37,080 nt of DNA from an uncultured Gemmatimonadaceae bacterium (GTDB lineage Bacteria; Gemmatimonadota; Gemmatimonadetes; Gemmatimonadales; Gemmatimonadaceae), in contig CAWGJO010000028.1 of assembly GCA_963822945.1 (NCBI GenBank), forward strand, positions 1 through 37,080, written 5' to 3'. Positions within the stretch are counted from its first letter, which is position 1, and each line of letters opens with the position of its first letter. The translations under genes and the position numbers were made by a program. This document shows, piece after piece, positions 1 through 37,080 of the stretch. Under the pieces are notes generated by a model. It searched no databases, was not told where the DNA came from, and saw only the letters and a program-made list of their open reading frames with translations.

Positions 1-844
1 AGCGCCCGTTCCACCACGTGAAGCCCCGCGTCGCGAGCCCGTGCCCTGACCTCGGCGCCGTGCGGCTCGAGGCCGCCCCGCGCCACCAGCAGGGGACGGC
101 GGTCCTGACGTTTGAGCTCGGCCACGGTGTCGATGGCCAGAAGCCAGCGCTTGTCGGGGTCCCACCGCGCGACTTGCTCAGCACCGGGCGCACGCCGACC
201 CGCTGCCGGAACCGCCTGACCGTCGCCCCGTCGGGGCGGCGGAGCACCTCGGCCGATACTCCATTGGGAATTACGATCGGATCGACGCCCTGGCTCCACA
301 TGCGCTGGCGCATGTAGCGGCTCACGGTCGTGATCGTCGACGCACGCGCCAGGCGCGGCCAATCGATACGATCGAAACCGAAGGTGTTGTTGGCGTTCCA
401 GAGGAGCGCCACGCGATCACGCACGCCGGCGCGTACGAGCAGCCAGTCGAGGTGCAGCACGGCGTCTACGGTCTGCCACTCTTCGGCGAGAATCACGGCG
501 CGGTTCGCGGGGGCGCTCAGATGCGGCAGGATGACGCGGTCGACGAGATGCGGCGGCAGCGACGCTACGTAGTCGGCCCGCTTCCCCTCCTCGCCGTCGT
601 AAACCCCGCCGGGGTGAAAGCGGCTGATCCACTGCCCCCACCGGTGCAGGGTCGCGCCGCTCTCGGACTCTTCGGCGGGCAGCGCCGGATCACCGATGAA
701 CCAGAGATGCGCGTCGCATCCGGCGCTCGCCAGCGCGGCCGTCAGCCCGGTCACCCGGCTCGCGATGCCGCCGGCACGCGCGTAGGGATCCGGCCCCTCG
801 AAACTCAGTACGTGCGCCTGCCAGCGTCCACCCGCCATCACCAT
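1..844 (-). CDS. Glycosyltransferase family 4-like protein; runs off the window start, apparent frameshift at ~172
   Basis: Not in the ORF track. Manual translation from ATG 844 (RBS-like GAGAAGGGA): MVMAGGRWQAHVLSFEGPDPYARAGGIASRVTGL...AEEWQT...WNANNTFGFDRIDW...TTVSRYM...VIPNG...RPVLSK. Adding one G at ~172 continues it as VARWDPDKRWLLAIDTVAEL. The GG, TVS, IPNG and R..K motifs fit a GT-B/GT4 fold. Confidence 0.8.
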   Translation of the reverse strand, partial: MVMAGGRWQAHVLSFEGPDPYARAGGIASRVTGLTAALASAGCDAHLWFIGDPALPAEESESGATLHRWGQWISRFHPGGVYDGEEGKRADYVASLPPHLVDRVILPHLSAPANRAVILAEEWQTVDAVLHLDWLLVRAGVRDRVALLWNANNTFGFDRIDWPRLARASTITTVSRYMRQRMWSQGVDPIVIPNGVSAEVLRRPDGATVRRFRQRVGVRPVLSKSRGGTPTSAGFWPSTPWPSSNVRTAVPCWWRGAASSRTAPRSGHGLATRGFTWWNGR

Positions 845-1113
845 TGGTCCCTTCTCGATTCCGAGCCGTCGTCGCGTGCGACCTGCCTACCCCCTGCTCT
901 CGGACGGGTTCCGGGTCCGACGCCGCATCAGAACGAAATCTGTGGGATCTTCACGTCGCGTGGTATCGGGGGTTCGTCACGAGCATGCCACGAATTGCCG
1001 TCGCCGCGCATCGAGGCCGGCGTCCGGGCTCCTGTTCGGACGCTCGGGGGGATCCCCACTGGTGTGCGGGTGTCGATCCGACGAACCTACGATACCCCAA
1101 CGGACGGCGAGTC

Positions 1114-1929
1114 ATGCGCAAGCGTCATCTTTCGTTTACCGCCATCGCCGCGTGCTAGTGCAGGTCTGGCCGCCGGCCTCAGTTCGGCCGGCCGGCTGCT
1201 CCCGCCCAACCAGCAACTGGCGTACGTCCGCGTGCTCAACACCGCGCCGGACGGCAGCGCCATCGACGTGCTGGTGGCCGGGGAGGTCGTCGTCCCGTCG
1301 CTGGCCTCCGGGCGCGTCAGCCCGACGTTGAGCGTTCCGCGGGAGCGCAATCGTGGCGTTTCTGGAGGACGGGAGCTGCCGCGGCTCCGGCTTCACCACC
1401 ATGACGTTCGCGGCCGGCGATACGACGACGCTGTTGGCGGTCGACTCGAGCACTGTACTCAATCCATGGGTGCTCACCGATACCGGCGCCACGGTGGCTG
1501 CCGGCAAGAGCAAGCTGCGCGTGGTGAACTTCGCGGCGCTCGGCGCCGGCCGTGCTGTTCTATCGGACACAGCCCGACTATTCGAGCCTCGTCAGCGTGA
1601 TGTTCCCCTTCCACTACCGCGACGCGTCGCCCTATCTCGAGAGCACGCCCGGGGATTGGTCCGTGGTCATGGCCACGGAGCATTATACCATCGAGGGCGC
1701 GCCGTTGCTGACGGACACGCTGTACGCGGTGGACCCCATCGCCGTCCCGGCCGGCACCGCGCGTACTGTCGTCTTCATGGACGCGCCGGGCGGCGGATAC
1801 CAGAGCGTGGTGCTCACGCCCGACCCTGCGAAGTCGCCGAGTGGGTTGAACGGCGTTGCCGCCGGCGCCGGTTCGTCACCACCGGCGGCCCGGTCGCAGC
1901 GCGCGCGCTACCGACGATCCGAACACTGA
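1114..1929 (+). CDS. DUF4397-like exported protein, split by ~3 frameshifts (~1150, ~1340, ~1550)
   Basis: Consecutive frames give MRKRHLSFTAIAA / ...AYVRVLNTAPDGSAIDVLVAG... / ...AAGKSKLRVVNFAA... / ...YRDASPYLESTPGDWSV...RTVVFMD. The two 'RVxN' repeat units are typical of DUF4397. The true stop is uncertain. Confidence 0.6.
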
Positions 1930-1956
1930 AACCGTCCAACCAATCGTACACGTACG

Positions 1957-4607
1957 ATGTCCAACCGCACGCAACCTGCTGCGGTCCGGGACATCACACC
2001 AACACGAGCGGTTCGACAAATGGTAGCAGCGGCACTCCTTGCCCTTGCTCTGCTTTTCCGATTCCCAACGAAGGCCTCGGCGCAGGGGAGCGCCGTCCAC
2101 GCCGTCCACGCGGCATCGGCCTATCCGGTTCCGCTGCCCACCGACAGCGGCGCCGTTGCCGTCCGCACGGATGTGGCCCCGGTGATCGACGGCCGGGACG
2201 ACGACGCGATCTGGCGCGACACGCCGCCCATCACCCAGTTCCGCGAGTGGAATCCCACGCAGGGCAAGGCCCCGCGGTTCCGCACCATGGCCAAGGTCGC
2301 GTACGACGCCGCCAATCTCTACGTCTTCGTCCGCGCGTACGACCCGCATCCGGACAGCATCATCCGGATCCTCGAACGGCGCGACACGTTTACGCCGTCC
2401 GACATGATCTGGTTGTTCATCGACTCGTACCACGACCGTCGCACGGGTACGAATTCGGCGTCAACGCCGCCGGCGTCAAGATCGACCAGGCCGTCTACAA
2501 CGACGGGAACGAGGACGGCGCGTGGAACGCCGTGTGGGACGTGGCCACGCGGATCGACTCGCTGGGATGGACCGCGGAGTTCCGGATTCCGCTCTCGCAG
2601 ATGCACTACAGCACCAGCCGATCGCACACGTTCGGGTTCACGATCGATCGCGACATCTATCGGTACTCCGAGCGCGTCAGCTGGCCGATGCTCGACCAGT
2701 CGAAGGCGGGCATGGTCTCGCAGTTGGGCACGCTGAGCGGTCTGCGGAATCTGGAGACGCCGCGCCGGCTCGAGGCGCTGCCCTACGTCGTGACCAAGAA
2801 CGCGTCGGTGATTGCCAACAACCAGTTCACCGACCGCTCGAATATCACGGTGGGCGGCGACCTGAAGTACCGCGTCGCGTCGAACCTCACGCTCGACGCC
2901 ACGATCAACCCCGACTTCGGGCAGGTGGAGTCCGATCCGGCCGTGCTCAACCTCACCGCCTACGAATCGTTCTTCGACGAACGCCGGCCGTTCTTCGTGG
3001 CCGGGCAGGGGCTGTTCCGCTTCGACGTGAACTGCAGCGAAGTGAACTGCAACAACGAGGGGCTGTACTACAGCCGCCGCATCGGGCGCACCCCCGAACT
3101 GGCCGGCACGTACGGCGATACGGTGCCGCTGCAGCCGACGCCGATCATCGGCGCCGCCAAACTGCTCGGCCGCTTTCCGGGTGGACTCACGCTCGGCGTG
3201 CTCGATGCGACCACGCAGCGCGCGGCCAGCCCCGGCGACACGACGTACGAGCCGACGACCAACTTCGCGGCCGCCCGCGTGACCCAGGACTTCCGCAACG
3301 GCAACAGCACCATCGGGGCGATGCTCACGGCGGTCAACCGCCGCGGCGATCGCTGGACGTCACCGTATCTCCCCTCCGCCGCGTACGCCGGCGGGCTGGA
3401 CTTCCGGCACCGGTTCCTCGACGACAACTATCAGATCTCGGGCTCGCTGGATCAGAGCCGGGTGCAGGGGAGTCGGTCGGCCATCGGGTTGCTGCAGACT
3501 GACGCCGTCCACTACTACCAGCGGCCCGACGCCGGCCTGCCGCTGGACAGCATGGCAACCGTCCTCGGCGGTGACGCGGAGGAATTCAAGTTCGCGAAGG
3601 TCGGCGGCCAGCATCTGATGTTCGAGTCCGCCTACCAGCGCCGGTCGGCCGGCTTCGAGGTCAACGACATGGGGTACCTGCGCCGCGCCGACCAGCAGTC
3701 GTGGAGTACGTGGGTGGGCTTCTTCGACCGCCACCAGCGGGCGCTCTACAACCGCTTTCAGTGGAACAACAACTGGTGGCAGTACTTCAGCACGTCGGGG
3801 CTGCCGCTGGAAGCCGCGTACAACACCAATGTGCACCTCACGGCGCGCAACAACTGGTCGTGGAACTTCGGCGGCACGCTCGGACAGCTCGGCACCACCT
3901 ACGACGATCGTGGCGCGCGCGGCGGGCCGGCCATCCGGCAGGATCCGTACGTGTCCACCTGGGCCTCGATCACCGCCGACGACCGGCGCGCCATCGTGCC
4001 CGGCCTGAACTTCAACTACTTCCGGGGCGACGCCGGCCGCAACTCCACGGTGAGCATCTCACCCCAGGTCGACTACAAGATGCTCGGGCGGTTCAGCTCC
4101 TCGTTCGCCATGAGTTGGGAGCACAACGTGTCGGACAACCAGTGGTACGGGAACTTCACCGACACCCTGGGCGTGCCGCACTACACGTTCGCGCATCTCG
4201 ATCAGACCACCACGTCGGCAACTGTGCGGCTCAACTACACCTTCTCGCCCACGATCTCATTGCAGGCGTACGTCCAGCCATTCGTATCCAAGGGCACGTA
4301 CTCCGACGTGCGGCAGCTCTCGGCCACCCCGAGGGCGGCCCACTACACCGATCGGTACGCGCCGTACGACAACCCGGCGGTCACCACGAATCCGGGCGGG
4401 TTCAACTTCAAGGAGTTCCAGTCGAACCTCGTGTTCCGGTGGGAGTACAAGCCCGGCTCCACGCTGTTCGTGGTGTGGAACGAGGGACGGCAGGGGTACT
4501 TGCCCGCCCGCGGCCACGATGGCTTCAGCGGCGACGTACGCGAACTGTTCCGACTGCATCCGGAGAACACGGTACTCATCAAGATGGCGTACTGGTTGAA
4601 CCGGTAG
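1957..4607 (+). CDS. CBM9-like + DUF5916 domain exported/outer-membrane protein, frameshift at ~2445
   Basis: The N-half has a signal peptide, APVIDGRDDDAIW and VAYDAANLYV...IDSYHDRRTG. It joins the C-half YEFGVNAAG...WTAEFRIP...LDATINPDFGQVESD...ERRPFF if one G is added in ACGGG. Aromatic C-terminus YWLNR. Start is ATG 1957 or 2020. Confidence 0.85.
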
Positions 4608-4627
4608 GTCGGTAGGTCGGTACCCAC

Positions 4628-4665
4628 GTCGGCGCCGCGGACCCCAGGGGGACCGCGGCGCCGAC
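4628..4665. terminator. GC-rich hairpin between convergent genes
   Basis: Perfect 13-bp inverted repeat GTCGGCGCCGCGG...CCGCGGCGCCGAC between stops at 4607 and 4680; no U-tract. Confidence 0.5.
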
Positions 4666-4679
4666 CCGGCGTCCGGTGC

Positions 4680-5528
4680 TCAGGCCATCGCCTCGCCTGC
4701 CATCGCCCGGGTGCCCGCGTGGCGCACCGCCCACTCCAGCGCGTAGTCGGCTACCGCCTCCCACCCATCCTGCCCGATGGTCCAGTGGGTACGCTCAGGA
4801 TACTCATGGAACGCGGTCACGGCCTTCGACTTCGCGAACAGATCGAAGTTGGCCCGCGTCACCGAGGCCGGCACCGTGTGGTCGTGCCCGCCGGCAATGA
4901 GCAGCAGCGGTGCGCGATGGTCGTTGTGGAAATTCACCGTCGTGGCCGCGTGCGGATTGAAGTTCGCCAGGCTCGCCTGGAAGAGCACGTGATTCGGGCC
5001 CGGCACCGCATACCGCTCGTAGAGTGGCCGAGTCTGCTCGAGGGTCAGGTGATTGGTGAAGCCGTACTGGAACTGCTCCAGGGTGAGCATGCTCGCGCCG
5101 TGTATCTCGAACGGGTTCTTCAGCCCGGGCAGCGCCGATTTGAGCGCGGAGTAGGGCAGATAGAAGATCCCCTTCACCGGCGCCGGATCGATGGCCACGC
5201 CGGCCGCACCCAGGCCGCGATCGAGCAGAATCTCGGCGATCAATCCGCCGAACGAGTGGCCCATGATGAGCGGCGGACGTTCCAGCTCGGCGATCAGGCC
5301 CTGGTAGAAGTCGACGATCTGCCCCACGCCGAGTCCCGTGATCGCGGAGGGATCGCGCCGCAGTTGCTCGATGTTGCCGTCCATGCCGGGCCAACTGCGC
5401 GCAATCACGCGGAACCCTCTTGCCGTGTAGTGCTCCACCCAGTGCTCCCACGAGAGAGCGGTGAGCCAGAGGCCGTGGATCAGTACGACGGTGTCGGGTG
5501 CGCCTGCGCCCTGCATTTCGGTGGGCAT
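4680..5528 (-). CDS. Alpha/beta fold hydrolase
   Basis: HGLW oxyanion motif, GHSFGG nucleophile elbow, Asp (HDHTV) and His (RTHW); RBS GGGAGG. Confidence 0.9.
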   Translation of the reverse strand: MPTEMQGAGAPDTVVLIHGLWLTALSWEHWVEHYTARGFRVIARSWPGMDGNIEQLRRDPSAITGLGVGQIVDFYQGLIAELERPPLIMGHSFGGLIAEILLDRGLGAAGVAIDPAPVKGIFYLPYSALKSALPGLKNPFEIHGASMLTLEQFQYGFTNHLTLEQTRPLYERYAVPGPNHVLFQASLANFNPHAATTVNFHNDHRAPLLLIAGGHDHTVPASVTRANFDLFAKSKAVTAFHEYPERTHWTIGQDGWEAVADYALEWAVRHAGTRAMAGEAMA

Positions 5529-5810
5529 GGGGACCTCCCTCGGAGTTGGGGTTGCTACGTCATAGCCCGGGTCGGATGCCGGGGGAAGGCCCGCCGTCGA
5601 CCGCTACTGGAAAACCCTGATGGACATGGCCGCCGAGCCGTGCGCCGTCGGTGCTTGCACTCGGAGCCCGGAGATGCGCCAGCCTCACGGCCGGGGGATG
5701 GCGCACGGGGCTACGGCTCGACAGCTTGATCACGAGGCGCCCCGGCAAATCCGCGGCGGCGCCACCCTGGCCCCGTGGCGGTCACGGTGCCGTCCGATGG
5801 AGGATCGGCG

Positions 5811-6803
5811 ATGAGTGCTCGGGTCGGGAATCCGGTCGCGACGCGGTCGGACGTGCAGCGTGCGGGCATGCCGTGGCCGTCGCTGCCGCTGGAGAGTTGG
5901 CAGGACACACGCGACACTCTCCATCTGTGGACGCAGATCGTCGGCAAGACCCGGCTCGCCCTCGCTCCGTACGTGAATCACTGGTGGCAGGTGCCGCTGT
6001 ACGTTTCGGCGCGCGGGCTCACCACCACCCGCATTCCCTATCGCGGCGGCGGGTTCGAGGTCGACTTCGACTTCATCGAGCATCTGCTGCGCGTCGATAC
6101 CGACCAGGGCACGTCGTGGACGATGGCGCTCGCTCCCCGATCCGTGGCGTCGTTCTACCGCGAGTACATGGAGGGGCTCCACTCACTCGGCATCGACGTG
6201 CGCATCTGGACGCAGCCCGTGGAGATCGCCGGCGCGATCCCATTTCCCGACGACGAGATCCACGCCGCGTACGACGCCGACGCGGCGCATCGGTTCTGGT
6301 GCGCGCTCGCCCAAGCCGACCGCCTGCTGCACCGGTTCCGAAGCGGGTTCATCGGCAAGGCGAGTCCCGTGCATTTCTTCTGGGGGAGCTTCGATCTGGC
6401 CTGTACCCGGTTCTCCGGGCGGCTCGCGCCGCCGCCGCCGGGTGGCGTGCCCTTCCTCGGCGACTGGGTGATGGAGGAGTCGTACTCGCACGAGTGTGCC
6501 AGCGTCGGGTGGTGGCCCGGCAACGTGGGCGGGCCGGTGGCGGAACCGGCGTTCTACGCCTACGCGTATCCCGAACCCGCCGGATATCCAACCGCGCCCA
6601 TCCGTCCATCAAGCGCGCGCTACGACGGTACGCTGCGCGAGTGGGTGCTGCCGTACGAACGGGCGCGTACCGCCGCCGATCCGGATCTCGAGGTGCTCGA
6701 CTTCCTCGAGAGCACGTACGCCGCGGCGGCCGATCTCGCGTGGTGGAGCCGCACGTCGTTGGAGCGGCTCCCGCCGCGCCCACGGTCCGGCGCGTCGGCC
6801 TAA
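5811..6803 (+). CDS. DUF5996 family protein
   Basis: WPSLP..W.DTRDTLHLWTQIVGK.RL...NHWW, SPVHFFWGSFDLA.TRFSGR, YSHE, AFYAYAYPEP. Start is ATG 5811 (GGAGG upstream) or 5868. Confidence 0.85.
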   Translation: MSARVGNPVATRSDVQRAGMPWPSLPLESWQDTRDTLHLWTQIVGKTRLALAPYVNHWWQVPLYVSARGLTTTRIPYRGGGFEVDFDFIEHLLRVDTDQGTSWTMALAPRSVASFYREYMEGLHSLGIDVRIWTQPVEIAGAIPFPDDEIHAAYDADAAHRFWCALAQADRLLHRFRSGFIGKASPVHFFWGSFDLACTRFSGRLAPPPPGGVPFLGDWVMEESYSHECASVGWWPGNVGGPVAEPAFYAYAYPEPAGYPTAPIRPSSARYDGTLREWVLPYERARTAADPDLEVLDFLESTYAAAADLAWWSRTSLERLPPRPRSGASA

Positions 6804-8275
6804 CTCGGGGCGCGGTAGTCCACGCACGCGTGCTGCGGGTGTGGATGAGCAGCGGCGTGGATGGGGATGCCGTCGCGGATGGTGGCCAGCGCCAGGCCCG
6901 CGGCGCCCACGCACAGGAAGGCCGAGATCCACATGGCCGCGGCGAAGCCATGCGTGAACGCGGCGCCGTCGGCGCTGCGTGCGGCGCCCAGGCCGGCCGC
7001 GAGCGGCAGGGCGGCGATGGCGAGCAGGCCGGCAAGGCGCGAGACGGCGTTGTTGACCGCCGATGCGACACCGGCCCGGTCATCGCTCGCGCCCGAGAGC
7101 ACGGCTGACGTGAGCGGTGCCACCAGTACGGCGAGCCCGAGCCCGAACACCAGCACGCCCGGCAGCACCGTGGTGAGATAGCCGCCCGTCGTACCGACGC
7201 GCGCCAGCAGCGCCATGCCCGCGGCGGCCACCAGCGAGCCGGCGGCGATCGGCCACCGCGGCCCGAACCGGCTGCCCAGCCGCCCGCCCGCCGGCGCGAC
7301 GAGCAGCATCGCGATGTTGATCGGCAGCAGTGACGCACCGGCGGCCAGCGCGCCGTAGTGCAGTACCCGCTCCAGTTCGATCATGAGGAGAAAGAACAGC
7401 GCGCCGAGCGCCGTGTAGATGACGAGCGTGACCGCGTTGGCGCCGGTGAACTGCCACGATCGGAACAGGCGCAGCGGCAGCATCGGGTGCGGCGCGCGCG
7501 CCTCGTGCGCCGCGAACAGCGCGAGCAGTAACGCGCCGCCGGCGGCCGCGGACAGCACCGCGGGACCCTGCATGCCCCTGGCCGGTGCGGCAACCAGTGC
7601 CCAGGTGAGCGCCGCGAGCCCCGCGGTCACCAGCAGGGCGCCGACGAGATCGATGCGCACGGTCCAGTGCAGGTCGGTGGGAACCGGCGAGCGCGTGTCG
7701 TCGGCGGCCGGCGACACGCGGCGCACCGCAATCCACAGCGCCGCCGCGGCGACTGGAATCGGGAGGCCGAACACCCAGCGCCACGAGAGCGCCTGCACGA
7801 TCCATCCGCCGACGAGCGGACCGAGAGCCGTGGAGATGGCCGACCACGCGGCCCACTGACCGATCGCCGCGCCCCGATCACGCGCGTCGAACGACGCGTT
7901 GAGCAGGGCCAGCGTGTTCGGCACGAGCAGCGCCCCGGCCGCGCCCTGCACGATTCGGACTGCGAGCAGCACCGGCGCGGTGGGCGCGAGCGCCGCGGCG
8001 GCACATCCGGCGATGAACGCGGCCAGTCCCCACACGAGTACGCGCCGGTATCCGACCACGTCGCCCAGCGCGCCGCCCGTGAGCATCAGCGCGCCGAGCG
8101 TGAGCAGATAGCCGTTCATCACCCACTGCATGCCGGCGAGCCCGAAATGGAGGTCGCGTGCAATTGCCGGGAGCGCGACCGACACCACGGTGCTCTCCAG
8201 AAACACGGTGCCGGTGGCGAGAACGGTGGCCAGCACGATCCAGCGTCCGGCGGGGCTCGCGAGGCGAAGGGTCAT
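6800..8275 (-). CDS. MFS transporter, DHA2 (EmrB/QacA-like) family
   Basis: Many hydrophobic helices; WVMNGYLL, GGALGDVVGYRR (motif A), RIVQGAAGA, GPLVGG..SWRWVF. Confidence 0.92.
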   Translation of the reverse strand: MTLRLASPAGRWIVLATVLATGTVFLESTVVSVALPAIARDLHFGLAGMQWVMNGYLLTLGALMLTGGALGDVVGYRRVLVWGLAAFIAGCAAAALAPTAPVLLAVRIVQGAAGALLVPNTLALLNASFDARDRGAAIGQWAAWSAISTALGPLVGGWIVQALSWRWVFGLPIPVAAAALWIAVRRVSPAADDTRSPVPTDLHWTVRIDLVGALLVTAGLAALTWALVAAPARGMQGPAVLSAAAGGALLLALFAAHEARAPHPMLPLRLFRSWQFTGANAVTLVIYTALGALFFLLMIELERVLHYGALAAGASLLPINIAMLLVAPAGGRLGSRFGPRWPIAAGSLVAAAGMALLARVGTTGGYLTTVLPGVLVFGLGLAVLVAPLTSAVLSGASDDRAGVASAVNNAVSRLAGLLAIAALPLAAGLGAARSADGAAFTHGFAAAMWISAFLCVGAAGLALATIRDGIPIHAAAHPHPQHACVDYRAPS

Positions 8276-8314
8276 GCGCCGAACTTACGTCGATCCGGCG
8301 CGGCGCGCCGGAGA

Positions 8315-10990
8315 CTAACCCTCGCGCAGCGCCGTCAGCGGATCGACACGCGTGGCCCGGCGGGCCGGAATGAAGCTGGCCAGCCCCGTGACGGCGACGA
8401 GCACCACGGCGACGGCGATGAAGGTCACCGGGTCGCGGGTGGACACGTCGTGCAGTTGGTTGCGCACCAACTGCGTGGCCCAGAACGCGGCAATCGAGCC
8501 GACGCCGACGCCGATCAGGGCCAGCGTCAATCCATGGCGGAGCACCATCGCCACCACGCGGTCACCGCTCGCGCCGAGCGCCATGCGAACGCCGAACTCG
8601 TGGGACCGTTGAACGACGAAGTAGGCGATCACGCCGTAGATGCCAACCGCGGCGAGGGCGAGGCCGGTGAGGCCCAGCAGCAGGAAGAGCGTCATGTTGA
8701 ACCGCGACGACGCCATCGAGCGCGACACCACCTCATCCATGGTGCGCGTCGCGCCCAGGGGAAGTGTGGGGTCGATCCCGGCGATCGCGCGGCGCACCGA
8801 GGGCACGACCGTGGCCACCGGAACGGCCGTGCGAATCAGCAGGGTCATGTTCGGGTTCACCCACTGCGCGAACGGGTAGTAGACCTCGTTGCGCGGCGGC
8901 GATCCGAGTCCATCGGCCCGAATGTCGGCGGTCACGCCGACCACGGTGAGCCAGTGCGGCGTGCCGGCCGTGGGGTCGGTGCACGCGGCAAGGCGGCGGC
9001 CGATGGGATCGTCGGACCCGAACAGTTCCCGGGCCAGGCTCGCGTTGATCATGACCACCGGCGGCGCCCCGGCGATATCGGCGGACGTGAAGGTTCGCCC
9101 GCGGAGGAGCGGGATGCCCAGGGTCTGGAAGAAGTTCGGCGTGGCGATGCGGATGTTGGCATCCAGCGCGCTGGATGGGCCGGTTCCGGTGTCGCGGTAG
9201 TAGACGCAGTCCCAACCCGACGCCGCGATCGGGGCCAGCGACACCATGGCGACCGATGAGACGCCGGGCGCCGCAGCAACCGTCTCGGCGATGCGATTCA
9301 TGGCGATCGTCACCGCCGTGTCCGTGGGGTAGCTCGCGTGCGGCAACTGAACGCCCGCCAGCAGCAGGTTGTGAGTATTGAAGCCTGGATTCACGCGCTG
9401 CACCTGAATCGCGTTGCGCACCAGAAGTCCGGCGCCGTCGAGCAGCAGGAGTGCAATCGCGATCTCAGCCACCACGAGTCCGCCGCGCAGGCGATCGCGT
9501 ACCGAGCCGCCGGATCCCCGGTGGCCGTCGCGCAGCGCCTGCTGCAGGTCGAGCTTCGACGTGCGCAGCGCCGGCACCAGCCCGAACACCAGACCGCAGA
9601 CCACCGACAGCCCGACGGTGAACGCGAGCACCGGGAGGTTGATCGTCGCATCCTGCAGCCGGGGAATCGATGCCGGCCCCGACCGCACGAGAAAATGAAG
9701 GATCGGAGTGGCCACCGCGACGCCCAGACCCCCGCCGGCGATGGCGAGGATGAGGCTCTCCACCAGGAGTTGACCGACCACCCGGCGGCGGCCGGCCCCG
9801 AGGGCACCGCGAATGGCCACCTCCTTGCGCCGCGAGGCCCCGCGGGCGAGCAGGAGATTGGCCACGTTCACACAGGCGATGAGCAGCACGAGCCCAACCG
9901 CCCCGCTCAGCAGGTAGATCAGATCGCGCGACGACGACACGATACTCGACTGCAGCGGCCTGGCGACGATTCCGCCGTCGAAGTACGAGTGCGGATAGTC
10001 GCGCGCCAATCCCATCTCGATGCGCGTGAGCTGGGCCACCGCCGTCGACGTGTCGACGCCGGCGCGCACGAGCCCGATGACCGATAACTCATGATCCGCG
10101 TGTTCCTGCAATTGGCGCGCGGTGATCCGCAGCGGCACCCAGATGGCCGGCGCCGACGCGTAGATCGCGTAATCCGGCGACGCGACGCCGAGTACGGTGT
10201 AGGGCTCACCGTCGAGAGTGATCGTTCGTCCCACGACGCTGGAATCACCGCCGAAGGTGGAGCGCCAGAAGGCGTGCGAGAGCACCACCACGTTCGGCGC
10301 GCCGACCTGATCCTGCGCCGGACCGAAATACCCGCCGATCGCCGGCGGGATGTACAGCGTCTTCCAGTAGTTTCCGGTGACGCGGTACGCCTGAACGCGT
10401 TGAGGGGTGCCGGTACCGGTGAGCGTGAAGCTGCCGTACCAGATCCCCGCCAGCGACTCGAAATCCGTGGCCTGTTCCTTCCACACCCCGTAGTTGCCGA
10501 AGGTCACGCTCATCGGCCCGGGGCCATTCCGCTCGTTCAGGTTGAGCAGCCGGTTGCCGTGTGCGTACGGCAGGGGGCGCAGCAAGACGCTGTACGTCAC
10601 GCTGAAAATCGCCGTGTTGGCTCCGATGCCGAGCGCCATCGTCACCACCGCCGCGGCCGTGAACAGCGGATGGCGCGCGAACTGGCGCAACGCGAAGCGC
10701 GCGTCCTGTCGAATGCGATCGAGTCGTTCGGTGAACCGCACGGCGCGCTCCCGCTGGTGGCCCAGCCGGTGGAGGGTGGTGGAGATCGCGGCGATGTCGC
10801 CGAACCGCCGCATCGCTGCCTCGCGGGCCGCGTCGGGACTCATGCCGTCGGCCACGTACTCGGCGATCTGCGACTCGATGTGGAAGGCCAGTTCGGCGTC
10901 GGCGTCCGCGGCGGGGTCGGCGCGCCAGAACCGCCACAGCCGGCGGCCGCGCACCGGCCGCGCCCAGGGATCCCGGTCACGCGTGGCCAT
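8315..10990 (-). CDS. ADOP-family duplicated ABC permease (MacB_PCD/FtsX x2)
   Basis: ELAFHIE...AMRRFG N-terminus, MALGIGANTAIFSV, LLIACVNVANLLLAR, EFGVRMALGA, PARRATRVDPLTALR. Start set at ATG 10990, just after the PadR stop. Confidence 0.92.
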   Translation of the reverse strand: MATRDRDPWARPVRGRRLWRFWRADPAADADAELAFHIESQIAEYVADGMSPDAAREAAMRRFGDIAAISTTLHRLGHQRERAVRFTERLDRIRQDARFALRQFARHPLFTAAAVVTMALGIGANTAIFSVTYSVLLRPLPYAHGNRLLNLNERNGPGPMSVTFGNYGVWKEQATDFESLAGIWYGSFTLTGTGTPQRVQAYRVTGNYWKTLYIPPAIGGYFGPAQDQVGAPNVVVLSHAFWRSTFGGDSSVVGRTITLDGEPYTVLGVASPDYAIYASAPAIWVPLRITARQLQEHADHELSVIGLVRAGVDTSTAVAQLTRIEMGLARDYPHSYFDGGIVARPLQSSIVSSSRDLIYLLSGAVGLVLLIACVNVANLLLARGASRRKEVAIRGALGAGRRRVVGQLLVESLILAIAGGGLGVAVATPILHFLVRSGPASIPRLQDATINLPVLAFTVGLSVVCGLVFGLVPALRTSKLDLQQALRDGHRGSGGSVRDRLRGGLVVAEIAIALLLLDGAGLLVRNAIQVQRVNPGFNTHNLLLAGVQLPHASYPTDTAVTIAMNRIAETVAAAPGVSSVAMVSLAPIAASGWDCVYYRDTGTGPSSALDANIRIATPNFFQTLGIPLLRGRTFTSADIAGAPPVVMINASLARELFGSDDPIGRRLAACTDPTAGTPHWLTVVGVTADIRADGLGSPPRNEVYYPFAQWVNPNMTLLIRTAVPVATVVPSVRRAIAGIDPTLPLGATRTMDEVVSRSMASSRFNMTLFLLLGLTGLALAAVGIYGVIAYFVVQRSHEFGVRMALGASGDRVVAMVLRHGLTLALIGVGVGSIAAFWATQLVRNQLHDVSTRDPVTFIAVAVVLVAVTGLASFIPARRATRVDPLTALREG

Positions 10991-10998
10991 GTCGTGCC

Positions 10999-11343
10999 CT
11001 ACGCCGGTTGCTCGGTGGCGGCGAACACCTTCGCCATGGCGGCGGCAAAGCGCGTCCACTGGTCGGCCTCCCGCGCCAACTGCCGCCGGCCGGCCGCCGT
11101 GAGCTGGTAGTACTTGGCGCGCCGGTTGTTCTCGGTCAGCCGCCACTCCGCGCGGATCCAGCCGCGGTTCTCCAGGCGATACAGGGCGGGATAGAGCGTG
11201 CCCTCCTCGAGCTGCAGCGCATCGTCGGTCACGCGCCGGATCCACCGCGCGATGCCGAACCCGTGCATCGGTTCCCACGACAGGGTCTTGAGGACGAGCC
11301 CGTCCAGGCTTCCCTGAAGCAGGGTGAGACCGGATTCCGCCAC
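10999..11343 (-). CDS. PadR family transcriptional regulator (type linked to ADOP permeases)
   Basis: LLQGSLDGLVLKTL...HGFGIA...EEGTLYPALYRLE.RGWI...ENNRRAKYYQLT..GR; GTG start with AAGGGAG RBS. Confidence 0.95.
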   Translation of the reverse strand: MAESGLTLLQGSLDGLVLKTLSWEPMHGFGIARWIRRVTDDALQLEEGTLYPALYRLENRGWIRAEWRLTENNRRAKYYQLTAAGRRQLAREADQWTRFAAAMAKVFAATEQPA

Positions 11344-11353
11344 GACGCATCGC

Positions 11354-11408
11354 TCCCTTAGAGGTTCTGGGGGAACTATGCGGCTTCTCCCTCAGAACGT
11401 CAAGGGAA
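11354..11408 (-). promoter_or_regulatory. sigma70-type promoter of padR-ADOP overlapped by two imperfect palindromes (candidate PadR operators)
   Basis: Minus strand TTGACG (11403-11398), N17, CATAGT (11380-11375). Related 21-bp sites TCCCTTAGAGGTTCTGGGGGA (11354-11374) and TCCCTCAGAACGTCAAGGGAA (11388-11408). Confidence 0.65.
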
Positions 11409-11429
11409 GGCGTCGCGACGCCCGCGGGC

Positions 11430-12881
11430 TCAGGGCATGCGCCAGATATTCAGGATGCCGCTCGTCTGGTGCGAATTCGCGTTGCCCTCCGGCAGCGCGA
11501 TCCGACCGTCGACCACGATCGGGCTGTTCCAGTGCCCGCTGCCGCAGGGGAGCGTGGCCACGGGATTGCCGGTGGTCGCCTCGTACACGTGCAGTCCGCC
11601 GCTCGGATCGTAGGCGAACACGAGTCCGTCCACGACGATCGGGCTCGTGCCTCCCGACCCCGAGTGCCACTGCAACGCGAGTTGCTGCCCCTGCAGCGTC
11701 CACGCCGAGGTGCCGCCGTTGTCGGCGGCAACCAGCCAGGTGGCGCCCGCCGATCGAAACACTGCCGGTGCCGTGAACAGCCGGTTCCCCGACGGCGTGG
11801 GCACGTGCGACGACTCGTTGTCCTGATGCGGCGCGGTGCCCGCCATCCGGCTCCAGTCGAGCACGCGGATGATGGCGTCCTTGCCGCCCTGCGCCACCAG
11901 CCCGCCGCCCAGCAGCACCGGCGACGTGGACCCCAGATCGACGTCGCCGGCGTTCAGCTGCGCGGTGTTGGCCGGCGTGAAATTGCCGAGCATCGCGGTG
12001 GCGTCGGGGTTCAGTTCGATCACCGCGTCGCCCCAGTTGGTGACGCCGTCCCAGAGCGCATTGCCGGTGGCGACGTAGATATTGCCCGTGGTGGAGTCGA
12101 CCACGGCGCCGGCGCGCCCCCAGATGGCGGAGTCGCTCTCCGGGCACGAGGCGGGATCGAGGAGCCCGGCCTGACCGCTGCACAGCGAATTCCAGACGTG
12201 CAGCAGGTTGCCCGTGGCTCCGTCCAGGATCGCGACGTGTCCCTGATAGGGGGGCGCGTCGCCGACGTATCCGCCGGTGGTGGCGATGACGCGTCCGTTG
12301 AAGAAGTTCAGCGCCGACGCGATCTTCTCGCGCGTGGGCAGTCTGGTGATCGACGTGCGCCAGGCCACGTGGCCGTCGGCCACCGCGAGCTTCTGGATGT
12401 AGCCGTCGGGGGAGGCGGCGTAGATGTACGCGCGCCCCGGATCGGCCACCGGCGTGGCGGTGGTGATCTGCGCCGAGCCGGCGAGCTGCGCGTAGCTGGA
12501 CGGCGTGTATTCCCAGAGCACCGTGCCGGCGTCGGCATCGATGGCGATCGTCTTGCCGTAGGTGGTGGTGACGAAGAAGACGTCGTGCGCGGCGCCCGAC
12601 ACCTGCACGCCGTGCAGGTAGATGGCCGACGCGTCCACCGTGCCGTCGAGCGTCACCTGCTGGCGCGTCATCGAAGCGACGTTCGCGGCCGTGACGCCCA
12701 TCGAGACGCCGGGCGCACCGGAAGCCGCGACGTCCCACCCGAAGCGCATCCAGTCGTGCGGCCCGGTGGAATCGACGGGCGGCGGGTTGGTCGCGGTGGA
12801 GTCGACGAGCGACGGGGCGCGCCCGCCCGTGCAGGCGAGCAGCACGGCGCACAACGCACCGAGCCACAGGGGGCGCCGCAT
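11430..12881 (-). CDS. PQQ-binding-like beta-propeller lipoprotein
   Basis: Lipobox MRRPLWLGALCAVLLA-C; DWMRFG.D, AIDADAGTVLWEY, TGNIYVATGN, DVDLGS propeller-type repeats. Alternative start 12914. Confidence 0.75.
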   Translation of the reverse strand: MRRPLWLGALCAVLLACTGGRAPSLVDSTATNPPPVDSTGPHDWMRFGWDVAASGAPGVSMGVTAANVASMTRQQVTLDGTVDASAIYLHGVQVSGAAHDVFFVTTTYGKTIAIDADAGTVLWEYTPSSYAQLAGSAQITTATPVADPGRAYIYAASPDGYIQKLAVADGHVAWRTSITRLPTREKIASALNFFNGRVIATTGGYVGDAPPYQGHVAILDGATGNLLHVWNSLCSGQAGLLDPASCPESDSAIWGRAGAVVDSTTGNIYVATGNALWDGVTNWGDAVIELNPDATAMLGNFTPANTAQLNAGDVDLGSTSPVLLGGGLVAQGGKDAIIRVLDWSRMAGTAPHQDNESSHVPTPSGNRLFTAPAVFRSAGATWLVAADNGGTSAWTLQGQQLALQWHSGSGGTSPIVVDGLVFAYDPSGGLHVYEATTGNPVATLPCGSGHWNSPIVVDGRIALPEGNANSHQTSGILNIWRMP

Positions 12882-13098
12882 GCGTGATGCGCCGCGAACT
12901 GGAATCAACACCATGATCGTCTCCTCCGCGCCGGCGGGTCTCGGATAGCCGCGCCTTCCAAGTTGATCGTTCGTCCGAATGCCGCGAATGTCAATGGCCG
13001 ATGCGCCCTACCCGCGCGGTCGTTACGCATTCCGCCTACAGGCCGTGCACGGTCTCCCGACAGCAGAAGGCCCGCGGATGAGGGATATTCTTCCATAC

Positions 13099-14395
13099 AT
13101 GTCGTCGTTCTCCACGCGGCTCCTGTCCGCTCTCGGATTCGCCTTCGTTGCGACGACCTGTCATCGTGCCGGATCGCCGGAGCTGGCGCCGGTGCGGAGC
13201 CGGGCCGCTGGGGAGAGTGTAGGCGTCACCGCCCGAGGCAGCGCGCCGGCGATGGTCCCCGCGATGAGGGAATCGCGCGCGCCGTCGCTCATGGGCGCCC
13301 TGGCCGCGCGGCGTCCGGACTATGGGGCGCTGGAACAAGCGCTCTCGCGCTACGACGCGCTGGCCGCCGACAGCAACATCCCCGAGTTCGCCACCCCCGC
13401 TCGACTGCCCGTCTTGCCGGGCGAGTCCCTGGAGACGGCGAATGCGCTGCGCGCGCGACTCGCCGCCCTGGGCGATCTCGATAGCACGGCCGCCCACGAC
13501 ACCGTGTCGCGTGTACGACGGCGCGCTCGTGGAGGCGGTGCGGCGTTTCCAGACGCGGCACGGACTCGATCCCGACGGCGTGATCGGGCCCGCCACGCTG
13601 GTACAGCTGCAGACGCCGCTGCGCGAGCGCGTGACGCAGATCGAGAACGCGCTGGCGCGCATCCGGCGCGAGCCCGTGGTGGACAGCGGCCGCTTCATCG
13701 TGGTCAACGTGCCCGCGTTCACGCTGTTCGCCTACGACGGCGGGCCGCGCGACACCGAGCCCGCGCTCGTGATGAAGGTGATCGTGGGGCGCGCCGGCCG
13801 GCTGTCCACGCCTTCATTGAAGGAGGAGGTGCAGTACCTGGACTTCTGGCCCGACTGGAACGTGCCGCGCAGCATCCTGACGCGGGAAATCATTCCCCAG
13901 CTGCGCCGCGACACCACCTACCTGCGCCGGCAGCACATGGAGTTGATGCAGGGACGGGACTCGGTGCTCGGCGATACGGTCACCGCGGCGGTGATCGAAT
14001 GGCTGGAGGCAGGCCGCCTCTGGGTGCGCCAGCGCCGCGGGCCGGGCAATCCGCTGGGCCACGTGAAGTTCGTGATGCCCAACGACAGCAACGTCTATCT
14101 GCACGATACACCGGACAAGGCGCTCTTCACGCGTGCCCGCCGAGACCTGAGCCACGGGTGCATCCGGCTGGAGCGGGCGCGCGACCTGGCCATATGGGCC
14201 ATGCGCGAGCGTCCCGACTGGACCGTGGACAGCGTGGACGTCGCGCTCGCGGGACCCGAATTCCGGCGCGTGGCGCTGTCGCAGCCGATCCCCGTGATCG
14301 TGGAATACGTCACGGTCGTGGCGATGCCGGACGGCACGGTGCGATTCGTGCCCGACATCTACGGGCGGAATGGCGACCCGGCAAACGGATGGTGA
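13099..14395 (+). CDS. L,D-transpeptidase, YcbB/LdtD-like with peptidoglycan-binding domain; frameshift at ~13510
   Basis: N-part ...PDYGALEQALSRY...LRARLAALGD joins VYDGALVEAVRRFQTRHGLDPDGVIGPAT (PG-binding), then VVNVPAFTL, MKVIVG, GNPLGHVKF, YLHDTP and SHGCIRL (catalytic His/Cys). Confidence 0.88.
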
Positions 14396-14424
14396 GCGGA
14401 TTCACCTGTTCCCGCTGACGTGGA

Positions 14425-14453
14425 TTGAATCGGCGCGTCTGGTGTAATAGGGT
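14425..14453 (+). promoter_or_regulatory. Candidate sigma70 promoter for the YkuD_2 gene
   Basis: TTGAAT-N17-TAGGGT, about 40 nt upstream of ATG 14493. Confidence 0.4.
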
Positions 14454-14492
14454 GAGTCATCCCCCAATCACGTCCGAGGTTCCCCCTGACTC

Positions 14493-15190
14493 ATGCGCCG
14501 TTCCGCCTGAGTGCGGCCGTTTTCGCGTTCTCGATCCTGTTGCCACCGTCCACCGCGCGTGCCGGTGGACCGGGGCGGGATCCGACGCCCGTGGCCGTGC
14601 CCGACTCGGCAACGCGCGCGGCGGTCCAGACCGCGGCCAAACAGGCCGGCCTGCGGCCTTCGGTGCTGAAATCGGCGCTGACCGCCTACCGGCGCGCCGT
14701 GACCCAGGGCGCCGCGCGCCGGGCCCTGCTCACCGTGATCGACTACTCGCTGCCCAGCCACGTGAAGCGGCTCTGGGTGCTCGACCTGAAGAAAGGCCGC
14801 GTGCTGGCGCGCGAATTCGTGGCCCACGGTCGCGGCAGCGGTGACGACGTGGCGCGGCATTTCTCCAATCGTGACAACAGCTACGAGTCGAGTCTCGGGA
14901 CCTTCGTCACCGCCAACACCTACGACGGCAGCAACGGGCTGTCGCTCCGGCTGGACGGTCTCGATCCCGGACTCAACGATCACGCCATGGAACGCGGCAT
15001 CGTGATGCACGGCGCGTGGTACGTGAGCCAGGACATGATTCGCCGGGTGGGCAGGCTGGGGCGGAGCGAGGGGTGTCCGGCGTTGAGCGAAGGGGCGGCG
15101 CCGCGCATCATCCACCTCATCGAGGGCGGATCGGTGCTGTTCGCGTACTACCCCGCGCCGGCGCTGCAGCGGACTCTGGGCACGCAGTAG
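14493..15190 (+). CDS. Murein L,D-transpeptidase catalytic-domain protein (YkuD_2 family); probable frameshift in the first codons
   Basis: LTVIDYSLPS..KRLWVLDL, VAHGRGSG, FSN..S..SSLG, IVMHGAWY, LGRSEGCPA. ATG 14493 (GAGG upstream) joins the signal-peptide frame PFRLSAAVFAFSILL if one C is added. Confidence 0.85.
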
Positions 15191-15302
15191 CCGTTCCCGG
15201 CGCATCGGCCGGCCCCGGTGGTCGCGCCGCGCGCGAGCGTTGACGCTGGGCGAGCGCTCGACCATCATGCGGGCGCGCCATGTCAATCAAATCCAACTCT
15301 CC

Positions 15303-16876
15303 GTGCCGCTGACCGGCGCGGGATCCACCGCGGCGGCAACACGCCGATCGTCTCCCGAAGTTCGGGCGGTGATCGCGATCGTGTTACTGGGAGTGGCCGC
15401 CCGGCTGCTCCTCTCGGCCACCATCGGTCTCGGAGTGGACGAGTCGTACGCCGTGGTCGTCGCCCGGCAGTTCAGCTGGTCGTTCTTCGACCACCCGCCG
15501 CTCGCGTTCTGGATGGCCGGCGGACTGGCGCACCTGGCGGGCACCGAGAATCGCGTGCTGCTGCGGCTGCCCTTCATCCTGCTCTTTGCCGGCACCACGT
15601 GGCTGATGTTCCGGCTCACGGCGCGGTTGTACGGCGAACGCGCCGGCATGTTCGCGGCGCTGCTGCTCAACCTGGCGCCCGTGTTCAGCCTGAGCACGGG
15701 GAGCTGGATCCTTCCCGACGGCCCGCTGGACTGCGCGATGGTCGGCGCCGCGCTCGCCCTCACGCACGCGCTGCTGGAGCCGCCGTCGAAAGCACGTGGC
15801 GCTGGTGGCTGCTCGCGGGCGTGGCCAGCGGGCTCGCGCTGCTCTCCAAGTACCACGGGGCATTTCTCCTGCTCGGCACCACCGCGTTCGTGATCACCCG
15901 GCGCGAAGCGCGCGCATGGCTGCGGCGGCCCGAGCCGTACGTGGCCACGCTCATCGCGCTCGCGATCTTCTCGCCCACGCTGTTCTGGAATGCGGCGCAT
16001 GGCTTCGTGTCGTTCCGCTTCCAGGGCGGGCGCGCCATCCCGGAGGGGGGCAACGCCGTCACGGCGCTGCTGCAGAATCTGGGAGGGCAGGCGGGATACC
16101 TGCTGCCGTGGATCTGGGTGCCGCTGGTGTACCAGATGTACCGGGCGGCGCGCATCGGTCCTCGCGATGCGCCGCGCTGGTTGCTGCTCTGCCTCGGCGC
16201 CGGGCCGGTGCTCGTGTTCACGCTCGTCTCACTGAGCGGGAATCCGGGGCTGCCGCACTGGGAGGCGCCCGGCTATCTGCTGCTTCTGCCGCTGGTGGGC
16301 GACGCGGCGGCGCGGTGGGAGGCGCGCGGTGCGCGGCAACGCGCGCGACTGCATCGATGGCTCGTCGCCGCCGGCGTGGTGTTCGTGGCGCTCACCGCCG
16401 TGGCGGCGAGCGAGGTCGCCACGGGGTGGGTGGCGCGGCTCGAGCCGGGTTGGTTTCCGCGCGGCGATCCGTCGCTCGAAGCGTACGACTGGACCGGTCT
16501 GCGGTCGCAGCTCGCGGCGCGGGGCCTGCTCGAGGATCCGGGGCAGGTGATCGCCGCCACGCACTGGATCGACGCGGCGAAGATGGGATACGCCATGGGC
16601 CCCGGCTATCCCGTGCTCTGCCTGAGCAGCGACCCCCGGCACTTCTACTATGCGGATCGTCCGGACCGCTTCCTGGGGCGCGACGCCCTCATCCTGGTGC
16701 GCGTGCCGGTGCGGGGCCTCACGCGCGACATCGTCCACGACTACGCGCCGTACTTCGCGTCCATCCAGCCGGCGGGCACGGTTCCGGTCAACCGCGGCGG
16801 ACGCACCGCGTTCCAGGTGGCCGTGTTCCGCGCCACGCGGATGCTGGCACCCTACCCGTCACCGCTCCCGCCCTGA
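15303..16876 (+). CDS. Glycosyltransferase family 39 / ArnT-PMT-like membrane glycosyltransferase; frameshift at ~15790
   Basis: GVDESY, FDHPPL, LRLPF, ILPDGPL; adding one A in the AAA run continues to WRWWLLAG...LALLSKY...FSP.LFWN. Start uncertain (GTG 15303 or upstream). Confidence 0.85.
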
Positions 16877-16966
16877 TCCGGCGCGGCGTCACGTAGGTTG
16901 CCCGGCGCCTCGACAGCACACTCCAAAGCGGCGAGATTGGGCGCGTCACTTCTTTCCCGCCTCGCC

Positions 16967-19756
16967 ATGTCCCGCGCCCACCGCACGTCCCGCGCCGCGA
17001 GCCTTCTCGCCGCGCTCCCGCTCCTCTCGCTCGCCGTCGCTCCGGCGCTCGCCCAGCAGGTCAAGCCGCCGCCGCGCGCGCCCGGCGCGCCCGCCGCCGT
17101 AGCGAAGGCGCAGTTCGACACCACGCGCCACACGATTCCCTATTTCCCGCTCGGCGCCTCGCCGCTGGCGCTCACCGGCGATGCGCGCCCGGGGATGTTC
17201 GTCTCCGCGGTCGGTCGCCAGGCCATTGCCATGGGCACCGAGAACGGCGACCTCGAACTCTGGTCGTGGCCCATCAAGTGGCTGCACGACTTCCATCTGT
17301 CGTTCCGCGTGCCCAAGTACACGCAGCCCATCCTCGGCCGCGACGTGGCGCAGTCCGTCGAGGAACGCCCCGAAGGCGTGACCATCACCTACGCCTACGA
17401 GCAGTTCACGGTGCGCGAGCACGTCTTCGTTCCGCTCGACAAGCCGGCGGTGGTGATCCTGCTGGAGGTGGACGCCATCCGCCCGCTGGACATCATCGCG
17501 CAGTTCACTCCCGACATTCATTACGCGTGGCCGGCCGGCCTGGGTGGCCAGTACCTGATCTGGGAGCAGAACGCGCGCGCGTTCCTGTTCTCCGAGGGCA
17601 AGCGGCAGATCAATGCCTTCCTCGGCTCGCCCGCGGTGACGCAGGCGTCGGACGTGCCCGCGCACATGCTGGCCGCGGCACCGCCGCAGTTGGTGCTCGG
17701 GGTGGGCAGCGATTCGGATCGCTATACGGCGCCGCGACTCGGCGAACCACCCGGCCACAACGTCAACATCCACGAGGCGTACATCCCCATCGTGCTCGCC
17801 GGCGGCGAGATGCCGCACGACTCGGCGCTCGCCATGTACCGGGAGCTCATCGCGCCGGGGGCCGCCGAACGTGAGTGGAAGCGCGTCGTGGCGCACGAGG
17901 ATTCCATTCGCACCACGATGTTCGCGCTGCATTCGCCCGACGCGATGCTCGACGAAGCGGTGGAGTACGCCAAGGTGAACCTCGATCAGGCGTACGTGTG
18001 CAATCCGGACATGGGATGCGGGCTCGTGGCGGGGTACGGTCTGAGCGGCGCGGCCAGCGACCGGCCGGGGTTCGGCTGGTTCTTCGGCGGCGATGCGTCC
18101 ATCAATTCGTTCGCCATGGACGGCGCGGGGGAGGGGGCGCTCGTACGGCAGGGCGCGCTGAAGTTCTTCGCCAAGTACCAGCGCGCCGACGGGAAGATCA
18201 CGCACGAGATCTCGCAGGGCGCCGGGCACGTGGACTGGTTCGACTATCCGTATCCCTACTACCACGGCGACACCACGCCCTTCTGGGTGCTGGCGTTCGG
18301 TGAGTACTGGCGGCAGACGGCCGATACGGCGCTGGTGAAGGAACTCTGGCCGAACATTCACAAGGCGTACGAGTGGTCCAGGGCCACCGACACCAACGGC
18401 GACGGGCTGATGGAGACGCCCACGGCAGGCGCCGGCGCGCTGGAGGTCGGCGATCTGCAGATCGGGATCCTTTCCGACGTGTACATGAACGGCGTCTGGA
18501 TCGCGTCGCTCGACCGGTTCGCGCAGATGGCGCGCGCGCTGGGGCAGGGGGCGCTGGCCGACAGCGCGCTCGCGATCCGGGCGAAGGCCCTGCACACCAT
18601 GGAGTCCAAGTTCTGGCTGCCGAAGCTCGGGCAGTACGGCTTCGCACTGCTGCAGGACGGGAGCGTGAACGACAACCTCACGGCGTGGGCGGCCACGGCG
18701 ATGGGATTCGACGTATTCGACCAGACGCATGGCGCCGAGATGGCGGCGAAGCTGGCGTCGAGCAACATCATGACCGACTGGGGAGCCCGCCCGCTCTCGG
18801 CCACGAGCCCGCTGTTCGACCCGCTGCACTACAACAACGGCGCCGTCTGGCCCTTCGTCACCGGGTGGGTGTCGCTGGCCGAGTACAACTATCACAATGC
18901 GCCGGCGGGTTGGTTCGCGCTCGACGCCATCGCGCGCACCACCTTCGACAACTCGCTGGGCCACAACCCCGAGGTGATTTCGGGGCGGCTGTACAAGCCA
19001 CTCGACACGGCGGTGCCCCAGCAGTTCTTCGCCACGTCCATGATCCTCACGCCGCTCATTCGCGGGCTGCTGGGCATCACGGTGGATGCGCCGGCGCACC
19101 GGGTGACCATCGCGCCGCATCTGCCGCCGAGCTGGGATTCGGTGTCGGTGGACAACGTGCCGGTGGGCCGGGACGAGCTGTCGTTCACGGTGCGGCGGTC
19201 GGCCGGGGACATCGTACTCGCGGTGCGTCGAACCGGCCCCGATCACGAAGCGCTCGACCTGACCTTCTCGCCGGCGCTTCCGCTCGGCGCGCGCATAACC
19301 ACCGCGGACGCGCGCACCGAGGCGACGCCGGGCGACGTGCACGCGACGGTCGGCACTACCTTCGGCACCTCGGCCACGCTGCGCGTTGCGTACACCGGCG
19401 GTTGGAGCGTCGTGCCGCCGTCGATGCCGGCGGTGATCGGCGAGCGCTCGCACGCGCCCCGGATACTCAGTGAGCGATTGGAGGCGCCGCGGCGCGGCGC
19501 CGCGCCGGGAGGCGCGCGGTACGTCGTGTCGCTCGAAGGACTGGCCGGCCACACGTACGCGTTTCGTATAGGAACGCCGAATCCCATGGCGGCGCGGGAG
19601 CTCGTGGCCGAGGTTGGCGGCGGGGCCGCGATTCGCGCGCGGTCGTGGACGGCAGGCGCCGAGCGCACGGTGGACGTCACCTTCCCGGCGGCCGGGGCCA
19701 ACGCGGACGGGTATACGGCGGCCACCCTGACCGTCCGCGCGCAGGGCAGGCCGTAG
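16967..19756 (+). CDS. Secreted glycoside hydrolase with glycogen-debranching-enzyme-like (alpha/alpha)6 domain
   Basis: Signal peptide ...AVAPALA-QQ; PGFGWFFGGD, YQRADGKITHE, DTTPFW, DTNGDGL, YNNGAVWPF motifs. Confidence 0.75.
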   Translation: MSRAHRTSRAASLLAALPLLSLAVAPALAQQVKPPPRAPGAPAAVAKAQFDTTRHTIPYFPLGASPLALTGDARPGMFVSAVGRQAIAMGTENGDLELWSWPIKWLHDFHLSFRVPKYTQPILGRDVAQSVEERPEGVTITYAYEQFTVREHVFVPLDKPAVVILLEVDAIRPLDIIAQFTPDIHYAWPAGLGGQYLIWEQNARAFLFSEGKRQINAFLGSPAVTQASDVPAHMLAAAPPQLVLGVGSDSDRYTAPRLGEPPGHNVNIHEAYIPIVLAGGEMPHDSALAMYRELIAPGAAEREWKRVVAHEDSIRTTMFALHSPDAMLDEAVEYAKVNLDQAYVCNPDMGCGLVAGYGLSGAASDRPGFGWFFGGDASINSFAMDGAGEGALVRQGALKFFAKYQRADGKITHEISQGAGHVDWFDYPYPYYHGDTTPFWVLAFGEYWRQTADTALVKELWPNIHKAYEWSRATDTNGDGLMETPTAGAGALEVGDLQIGILSDVYMNGVWIASLDRFAQMARALGQGALADSALAIRAKALHTMESKFWLPKLGQYGFALLQDGSVNDNLTAWAATAMGFDVFDQTHGAEMAAKLASSNIMTDWGARPLSATSPLFDPLHYNNGAVWPFVTGWVSLAEYNYHNAPAGWFALDAIARTTFDNSLGHNPEVISGRLYKPLDTAVPQQFFATSMILTPLIRGLLGITVDAPAHRVTIAPHLPPSWDSVSVDNVPVGRDELSFTVRRSAGDIVLAVRRTGPDHEALDLTFSPALPLGARITTADARTEATPGDVHATVGTTFGTSATLRVAYTGGWSVVPPSMPAVIGERSHAPRILSERLEAPRRGAAPGGARYVVSLEGLAGHTYAFRIGTPNPMAARELVAEVGGGAAIRARSWTAGAERTVDVTFPAAGANADGYTAATLTVRAQGRP

Positions 19757-19791
19757 GAAGCACCAGCGGGACGAACCGGAGGACCGGATCA

Positions 19792-22215
19792 ATGTCACTG
19801 ACGGCGTTCCTCGATGGCATCGGGCGCGACCTCCGCGTCGCCGTTCGCGGACTCCAACGGACGCCCACCTTCGTGGTCACGGCCGTGCTCGTGCTCGGGC
19901 TCGGCATCGGCATGGCGGCGGCGATGTTCACCGTCTTCCGGTCGGTGCTGGTGCAGAAGCTGCCGGTGCTCGATCAGGACCGGATCGTGGTGATGTCGGG
20001 GCTGCAGGGTTCCGCGGAACGCGACGTGGGACGCAGCGAGATTCTCCGCTTCGCGCCCGAGACGCGCACACTCTCGGGCATTGCCTCGGTGGCGCACTGG
20101 GGCGCGTACGCCTTCGCGCTGATGGATGCCGACCGGTCGGTGGTGATGAATCAGGCGCAGGTGAGCGGGAACTTCTTCTCGGTGCTCGGCGCGCGCCCGG
20201 CGCTCGGGCGGATGCTGCGTCCCGAGGACGATGTGAAGGGCGCCGCGCCGGTGATGGTGATCAGCTATGCCGCCTGGCGGCGCGAGTTCGGCGGCGATTC
20301 GGCCGTGATCGGACACGATCTGACGACGCCGGTCACCGGGTGGCACTACCGGATCGTCGGTGTGGCGCCGGCCGGGCTCGACTATCCGGCCGGCACGGAT
20401 TACTGGGTGCCCATCGCGCCCCTCGGTACCGAGAGCATCATCTCGGTTGCGCGCCTGGCGCCGGGCGCCACGCTGGCCAGCGCGCGCACGGAATTCCTGA
20501 ACGGCATCCGGAGCCTCGAGCCCGTCTCGCCCATCACGGGGGTGGATGCGCGCACGTTCACGCAGGAAGTGCTCGGCAACGTGCGGCCCGTGCTCGTCGC
20601 CCTCACCGTGGCCGTGGCGATGCTGCTGCTCATCGCGTGCGTGAACGTGGGCAACCTGCTCCTGCTGCGTGCCACCACGCGCGCCCGGGAGCTGGCCGTG
20701 CGGCGCGCGTTGGGAGCCCGCTATTCCGACGTCGTGCGTCAACTGATGGTCGAGAGCGCCCTGCTCGGCGTGGCCGGCGGCGCCGCCGGCCTCCTGTTCG
20801 GCGACGTGCTGCTCAACGCGCTGCTCGCACTGGCGCCGTCGGAACTGCCGCGCATGGACGTCATCAGGCTTGCCGGTGCGCCGGTGTGGGCGGCGTGCGG
20901 CGTGACGTTCGCCGCCGTGCTGCTGTTCGGCGTGGTGCCGGCAATGGCGGCCGCCGCCGGCGACCCCGCGAAGTCGTTGCGCCTGGACGCGCGCTCCGGC
21001 GCGGAGTCGGCCTCGCGCGGCCGGCTTCGGCAGGGGCTGGTGGTGTCGCAGATCGCGCTCGCCGTCGTGATGCTCTCCGGCGCCGGACTGCTGGCGCGCA
21101 CGGTCGGGCGGCTGCAGCGGCTCGATCTCGGCTTCTCGCCCGACCATGTGTCGATTCTCACGCTCACCTTTCCGTTCGCCAACGAGCGGTACAACTCGGA
21201 AGCGAAGATCGAGCAGCTCCTCGGCCGCATCCAGCGTCCGATGCGCGGCGTGCCCGGGGTGGAGGCGATTACCCCCATCCTCCTTCCGCCCTTTCTGGGC
21301 GACAACGTGTGGCTGGCGCAGTTCGACGCCGAGGGGCAGGCGGCGAGCGACACGGCGGCCACGCCGCTCACCGCCGAGGCGGTGGGCGACGAGCAGTACT
21401 TCAAGACGTTCCGCATGCCCATCGTGCGCGGCCGGGGATTCCAAGGGACGGACCGCGCCGGCGCGCCGTTGGAGATCGTCGTGAGCGAGTCGGTGGCCCG
21501 CCGCTTCTGGCCCGGCCAGGACCCGATCGGCAAGCGAATCCGGGCGAGGAGTGGCGACGGCTTCTTCGTGGGCGGCACGAGCTGGCGTACGGTGGTGGGC
21601 GTCGTCGCCGATCCACACTACCGGCGGCTCCGCACCTCCACGCCGATGGTCATCGCGCCGGCCAACCAATGGTACTGGCAGGGTACGATGGCGGTGCGCA
21701 CGCGCGGGCCCGTGGGCGGCGTGGTGCCCGGTCTGGAGCGTGCGATCGCGGCCAGCGACCCCGACGTGCGGATCTGGCGCGCGCAGCCGATGTCCGAGAT
21801 CATCGCGGCCCAGAACGCCCAGGCGACGTTGAGCGCGCTGCTGCTCTCCGCGTTCGGCGCCACGGCACTGGTACTCGCGGCCATCGGGCTGTACGGCGTG
21901 ATGGCCGCCACGGTGCGCGAGCGCACGCGCGAGTTGGGCGTGCGCATGGCGCTCGGCGCCACGCCCGACCGGCTGCGGCGCGAGGTGCTCGGCCGGGCGC
22001 TTCGCGTGGCCGTGGCGGGCGCGGTGATCGGGCTGGCGGGGGCGATCGCCGTGTCGCGCTTCCTGCGAACGCTCCTGTTCGAGGTGAGCCCCACCGATCC
22101 CGTGGCGCTGGCCGGCGCCTGCGGTCTTCTGGCGGCGGTGGCGCTCGCCGCCGCGTACCTGCCCGCGCGACGTGCAACGAGGATCGATCCGGCGCTGGCG
22201 CTCCGCGCGGAGTAG
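19792..22215 (+). CDS. ADOP-family duplicated ABC permease
   Basis: GGAGG RBS; DLRVAVRGL, LGLGIG, LLIACVNVGNLLL, ELGVRMALGA, PARRATRIDPALALRAE. Confidence 0.92.
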   Translation: MSLTAFLDGIGRDLRVAVRGLQRTPTFVVTAVLVLGLGIGMAAAMFTVFRSVLVQKLPVLDQDRIVVMSGLQGSAERDVGRSEILRFAPETRTLSGIASVAHWGAYAFALMDADRSVVMNQAQVSGNFFSVLGARPALGRMLRPEDDVKGAAPVMVISYAAWRREFGGDSAVIGHDLTTPVTGWHYRIVGVAPAGLDYPAGTDYWVPIAPLGTESIISVARLAPGATLASARTEFLNGIRSLEPVSPITGVDARTFTQEVLGNVRPVLVALTVAVAMLLLIACVNVGNLLLLRATTRARELAVRRALGARYSDVVRQLMVESALLGVAGGAAGLLFGDVLLNALLALAPSELPRMDVIRLAGAPVWAACGVTFAAVLLFGVVPAMAAAAGDPAKSLRLDARSGAESASRGRLRQGLVVSQIALAVVMLSGAGLLARTVGRLQRLDLGFSPDHVSILTLTFPFANERYNSEAKIEQLLGRIQRPMRGVPGVEAITPILLPPFLGDNVWLAQFDAEGQAASDTAATPLTAEAVGDEQYFKTFRMPIVRGRGFQGTDRAGAPLEIVVSESVARRFWPGQDPIGKRIRARSGDGFFVGGTSWRTVVGVVADPHYRRLRTSTPMVIAPANQWYWQGTMAVRTRGPVGGVVPGLERAIAASDPDVRIWRAQPMSEIIAAQNAQATLSALLLSAFGATALVLAAIGLYGVMAATVRERTRELGVRMALGATPDRLRREVLGRALRVAVAGAVIGLAGAIAVSRFLRTLLFEVSPTDPVALAGACGLLAAVALAAAYLPARRATRIDPALALRAE

Positions 22216-22265
22216 GGCCGGCGCCTTGTGCGTCCGGCCGGCCGGTTGCATGGTAGGGCACTCCC

Positions 22266-23087
22266 ATGCGCTTTCACGAACTCGCATCGCGCGCCCTCGG
22301 CGCCGGCCTGTCGGGGCTTCTCGTTCCGGCGCTCCTGAGCGCGCAGGGCACGGCGCAGTTCCGCGGACACGTCACCGATTCGCTGGGCACTCCCCTTGCC
22401 GGCGTCAACGTGGCGGTCGTGGAAGCGGGGCGGGCCACGCGCACCGACAGCGCGGGGTCGTTCGTATTTCGCGAGCTTCCGCCGGGCAGCTACCACATCA
22501 CGCTCCGGCGTCCCGGTTTCGGCCCCATTTCCGGCGGTGGCCGGTTCGCCGCGGGCGATTCCATCGACATGCGCTTCCGCATGCGCCGTCTGGCGGTGGC
22601 GCTCGACACCGTCCGTATCGACACCACCGGGATGACCAGCGAGTGGCAGCAGGAGTTCGAGAAGCGGCGAGCCGCCGGGTTCGGCACCTTCCTGACGACC
22701 AAGGACTACTGGTATCGCGACGGCACCAGGCTCAGCGACATCATCAAGTCGAAGGTGAGCGGCATGGAGCTGGTGCGGTGGAACGGGCACGTGTTCGCCT
22801 GGGGCACGCATGCGGCCAAGTTTCCCTGCGGCCCGCCGTACGGTGACCCGTGCAAGGGCGGCTGGCCCGATCACTGCTACATGCAAGTCTATCTCGACGG
22901 CACGTTGCAGTACTCGTACGCCGAGGGCAACGGCAACCAGCCGTTCGACCTCGATACCTTCACGCCGGGACAGATCGCCGCCATCGAGGTCTACGTCGGC
23001 GCCGCCGATACGCCGCGCCAGTTCGCCGGCAACGGCGCGTCGTGCGGCACCATCGTGCTCTGGACGCACGCCACGCTGGGCGGATAG
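22266..23087 (+). CDS. Exported protein with carboxypeptidase-regulatory-like domain and TonB-receptor plug-like C-terminal domain
   Basis: Signal peptide; G.VTDSLG.PLAGVNV, TDSAGSF...LPPGSY; FEKRR..GFG.F; VYLDG...IAAIEVY.G...CGTIVLWT; no barrel follows. Confidence 0.75.
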   Translation: MRFHELASRALGAGLSGLLVPALLSAQGTAQFRGHVTDSLGTPLAGVNVAVVEAGRATRTDSAGSFVFRELPPGSYHITLRRPGFGPISGGGRFAAGDSIDMRFRMRRLAVALDTVRIDTTGMTSEWQQEFEKRRAAGFGTFLTTKDYWYRDGTRLSDIIKSKVSGMELVRWNGHVFAWGTHAAKFPCGPPYGDPCKGGWPDHCYMQVYLDGTLQYSYAEGNGNQPFDLDTFTPGQIAAIEVYVGAADTPRQFAGNGASCGTIVLWTHATLGG

Positions 23088-23132
23088 CGGAAGCGGACGG
23101 TCCATCGGCGCCAGCGGGCGCCGCGACTGCGT

Positions 23133-23801
23133 CTACACGCGTCCTTCGATCCGCGCCAGCAGTTCCGTGAACGACCCGACCACGAAGTCGGCCGCCTCCA
23201 ACACCGGCGCGCGATGGGTGAAGCCGGTGTACGCCGCGAAGGTGTCGGCCTGGCCGGCGCGCTTCATCTCGACGTCGGTGCTGCCATCGCCCACGGCCAG
23301 CAGCGGATGCGGCAACGCGAGCGTCTTCACGAGCGTGGCCTTCCCGGTCTGCGTGGCCAGCAGCGATGTGCGGTCGAATCCGGCATAGCTGCCGCGGTCG
23401 GTCCACTTCAGCGGCACGGCGTGCACGTCCGATTCCGCGATTCCGATGCCGGTGCAGAACGGCGCCACCGCGTCGCGCAGTCCGCCGCTCACGGCCAGCA
23501 CGCGCACCCGGGACTTCACCAGCGCCGCGATCACGGATCGCGCATCCGGCGCCACGGCGTCGCGGTATGCCTCGGCCAGCTCCCGGAGTTCGATCCGCGT
23601 GGGCGCGACGCGCTCCAGCCGCACGGCGTACGCGTCCTCGATGGGCAGCTCGCCCGCCATCACGCGTTCGGTGAGTCCCATCACCCAGGCCGCCGTCTCG
23701 GGATCGCGCCGCGCCGCCAGCCAATCGATGCCCTCGATGCCGGTGAGCGTGGAGTCGACGTCGAAGACGACGGTGCGATACGCAAGCGCCGGCGCGCTCA
23801 C
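23133..23801 (-). CDS. serB: HAD-IB phosphatase, phosphoserine phosphatase-like
   Basis: FDVDSTL (DxDST), VSGG, K and GDGSTD motifs. The GTG start overlaps the upstream stop (GTGA), and the gene lies in an operon with serA. Confidence 0.8.
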   Translation of the reverse strand: MSAPALAYRTVVFDVDSTLTGIEGIDWLAARRDPETAAWVMGLTERVMAGELPIEDAYAVRLERVAPTRIELRELAEAYRDAVAPDARSVIAALVKSRVRVLAVSGGLRDAVAPFCTGIGIAESDVHAVPLKWTDRGSYAGFDRTSLLATQTGKATLVKTLALPHPLLAVGDGSTDVEMKRAGQADTFAAYTGFTHRAPVLEAADFVVGSFTELLARIEGRV

Positions 23802-25180
23802 AGGATGTTCCCCGGCGCGAAGATCCCGTCGGGATCCAACGCGGTCTTCAGGGCGCGCATCACGTCCATCTGCATGCCCGAGAGTTGCAGCGGCAGCCAC
23901 CGCGTCTTGAGCTTGCCGATGCCGTGCTCGGCCGAAACCGTGCCGCCCATCGCGATCACGTCGCGCAGTGTCTGCTCCACCACGGCCTCCATCCGTCGAA
24001 CGTCCTCGGGATCGCGCGCCACGAAGTTCTGGTGCGGATGCCCGTTCCCCAGATGCCCGTACACGATCCCCGGTGGAATGCCCGCTTCCCGCGCATGCCG
24101 GCGGGCCATGGCCACGGCCGCGGCCGCCAGAGGATAGGGCACCGCCCAGTCGGTGGACACGCGGCGACCGCCGGATGCGAGATACGGCGCCACGCGCTCG
24201 TGCATCGTCGCCGGTACCGCGTGCCGGAGACGACGCGCTTCCCGGATGGCCGCGTCCCCCTCGAACACCCGAATGTCGGCCTCGTTCCCCCCGAACCGCC
24301 CGGCGAGTTCGAGCCACGCGTCGAGCGGCGGCTCGCTGCCGTCGGTGGTCTCCTCCACGTACACCATCGCTCCCGAACCCGCTGCCCACGACGCCGACTC
24401 CGCTTGGCCGCGGACGATGGCAAACGACTCCGCGTCGAAGTACTCCAGGCAACGCGGTCGGACCGCACGCGACTCGCGCGCGGCGACGATGAACGCCAGC
24501 GCCCGGGCTTCGTCCGGCAGCGGGATGGCCAGCCCCACCTCGCGGGCCGGCCGCTCGAGCAGCGCCAGCTCGGCTTCCACCACGATGCCGAGCGTGCCCT
24601 CGCTGCCCACGAACCAGTCCACCGGGTCCTGAACGGGGAACAGCCCGGCCGTGTTCTTCTCCACGGCTGGGCGGCGCACCTCGATCGTGGATCCGTCGGC
24701 CGTCACCACGGTGAGCGCCCGCACATGGGCGCGCGTGGGGCCGTAGCGCAGCGTGCGTGGACCTGACGCATTGCAGGCCACGGCGCCGCCCACGGTGCAC
24801 TCCTGATCGCTCGTCGGGTCGGGCGCAAAGAACAACCCGTGCGGCGCGAGCGCGCGCTGCAGGTCGCCGAGCAGCACCCCCGGTTCCACGCGCACGGTGC
24901 GCGCGCGTTCGTCCACGTCCATCACGCGCGCCATGCCGCGTGTGGAGAGCAGGATGCCGCGGTCGGTGATCGACGCGCCGGTGGTGCTGGTCTGCGATCC
25001 GGCCGCGGTGACGGGCGTGCGGTCGGCCGCGGCGCGTCGCACGATCTCCGCGACCTCGGCAGCGGAGCTCGGGCGCGCCACGGCGTCGGGGACGCGCCAC
25101 AGCCCCGACGCATCGCGGGCGTGCGCCTCGCGCACCGACCGGTCGTGGGCGAGCGCCGGCGCTCCCGCGGTATCAGCCAT
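23798..25180 (-). CDS. FAD-binding oxidoreductase of the GlcD / D-lactate / D-2-hydroxyglutarate dehydrogenase family
   Basis: CTVGGAVACNASG, GSEGTLG, YGHLGNGHPH, SAEHGIG, LDPDGIFAPG; ATG 25180 overlaps the serA stop. Confidence 0.88.
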   Translation of the reverse strand: MADTAGAPALAHDRSVREAHARDASGLWRVPDAVARPSSAAEVAEIVRRAAADRTPVTAAGSQTSTTGASITDRGILLSTRGMARVMDVDERARTVRVEPGVLLGDLQRALAPHGLFFAPDPTSDQECTVGGAVACNASGPRTLRYGPTRAHVRALTVVTADGSTIEVRRPAVEKNTAGLFPVQDPVDWFVGSEGTLGIVVEAELALLERPAREVGLAIPLPDEARALAFIVAARESRAVRPRCLEYFDAESFAIVRGQAESASWAAGSGAMVYVEETTDGSEPPLDAWLELAGRFGGNEADIRVFEGDAAIREARRLRHAVPATMHERVAPYLASGGRRVSTDWAVPYPLAAAAVAMARRHAREAGIPPGIVYGHLGNGHPHQNFVARDPEDVRRMEAVVEQTLRDVIAMGGTVSAEHGIGKLKTRWLPLQLSGMQMDVMRALKTALDPDGIFAPGNIL

Positions 25181-26799
25181 TGTCGGCAAACTGCACCACG
25201 GTGGCGGCGTTGACGTCGGGCAGCGCGAGCAGTGCGCGGCGCACGGGCTCGGTGACGGTGCCGTCGATGGAGATCACGGCCAACGCCTCGGCGCCCTGCG
25301 CCAGGCGCGCCTGGTGGTACTCGGCGATGTTCACCCCGGCGGCGCCGAGCGCGGTGCCCACGTGCCCGATCACGCCCGGCACGTCGCGGTTGCGGAGCAC
25401 GATGAGCGTGCCGCGCGGCGCGACGTCCACGTGGAAGGCGCCGATGCGCGTGAATCGCGGCGGGGCATCCAGCGCGGCCACCCCGCCCACCCGCATCTCG
25501 TCGCCGTCGGCCGAGAGGCGCACCTCCACGGCGCGGGCGTGCGGCGGCACCCCCGTCTCGGCGTACTGCAGTTCGATGCCGCGCGACTGCGCCACGGCGC
25601 GCGCGTTGATGATGTTGAGCCGTTCGCGCTCGACCACGCCTTCAAGTGCGCCGAGCGCCGCGGCGGCGAGCAGCGGGCCGCGGCCGGGGGCGAGTTCCGC
25701 GCCCAGCCGCACCGTGACCGACGAGATGGCGCGCGCGCCCCGTTCGGCCAGCAGGGCACGCGCCACGGCTGCCGAACGCCGGATGAGCAGCATGGCGGGC
25801 TGCAGCGCCTGCCAGTCGCCGCCCGCTTCGGCCACGTTCAGCGAGCGGGAGTACTCGTCGTTGAGCAGCGCGTCGCGCACCGCCGCGCAGGCGTCCACCG
25901 CCACGTTCCGCTGCGCCTCTTCGGTGCTCGCGCCCAGGTGGGGCGTGAGCAGCATGTGTGGCGCGCGGCGGAACGGATGGTCGTCGCGCAGCGGTTCCCT
26001 GGTGTAGGCATCCACGCACGCGCCGGCCAGGTGTCCGGAGACGAGCGCGTCGGCGAGCGCCTGTTCGTCCACGATGCCCCCGCGCGCCAGGTTGCAGACG
26101 ATGGCGCCCTCGCGGAGGCGGGCCAACTGCTCGGGGCCGATCATGCCCCGGGTCTCGTCGGTGAGCGGCGTGTGCACGGTGAGCACGTCGCAGCTGTCGA
26201 GCAGCACGTCGAGCGTGGTGCAGCGCTTCACCTGCAGGCTGTCGAAGCGTTCCTGCGAGATGTAGGGGTCGTAGCCGAGTACGGGCATCCCGAACGCGCG
26301 GGCGCGCACCGACACCTCGCCGCCGATGCGGCCCACGCCGACGATGCCGAGCGTTCGGCCCTTGATCTCACGGCCGAGGAGCTGCGAGCGCTCCCAGCGT
26401 CCCTCGTGCACCGATTGGTCGGCGCGCGGCACGTGGCGCAACAGGCCGATGAGCGTGGCGAAGAACAGTTCGGCCACGGCCACCGTATTGCCGGCCGGCG
26501 CGTTGATCACCGCGATGCCGAGCGCGGTGGCGGCGTCCATGTCCACGTTGTCCACGCCCACGCCGGCGCGGCCGACCACGCGGAGCCGCGTGCCCGCGCG
26601 CAGCAGCGGTTCGGAGATGCGGGTGGCGCTGCGGCCGACGATGGCGTCGTAGTCGCCGATGCGCGGCCAGCAGCTCCTGCTCCGGCAGTGTCGGCAACAC
26701 GTCCACGCTGAAGTCGGACACCGCCTGGAGCAGGGCGACGCCTTCGGGGTCGACCTCGTCGGTCACGAGAATGCGGAAGGGCATCGAGCGCGGCGGCAT
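25173..26799 (-). CDS. serA: D-3-phosphoglycerate dehydrogenase (long form with ASB and ACT domains); frameshift at ~26666
   Basis: FRILVTDEVDPEG.../IGDYDAIVGRSAT..., GRAGVGVDNVD, NAPAGNT, GVGRIG, NLARGGIVDE, TPHLGASTEEAQ, ACT domain NRDVPGVIG..G..LG..GVNIA. Start is ATG 26799 or 26784. Confidence 0.92.
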
Positions 26800-26821
26800 G
26801 GAGTTGGAAACTATTGCCAAG

Positions 26822-26894
26822 CTGGGGCGGGAGGACTCGAACCTCCAACTTCCTGATTAACAGTCAGGCGGTCTGCCAGTTGACCTACGCCCCA
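26822..26894 (-). tRNA. tRNA-Asn (anticodon GTT), CCA not encoded
   Basis: Full 73-nt cloverleaf: TGGGGCG TA GGTC AACTGGCA GACC G CCTGA CTGTTAA TCAGG AAGTT GGAGG TTCGAGT CCTCC CGCCCCA G. Confidence 0.97.
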
Positions 26895-26917
26895 TCGGTC
26901 GTACGAAACCTGCGGTC

Positions 26918-26954
26918 AAACAAAAAGCGCCCACCGGTGGATCTGGCGGGCGCT
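26918..26954 (-). terminator. Intrinsic terminator (attenuator) located upstream of tRNA-Asn
   Basis: Minus strand AGCGCCCGCC-AGATCCACC-GGTGGGCGCT then TTTTGTTT; 10-bp stem with one G:U; ends 23 nt before the tRNA 5' end. Confidence 0.85.
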
Positions 26955-26992
26955 GGCGTATCGGATGAACCGCGTGCGCGCTAACCAGACCC
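26939..26992 (-). promoter_or_regulatory. Antiterminator helix competing with the terminator
   Basis: GGGUCUGGU (26992-26984) pairs with GCCAGAUCC (26947-26939), and GCGC (26981-26978) pairs with GCGC (26953-26950). This sequesters the terminator 5' arm and loop. Confidence 0.75.
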
Positions 26993-27046
26993 CTTGGGGG
27001 AGGCCCAATTATTCCGATTGTTGGAATTGCGGCGAATGCGGATCAT
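26981..27046 (-). CDS. Asn-rich attenuator leader peptide, 21 aa (MIRIRRNSNNRNNWASPKGSG)
   Basis: ATG ATC CGC ATT CGC CGC AAT TCC AAC AAT CGG AAT AAT TGG GCC TCC CCC AAG GGG TCT GGT TAG. Five Asn in codons 7-13; lies between a promoter and a terminator upstream of tRNA-Asn. SD is weak (GAGCAGAG). Confidence 0.8.
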   Translation of the reverse strand: MIRIRRNSNNRNNWASPKGSG

Positions 27047-27085
27047 GATCTCTGCTCGTTGGTGATGGTGCAGCCTGCGGACCGG

Positions 27086-27115
27086 AGGATACGCCGGGCC
27101 GGCGGGTGCTGTCAA
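27086..27115 (-). promoter_or_regulatory. sigma70-type promoter for the leader-tRNA-Asn unit
   Basis: TTGACA (27115-27110), N18, TATCCT (27091-27086), then a GC-rich discriminator CCGGTCC; predicted start ~27079. Confidence 0.75.
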
Positions 27116-27184
27116 CCCGTGTGCGTTGCAGTGTCGACCCGCCGGCACCGGGACTTGAGCGTCCCGGCGCCGCGGGCCGCACGT

Positions 27185-29122
27185 TCACCGCTCGCCCGCC
27201 AACACCTGAATCTGCAGCCCGCTCGCGTGCCCGGGCTCGTGGTAGATGCGGTCGGTGGCCGTGACGAAGTCGCTCGCCTTGGCCTGGTAGATGTTCGGCA
27301 CGAAGGTCTGCGGGTTCCGGTCGAACGCCGGGAACCAGGAACTCTGCACCTGGATCATGATCCGGTGGCCCTTCCTGAACGTGTGCAGCACGTCCTGCAG
27401 ACGGAACCGTACCTCCGTGACCTTGCCGGGGGTGAAGGGCTCGGGCTTGTCGAACCCGTTGCGGTAGCGGCCGCGCATGATCTCGCCGCGCACGAGCTGC
27501 TGGTAGCCGGCGTAGTGCACGGTGGTGTCGGGGCGGTAGGGGCTGTCGGGCTCGCCCATGGGGTACACGTCGATGAGCTTGACCACGTAGTCGGCGTCGG
27601 TGCCCGTGGTGCTCACCCAGAGCTTGGCCGTCATCTCGCCGCCCAGCGTCACGTCCTGCGGCAGGCTGTCGGTCTCGTACGTGACCACGTCGCGGCGCTC
27701 GTCGAAGCAGCGCTGGTCGTCGCTCATGTACTGGTACATGGTGAGCCCCTGAATGGTGGGGATGCGGCAGCGGCTCGGCACCGGGTGCGCGGGGTCGCTC
27801 ACGTACTCGTCGTACGCCGCGCCGCTCGTGGGCGCCGCGAAGCCCAGCTTGCCGCCGGGCTGCAGATAGAGCTCGCGGATGGTGGCGGCCTTCGGCGGCC
27901 AGGCCGCGTACGACTTCCACGCCTTCTCGCCGGTGTTGAAGATGAGCGCGTTGGGAAGCCCCACCGCGCCCTTGCCGCCGTCCTTGAGGAAGTGGTGGAA
28001 GAACTTCGACTCGACGTCGCGCTGGAACTTGGTCTCCAGCGAATCGCCGAAGTAGATGTCGCCGTGCACCGTGTGCACCACGCCGGTGCGCGACCAGCCG
28101 CCGTGCCGGAACGGCCCCTCGACGAGGCCGGTGTAGCGATCGGGGTGTGTGGCATTCACCGACCGGAACACCTGCAGGGGGCCGTACAGGTCCTCGGCGT
28201 CGAACCAGCCGCCGACGATCAGCATGTTCGGCATGTGATGGCCGGCGATGTCCGGTCCCACGGCGCGCGCCTTCCAGAACGCGTCGTAGTCGGGATGCTG
28301 GACGATCTCCTGCCAGAAGAAGTTGTTCTTGTAGTAGCGCTCGGTGGTGGTGGACAGGGGGCCGAGCCCGAGCTGGAAGTCGTAGTCGTCGGGCAGACCC
28401 GCCCGCACCATGCCCTTGGCCCACCAGGCGTCGGGGGTGGGCGCCGCGTGCTGGATGCCGAACAGCGGGTACGTATAGAAGTACGCCTGCGTGAGCGCGC
28501 CGTTGTGGTGGAAATCCTCGAAGTAGAAGTTGGTGACCGGCGCCTGCGGCGACGCCGCCACCAGCGCCGGATGACCCGAGAGCGCGCCCATGGTGGTGTA
28601 GAAGCCGGGGTACGAGATCCCCCACTGCCCAACGAGACCGTTGTTGTCGGGAATGTGCTTCAGCAGCCAGTCGATGGTGTCGTAGGTATCCGACGCTTCA
28701 TCGACCTTGGTGTGGTCGCGCGCCTTGATGGAGTCGGGGATGAACGGCCGCACGTTCACGAACGTGCCCTCCGACATGTACCGGCCGCGCACGTCCTGGT
28801 ACACGAAGATGTACTTGTCATGCAGCATGAACGGGTCGGGGCCGAGCCGGGACGGGTACTGGTCGGGGCCGTAGGGCGCCACCGAGTAGCAGGTGCGCTC
28901 CATCACCATCGGGTAGGTGTGCGTGGGCGACGCATCCTTGGGCACGTAGACGATGGTGAACAGCTGCACCCCGTCGCGCATGGGGATGCGGTACTCGTGC
29001 TTGGTATAGTTGAGCTGGATGAACGCCGCGTCGGACTGCTGGGCGTTGGCGGGTACGGGAGCCGCGGCGGCGCAGAGGGCGGCCAGGCCGGCGGCAACGG
29101 AGAGGGTGCGAAGTGTCTTCAT
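27185..29122 (-). CDS. CocE/NonD family serine hydrolase (alpha-amino acid ester hydrolase / glutaryl-7-ACA acylase-like), secreted
   Basis: Signal peptide ...PANA-QQ; IPMRDGVQL, QDVRGRYMSEG, DTYDTIDWL, WGISYPG nucleophile, GGWFDAED, GPFRHGGW, QVQSSWFP. Confidence 0.92.
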   Translation of the reverse strand: MKTLRTLSVAAGLAALCAAAAPVPANAQQSDAAFIQLNYTKHEYRIPMRDGVQLFTIVYVPKDASPTHTYPMVMERTCYSVAPYGPDQYPSRLGPDPFMLHDKYIFVYQDVRGRYMSEGTFVNVRPFIPDSIKARDHTKVDEASDTYDTIDWLLKHIPDNNGLVGQWGISYPGFYTTMGALSGHPALVAASPQAPVTNFYFEDFHHNGALTQAYFYTYPLFGIQHAAPTPDAWWAKGMVRAGLPDDYDFQLGLGPLSTTTERYYKNNFFWQEIVQHPDYDAFWKARAVGPDIAGHHMPNMLIVGGWFDAEDLYGPLQVFRSVNATHPDRYTGLVEGPFRHGGWSRTGVVHTVHGDIYFGDSLETKFQRDVESKFFHHFLKDGGKGAVGLPNALIFNTGEKAWKSYAAWPPKAATIRELYLQPGGKLGFAAPTSGAAYDEYVSDPAHPVPSRCRIPTIQGLTMYQYMSDDQRCFDERRDVVTYETDSLPQDVTLGGEMTAKLWVSTTGTDADYVVKLIDVYPMGEPDSPYRPDTTVHYAGYQQLVRGEIMRGRYRNGFDKPEPFTPGKVTEVRFRLQDVLHTFRKGHRIMIQVQSSWFPAFDRNPQTFVPNIYQAKASDFVTATDRIYHEPGHASGLQIQVLAGER

Positions 29123-29436
29123 GGGTGGCAACATGAGCCCCGTCCCCGGCCGCTCGCCAGAGGGAAGGGGGAAGTTCCGGGACGGCTGGAACCGTCCGGA
29201 AATAGATGACGCGTCAATCGTTTCATTCGTTTATCGGTATGCGAGAAAGAGCCCCTACACGCGCAAGAGGGAATTTCCGCAAAGATTTCAGGGTTTCCAG
29301 TCTGGGCAACCTCTGGCGCAAATCCCACCTTCAGTCCAGACGCGCGCGACTAGGCGTCGTGGCAAGTGCCGGCACATTGAGCAGCCTGACCTGAGTTTCC
29401 GATCACGCACGCTCAGAACGCCAGCGGGAGGAGAAG

Positions 29437-29619
29437 ATGGGAGCGGTCGCCTTGATTGTAGTGCTGGCGGGAATGGTCGTCCCCATCGTGCTGTTGCTCG
29501 GCACGGTGTTGTTCGACGTCGGTGTGATTGCGTGGGCCGGCTACCGGCTGTGGCATGATCACTGGACGCGGATGATCCGGAACCGGGTCACCCACAGCAT
29601 GGGCGGACAACACGCCTGA
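29437..29619 (+). CDS. Small hypothetical membrane protein (60 aa)
   Basis: Strong RBS GGGAGGAG, long hydrophobic N-terminal stretch, basic tail, followed by a hairpin; lies in intergenic space. Confidence 0.6.
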   Translation: MGAVALIVVLAGMVVPIVLLLGTVLFDVGVIAWAGYRLWHDHWTRMIRNRVTHSMGGQHA

Positions 29620-29663
29620 GCGCGCAGGAACGCACGACCGGGACTGATTCCCCCTCCGCACGC

Positions 29664-29698
29664 CAAACGGGGCCACGCGAACAGCGTGGCCCCGTTTG
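29664..29698. terminator. Probable bidirectional terminator
   Basis: CAAACGGGGCCACGC-GAACA-GCGTGGCCCCGTTTG, a perfect 15-bp inverted repeat with AAA/TTT ends between convergent genes. Confidence 0.75.
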
Positions 29699-29720
29699 AC
29701 GTTCTGGTGCTCCTGCCCGA

Positions 29721-32315
29721 CTACTTCTTCGGGTTCAGGATGTCGGTGATCGTGTGGTCGGCGGCCTGCAGGTGCCACCGGGTTTCCCGGTCGGTCGTTT
29801 TCGGGATGGCCCGTTTGATGGCGGCCTGCAACTCGCCCAGCTCGCCCCGGAGGTCAGCCTTCGCCTCGTCGGAGAGCGGCTTGACGTTGCGCCCGAAGAA
29901 TCCGCCACGGCCGCCCGCGTTGGCCGAGGCCGGCGGCGGGTTCAGCTTGTGGTCGATGAGCGTGAGGTAGTTGTTCTGCAGCGTCCGGCGATAGATGTCG
30001 ATCGTCGGGTGCGCGGCGCTCAACTCGCTCCAGATGCCCTGGCGTACGTCGTCCAGGAAGTTGGGCAGCGGGTAGCGGTCGGCCGGCGCCGCCGTCGCCT
30101 GCAGCTCGAGCAGCCGGTCCATGCGCTGATCGTTGAGCAGGGAGTTGAGCACGCGGTTCTGCGCATTCCCGATGCGGTCCACCATGCCGGTGGGATCGAT
30201 CCGCGCCTGGATCTCGGTGTTGATCAGGTAGTGCGGCGTCTTGAAGACGCTGTCGTTCAGGAACTTCACCGCCGCCAGCTGCTTGGCGCGGCTGAGCGGC
30301 GTGTACACGGGGCCGGGCTGGCTGCCCGACTTGTACCACACGGCGCCGCCCCCGATCACGTTGGTGGGGTGCGCGGCCTCGGTGGCCCACTGGCCCACGA
30401 CGCGGTCGTACAGGTTGCCGAGCAGCGTGTTGTCCTCCATCGGCTGCGTGCCGGCGGCCTGCACGTAGTTCATCACCCGGGCGATGTTCCTGAACCCGAG
30501 TCCCGTGGCCCACACGGGGTTGGCATCGCCGACGGCCTCGCTCTGCGTGCCGAACTGGCCGAACGCGTTGTTCGCCGAGAAGCGCAGCCAGGGCACGGTG
30601 TCCTGCACCGCGATCCACTTCTCGAGCGTGGGCTTCTCCTCGGCCGGCGTCCTGGCGCCGGGGATCGGCTTGTAGCCCCACATGATGCTGTACTTGTCCC
30701 AGGGGCCGATGCGCGGCACCAGGGTCCAGAGCGGGATGTGGTCGCCGGGCTGGGCCACGTAGTTGAAGCGCGAGTAGTCCATGATGCTCGGGCTCGTCCC
30801 CATCTTCTCCACCCAGGTGGGGCTGCGCGCGCTGTCGGGCGGATACTCGGAGCTGCCGATCTGGTCGTGCTGCAGGCCCAGCGTATGGCCGATTTCATGG
30901 GCGACGCCGAACTCGAGCAGCCGGCCCATGAGCGAATCGGGCATCGGGAGTTGCCGCGCCCGCGGATCGAGCTGCGCGGCCTGGCTGAAGTACCAGTACT
31001 GCATCAGCTCGATCAGGTTGTGGAAGATGCGCGGCGACCCGTTGAGGATCTCGCCGGTGCGCGGGTCGCTGACGTGCGGCCCCACCGAGTTCTCGACGGT
31101 GGACGGGAGCCAGCGGATCACCGTGTGCCGGATGTCTTCCATCGACCAGTTGGGATCGTTGGTCGGCGCTTCCTTGGCGATGATCGCGTCCTTGAAGCCG
31201 GCGGCTTCGAAGGCGGGCTGCCAGCTCTCGATGGCCTTCTCGATCCACGGCTTCCACTTGTCGGGCGTGCCGGGATCCACGTAGTACACGATCGGCTGCT
31301 TGGGATAGCAGAGTTTGCCGTCCATGCGCGTGGAGCACTCCAGCCGCCAGCGCGTGATGTACTGGCGCGGCACGGCCACCTGCTGGTTGCTGCCGAAGTC
31401 CACGGTGCGCACGGTGAAGAACCCCGTGCGCTGATCGGCGTAGCGGATCGGCATCGGATTCTCGGGCAGCTTGATCATGCTCCAGTGGGCGAGCACGCTC
31501 TGCGCCATCTGCGCGCCGCCGCGCCCGCCGCCGCCGCCCGCACCGCCGCGTCCGCCGGCCGGCGCCGGCGTGCCGGTCTGTGCGGCCTGGATCTCCACGT
31601 TCTCGGGGAACGCCGCCACGTGCTCGATGTACGAGCGGTTGGCGTCGATGGAGCCGTGGATGGCTTCGATCTCGGGCACGTGGGTGGTGAACAGCTTGGT
31701 CACGTCGATCACCGGCGCGCTGTCGGGGCCGTACGACTCGATGGGGAACATCATGACGATCGGCGCGTAGTTGGACGACTCCACCGACCGGTATACCGAC
31801 AGGGTGCTGTCGGCCGTGATGTTGAACGACGGCGTGCGCAGCACGATGTGGTCGCCCACGCGGTCCCACCGCAGGGTGCGCTCCATGAACTCGTCACCGC
31901 CGTAGTCGCCGAATCCGCCGCCGCTGGAACCGCGGCCCTGGGGCTCCGGCGCGGCCGCGCGGTCGTAGCGGCCGACGATGAGCATGTCCTTGTTGAACTC
32001 GTGCGTCGGGATCTCGAAGTACAGCTTGTCGTCCACGCGGTGGGTGATGAACAGTCCGCGGGCGGTGATGGCGCTGGCGGGGATCACCTGGTGGTACGGC
32101 TTGGGGGCTGCGGCCTGGGCGGGGCCGGCGCCACGGCCGGCGCCGCGTCCACCGCGCCCGGCGGCCGCGGGTACCACGGCGCCGGATGGTGGGGCGGCCT
32201 GAGTGGGGGCGGGGGCGGGGGCGGGCGTCGGCGAGGAGGCCGGTGTGGTGGAACCGGCGCAACCCGCCACGGCGGCCACCGCGAGCAGGCGAGCGATGCG
32301 GAAAGACATGGCCAT
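29721..32315 (-). CDS. Zinc-dependent metalloprotease lipoprotein (DUF5117/DUF5118/DUF4953 type)
   Basis: Lipobox [16 protein letters not shown] zinc motif, SIMDY Met-turn, [20 protein letters not shown]. Start is ATG 32315 or 32309. Confidence 0.92.
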
Positions 32316-32525
32316 GGTCGGTTGAGTTGAAACGAGGGCGGCGACGACGTGGGGGGCGCCGCAGGCCGGGAGGGACGCGGCTAAGATGACGTCGGGACCG
32401 GGAATCGGACAGGGGCGGTTCCCGGTGGCCGCCACCGGCTCCGGCGTCTAGTTTCCCGCCGGGCACGACGCCCGGCTCCACGCCCCCGAACCCGCGACAA
32501 CCGGCGCCCCGCGCCGAGGACCGCC

Positions 32526-34814
32526 ATGCCGCTTCTCAACCGCGCCGCCGCGATGCCCGCTCGGTCGGGCATCGGGCGACTGACCGCTCTCGCCGCCGCT
32601 CTCGCCCTCGCCGCCGCGCCCGTGGCGGCGCAGATTCCCGCCCCGGTCGATTCGGCGCTCCACACGCTCTTCGCGTCGCGCACCTACGCCAGCCAGCGGT
32701 TCGGACCGGCGCGGTGGACCGACGGCGGCAACTCGTATCTGACGCTGGAGCCGTCGGCGACCGCGCGCGGCTACGACTTCGTGGAGTACGATGCCGCCAC
32801 CGGGCAGCGCTCGGTGAAGGTGCCCGCGGCCGAACTCACGCCGGCCGGACGCGACGAGGCGCTGCTGCCGCAGGACTACGCGTTCTCCAAGGACGGGCGG
32901 CGCCTGCTGATCTTCACCAACACGCGCAAGGTGTGGCGGCAGAACACGCGCGGCGACTACTGGGTGCTCGATCTCACGACCAGGCGACTGCACCAGGTGG
33001 GCGGGGCGCACGTGCCCGAGTCCCGCCTCATGTTCGCCAAGTTCAGTCCCGACGGATCGCGCGTGGCGTACGTGCTCTACGGCGACCTGTACGTGGAGCC
33101 GGCCGGCGGCGGACCGGCCACGCGCCTCACGCACGACGCGTCGCATACGCTGGTCAACGGCATGAGCGACTGGGTGTACGAGGAGGAGTTCGGCCTGCGC
33201 GACGGCTTTCGCTGGAGCCCCGACGGGAAGAACATCGCCTTCTGGCAGTTCGACATGCGGGGCATCCGCGACTTCCTGATGCTCGACGTCACCGACTCGC
33301 TCTACCCGTTCACGGTGCCGGTGCAGTATCCCAAGGCGGGCACCACCAACTCGGCCGTGCGCGTGGGCGTGGTGCCGGCCGCGGGCGGGCGGGTGACCTG
33401 GGTGAAGCTGCCGGGCGACCCGCGCAACAACTACGTGCCCTGGATGGAGTGGGCGGGCGCCGGCCAGCTCCTCATCCAGCACATGAACCGGGCCCAGAAC
33501 CGCGACGCGGTCATTCTCGCCGATGCCCGCACGGGCACGCCGCACACCGTGTTCACGGAGACCGACAGCGCGTGGGTGGATCTGGTGGACGACGTCCCCT
33601 GGCTGCACGGCGGCAAGTCGTTCCTCTGGTCCAGCGAGCGCGACGGGTGGCGCCACATCTACGACATCTCGCGCGACGGGAAGACGGTGAAGCTGCTCAC
33701 GCCGGGCGACTACGACGTGGAGGGCGTGGCGGCCGTGGACGAGCCCGGCGGGTGGCTCTACATCATTGCCAGCCCCGACAACGCCACGCAGCGCTACCTG
33801 TATCGCGTGTCGCTGCAGCATCCGGGCGCGCCGGAGCGCATGTCGCCCGCCGGCGAGACCGGCGTGCACGGGTACGACTTCTCTCCCAATGCGCACTGGG
33901 CGTTCCACACGTACTCGTCGTTCGACACGCCGCCGGTGATCGACCTCGTGCACTTTCCCGCCGGCACGGCCACGCGGACGCTGGTGGCCAACACCGAACT
34001 GCGCGCCGCCGCCCGGGACGCCATCCGCACGCCGGTGCAGTTCTTCAAGGTGACGGTGAGCGACGGGGCGACGCTGGACGGCTACATGATCCGGCCCAAC
34101 GACTTCGACCCGTCGCGCCACTACCCGATTCTGGTGAACGTGTACGGGGAGCCTGCGGCGCAGACGGTCATGGACCGCTGGGGCGGCGCCGGGATGCTCT
34201 GGCACCAGATGCTCGCCGACCAGGGCTATCTGGTGGTGAGCTTCGACAACCGCGGCACGCCGGCGCCCAAGGGGCGCGCCTGGCGCAAGGTCATCTACGG
34301 CTCCATCGGCCCGCTGTCGAGCAAGGAGCAGGCCGACGCGGTGCTGGCCTTCGCCCGCTCGCACCCCTATGCCGACAGCACGCACATCGCCATCTGGGGA
34401 TGGAGCGGCGGCGGATCGAGCACGCTCAACGCGATGTTCCGATACCCCGACGTGTACAAGCTGGGCATGGCGGTGGCGCCGGTGGCCGACCAGCGGCTGT
34501 ACGACACCATCTACCAGGAACGGTACATGGGCACCCCCGAAGGGAACCCCGACGGCTACCGGCGGGGCTCGCCTATCAATTTTGCTGACGGCTTGAAGGG
34601 GAAACTCCTGATTGTGCACGGCACGGGCGACGACAACGTGCACTATCAGGGGACGGCCCGGCTGATCAACAAGCTCGTCTCGCTGGACAAGCAGTTCGAC
34701 CTGATGATCTATCCGAACCGGACCCACTGCATCTGCGAGGGGGCGGGTACGACGCTTCAATTGTACTCCACGCTCACGCGCTACCTGCTGACCAACATGC
34801 CGCCGGCCCGCTAG
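32526..34814 (+). CDS. S9B family dipeptidyl peptidase IV, secreted
   Basis: DWVYEEEF double-Glu motif, YPKAG, GWSGGG catalytic Ser, HGTGDDNVH (Asp), YPNRTH (His); signal peptide; GAGGA RBS. Confidence 0.95.
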   Translation: MPLLNRAAAMPARSGIGRLTALAAALALAAAPVAAQIPAPVDSALHTLFASRTYASQRFGPARWTDGGNSYLTLEPSATARGYDFVEYDAATGQRSVKVPAAELTPAGRDEALLPQDYAFSKDGRRLLIFTNTRKVWRQNTRGDYWVLDLTTRRLHQVGGAHVPESRLMFAKFSPDGSRVAYVLYGDLYVEPAGGGPATRLTHDASHTLVNGMSDWVYEEEFGLRDGFRWSPDGKNIAFWQFDMRGIRDFLMLDVTDSLYPFTVPVQYPKAGTTNSAVRVGVVPAAGGRVTWVKLPGDPRNNYVPWMEWAGAGQLLIQHMNRAQNRDAVILADARTGTPHTVFTETDSAWVDLVDDVPWLHGGKSFLWSSERDGWRHIYDISRDGKTVKLLTPGDYDVEGVAAVDEPGGWLYIIASPDNATQRYLYRVSLQHPGAPERMSPAGETGVHGYDFSPNAHWAFHTYSSFDTPPVIDLVHFPAGTATRTLVANTELRAAARDAIRTPVQFFKVTVSDGATLDGYMIRPNDFDPSRHYPILVNVYGEPAAQTVMDRWGGAGMLWHQMLADQGYLVVSFDNRGTPAPKGRAWRKVIYGSIGPLSSKEQADAVLAFARSHPYADSTHIAIWGWSGGGSSTLNAMFRYPDVYKLGMAVAPVADQRLYDTIYQERYMGTPEGNPDGYRRGSPINFADGLKGKLLIVHGTGDDNVHYQGTARLINKLVSLDKQFDLMIYPNRTHCICEGAGTTLQLYSTLTRYLLTNMPPAR

Positions 34815-34836
34815 CCGGCGCCGGCTGCCGCACGCG

Positions 34837-35901
34837 ATGACCGATCCGTTCTCGATGTTCCGACGTTCCTCGCCCCACGAGCTGCGTACGCGGCTCGTGG
34901 GGCTGTACGCCGTGCTCATCGCCGCCAATGTCGGCGCGTGGGCATGGGCGCTCGTGGCGTTCCGGCACTATCCGCTGCTCATCGGCACCGCGTTGCTGGC
35001 CTACGGACTCGGCCTGCGCCACGCCATCGACGCCGACCACATCGCCGCCATCGACAACGTCACGCGCAAGCTGATGGCCGACGGACGGCGGCCGCTCGGC
35101 ATCGGCTTCTTCTTCTCGCTCGGCCACTCCACCGTGGTCGTGCTGGCATCGGTGGCGATCGCCGCCACGGCCATGGCGCTGAGCACCCGCCTCGAGTCGT
35201 TCCGCAACGTCGGGAGCATGATCGGCACCATCGTCTCGGCGCTGTTCCTGCTCGTGATCGCGATCATGAACCTGTTCATCCTCGTCGCGGTCTATCGCAC
35301 CTTCCACCGGGTGCGCCGCGGCGGCGAGTACGTCGAGGAGGATCTGAACGCGCTGATGGCGGGCAGCGGGTTCCTGGCGCGCATCTTCCGGCCGCTGTTC
35401 GGGATGGTCCGGGAGAGTTGGCACATGTACCCGCTGGGGCTGCTGTTCGGCCTCGGATTCGACACCGCCACCGAGATCGGGCTGCTCGGCATCTCGGCCG
35501 CCGGCGCGGCCAAGGGCATGTCCATCTGGACGATTCTCGTCTTCCCGGCGCTGTTCACCGTGGGGATGTCGATCGTGGACACCACCGACAGCGTGCTGAT
35601 GCTGGGCGCCTACGGATGGGCGTTCGCGCGTCCCATCCGCAAGCTTTACTACAACATGACCATCACCTTCGTCTCGGTGCTGGTGGCGCTTCTGGTGGGC
35701 GGCATCGAGGCGCTCGGGCTCGTCGGCGCCAAGTGGGATCTGCACGGCTGGCTGTGGAACGTCGTGGCGCGACTCAACGGCGATTTCGGCACGTTGGGCT
35801 ATCTGATCATCGGCGTGTTCGTGGCCAGCTGGATGGTTTCGGTGGCGGTCTACCGCCTCAAGGGGTACGACCGGCACGAGGTGCCGAAGCTCGTCGAGTA
35901 G
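34837..35901 (+). CDS. HoxN/HupN/NixA (NiCoT) nickel/cobalt transporter
   Basis: Signature RHAIDADHIAAID, FFSLGHSTVV, LFGLGFDTATE, RKLYYN. Confidence 0.95.
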   Translation: MTDPFSMFRRSSPHELRTRLVGLYAVLIAANVGAWAWALVAFRHYPLLIGTALLAYGLGLRHAIDADHIAAIDNVTRKLMADGRRPLGIGFFFSLGHSTVVVLASVAIAATAMALSTRLESFRNVGSMIGTIVSALFLLVIAIMNLFILVAVYRTFHRVRRGGEYVEEDLNALMAGSGFLARIFRPLFGMVRESWHMYPLGLLFGLGFDTATEIGLLGISAAGAAKGMSIWTILVFPALFTVGMSIVDTTDSVLMLGAYGWAFARPIRKLYYNMTITFVSVLVALLVGGIEALGLVGAKWDLHGWLWNVVARLNGDFGTLGYLIIGVFVASWMVSVAVYRLKGYDRHEVPKLVE

Positions 35902-36154
35902 CGGTTGACCCCGCGCCGGGTGCGGCGGGCACTTCCCGCCGATGCCCGGGTATACTCCTCTTTGAAAGCACTCCGCCGCACGCGCAGCGGCGGGGTCGCC
36001 GGTCAGCGGTGACGACCCCCGCGCAACACCACCCCGGCGTTCCGTGTCGCACGACGACCGCAGAGGGGATTCCCCCCGCCCGGAAGGGCCTGCGAGCGAC
36101 GCTCCATGCGCATCCAACAAGTTCGATCGGAGCGTCTGCTCCGGGAGGTTCCGT

Positions 36155-36853
36155 ATGTCCGTTCGCAACACGCACGACGATGCGCGTCGTTACGGCGCGC
36201 GCTCGAAGGTTCTCTCCGCCTGCACGCTGGCGGCGGCGCTGGTGATCACGGCGGCATCGGCCGGCGCGCAATCCATGCGCACCGCGCTTCCGAACGTCTG
36301 GCTGCGGCCGGAGTTGGGTGCCTACATCCCCATGGGACAACAGCGCAACCTGCTGGCCAGCGCGGTGCTGGTGGGCGCGCAGGCGCAGTGGGACCTCACG
36401 CCGCGGTGGGCGGTTACCGGCAGCTACGCCTGGACGCCGACGCACGACCGCACCACGACGTCCGCGTCCAACCAGCTCTTTCTGGGCGACGAGGCCCCGC
36501 TGAACGTCAAGCAGTGGGACGTGGGTCTGCAGGCGTACCTGGCCGACGCACGCTCCAGACTCGAGAACGGCGATTGGTACCTCCGTCCGTTCCTCGGCGC
36601 CGGCCTGGGCAACCGCACGTACAGCTATGGCGAGAAGCAGGTGGTGACCGACGCGGTGGGCAGGTCGAGCGCCAGTGACTTCGCCGGCTACGGAGCGCTG
36701 GGCGCCGACCTGGCGCTGGGCGGCTCGCCGTTCGGCCTGCACCTGGAACTGCGTGACAACATGACCAGGTTCAAGGGCACCTACGACCAGCTCGCCAATG
36801 GGACGACACGCAACGACATGACGCTCACCGCGGGCGTGGACCTGGGCTTCTGA
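36155..36853 (+). CDS. Outer-membrane beta-barrel protein (OmpA/OmpW-like small barrel)
   Basis: GGGAGG RBS, signal peptide ...ASAGA-Q, amphipathic strands, RPFLGAGLG, C-terminal LTAGVDLGF ending in Phe. Confidence 0.8.
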   Translation: MSVRNTHDDARRYGARSKVLSACTLAAALVITAASAGAQSMRTALPNVWLRPELGAYIPMGQQRNLLASAVLVGAQAQWDLTPRWAVTGSYAWTPTHDRTTTSASNQLFLGDEAPLNVKQWDVGLQAYLADARSRLENGDWYLRPFLGAGLGNRTYSYGEKQVVTDAVGRSSASDFAGYGALGADLALGGSPFGLHLELRDNMTRFKGTYDQLANGTTRNDMTLTAGVDLGF

Positions 36854-36878
36854 CCGGAGAGGGCGCGGCGTTCGGGTG

Positions 36879-37080
36879 CTACGCGTCGTTCGCCACGCGC
36901 AGCACCCGGGCGCCGCGGATGGCCTCGCCCGAGCGCAGCCAGGCGAGCGCGTCATTCGCGTCGGAGAGTGGTGCCTCCGACACGGTGGGCCGGAGGTTCA
37001 TGTCCGCGGCGGCCTGCAGAAACTCCCGTACGTCGGCACGCGTGACGTTGGCCACGCTCTTGATCTCGCGCTCGCGCCAG
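36879..37080 (-). CDS. Zinc-dependent alcohol dehydrogenase family protein, C-terminal part only
   Basis: Manual translation WREREIKSVANVTRADVREFL...PLSDANDALAWLRSGEAIRGARVLRVANDA*; matches the C-terminal pattern of medium-chain dehydrogenases. Confidence 0.75.
   Translation of the reverse strand, partial: WREREIKSVANVTRADVREFLQAAADMNLRPTVSEAPLSDANDALAWLRSGEAIRGARVLRVANDA

Follow-up and report, generated by a model that had tools for sequence, protein, structure and literature searches.

Why should a tRNA gene be preceded by a terminator and by a short open reading frame (ORF) crowded with the codons that this very tRNA reads? The question is raised by the minus strand of a 37,080-nucleotide stretch of DNA from an uncultured soil bacterium of the family Gemmatimonadaceae (the window), in which such a leader stands before a gene for tRNA-Asn(GTT). 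Judging from comparisons of sequence, we put the probability at roughly three in four that the locus works by ribosome-mediated (leader-peptide) transcription attenuation of the trp/his type, with asparagine codons as the test codons and the tRNA-Asn gene as the gene controlled. Slow reading of the Asn codons would then probably cause more of this tRNA to be made in the bacterium.

Organization of the leader

The locus contains the following features.

27110..27115, minus strand: -35 hexamer TTGACA of the leader promoter (promoter scan, 10/12 matches)
27086..27091, minus strand: -10 hexamer TATCCT, 18-nt spacer (promoter scan)
26981..27046, minus strand: leader ORF of 21 codons plus TAG, MIRIRRNSNNRNNWASPKGSG (ORF translation)
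27008..27028, minus strand: putative regulatory codon cluster AAT AAC AAT AAT AAT, five Asn codons within seven
26982..27011, minus strand: hairpin P1 (regions 1:2, anti-antiterminator), 27011-27000 with 26993-26982 (folding, -12.7 kcal/mol)
26939..26992, minus strand: predicted antiterminator (regions 2:3), 26992-26984 with 26939-26947 and 26981-26978 with 26950-26953
26915..26954, minus strand: intrinsic terminator (regions 3:4), 10-bp stem 26954-26945/26935-26926, 9-nt loop, U-tract UUUUUGUUU
26821..26894, minus strand: tRNA-Asn(GTT), divergent 'type 2' copy, the putative regulated gene (Rfam, 69.7 bits)
25173..26799, minus strand: serA, phosphoglycerate dehydrogenase (TIGR01327, 459.5 bits, residues from model position 66 on)

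The first-pass annotation had described a promoter, an Asn-rich ORF of 21 codons, a terminator and, 23 nt after the U-tract, the tRNA-Asn gene; this arrangement is confirmed base for base. The ORF runs from an ATG at 27046 to the TAG at 26983-26981, and its Asn codons are numbers 7, 9, 10, 12 and 13. The last two of these overlap the 5' arm of P1, whereas the other three lie too far upstream for a ribosome stalled on them to unmask region 2. The 3' arm of P1 extends over the four final sense codons and into the stop codon, of which it takes two bases. The 5' untranslated region between the promoter and the ATG is 39 nt long and contains no clear Shine-Dalgarno sequence. The TTGACA/TATCCT pair is the sole sigma-70-like site across positions 25800-28200, where 0.2 would be expected; no promoter-like site was found between the terminator and the tRNA.

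According to the proposed mechanism, transcription would start from the strong promoter and the leader would be translated as it is made. With ample Asn-tRNA(Asn), the ribosome would reach the UAG and cover region 2, which is formed by the 3' arm of P1 and a GC box past the stop codon; after release of the ribosome, P1 would re-form. Either state would leave the 5' arm of the terminator free, the terminator would form, and the polymerase would halt 23 nt before the tRNA. If the Asn codons were read slowly, the ribosome would be expected to stall on the last of them, on the 5' arm of P1, leaving region 2 unpaired and able to pair with the 5' arm and loop of the terminator as an antiterminator. 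The polymerase would then read through, and RNase P would presumably excise the tRNA. Because the tRNA product decodes its own test codons, a negative feedback loop would be closed, and its aim could be to match the supply of tRNA-Asn to demand. It is not obvious that extra tRNA would be of benefit during a shortage of the amino acid itself. The usual description of bacterial tRNA genes is that they are either constitutive or under growth-rate control. If a tRNA gene gauged its own decoding performance, supply of and demand for a single tRNA species would be linked in a direct loop, and asparagine would join the amino acids sensed by attenuation.

Distribution and transcription of the element

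A DNA similarity search aligned the leader in a single genome of the same genus and otherwise recovered the tRNA alone; therefore, a covariance model (R1) was needed. It matches 30 of 151 Gemmatimonadaceae genomes (membership taken from record titles), which represent 18 of 77 genera. Among 150 further genomes sampled from the phylum, R1 matches 6 of 31 from the same family and 6 of 71 from a sister family of the same order, with no match in the 48 genomes of ten further families. Four of the six sister-family matches stand before tRNA-Asn, one before pheA and one before gltB. The tRNA-Asn(GTT) gene lies downstream on the same strand in 22 of the 30 R1 loci that were fetched, one of the 22 being cut by a contig end. 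All 19 matches to an exact sequence pattern were in metagenome-assembled genomes. The homologous leader ORFs of these 22 family loci are 18-25 codons long and have all kept their frame, start and stop. The first-pass annotation had suggested looking in relatives for a conserved Asn-rich upstream ORF and terminator before tRNA-Asn, and both are found across many genera. All the comparative tests that it named have turned out favourable to the attenuator interpretation.

Three R1 matches (L059, L060 and G134:C461, which is L064) read as terminators that follow the ends of ORFs. With a broader model, R2, the only true locus gained was G062, which has a Cys leader; the other new match (L125) is false and consists of the 3' end of a gene and a terminator. 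The element is absent from 17 of 30 loci that carry the same tRNA and is present in about one-fifth of the sampled genomes of the family, and is therefore dispensable.

A comparable promoter is found upstream of 20 of 26 tRNA-linked leaders. In 13 of these 20 relatives, the ATG begins 5-9 nt after the -10 hexamer, and those mRNAs would thus be leaderless; the copy in the window is not of this kind. The gap between the U-tract and the tRNA is at most 20 nt in 12 of 22 loci, 7 of which have gaps of 0-5 nt, so that these 12 have no room for a separate tRNA promoter. Together with the lack of such a site in the window, this bears out the expectation that the tRNA has no promoter of its own past the terminator; loci with gaps of 70-130 nt may have a second promoter.

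Two contigs from soil metatranscriptomes of separate studies bridge the leader, the terminator and the 5' part of the tRNA. They derive from relatives 96-98% identical to this genome, and contigs from RNA libraries cannot show transcript ends and may contain DNA. The first (X1) is 243 nt long and corresponds to 26845-27087 with 9 differences; the second (X2) is 182 nt long and corresponds to 26836-27017 with 4. Three of the differences fall inside the ORF, and all are synonymous third-base changes. The matches from two other runs (X3 and X4) extend over the tRNA only, with foreign flanks; the X4 contig, from another relative, has the 3' arm of a terminator and a T run directly before the tRNA. 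A lack of contigs over other parts of the window carries no information.

Asparagine codons in the leaders

Asparagine accounts for 91 of the 442 codons (20.6%) of the 22 tRNA-linked leaders, compared with about 1.5% in the long ORFs of the genome and 5.8% in copies not linked to tRNA-Asn. In the 22 family leaders, 91 AAY triplets lie in the reading frame of the ORF, against none in frame +1 and 2 in frame +2, and AAT makes up 65% of the leader Asn codons versus 25% in the genome. It is conservation of the element, together with this frame-specific excess, that takes it beyond chance, which the single sequence does not show. Of 26 tRNA-linked leaders, 25 place an in-frame Asn codon at the 5' edge of P1. 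Two tRNA-linked leaders (L051 and L087) have a single Asn each, and L051 has Asp at the key position.

The frame dependence bears on the idea that a protein or metabolite binds the leader RNA, in the manner of a riboswitch or of TRAP and PyrR, and that the ORF is fortuitous. The Asn run is the lone AT-rich patch in surroundings of about 70% GC, and in the window it includes a 5-bp inverted repeat, ATTCC-N7-GGAAT, that could be the binding site. However, the repeat is not conserved among relatives, AAY triplets are almost exclusively in frame, and the leader matches no Rfam family, the best match being an unrelated sRNA model (E 0.57, 15.8 bits). We regard this explanation as extremely improbable.

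Apart from the part constrained by RNA pairing, the leader peptide is poorly conserved. The penultimate codon always keeps CT at positions 2 and 3 but is free at position 1, which yields S, P, A, T, F or L; the constraint at the 3' end of the ORF is therefore on the RNA and not on the peptide. An arrest peptide with an ...RRxG end, sensing a small molecule in the ribosome tunnel as TnaC and SpeFL do, would make the asparagines incidental. A C-terminus of R-R-x-G-stop does recur in most leaders whatever gene follows; however, the conservation tracks the RNA helix and not the protein, as the variable penultimate residue indicates, the window peptide ends in KGSG, and copies from the sister family end in STG, GPG, RCV and LSV. 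The chance that the leader works in this way appears to be very slight.

Alternative structures of the leader RNA

The terminator folds with -20.3 to -21.1 kcal/mol (z -2.99), and none of 200 shuffled sequences folds as well. A simple scan overlooked it, apparently because that scan accepts loops of 3-8 nt and this one has 9. Taken as a whole, the leader in the window folds no more stably than shuffles do (z -0.62). Among 35 aligned sequences, the terminator stem is paired in 93.9% of cells and the P1 helices in about 91%, which gives 92.6% for the two combined. One terminator pair (alignment columns 179/193) switches between A-U in 12 sequences and G-C in 9, and compensatory changes occur at two pairs of P1. 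The control codons mark the start of the 5' arm of P1, as is characteristic of the trpL class. P1 is possibly also a pause hairpin.

The antiterminator occupies 8 of the 10 bases of the terminator 5' arm (26953-26950 and 26947-26945 paired, 26949-26948 in an internal loop) and also takes three bases of the terminator loop, 26944-26942. Masking the 5' arm of P1 in the window flips the minimum free energy structure from the terminator, at -20.3 kcal/mol, to the antiterminator, at -30.2 to -31.4 kcal/mol. Duplexes between cognate regions 2 and 3 have -21.0 kcal/mol versus -19.0 kcal/mol for non-cognate ones (permutation p 5e-5), with the cognate partner better in 21 of 30 cases, and antiterminator cells are paired in 85.8% of cases compared with 79.8% in shuffles and 18-44% when slid; these statistics are to be read in the light of the likeness that regions 2 and 4 must have by necessity. 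Compensatory antiterminator cells number 17 compared with 7.5 in shuffles and affect 4 of 8 pairs; these covariation counts, like those for P1 and the terminator, are inflated because the alignment was fitted to the model and the sequences are related. The covarying stems that the first-pass annotation had proposed to look for are thus present: the terminator, the anti-antiterminator and the antiterminator all keep their pairing through compensatory changes. Computation therefore supports an antiterminator that is mutually exclusive with the terminator and uses a segment that would be covered once a ribosome reached the stop codon.

These structures also bear on whether the promoter, ORF and terminator are a small gene in their own right, for a small RNA or a micropeptide, with the tRNA transcribed from constant leakage and without Asn-dependent switching. 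Termination would release a discrete RNA of about 160 nt, the attenuator RNA rnTrpL is described as acting in trans in Sinorhizobium, and in many relatives the same tRNA is expressed with no such element before it. Such a gene is nevertheless improbable: it leaves unexplained the Asn excess of the tRNA-Asn-linked copies (20.6% versus 5.8%), the Asn codon fixed at the edge of P1 and the conserved, covarying antiterminator, and the peptide itself is poorly conserved outside the segment held by RNA pairing.

Relationship to known attenuators

The classical leader-peptide attenuators of enterobacteria are trpL, hisL, pheL, thrL, leuL and ilvL. The mechanism of trp attenuation is summarised in PMC4007540. 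The candidate described here resembles the enterobacterial attenuators in its short promoter-proximal ORF rich in cognate codons, in the pairings 1:2, 2:3 and 3:4, in the intrinsic terminator before the regulated gene and in the control codons at the start of region 1. By contrast, it would sense asparagine, its target is a tRNA and not an operon for amino-acid biosynthesis or a synthetase, and most copies in relatives look like leaderless mRNAs. The Rfam leader families (His_leader, Trp_leader, Leu_leader, Thr_leader and others) give no match, whether gathering scores are required or E values of up to 10 are admitted.

The pheM-pheST attenuator of E. coli acts on the synthetase for the amino acid whose codons it tests. 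The target in both cases is thus a component of the translation apparatus for the tested amino acid; in pheST it is the synthetase protein, whereas here it is the tRNA itself, which decodes the test codons directly. In Firmicutes, Asn-specific T-boxes precede asnS and transamidation genes. T-box riboswitches (RF00230) share with the candidate a 5' leader in which tRNA charging decides between terminator and antiterminator; however, they bind uncharged tRNA directly, whereas this element would need translation. Rfam searches at the gathering threshold and with E values allowed up to 10 gave no T-box match, and none of Stem I, the specifier loop and the T-box sequence was detected.

Short ORFs at or next to the 5' end of the transcript and rich in one amino acid have been reported from other bacteria. 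For Deinococcus deserti, 14 leaderless leader peptides are predicted (PMC4007540); in mycobacteria, leaderless short ORFs with polycysteine are described as Cys-responsive attenuators of operonic expression (bioRxiv 10.1101/834739). The Gemmatimonadaceae leaders are similar in these respects; unlike them, the leaders treated in the accessible parts of those two papers precede synthetase or biosynthesis genes, and none a tRNA gene. The first-pass annotation had known of no attenuator that senses asparagine or controls a tRNA gene; a literature search likewise found no Asn-sensing leader peptide, nor such control of any tRNA gene. What is new in this candidate attenuator of the classical type is its signal, asparagine, and the class of its target, a tRNA gene.

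The tRNA and its neighbourhood

The tRNA-Asn behind the leader is a second, divergent copy in the genome, which has a canonical tRNA-Asn elsewhere. Relatives of this type-2 tRNA were matched in 98 of 101 genomes of the family. Its D-loop and anticodon stem are common to tRNA-Gln(CUG). A search for GlnRS (TIGR00440) found none in this 88% complete genome, in which the expected weak cross-match to GluRS was likewise missing, so that the negative carries no weight. A lineage devoid of AsnRS would have tRNA-Asn as its sole scaffold for Asn synthesis, and this possibility was considered. It was rejected: TIGR00457 scores above its cut-off in 142 of 151 family genomes, and the tRNA is therefore not needed as the only route to Asn. 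In this genome AsnRS lies at C12:133574-134824, split over reading frames, and there are two genes of the AsnB family.

The ATG of serA follows the tRNA by 22 nt, and no terminator is seen in this gap. Its reading frame is broken within the overlap 26368-26579 of the ORFs 26820-26368 and 26579-25173. The gene may be co-transcribed with the tRNA, in this genus only. As the real target of the leader it was set aside, since it follows the tRNA in this genus alone (L040 and L044). In other genera the gene past the tRNA varies in identity and strand, and at some loci a hairpin follows the tRNA.

The scaffold before other genes

The same scaffold precedes genes other than tRNA-Asn. A leader with the run FGFFF, MRNTGRFGFFFTS, stands before pheA (prephenate dehydratase/DAHP synthase), and in two genomes a sulfite/nitrite reductase gene is preceded by a leader MTLRCCCLAPR..., the latter a parallel to the mycobacterial polycysteine case as described in the preprint. 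As far as sequence can tell, these Phe and Cys leaders are internal positive controls for the reading as an attenuator. The amtB gene is downstream in all three loci with leaders of the RPNRN type, gltB follows Asn-containing leaders in three genomes of the family and in one of the sister family (L091; leader MSRRNARNANPVAN, with 4 Asn), and other leaders on the scaffold precede an aminotransferase with an amidohydrolase. The match between Phe or Cys codons and the biosynthetic genes behind them, together with the Asn-containing leaders before amtB and gltB, suggests that the scaffold is a generic, lineage-wide attenuator module based on translation. Through it, nitrogen assimilation may be coupled to the charging of tRNA.

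Because Asn-containing leaders precede amtB and gltB in relatives, it is possible that the same switch reads nitrogen status, with the charging of Asn-tRNA(Asn) as a proxy for amide nitrogen and the tRNA as one member of a regulon that includes an ammonium transporter, glutamate synthase and an aminotransferase. In favour of this are the four kinds of genes that have same-scaffold Asn-containing leaders and the presence of GatB in this genome, which makes amide transfer onto tRNA available. However, the gltB and aminotransferase leaders of the family have few Asn (0-3) and more Leu (17.5%), Asn is at the edge of P1 in only 2 of 9 non-tRNA leaders, and the single amt gene of this genome (43% identity, tblastn) has a promoter and a hairpin upstream, without the scaffold. 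A regular-expression scan of the genome for further copies of the scaffold found the tRNA leader only, and tblastn detected no gltB N-terminus at E 1e-20. We therefore consider a nitrogen signal rather unlikely; it is compatible with the control of tRNA supply, and the two are not mutually exclusive.

A wider and more doubtful proposal is that Gemmatimonadales read their supply of amide nitrogen through the decoding speed of Asn codons. Attenuators on one scaffold would then switch on amtB, gltB, the aminotransferase with its amidase and an inducible second tRNA-Asn, which might be the preferred Asp-tRNA(Asn)/GatCAB substrate. If so, induction of the tRNA would raise the capacity for Asn synthesis on the tRNA itself.

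A comparison of leader sequences also showed that the leader of locus L114 resembles the gltB leaders of the family.

Organization of the leader region of tRNA-Asn

The window corresponds to contig C28; the assembly, of 3.97 Mb in 45 contigs, is 88% complete. The promoter, short open reading frame (ORF), terminator, and tRNA-Asn gene that the first-pass annotation had described on the minus strand were all found at the positions it gave.

Features of the element in the window
27115–27086, minus strand: promoter TTGACA-18-TATCCT, the sole sigma-70-like site in 25800–28200 (shuffles give 0.2)
27046 (ATG) to 26981 (TAG), minus strand: leader ORF MIRIRRNSNNRNNWASPKGSG, with Asn at codons 7, 9, 10, 12, and 13
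27011–27000 with 26993–26982, minus strand: hairpin P1 (regions 1:2, anti-antiterminator), −12.7 kcal/mol
26954–26945 with 26935–26926, minus strand: terminator (regions 3:4), a 10-bp G+C-rich stem with a 9-nt loop, then UUUUUGUUU
26894–26821, minus strand: tRNA-Asn(GTT), identified by ARAGORN (Rfam 69.7 bits), 23 nt past the U-tract

The terminator folds with about −20 kcal/mol (z −2.99), and none of 200 shuffled sequences is equally stable. A simple terminator scan of the window region missed it, apparently because the scan admits only loops of 3–8 nt. The fold of the whole leader has no extra stability relative to shuffles (z −0.62); therefore, the single sequence proves little, and the case is built on comparison.

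A CocE/NonD-family hydrolase gene is located upstream of the element, and a phosphoglycerate dehydrogenase gene (serA) begins 22 nt downstream of the tRNA. The serA gene is broken across frames, with residues up to approximately model position 65 in ORF 26820–26368 and the remainder in ORF 26579–25173, which places the break somewhere inside the overlap 26368–26579. The asnS gene (G000:C12:133574–134824) of the same genome is likewise split over frames, its several pieces being separated by TGA stops. Both disruptions are likely to be assembly indels in the MAG; it is possible that the two are real pseudogenes.

Conservation of the element in Gemmatimonadaceae

By plain DNA similarity, a match to the tRNA is detected in 98 of 101 genomes of the family and a match to the leader in a single congeneric genome (query 106–294, 79% identity). 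A search for a conserved Asn-rich ORF and terminator upstream of tRNA-Asn genes of relatives, suggested in the first-pass annotation, was carried out in 30 fetched loci on the 320 nt that precede the tRNA. Thirteen loci have the layout of a promoter, a short Asn-rich ORF with an ...RRxG end, a terminator GCCCGCCAG...CTGGCGGGC, and a T run; it is absent from the other 17, one of which has just 66 nt of upstream sequence. A covariance model (alignment A2, model R1) trained on the 13 leader-bearing loci finds the element in 30 of 151 genomes of the family, spread over 18 of 77 genera; 21 of the 108 high-quality genomes are among them. The family-genome counts for tRNA similarity, model R1, and asparaginyl-tRNA synthetase (AsnRS) include the unpublished genomes G007, G033, G034, and G134. 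In 21 of the 30 matched loci, ARAGORN identifies tRNA-Asn(GTT) downstream on the same strand; a 22nd, L039, retains the 5′ part of the tRNA, the remainder being cut by the contig end, and eight lack a tRNA.

Among 150 further genomes sampled from the phylum, the model matches 6 of 31 from the same family, 6 of 71 from a second family of the same order, and none of 48 from ten other families. tRNA-Asn follows four of the six sister-family matches; one of these leaders is MMAVRTVSIGNNNRHSSRSTG, where 4 nt separate the element from the tRNA. An exact-pattern scan of one genome per species in 185,579 species yielded 19 loci, 14 with tRNA-Asn behind them, and all 19 are titled Gemmatimonadaceae, Gemmatimonadales, or Gemmatimonadetes.

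Predicted mutually exclusive folds of terminator and antiterminator

The final four sense codons, with bases 1 and 2 of the stop codon, make up the 3′ arm of P1; base 3 of the stop codon starts a GCGC box. Together, the arm and the box are complementary to the 5′ arm of the terminator and part of its loop, and this pairing is the antiterminator (regions 2:3). The unmasked leader folds into P1 and the terminator. When the P1 5′ arm is masked (folding 26994–26915), the minimum free energy structure is the antiterminator (−31.4 kcal/mol), and the terminator is not formed. The masked fold mimics a ribosome that would stall at the last Asn codons and cover the P1 5′ arm.

Compensatory changes, the covariation that the first-pass annotation proposed to look for, occur in both the terminator and antiterminator pairings. 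In an alignment of 35 elements, which is model-fitted and composed of related sequences from which the structure itself was derived, pairing of P1 and the terminator is 92.6% versus 40–51% when slid, and that of the antiterminator is 85.8% versus 79.8 ± 1.2% when shuffled and 18–44% when slid. The antiterminator contains 17 compensatory cells versus 7.5 ± 2.2 in shuffles, and none of 500 shuffles reaches the observed value. Column 179 of the alignment shows covariation with each of its two alternative partners: the antiterminator pair changes from U-A to C-G and the terminator pair from A-U to G-C. In 30 distinct elements, region 2 pairs with region 3 of the same element at a mean of −21.0 kcal/mol versus −19.0 kcal/mol with region 3 of other elements, and the own-partner duplex is better in 21 of 30 (partner-permutation p 5e-5).

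Selection on codons of the leader ORF

Asparagine accounts for 91 of 442 codons (20.6%) in 22 family leaders, compared with a genome background of about 1.5%, roughly estimated from the long ORFs (1.34 million codons). AAY triplets in these leaders occur 91 times in frame, never in frame +1, and twice in frame +2; 59 of the 91 Asn codons are AAT, which has a 25% share genome-wide. An in-frame Asn codon lies exactly at the 5′ edge of P1, 8–10 codons upstream of the stop, in 25 of 26 tRNA-linked leaders, the exception being L051, which has Asp. By comparison, Asn is at the hairpin edge in two of nine leaders of non-tRNA genes, and six same-scaffold leaders before other genes are Leu-rich with 7 Asn in 120 codons. 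The leader ORF appears to be under selection as codons. In the penultimate codon, bases 2 and 3 are fixed and base 1 is free, which indicates that the ...RRxG end is conserved because of RNA pairing and not because of the peptide.

Promoters and read-through into the tRNA

The element ends at most 20 nt from the tRNA in 12 of 22 tRNA-linked loci, with gaps of 0–5 nt in seven (L035, L039, L045, L048, L049, L050, and L051); therefore, these 12 have no room for a separate tRNA promoter. Loci with gaps of 70–130 nt may have such a downstream promoter, which the first-pass annotation listed as evidence that would count against the model. Judged from this spacing, tRNA expression is predicted to depend on read-through. 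Of 26 tRNA-linked leaders, 20 have a strong −35/−10 pair upstream. The ATG is 5–9 nt past the −10 element in 13 of these 20, a spacing suggestive of leaderless mRNAs; the 5′ UTR in the window is 39 nt long.

The whole window stretch is present in none of the RNA runs compared; soil metatranscriptomes contain 7–14% of its sampled words, and four such runs (X1–X4) were aligned to the window. Single contigs from X1 (243 nt, 26845–27087, nine differences) and from X2, a separate study (182 nt, 26836–27017, four differences), span the terminator and the tRNA 5′ end by more than 31 nt on either side and stop short of the flanking protein genes. All three differences within the ORF (27011, 27032, and 27035) are synonymous third-base changes, one of them AAT to AAC. 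A contig from X4, of another relative, has a terminator 3′ arm and a T run directly 5′ of the tRNA. These contigs, which carry no RNA-end information and come from libraries that can contain DNA, are a moderate hint of leader–tRNA co-transcription.

Several loci differ in detail. The 40–50-nt spacer between terminator and tRNA in L031, L037, L101, and L108, all from one genus, is filled by four to five tandem heptamer-like repeats (CACTAGT/CACCAGT). In L011 (G054:C88), a promoter and a leaderless-looking, Cys-rich ORF MEPMCVACPPGCSGGSCLS precede a second copy of the divergent (type-2) tRNA-Asn; the ORF has no Asn codons and extends through a terminator-like hairpin directly before the tRNA. 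L004 (G004:C19) has, upstream of tRNA-Asn, a promoter and directly after it a hairpin, GCCCGC...GGCGGGC, that ends in a T-rich tail; there is no ORF between the two, and the arrangement may be related to the element as a decayed or ORF-less form.

The same scaffold precedes other genes

Matches of the scaffold that lack a tRNA adjoin protein genes downstream, and the scaffold is probably a generic attenuator module. The leader MRNTGRFGFFFTSTGG... (FGFFF) of L088 (G190:C2) is upstream of prephenate dehydratase, followed by DAHP synthase, and two genomes (L068/L124; G120, G062) have MTLRCCCLAPR... upstream of a ferredoxin-type nitrite/sulfite reductase gene. These Phe and Cys leaders resemble textbook attenuators and serve as internal positive controls for the same reading of the Asn version.

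Leaders of the glutamate synthase large subunit gene gltB (L061, L065, L067, and L091) are like MMSSNVRANLRLNLPISLAKSG in three family genomes and MSRRNARNANPVAN... in the sister family. An aspartate-aminotransferase-like gene follows the scaffold in L062, where an amidohydrolase is next, L066, and L069, from the unpublished genome G134. The gltB and aminotransferase leaders are Leu-rich with a common N-L-R-L motif. MPLARRNRPNRNPDK... and two relatives precede an ammonium transporter gene, identified once by TIGR00836 (408 bits) and twice by 93–96% identity across 62–67 residues; the amtB-linked loci are L120 (G274:C388), L099, L110, and L111, with leaders MPLARRNRPNRNPDKRQCSSRRSG, MLFTLRDRPNRNHQKRQSSRGRSG, and MNPDWPARPNANSKRNSSFRRSG.

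No Rfam family matching the leader was found. Fourteen leaderless leader peptides of synthetase and biosynthesis genes have been predicted in Deinococcus deserti (PMC4007540), and passages of PMC2965389 name neither asparagine nor tRNA genes among the targets. The first-pass annotation knew of no leader that senses Asn or controls a tRNA gene, and a full-text literature search, with most subscription journals outside its coverage, likewise found neither. The mechanism is classical, whereas the signal (Asn) and the target class (a tRNA gene) are not.

Two tRNA-Asn genes

The genome contains a second tRNA-Asn(GTT) at C1:54955–55029, which is canonical-looking and very different in sequence from the window copy. 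It has its own promoter-like sequence upstream and a terminator downstream, and lacks the leader. A canonical tRNA-Asn is also present in all five high-quality leader-bearing genomes tested; therefore, the putative attenuator would govern an extra, divergent isodecoder beside a leader-free copy. The regulation is most simply read as a supply-and-demand loop for Asn decoding, the physiology being inferred, and the amtB and gltB leaders indicate that Asn decoding may additionally report nitrogen status.

The window's genome also encodes two AsnB-family proteins and GatB. The tRNA as the sole scaffold for Asn synthesis was considered and rejected, since AsnRS scores above the cut-off in 142 of 151 family genomes. 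Both tRNA-Asn genes of the genome (window 26821–26894; C1:54955–55029) have U1-A72 and G73. By eye, the regulated tRNA-Asn and tRNA-Gln(CUG) of the same genome have a common D-loop (AACUGGCA) and anticodon stem, a resemblance in sequence that is a lead rather than a result.

Follow-up and report, generated by a model that had tools for sequence, protein, structure and literature searches.

The window analyzed here, a stretch of 37,080 nucleotides from an uncultured Gemmatimonadaceae bacterium, carries on its minus strand a promoter-like site, a short leader ORF rich in asparagine codons, overlapping RNA hairpins, a tRNA-Asn gene and serA (Table 1). We checked the locus coordinates given in an earlier note against the sequence, and all of them are correct on the minus strand.

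Table 1. Features of the locus, in the order in which they would be transcribed (window positions).
Feature	Position	Strand	Details
Sigma-70-type promoter-like site	27086..27115	minus	TTGACA (27115-27110), 18 nt, TATCCT (27091-27086)
Leader ORF	27046-26981	minus	21 codons, 21 aa, MIRIRRNSNNRNNWASPKGSG, then stop
Regulatory Asn codons 7, 9, 10, 12, 13	27008..27028	minus	AAU, AAC, AAU, AAU, AAU
Possible 1:2 protector/pause hairpin	26987..27006	minus	-8.1 kcal/mol; weak, putative
Antiterminator (2:3)	26939..26992	minus	terminator 5' arm and loop, paired with the final leader codons and the stop
Intrinsic terminator (3:4)	26918..26954	minus	10-bp stem, 9-nt loop, U tract 26925-26918
tRNA-Asn(GUU), second type	26822..26894	minus	Rfam RF00005, 69.7 bits
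serA (phosphoglycerate dehydrogenase)	25173..26784	minus	TIGR01327 over cut-off; frameshifted near 26660

Asparagine occupies five of the 21 leader codons, the last of them at 27010-27008. In a scan of the genome, this leader was the sole ATG-started ORF of 10-32 amino acids that contains at least four Asn and is followed by a terminator, and the scan found no ATG-started Asn leader ahead of any other gene. The sigma-70-type site is unique in the 4.5 kb between 22900 and 27400, where shuffles lead one to expect 0.1 such sites, and homologous leaders are preceded by similar promoter-like sites. Rfam matches in the window are confined to RF00005 (tRNA); leader families, T-boxes and riboswitches gave no match there at gathering score.

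Competing helices and the position of the ribosome

In the antiterminator, GGGUCUGGU (26992-26984) pairs with 26947-26939 and, across a 2x2 loop (UA/CC), GCGC at 26981-26978 pairs with 26953-26950. This helix, which matches exactly the pairing described in the earlier note, has a folding energy of -28.8 kcal/mol (z -4.47), a value that 0 of 200 shuffles equal. The terminator (26954-26926 plus the U tract) folds at about -19.8 kcal/mol (z -4.41), again equalled by 0 of 200 shuffles; a simple terminator scan misses it because the loop limit of that scan is 8 nt. The two helices are mutually exclusive, as had been claimed, because both use 26953-26945, and the 15-nt gap from the last Asn codon to the start of the antiterminator arm at 26992 was likewise confirmed. 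It had further been suggested that a weaker hairpin could act as a 1:2 protector. The hairpin is present, but it does not rise above chance: its z-score is +0.58, 141 of 200 shuffles fold as well, and in the homologue alignment 77% of its cells are paired (32 of 500 shuffles are as high), with compensatory changes no greater than in shuffles.

We consider it highly probable, from sequence and predicted folding, that these elements form a conserved, Asn-sensing leader-peptide (ribosome-mediated) transcription attenuator before a second tRNA-Asn gene. RNA polymerase would start near 27079, with a ribosome following on the leader. When Asn-tRNA is ample, the ribosome would reach the stop codon and cover the arm 26992-26978, the terminator would form, and transcription would end at the U tract. 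When Asn-tRNA is scarce, the ribosome would pause on codons 7-13 and leave the arm free. The freed arm would then pair with the 5' arm of the terminator while the 3' arm has yet to be transcribed, and polymerase would continue into the tRNA.

To represent the ribosome, we made everything 5' of A-site+12 unavailable for pairing and also tried footprints from +9 to +18. With the A-site+12 mask, the probability of the antiterminator in the window is 0.99 at codons 9, 10 and 12, 0.88 at codon 13 and 0.67 at codon 7, whereas that of the terminator is 1.0 with a masked ribosome anywhere from codon 16 to the stop. The flip thus comes two to three codons past the last Asn. Footprint choice shifts this point by at most three codons; with the +18 footprint, a stall at codon 13 gives a preference for the terminator (0.67). 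The earlier model of a ribosome stalled on the Asn codons versus one at the stop is thus reproduced by masked folding, and it agrees with the covariation of the helices in 35 homologues and with the conserved spacing described below.

Conservation and possible translation of the leader

The exact second-type tRNA pattern occurs in at least 120 loci of an estimated 450, from records whose titles are nearly all Gemmatimonadota. Pattern loci and 30 loci from relatives, each with a matching tRNA and no less than 200 nt of sequence before it, made up 139 distinct loci, in which we called an attenuator when an ORF of 12-30 amino acids with at least two Asn was followed within 40 nt by a terminator of -12 kcal/mol or lower. 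Among the matches listed, 53 of the 139 have an attenuator upstream of the second-type tRNA (49 with at least three Asn). Further second-type loci gave two calls in 13, and a Longimicrobiales record (L256) adds one more leader. The same call returned 0 of 393 control stretches (downstream stretches and reverse complements) and 0 of 40 housekeeping tRNA-Asn copies. The remaining 86 of the 139 second-type loci, again among the matches listed, have no leader, and many of them carry a promoter-like site immediately before the tRNA. In one group (L017, L058, L103, L127, L135, L146 and L149), leaderless second tRNA-Asn genes lie beside what appear, by eye, to be 23S and 5S rRNA genes.

Genes for tRNA-Asn with G2-C71 are common in other phyla (about 6900 stretches), and 121 such loci sampled outside Gemmatimonadota yielded two weak leader-plus-terminator calls (L273, L331). 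Acidobacteriota loci L225, L226, L231, L234, L237 and L254 hold a tRNA-Asn with a UGGGGCG acceptor stem, a different D arm and no Asn leader.

In the 53 leaders, 20.7% of residues are asparagine and 147 of 228 Asn codons are AAU; the corresponding figures for the long ORFs of the window genome are 2.8% and 1218 of 7228. The last Asn is followed by six to nine codons in 46 of the 53 leaders and by exactly eight in 27. We aligned 35 of the 53, those that align by eye with the window's leader. In this alignment the antiterminator has 89% of 348 cells paired with 17 two-sided changes, and the terminator 94% of 314 cells with 16 two-sided changes; 0 of 500 shuffles are as high for either helix, counts that are not probabilities because kin among the 35 leaders are not independent. 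Slid registers of both helices pair at most 51% of cells. Independently of any alignment, the duplex between the leader tail and its own terminator arm beats letter shuffles (p<=0.05) in 33 of 53 loci and synonymous recodings in 28 of 53, and the own partner is stronger than the cross-locus mean in 44 of 53. Terminator 5' arms readily find partial partners in GC-rich sequence, and the entire 78-nt region folds with a z-score of only -1.35, as might be expected of chance complementarity. Such an origin is extremely improbable given the 0 of 393 controls, the compensatory changes in both helices and the pairing letters, which differ in distant lineages.

Across the 53 loci, the fraction of the terminator arm paired with the leader stays at 0.52-0.58 until the ribosome passes the last Asn and is down to 0.12 four codons later. 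In equilibrium folding with the complete terminator, a ribosome on an Asn codon abolishes it in only 25 of 53; if the final 4 nt of the 3' arm are left out, the switch works in both directions in 43 of 53. This indicates that the order of folding during transcription must matter: by these models, the switch in many homologues would not be thermodynamic, and the antiterminator has to form first.

The structures could be real and the signal still not be stalling, if the terminator leaks or if a protein or another RNA sets the switch, with the Asn-rich ORF untranslated. Ribosome-binding sites are indeed weak, a Shine-Dalgarno-like word preceding only 14 of the 53 leaders, and in the window the antiterminator forms even without a ribosome as long as the 3' arm is missing (0.99). 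Candidate regulatory codons of Streptomyces ilvB were moreover dispensable (PMC1262725). Against an untranslated ORF speak the frame, length and Asn content, which are conserved while the letters diverge, and the distance from last Asn to stop, with its peak at eight codons. In 19 of 53 loci (for example L016, L026 and L044) the leader start codon lies 32-40 nt past the -35 hexamer, a spacing that suggests that the leader may be read from a leaderless message; 19 other attenuated loci have a 5' UTR of about 30 nt. In the RNA-library contig of a relative, all three differences inside the leader ORF are synonymous, and the lack of any T-box or riboswitch match in the window also disfavors a switch of another kind. 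We regard a signal other than stalling as unlikely.

Contigs from the RNA libraries of two studies, one covering 26845-27087 and the other 26836-27017, span leader, terminator and tRNA. They have a depth of about 2, carry neither strand nor ends, and come from runs found by these same words. One of them reaches 27087, beyond the predicted start, and may therefore be DNA or upstream read-through. That the contigs bridge the terminator lends weak support to read-through. Runs X7 and X8 hold short pieces only, from more distant organisms.

The likely regulated gene

The attenuator proposal can be extended to its target, which the earlier note had left unnamed: the regulated gene is likely the second tRNA-Asn(GUU), at 26894-26822, which begins 31 nt past the end of the terminator stem. 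This tRNA has the acceptor stem UGGGGCG/CGCCCCA (with U1-A72 and G2-C71), G73 and an 8-nt D loop, and its CCA is unencoded. ARAGORN finds two tRNA-Asn genes in the genome; the other, housekeeping copy lies on contig C1, immediately preceded by a promoter-like site, and lacks a leader. A tRNA-Sec (UCA) was also called by ARAGORN, at G000:C12:9704-9800 (-). The second type has 49 of 74 letters in common with the housekeeping tRNA-Asn, and 54, 51 and 48 of 74 with the Lys, Ala and Asp tRNAs, respectively. As its identity to the housekeeping copy is no higher than to Lys or Ala tRNAs, the second type is not a recent duplicate. Five of its seven acceptor pairs are as in tRNA-Asp and its D loop is as in tRNA-Gln(CUG); a specifically Asp-like acceptor stem or Gln-like D loop was not established, the tRNA as a whole being equally near to Lys and Ala tRNAs. 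C38, an AspRS determinant, is present in only 6 of the 53 regulated tRNAs.

Downstream, serA starts 37 nt past the tRNA with no terminator in between, and genes for an FAD oxidase and a serB-like phosphatase come after it. The leader could thus control these protein genes, sensing Ser or Asn, with the tRNA as a bystander, and Ser does make up 13% of leader residues. Its distribution points elsewhere: Ser accounts for 20% of residues after the last Asn and 9.7% before it, where Asn accounts for 32%. Synteny mostly refutes a protein-gene target, as serA lies behind the tRNA in only 9 of the 50 attenuated loci with enough downstream DNA. Of five attenuated genomes in the same genus whose downstream genes differ, four show no match to the serA query used here at E<=1e-80; in the fifth, serA lies elsewhere and has no Asn leader. 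We find control of the protein genes very unlikely. Because serA follows in so few loci, the tRNA is the likely target, and serA would likely be a passenger on the read-through transcript. The loci were chosen by their tRNA, and its presence in 53 of 53 reflects that choice.

At G010:C2:746287-746332, G115:C8:85426-85489 and G030:C1:177693-177739, the second tRNA-Asn has its 3' part repeated 4-32 kb downstream. The repeats resemble those that integrating elements leave behind, which may explain the variable downstream genes. The frameshifts at window position 26660 (serA) and at G000:C12:133300-135100 (asnS) are likely assembly errors and not genuine gene breaks.

Asparagine supply and a possible purpose of the second tRNA

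Our counts among relatives cover 61 genomes, complemented by a separate draw of 401. Every genome counted is to some degree incomplete, and assemblies often miss tRNA genes. The counts include genomes flagged unpublished (G022, G097, G135 and G214), and no conclusion depends on these alone. The gene asnS matched in 56 of the 61 relatives and is present in the window genome as frameshifted pieces. The gene gatB is over the cut-off in the window genome, matched in 59 of the 61 relatives, and is retained even in genomes that have both GlnRS and asnA; with gatB so widespread, a joint disappearance of the second tRNA and gatB is uninformative as a criterion. Asparagine synthetases are rare: asnA occurs in 7 of 61 relatives and was not found in the window genome (88% complete), and AsnB exceeds the curated cut-off in 1 of 61. 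The window genome's AsnB-like genes score 190.5 bits against an asparagine synthase B cut-off of 499 and sit in apparent surface-polysaccharide and peptide-modification clusters, judging the neighbors by eye. An archaeal-type non-discriminating AspRS was found in 0 of the 61 genomes. The GlnRS gene glnS occurs in 14 of 61 relatives; no GlnRS was found in the window genome, and GatCAB is therefore needed there for Gln regardless. With AsnRS and, judging from gatB, GatCAB present and asparagine synthetase mostly absent, new Asn would come from AspRS and GatCAB acting on tRNA-Asn.

This pathway suggests what the attenuator may be for. Extra tRNA would be of little help to AsnRS when free Asn is lacking and would be useful if Asn is made on the tRNA. 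More second tRNA would then give a higher flux of asparagine made on tRNA by AspRS and GatCAB, and the tRNA gene would take the place that a biosynthetic operon holds in classical attenuators. Judging from sequence features, we see evenly balanced chances that the induced tRNA serves the AspRS/GatCAB route; that the second tRNA is specialized for this route is a tentative proposal. With similar reserve we suggest a division between two tRNAs, in which a constitutive tRNA-Asn serves AsnRS, an attenuator-controlled second one serves AspRS/GatCAB, and the identity of the tRNA, not a second synthetase, decides the route. If this division holds, the tRNA gene amounts to an inducible asparagine-biosynthesis operon.

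The same attenuator could serve a different purpose. The second tRNA-Asn may be spare decoding capacity charged by AsnRS, with no role in Asn synthesis, and be made whenever Asn codons are read slowly for any cause (too little tRNA, damage or cleavage). Such spare capacity fits the switch and competes only with the purpose that we propose for it; we consider it a serious possibility, if somewhat short of probable. Consistent with it, both tRNA-Asn types keep the AsnRS elements G34, U35, U36 and G73, as listed in the table of PMC9976931. A spare copy could, however, be a simple duplicate, yet the two types differ as described above and coexist in 39 of 61 relatives (the second type occurring in 42), and the leader is never found on the housekeeping type (0 of 40). 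The uselessness of extra tRNA to AsnRS under limiting free Asn, itself an inference, also counts against spare capacity.

Further evidence comes from the distribution of asnA. Among the relatives, the second tRNA type occurs in 0 of 7 genomes with asnA versus 42 of 54 without. G050 and G052 (87% complete) belong to one genus; the former has the second tRNA and no asnA, the latter asnA and no second tRNA. In the 401-genome draw the second type occurs in 208 genomes, 1 of 16 with asnA (some of these being partial matches) versus 207 of 385 without. That the second type is nearly missing where asnA occurs speaks against spare capacity, and the many asnA-less genomes that also lack the second type (178 of 385 in the 401-genome draw) speak for it. 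The genomes with asnA group in families mostly without the second type anyway, and the contrast is confounded by kinship. The second type is found in 3 of 14 genomes with GlnRS versus 39 of 47 without. Its acceptor-stem pairs include listed GlnRS determinants (PMC9976931), so GlnRS may select against the second tRNA.

The features of the two tRNAs bear on their use by GatCAB. The enzyme requires U1-A72 (PMC1635274, PMC2811023), and an added nucleotide 20a lowers amidation of Neisseria tRNA-Asn almost tenfold (PMC1635274). U1-A72 is present in the regulated tRNA and in the housekeeping copy too. The regulated tRNA has no 20a, and the window genome's housekeeping copy has it (9-nt D loop). An 8-nt D loop is found in 53 of 53 regulated tRNAs, a count partly fixed by the search pattern. 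A housekeeping copy with 20a occurs in 20 of 61 genomes (16 in one genus), and 19 of these 20 also carry the second type; in four genomes from a single genus, the housekeeping copy has 20a and the second type is missing. G2-C71, a minor AspRS determinant that bacterial tRNA-Asp conserves (PMC9976931), is present in the regulated tRNA, the housekeeping copy having C2-G71. Against the proposed purpose count those four genomes, the frequency of G2-C71 among tRNA-Asn genes of other phyla and the retention of gatB beside GlnRS and asnA.

At two positions occupied by His and Gly in the Asp/Asn enzyme of PDB 5w25, the single bacterial-type AspRS carries Leu and Ala, and it shares the Leu with the discriminating E. 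coli enzyme. We take these two positions to govern Asp/Asn discrimination. AspRS thus appears discriminating at both, in favor of spare capacity. In family f3 (G038, G040, G042, G044, G046, G048, G050, G056, G058 and G060), AspRS has Gly at the position where the solved Asp/Asn enzyme has it; GlnRS occurs in most members of the family and asnA in several, and the second tRNA-Asn is missing from all except G050. We discarded the AspRS signature as a marker that tracks the second tRNA: Gly marks f3, but several genomes without the second tRNA lack Gly (35 of 41 sequences recovered).

Leader-peptide attenuators of amino-acid operons are classically represented by E. coli trpL, hisL, pheL, thrL and leuL. 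The element described here resembles these, and the actinobacterial trp attenuators (PMC1262725), in its leader of regulatory codons, its overlapping antiterminator and terminator and the use of ribosome position as the switch. It differs from them in that Asn would be sensed and a tRNA regulated, in matching no Rfam leader family and in its weak 1:2 hairpin. Attenuators also precede the Streptomyces synthetase genes trpS and leuS (PMC1262725) and, as uORFC-8-2, cysS in Rhodobacterales (PMC8632094). In common with these and with E. coli pheM-pheST, the Gemmatimonadota element would provide feedback on the supply of charged tRNA; the synthetase-gene attenuators raise the charging enzyme, whereas it would raise the tRNA. 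T-boxes bind uncharged tRNA directly, without need of translation. They likewise place transcription antitermination under the control of tRNA charging, but no T-box match was found in the window.

Bdellovibrio, S. aureus, Thermus and Deinococcus combine AsnRS and non-discriminating AspRS/GatCAB in one cell, according to the sections of PMC4206432 considered. They resemble the lineage studied here in having AsnRS and GatCAB, mostly no AsnA or canonical AsnB, and a tRNA-Asn with U1-A72; as far as those sections describe, what sets the routes apart in them is the enzymes (an additional or a relaxed AspRS) and not a second, separately regulated tRNA-Asn. The same sections estimate that about 30% of genera surveyed could use both Asn-tRNA routes and pose the balance between the routes as an open question. 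If the second tRNA is a preferred AspRS/GatCAB substrate, its attenuator would offer one answer to this question.

A literature search over titles and the starts of abstracts, with most subscription journals outside its scope, found no report of tRNA-gene attenuation, of an Asn leader or of attenuators in Gemmatimonadota. Enzyme and synthetase genes are the known targets of leader-peptide attenuation, and the search gave no paper in which it acts on a tRNA gene or responds to asparagine. New here would be the apparent target, a distinct isodecoder whose features suit GatCAB, in a lineage that mostly lacks asparagine synthetase. A tRNA gene that senses the decoding of its own codons would form a compact feedback loop, and it would give a function to tRNA isodecoders annotated as redundant, in an abundant and little-studied phylum.

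The same genome contains other candidate leaders. At G000:C20:770547 (+; L390), a His-rich leader (MHHRSHHHHG...) and terminator precede hisG (TIGR00070 over cut-off), and at G000:C21:291745 (-; L391), a leader with a Thr run and a terminator precede the threonine-tRNA ligase gene thrS (TIGR00418 over cut-off). These two suggest that the lineage likely employs such attenuators. At G000:C6:18310 (+; L389), a Tyr/Trp-rich leader (MTTHLCAWYSYWYS...) and a strong terminator stand before a phenylalanine 4-monooxygenase-like gene, which is below cut-off and has an apparently broken frame; control of an aromatic hydroxylase by an attenuator that senses Tyr or Trp would, if true, be unusual. Short Trp-containing ORFs, each followed by a terminator, lie at G000:C26:158106 (+) and G000:C27:7008 (-).
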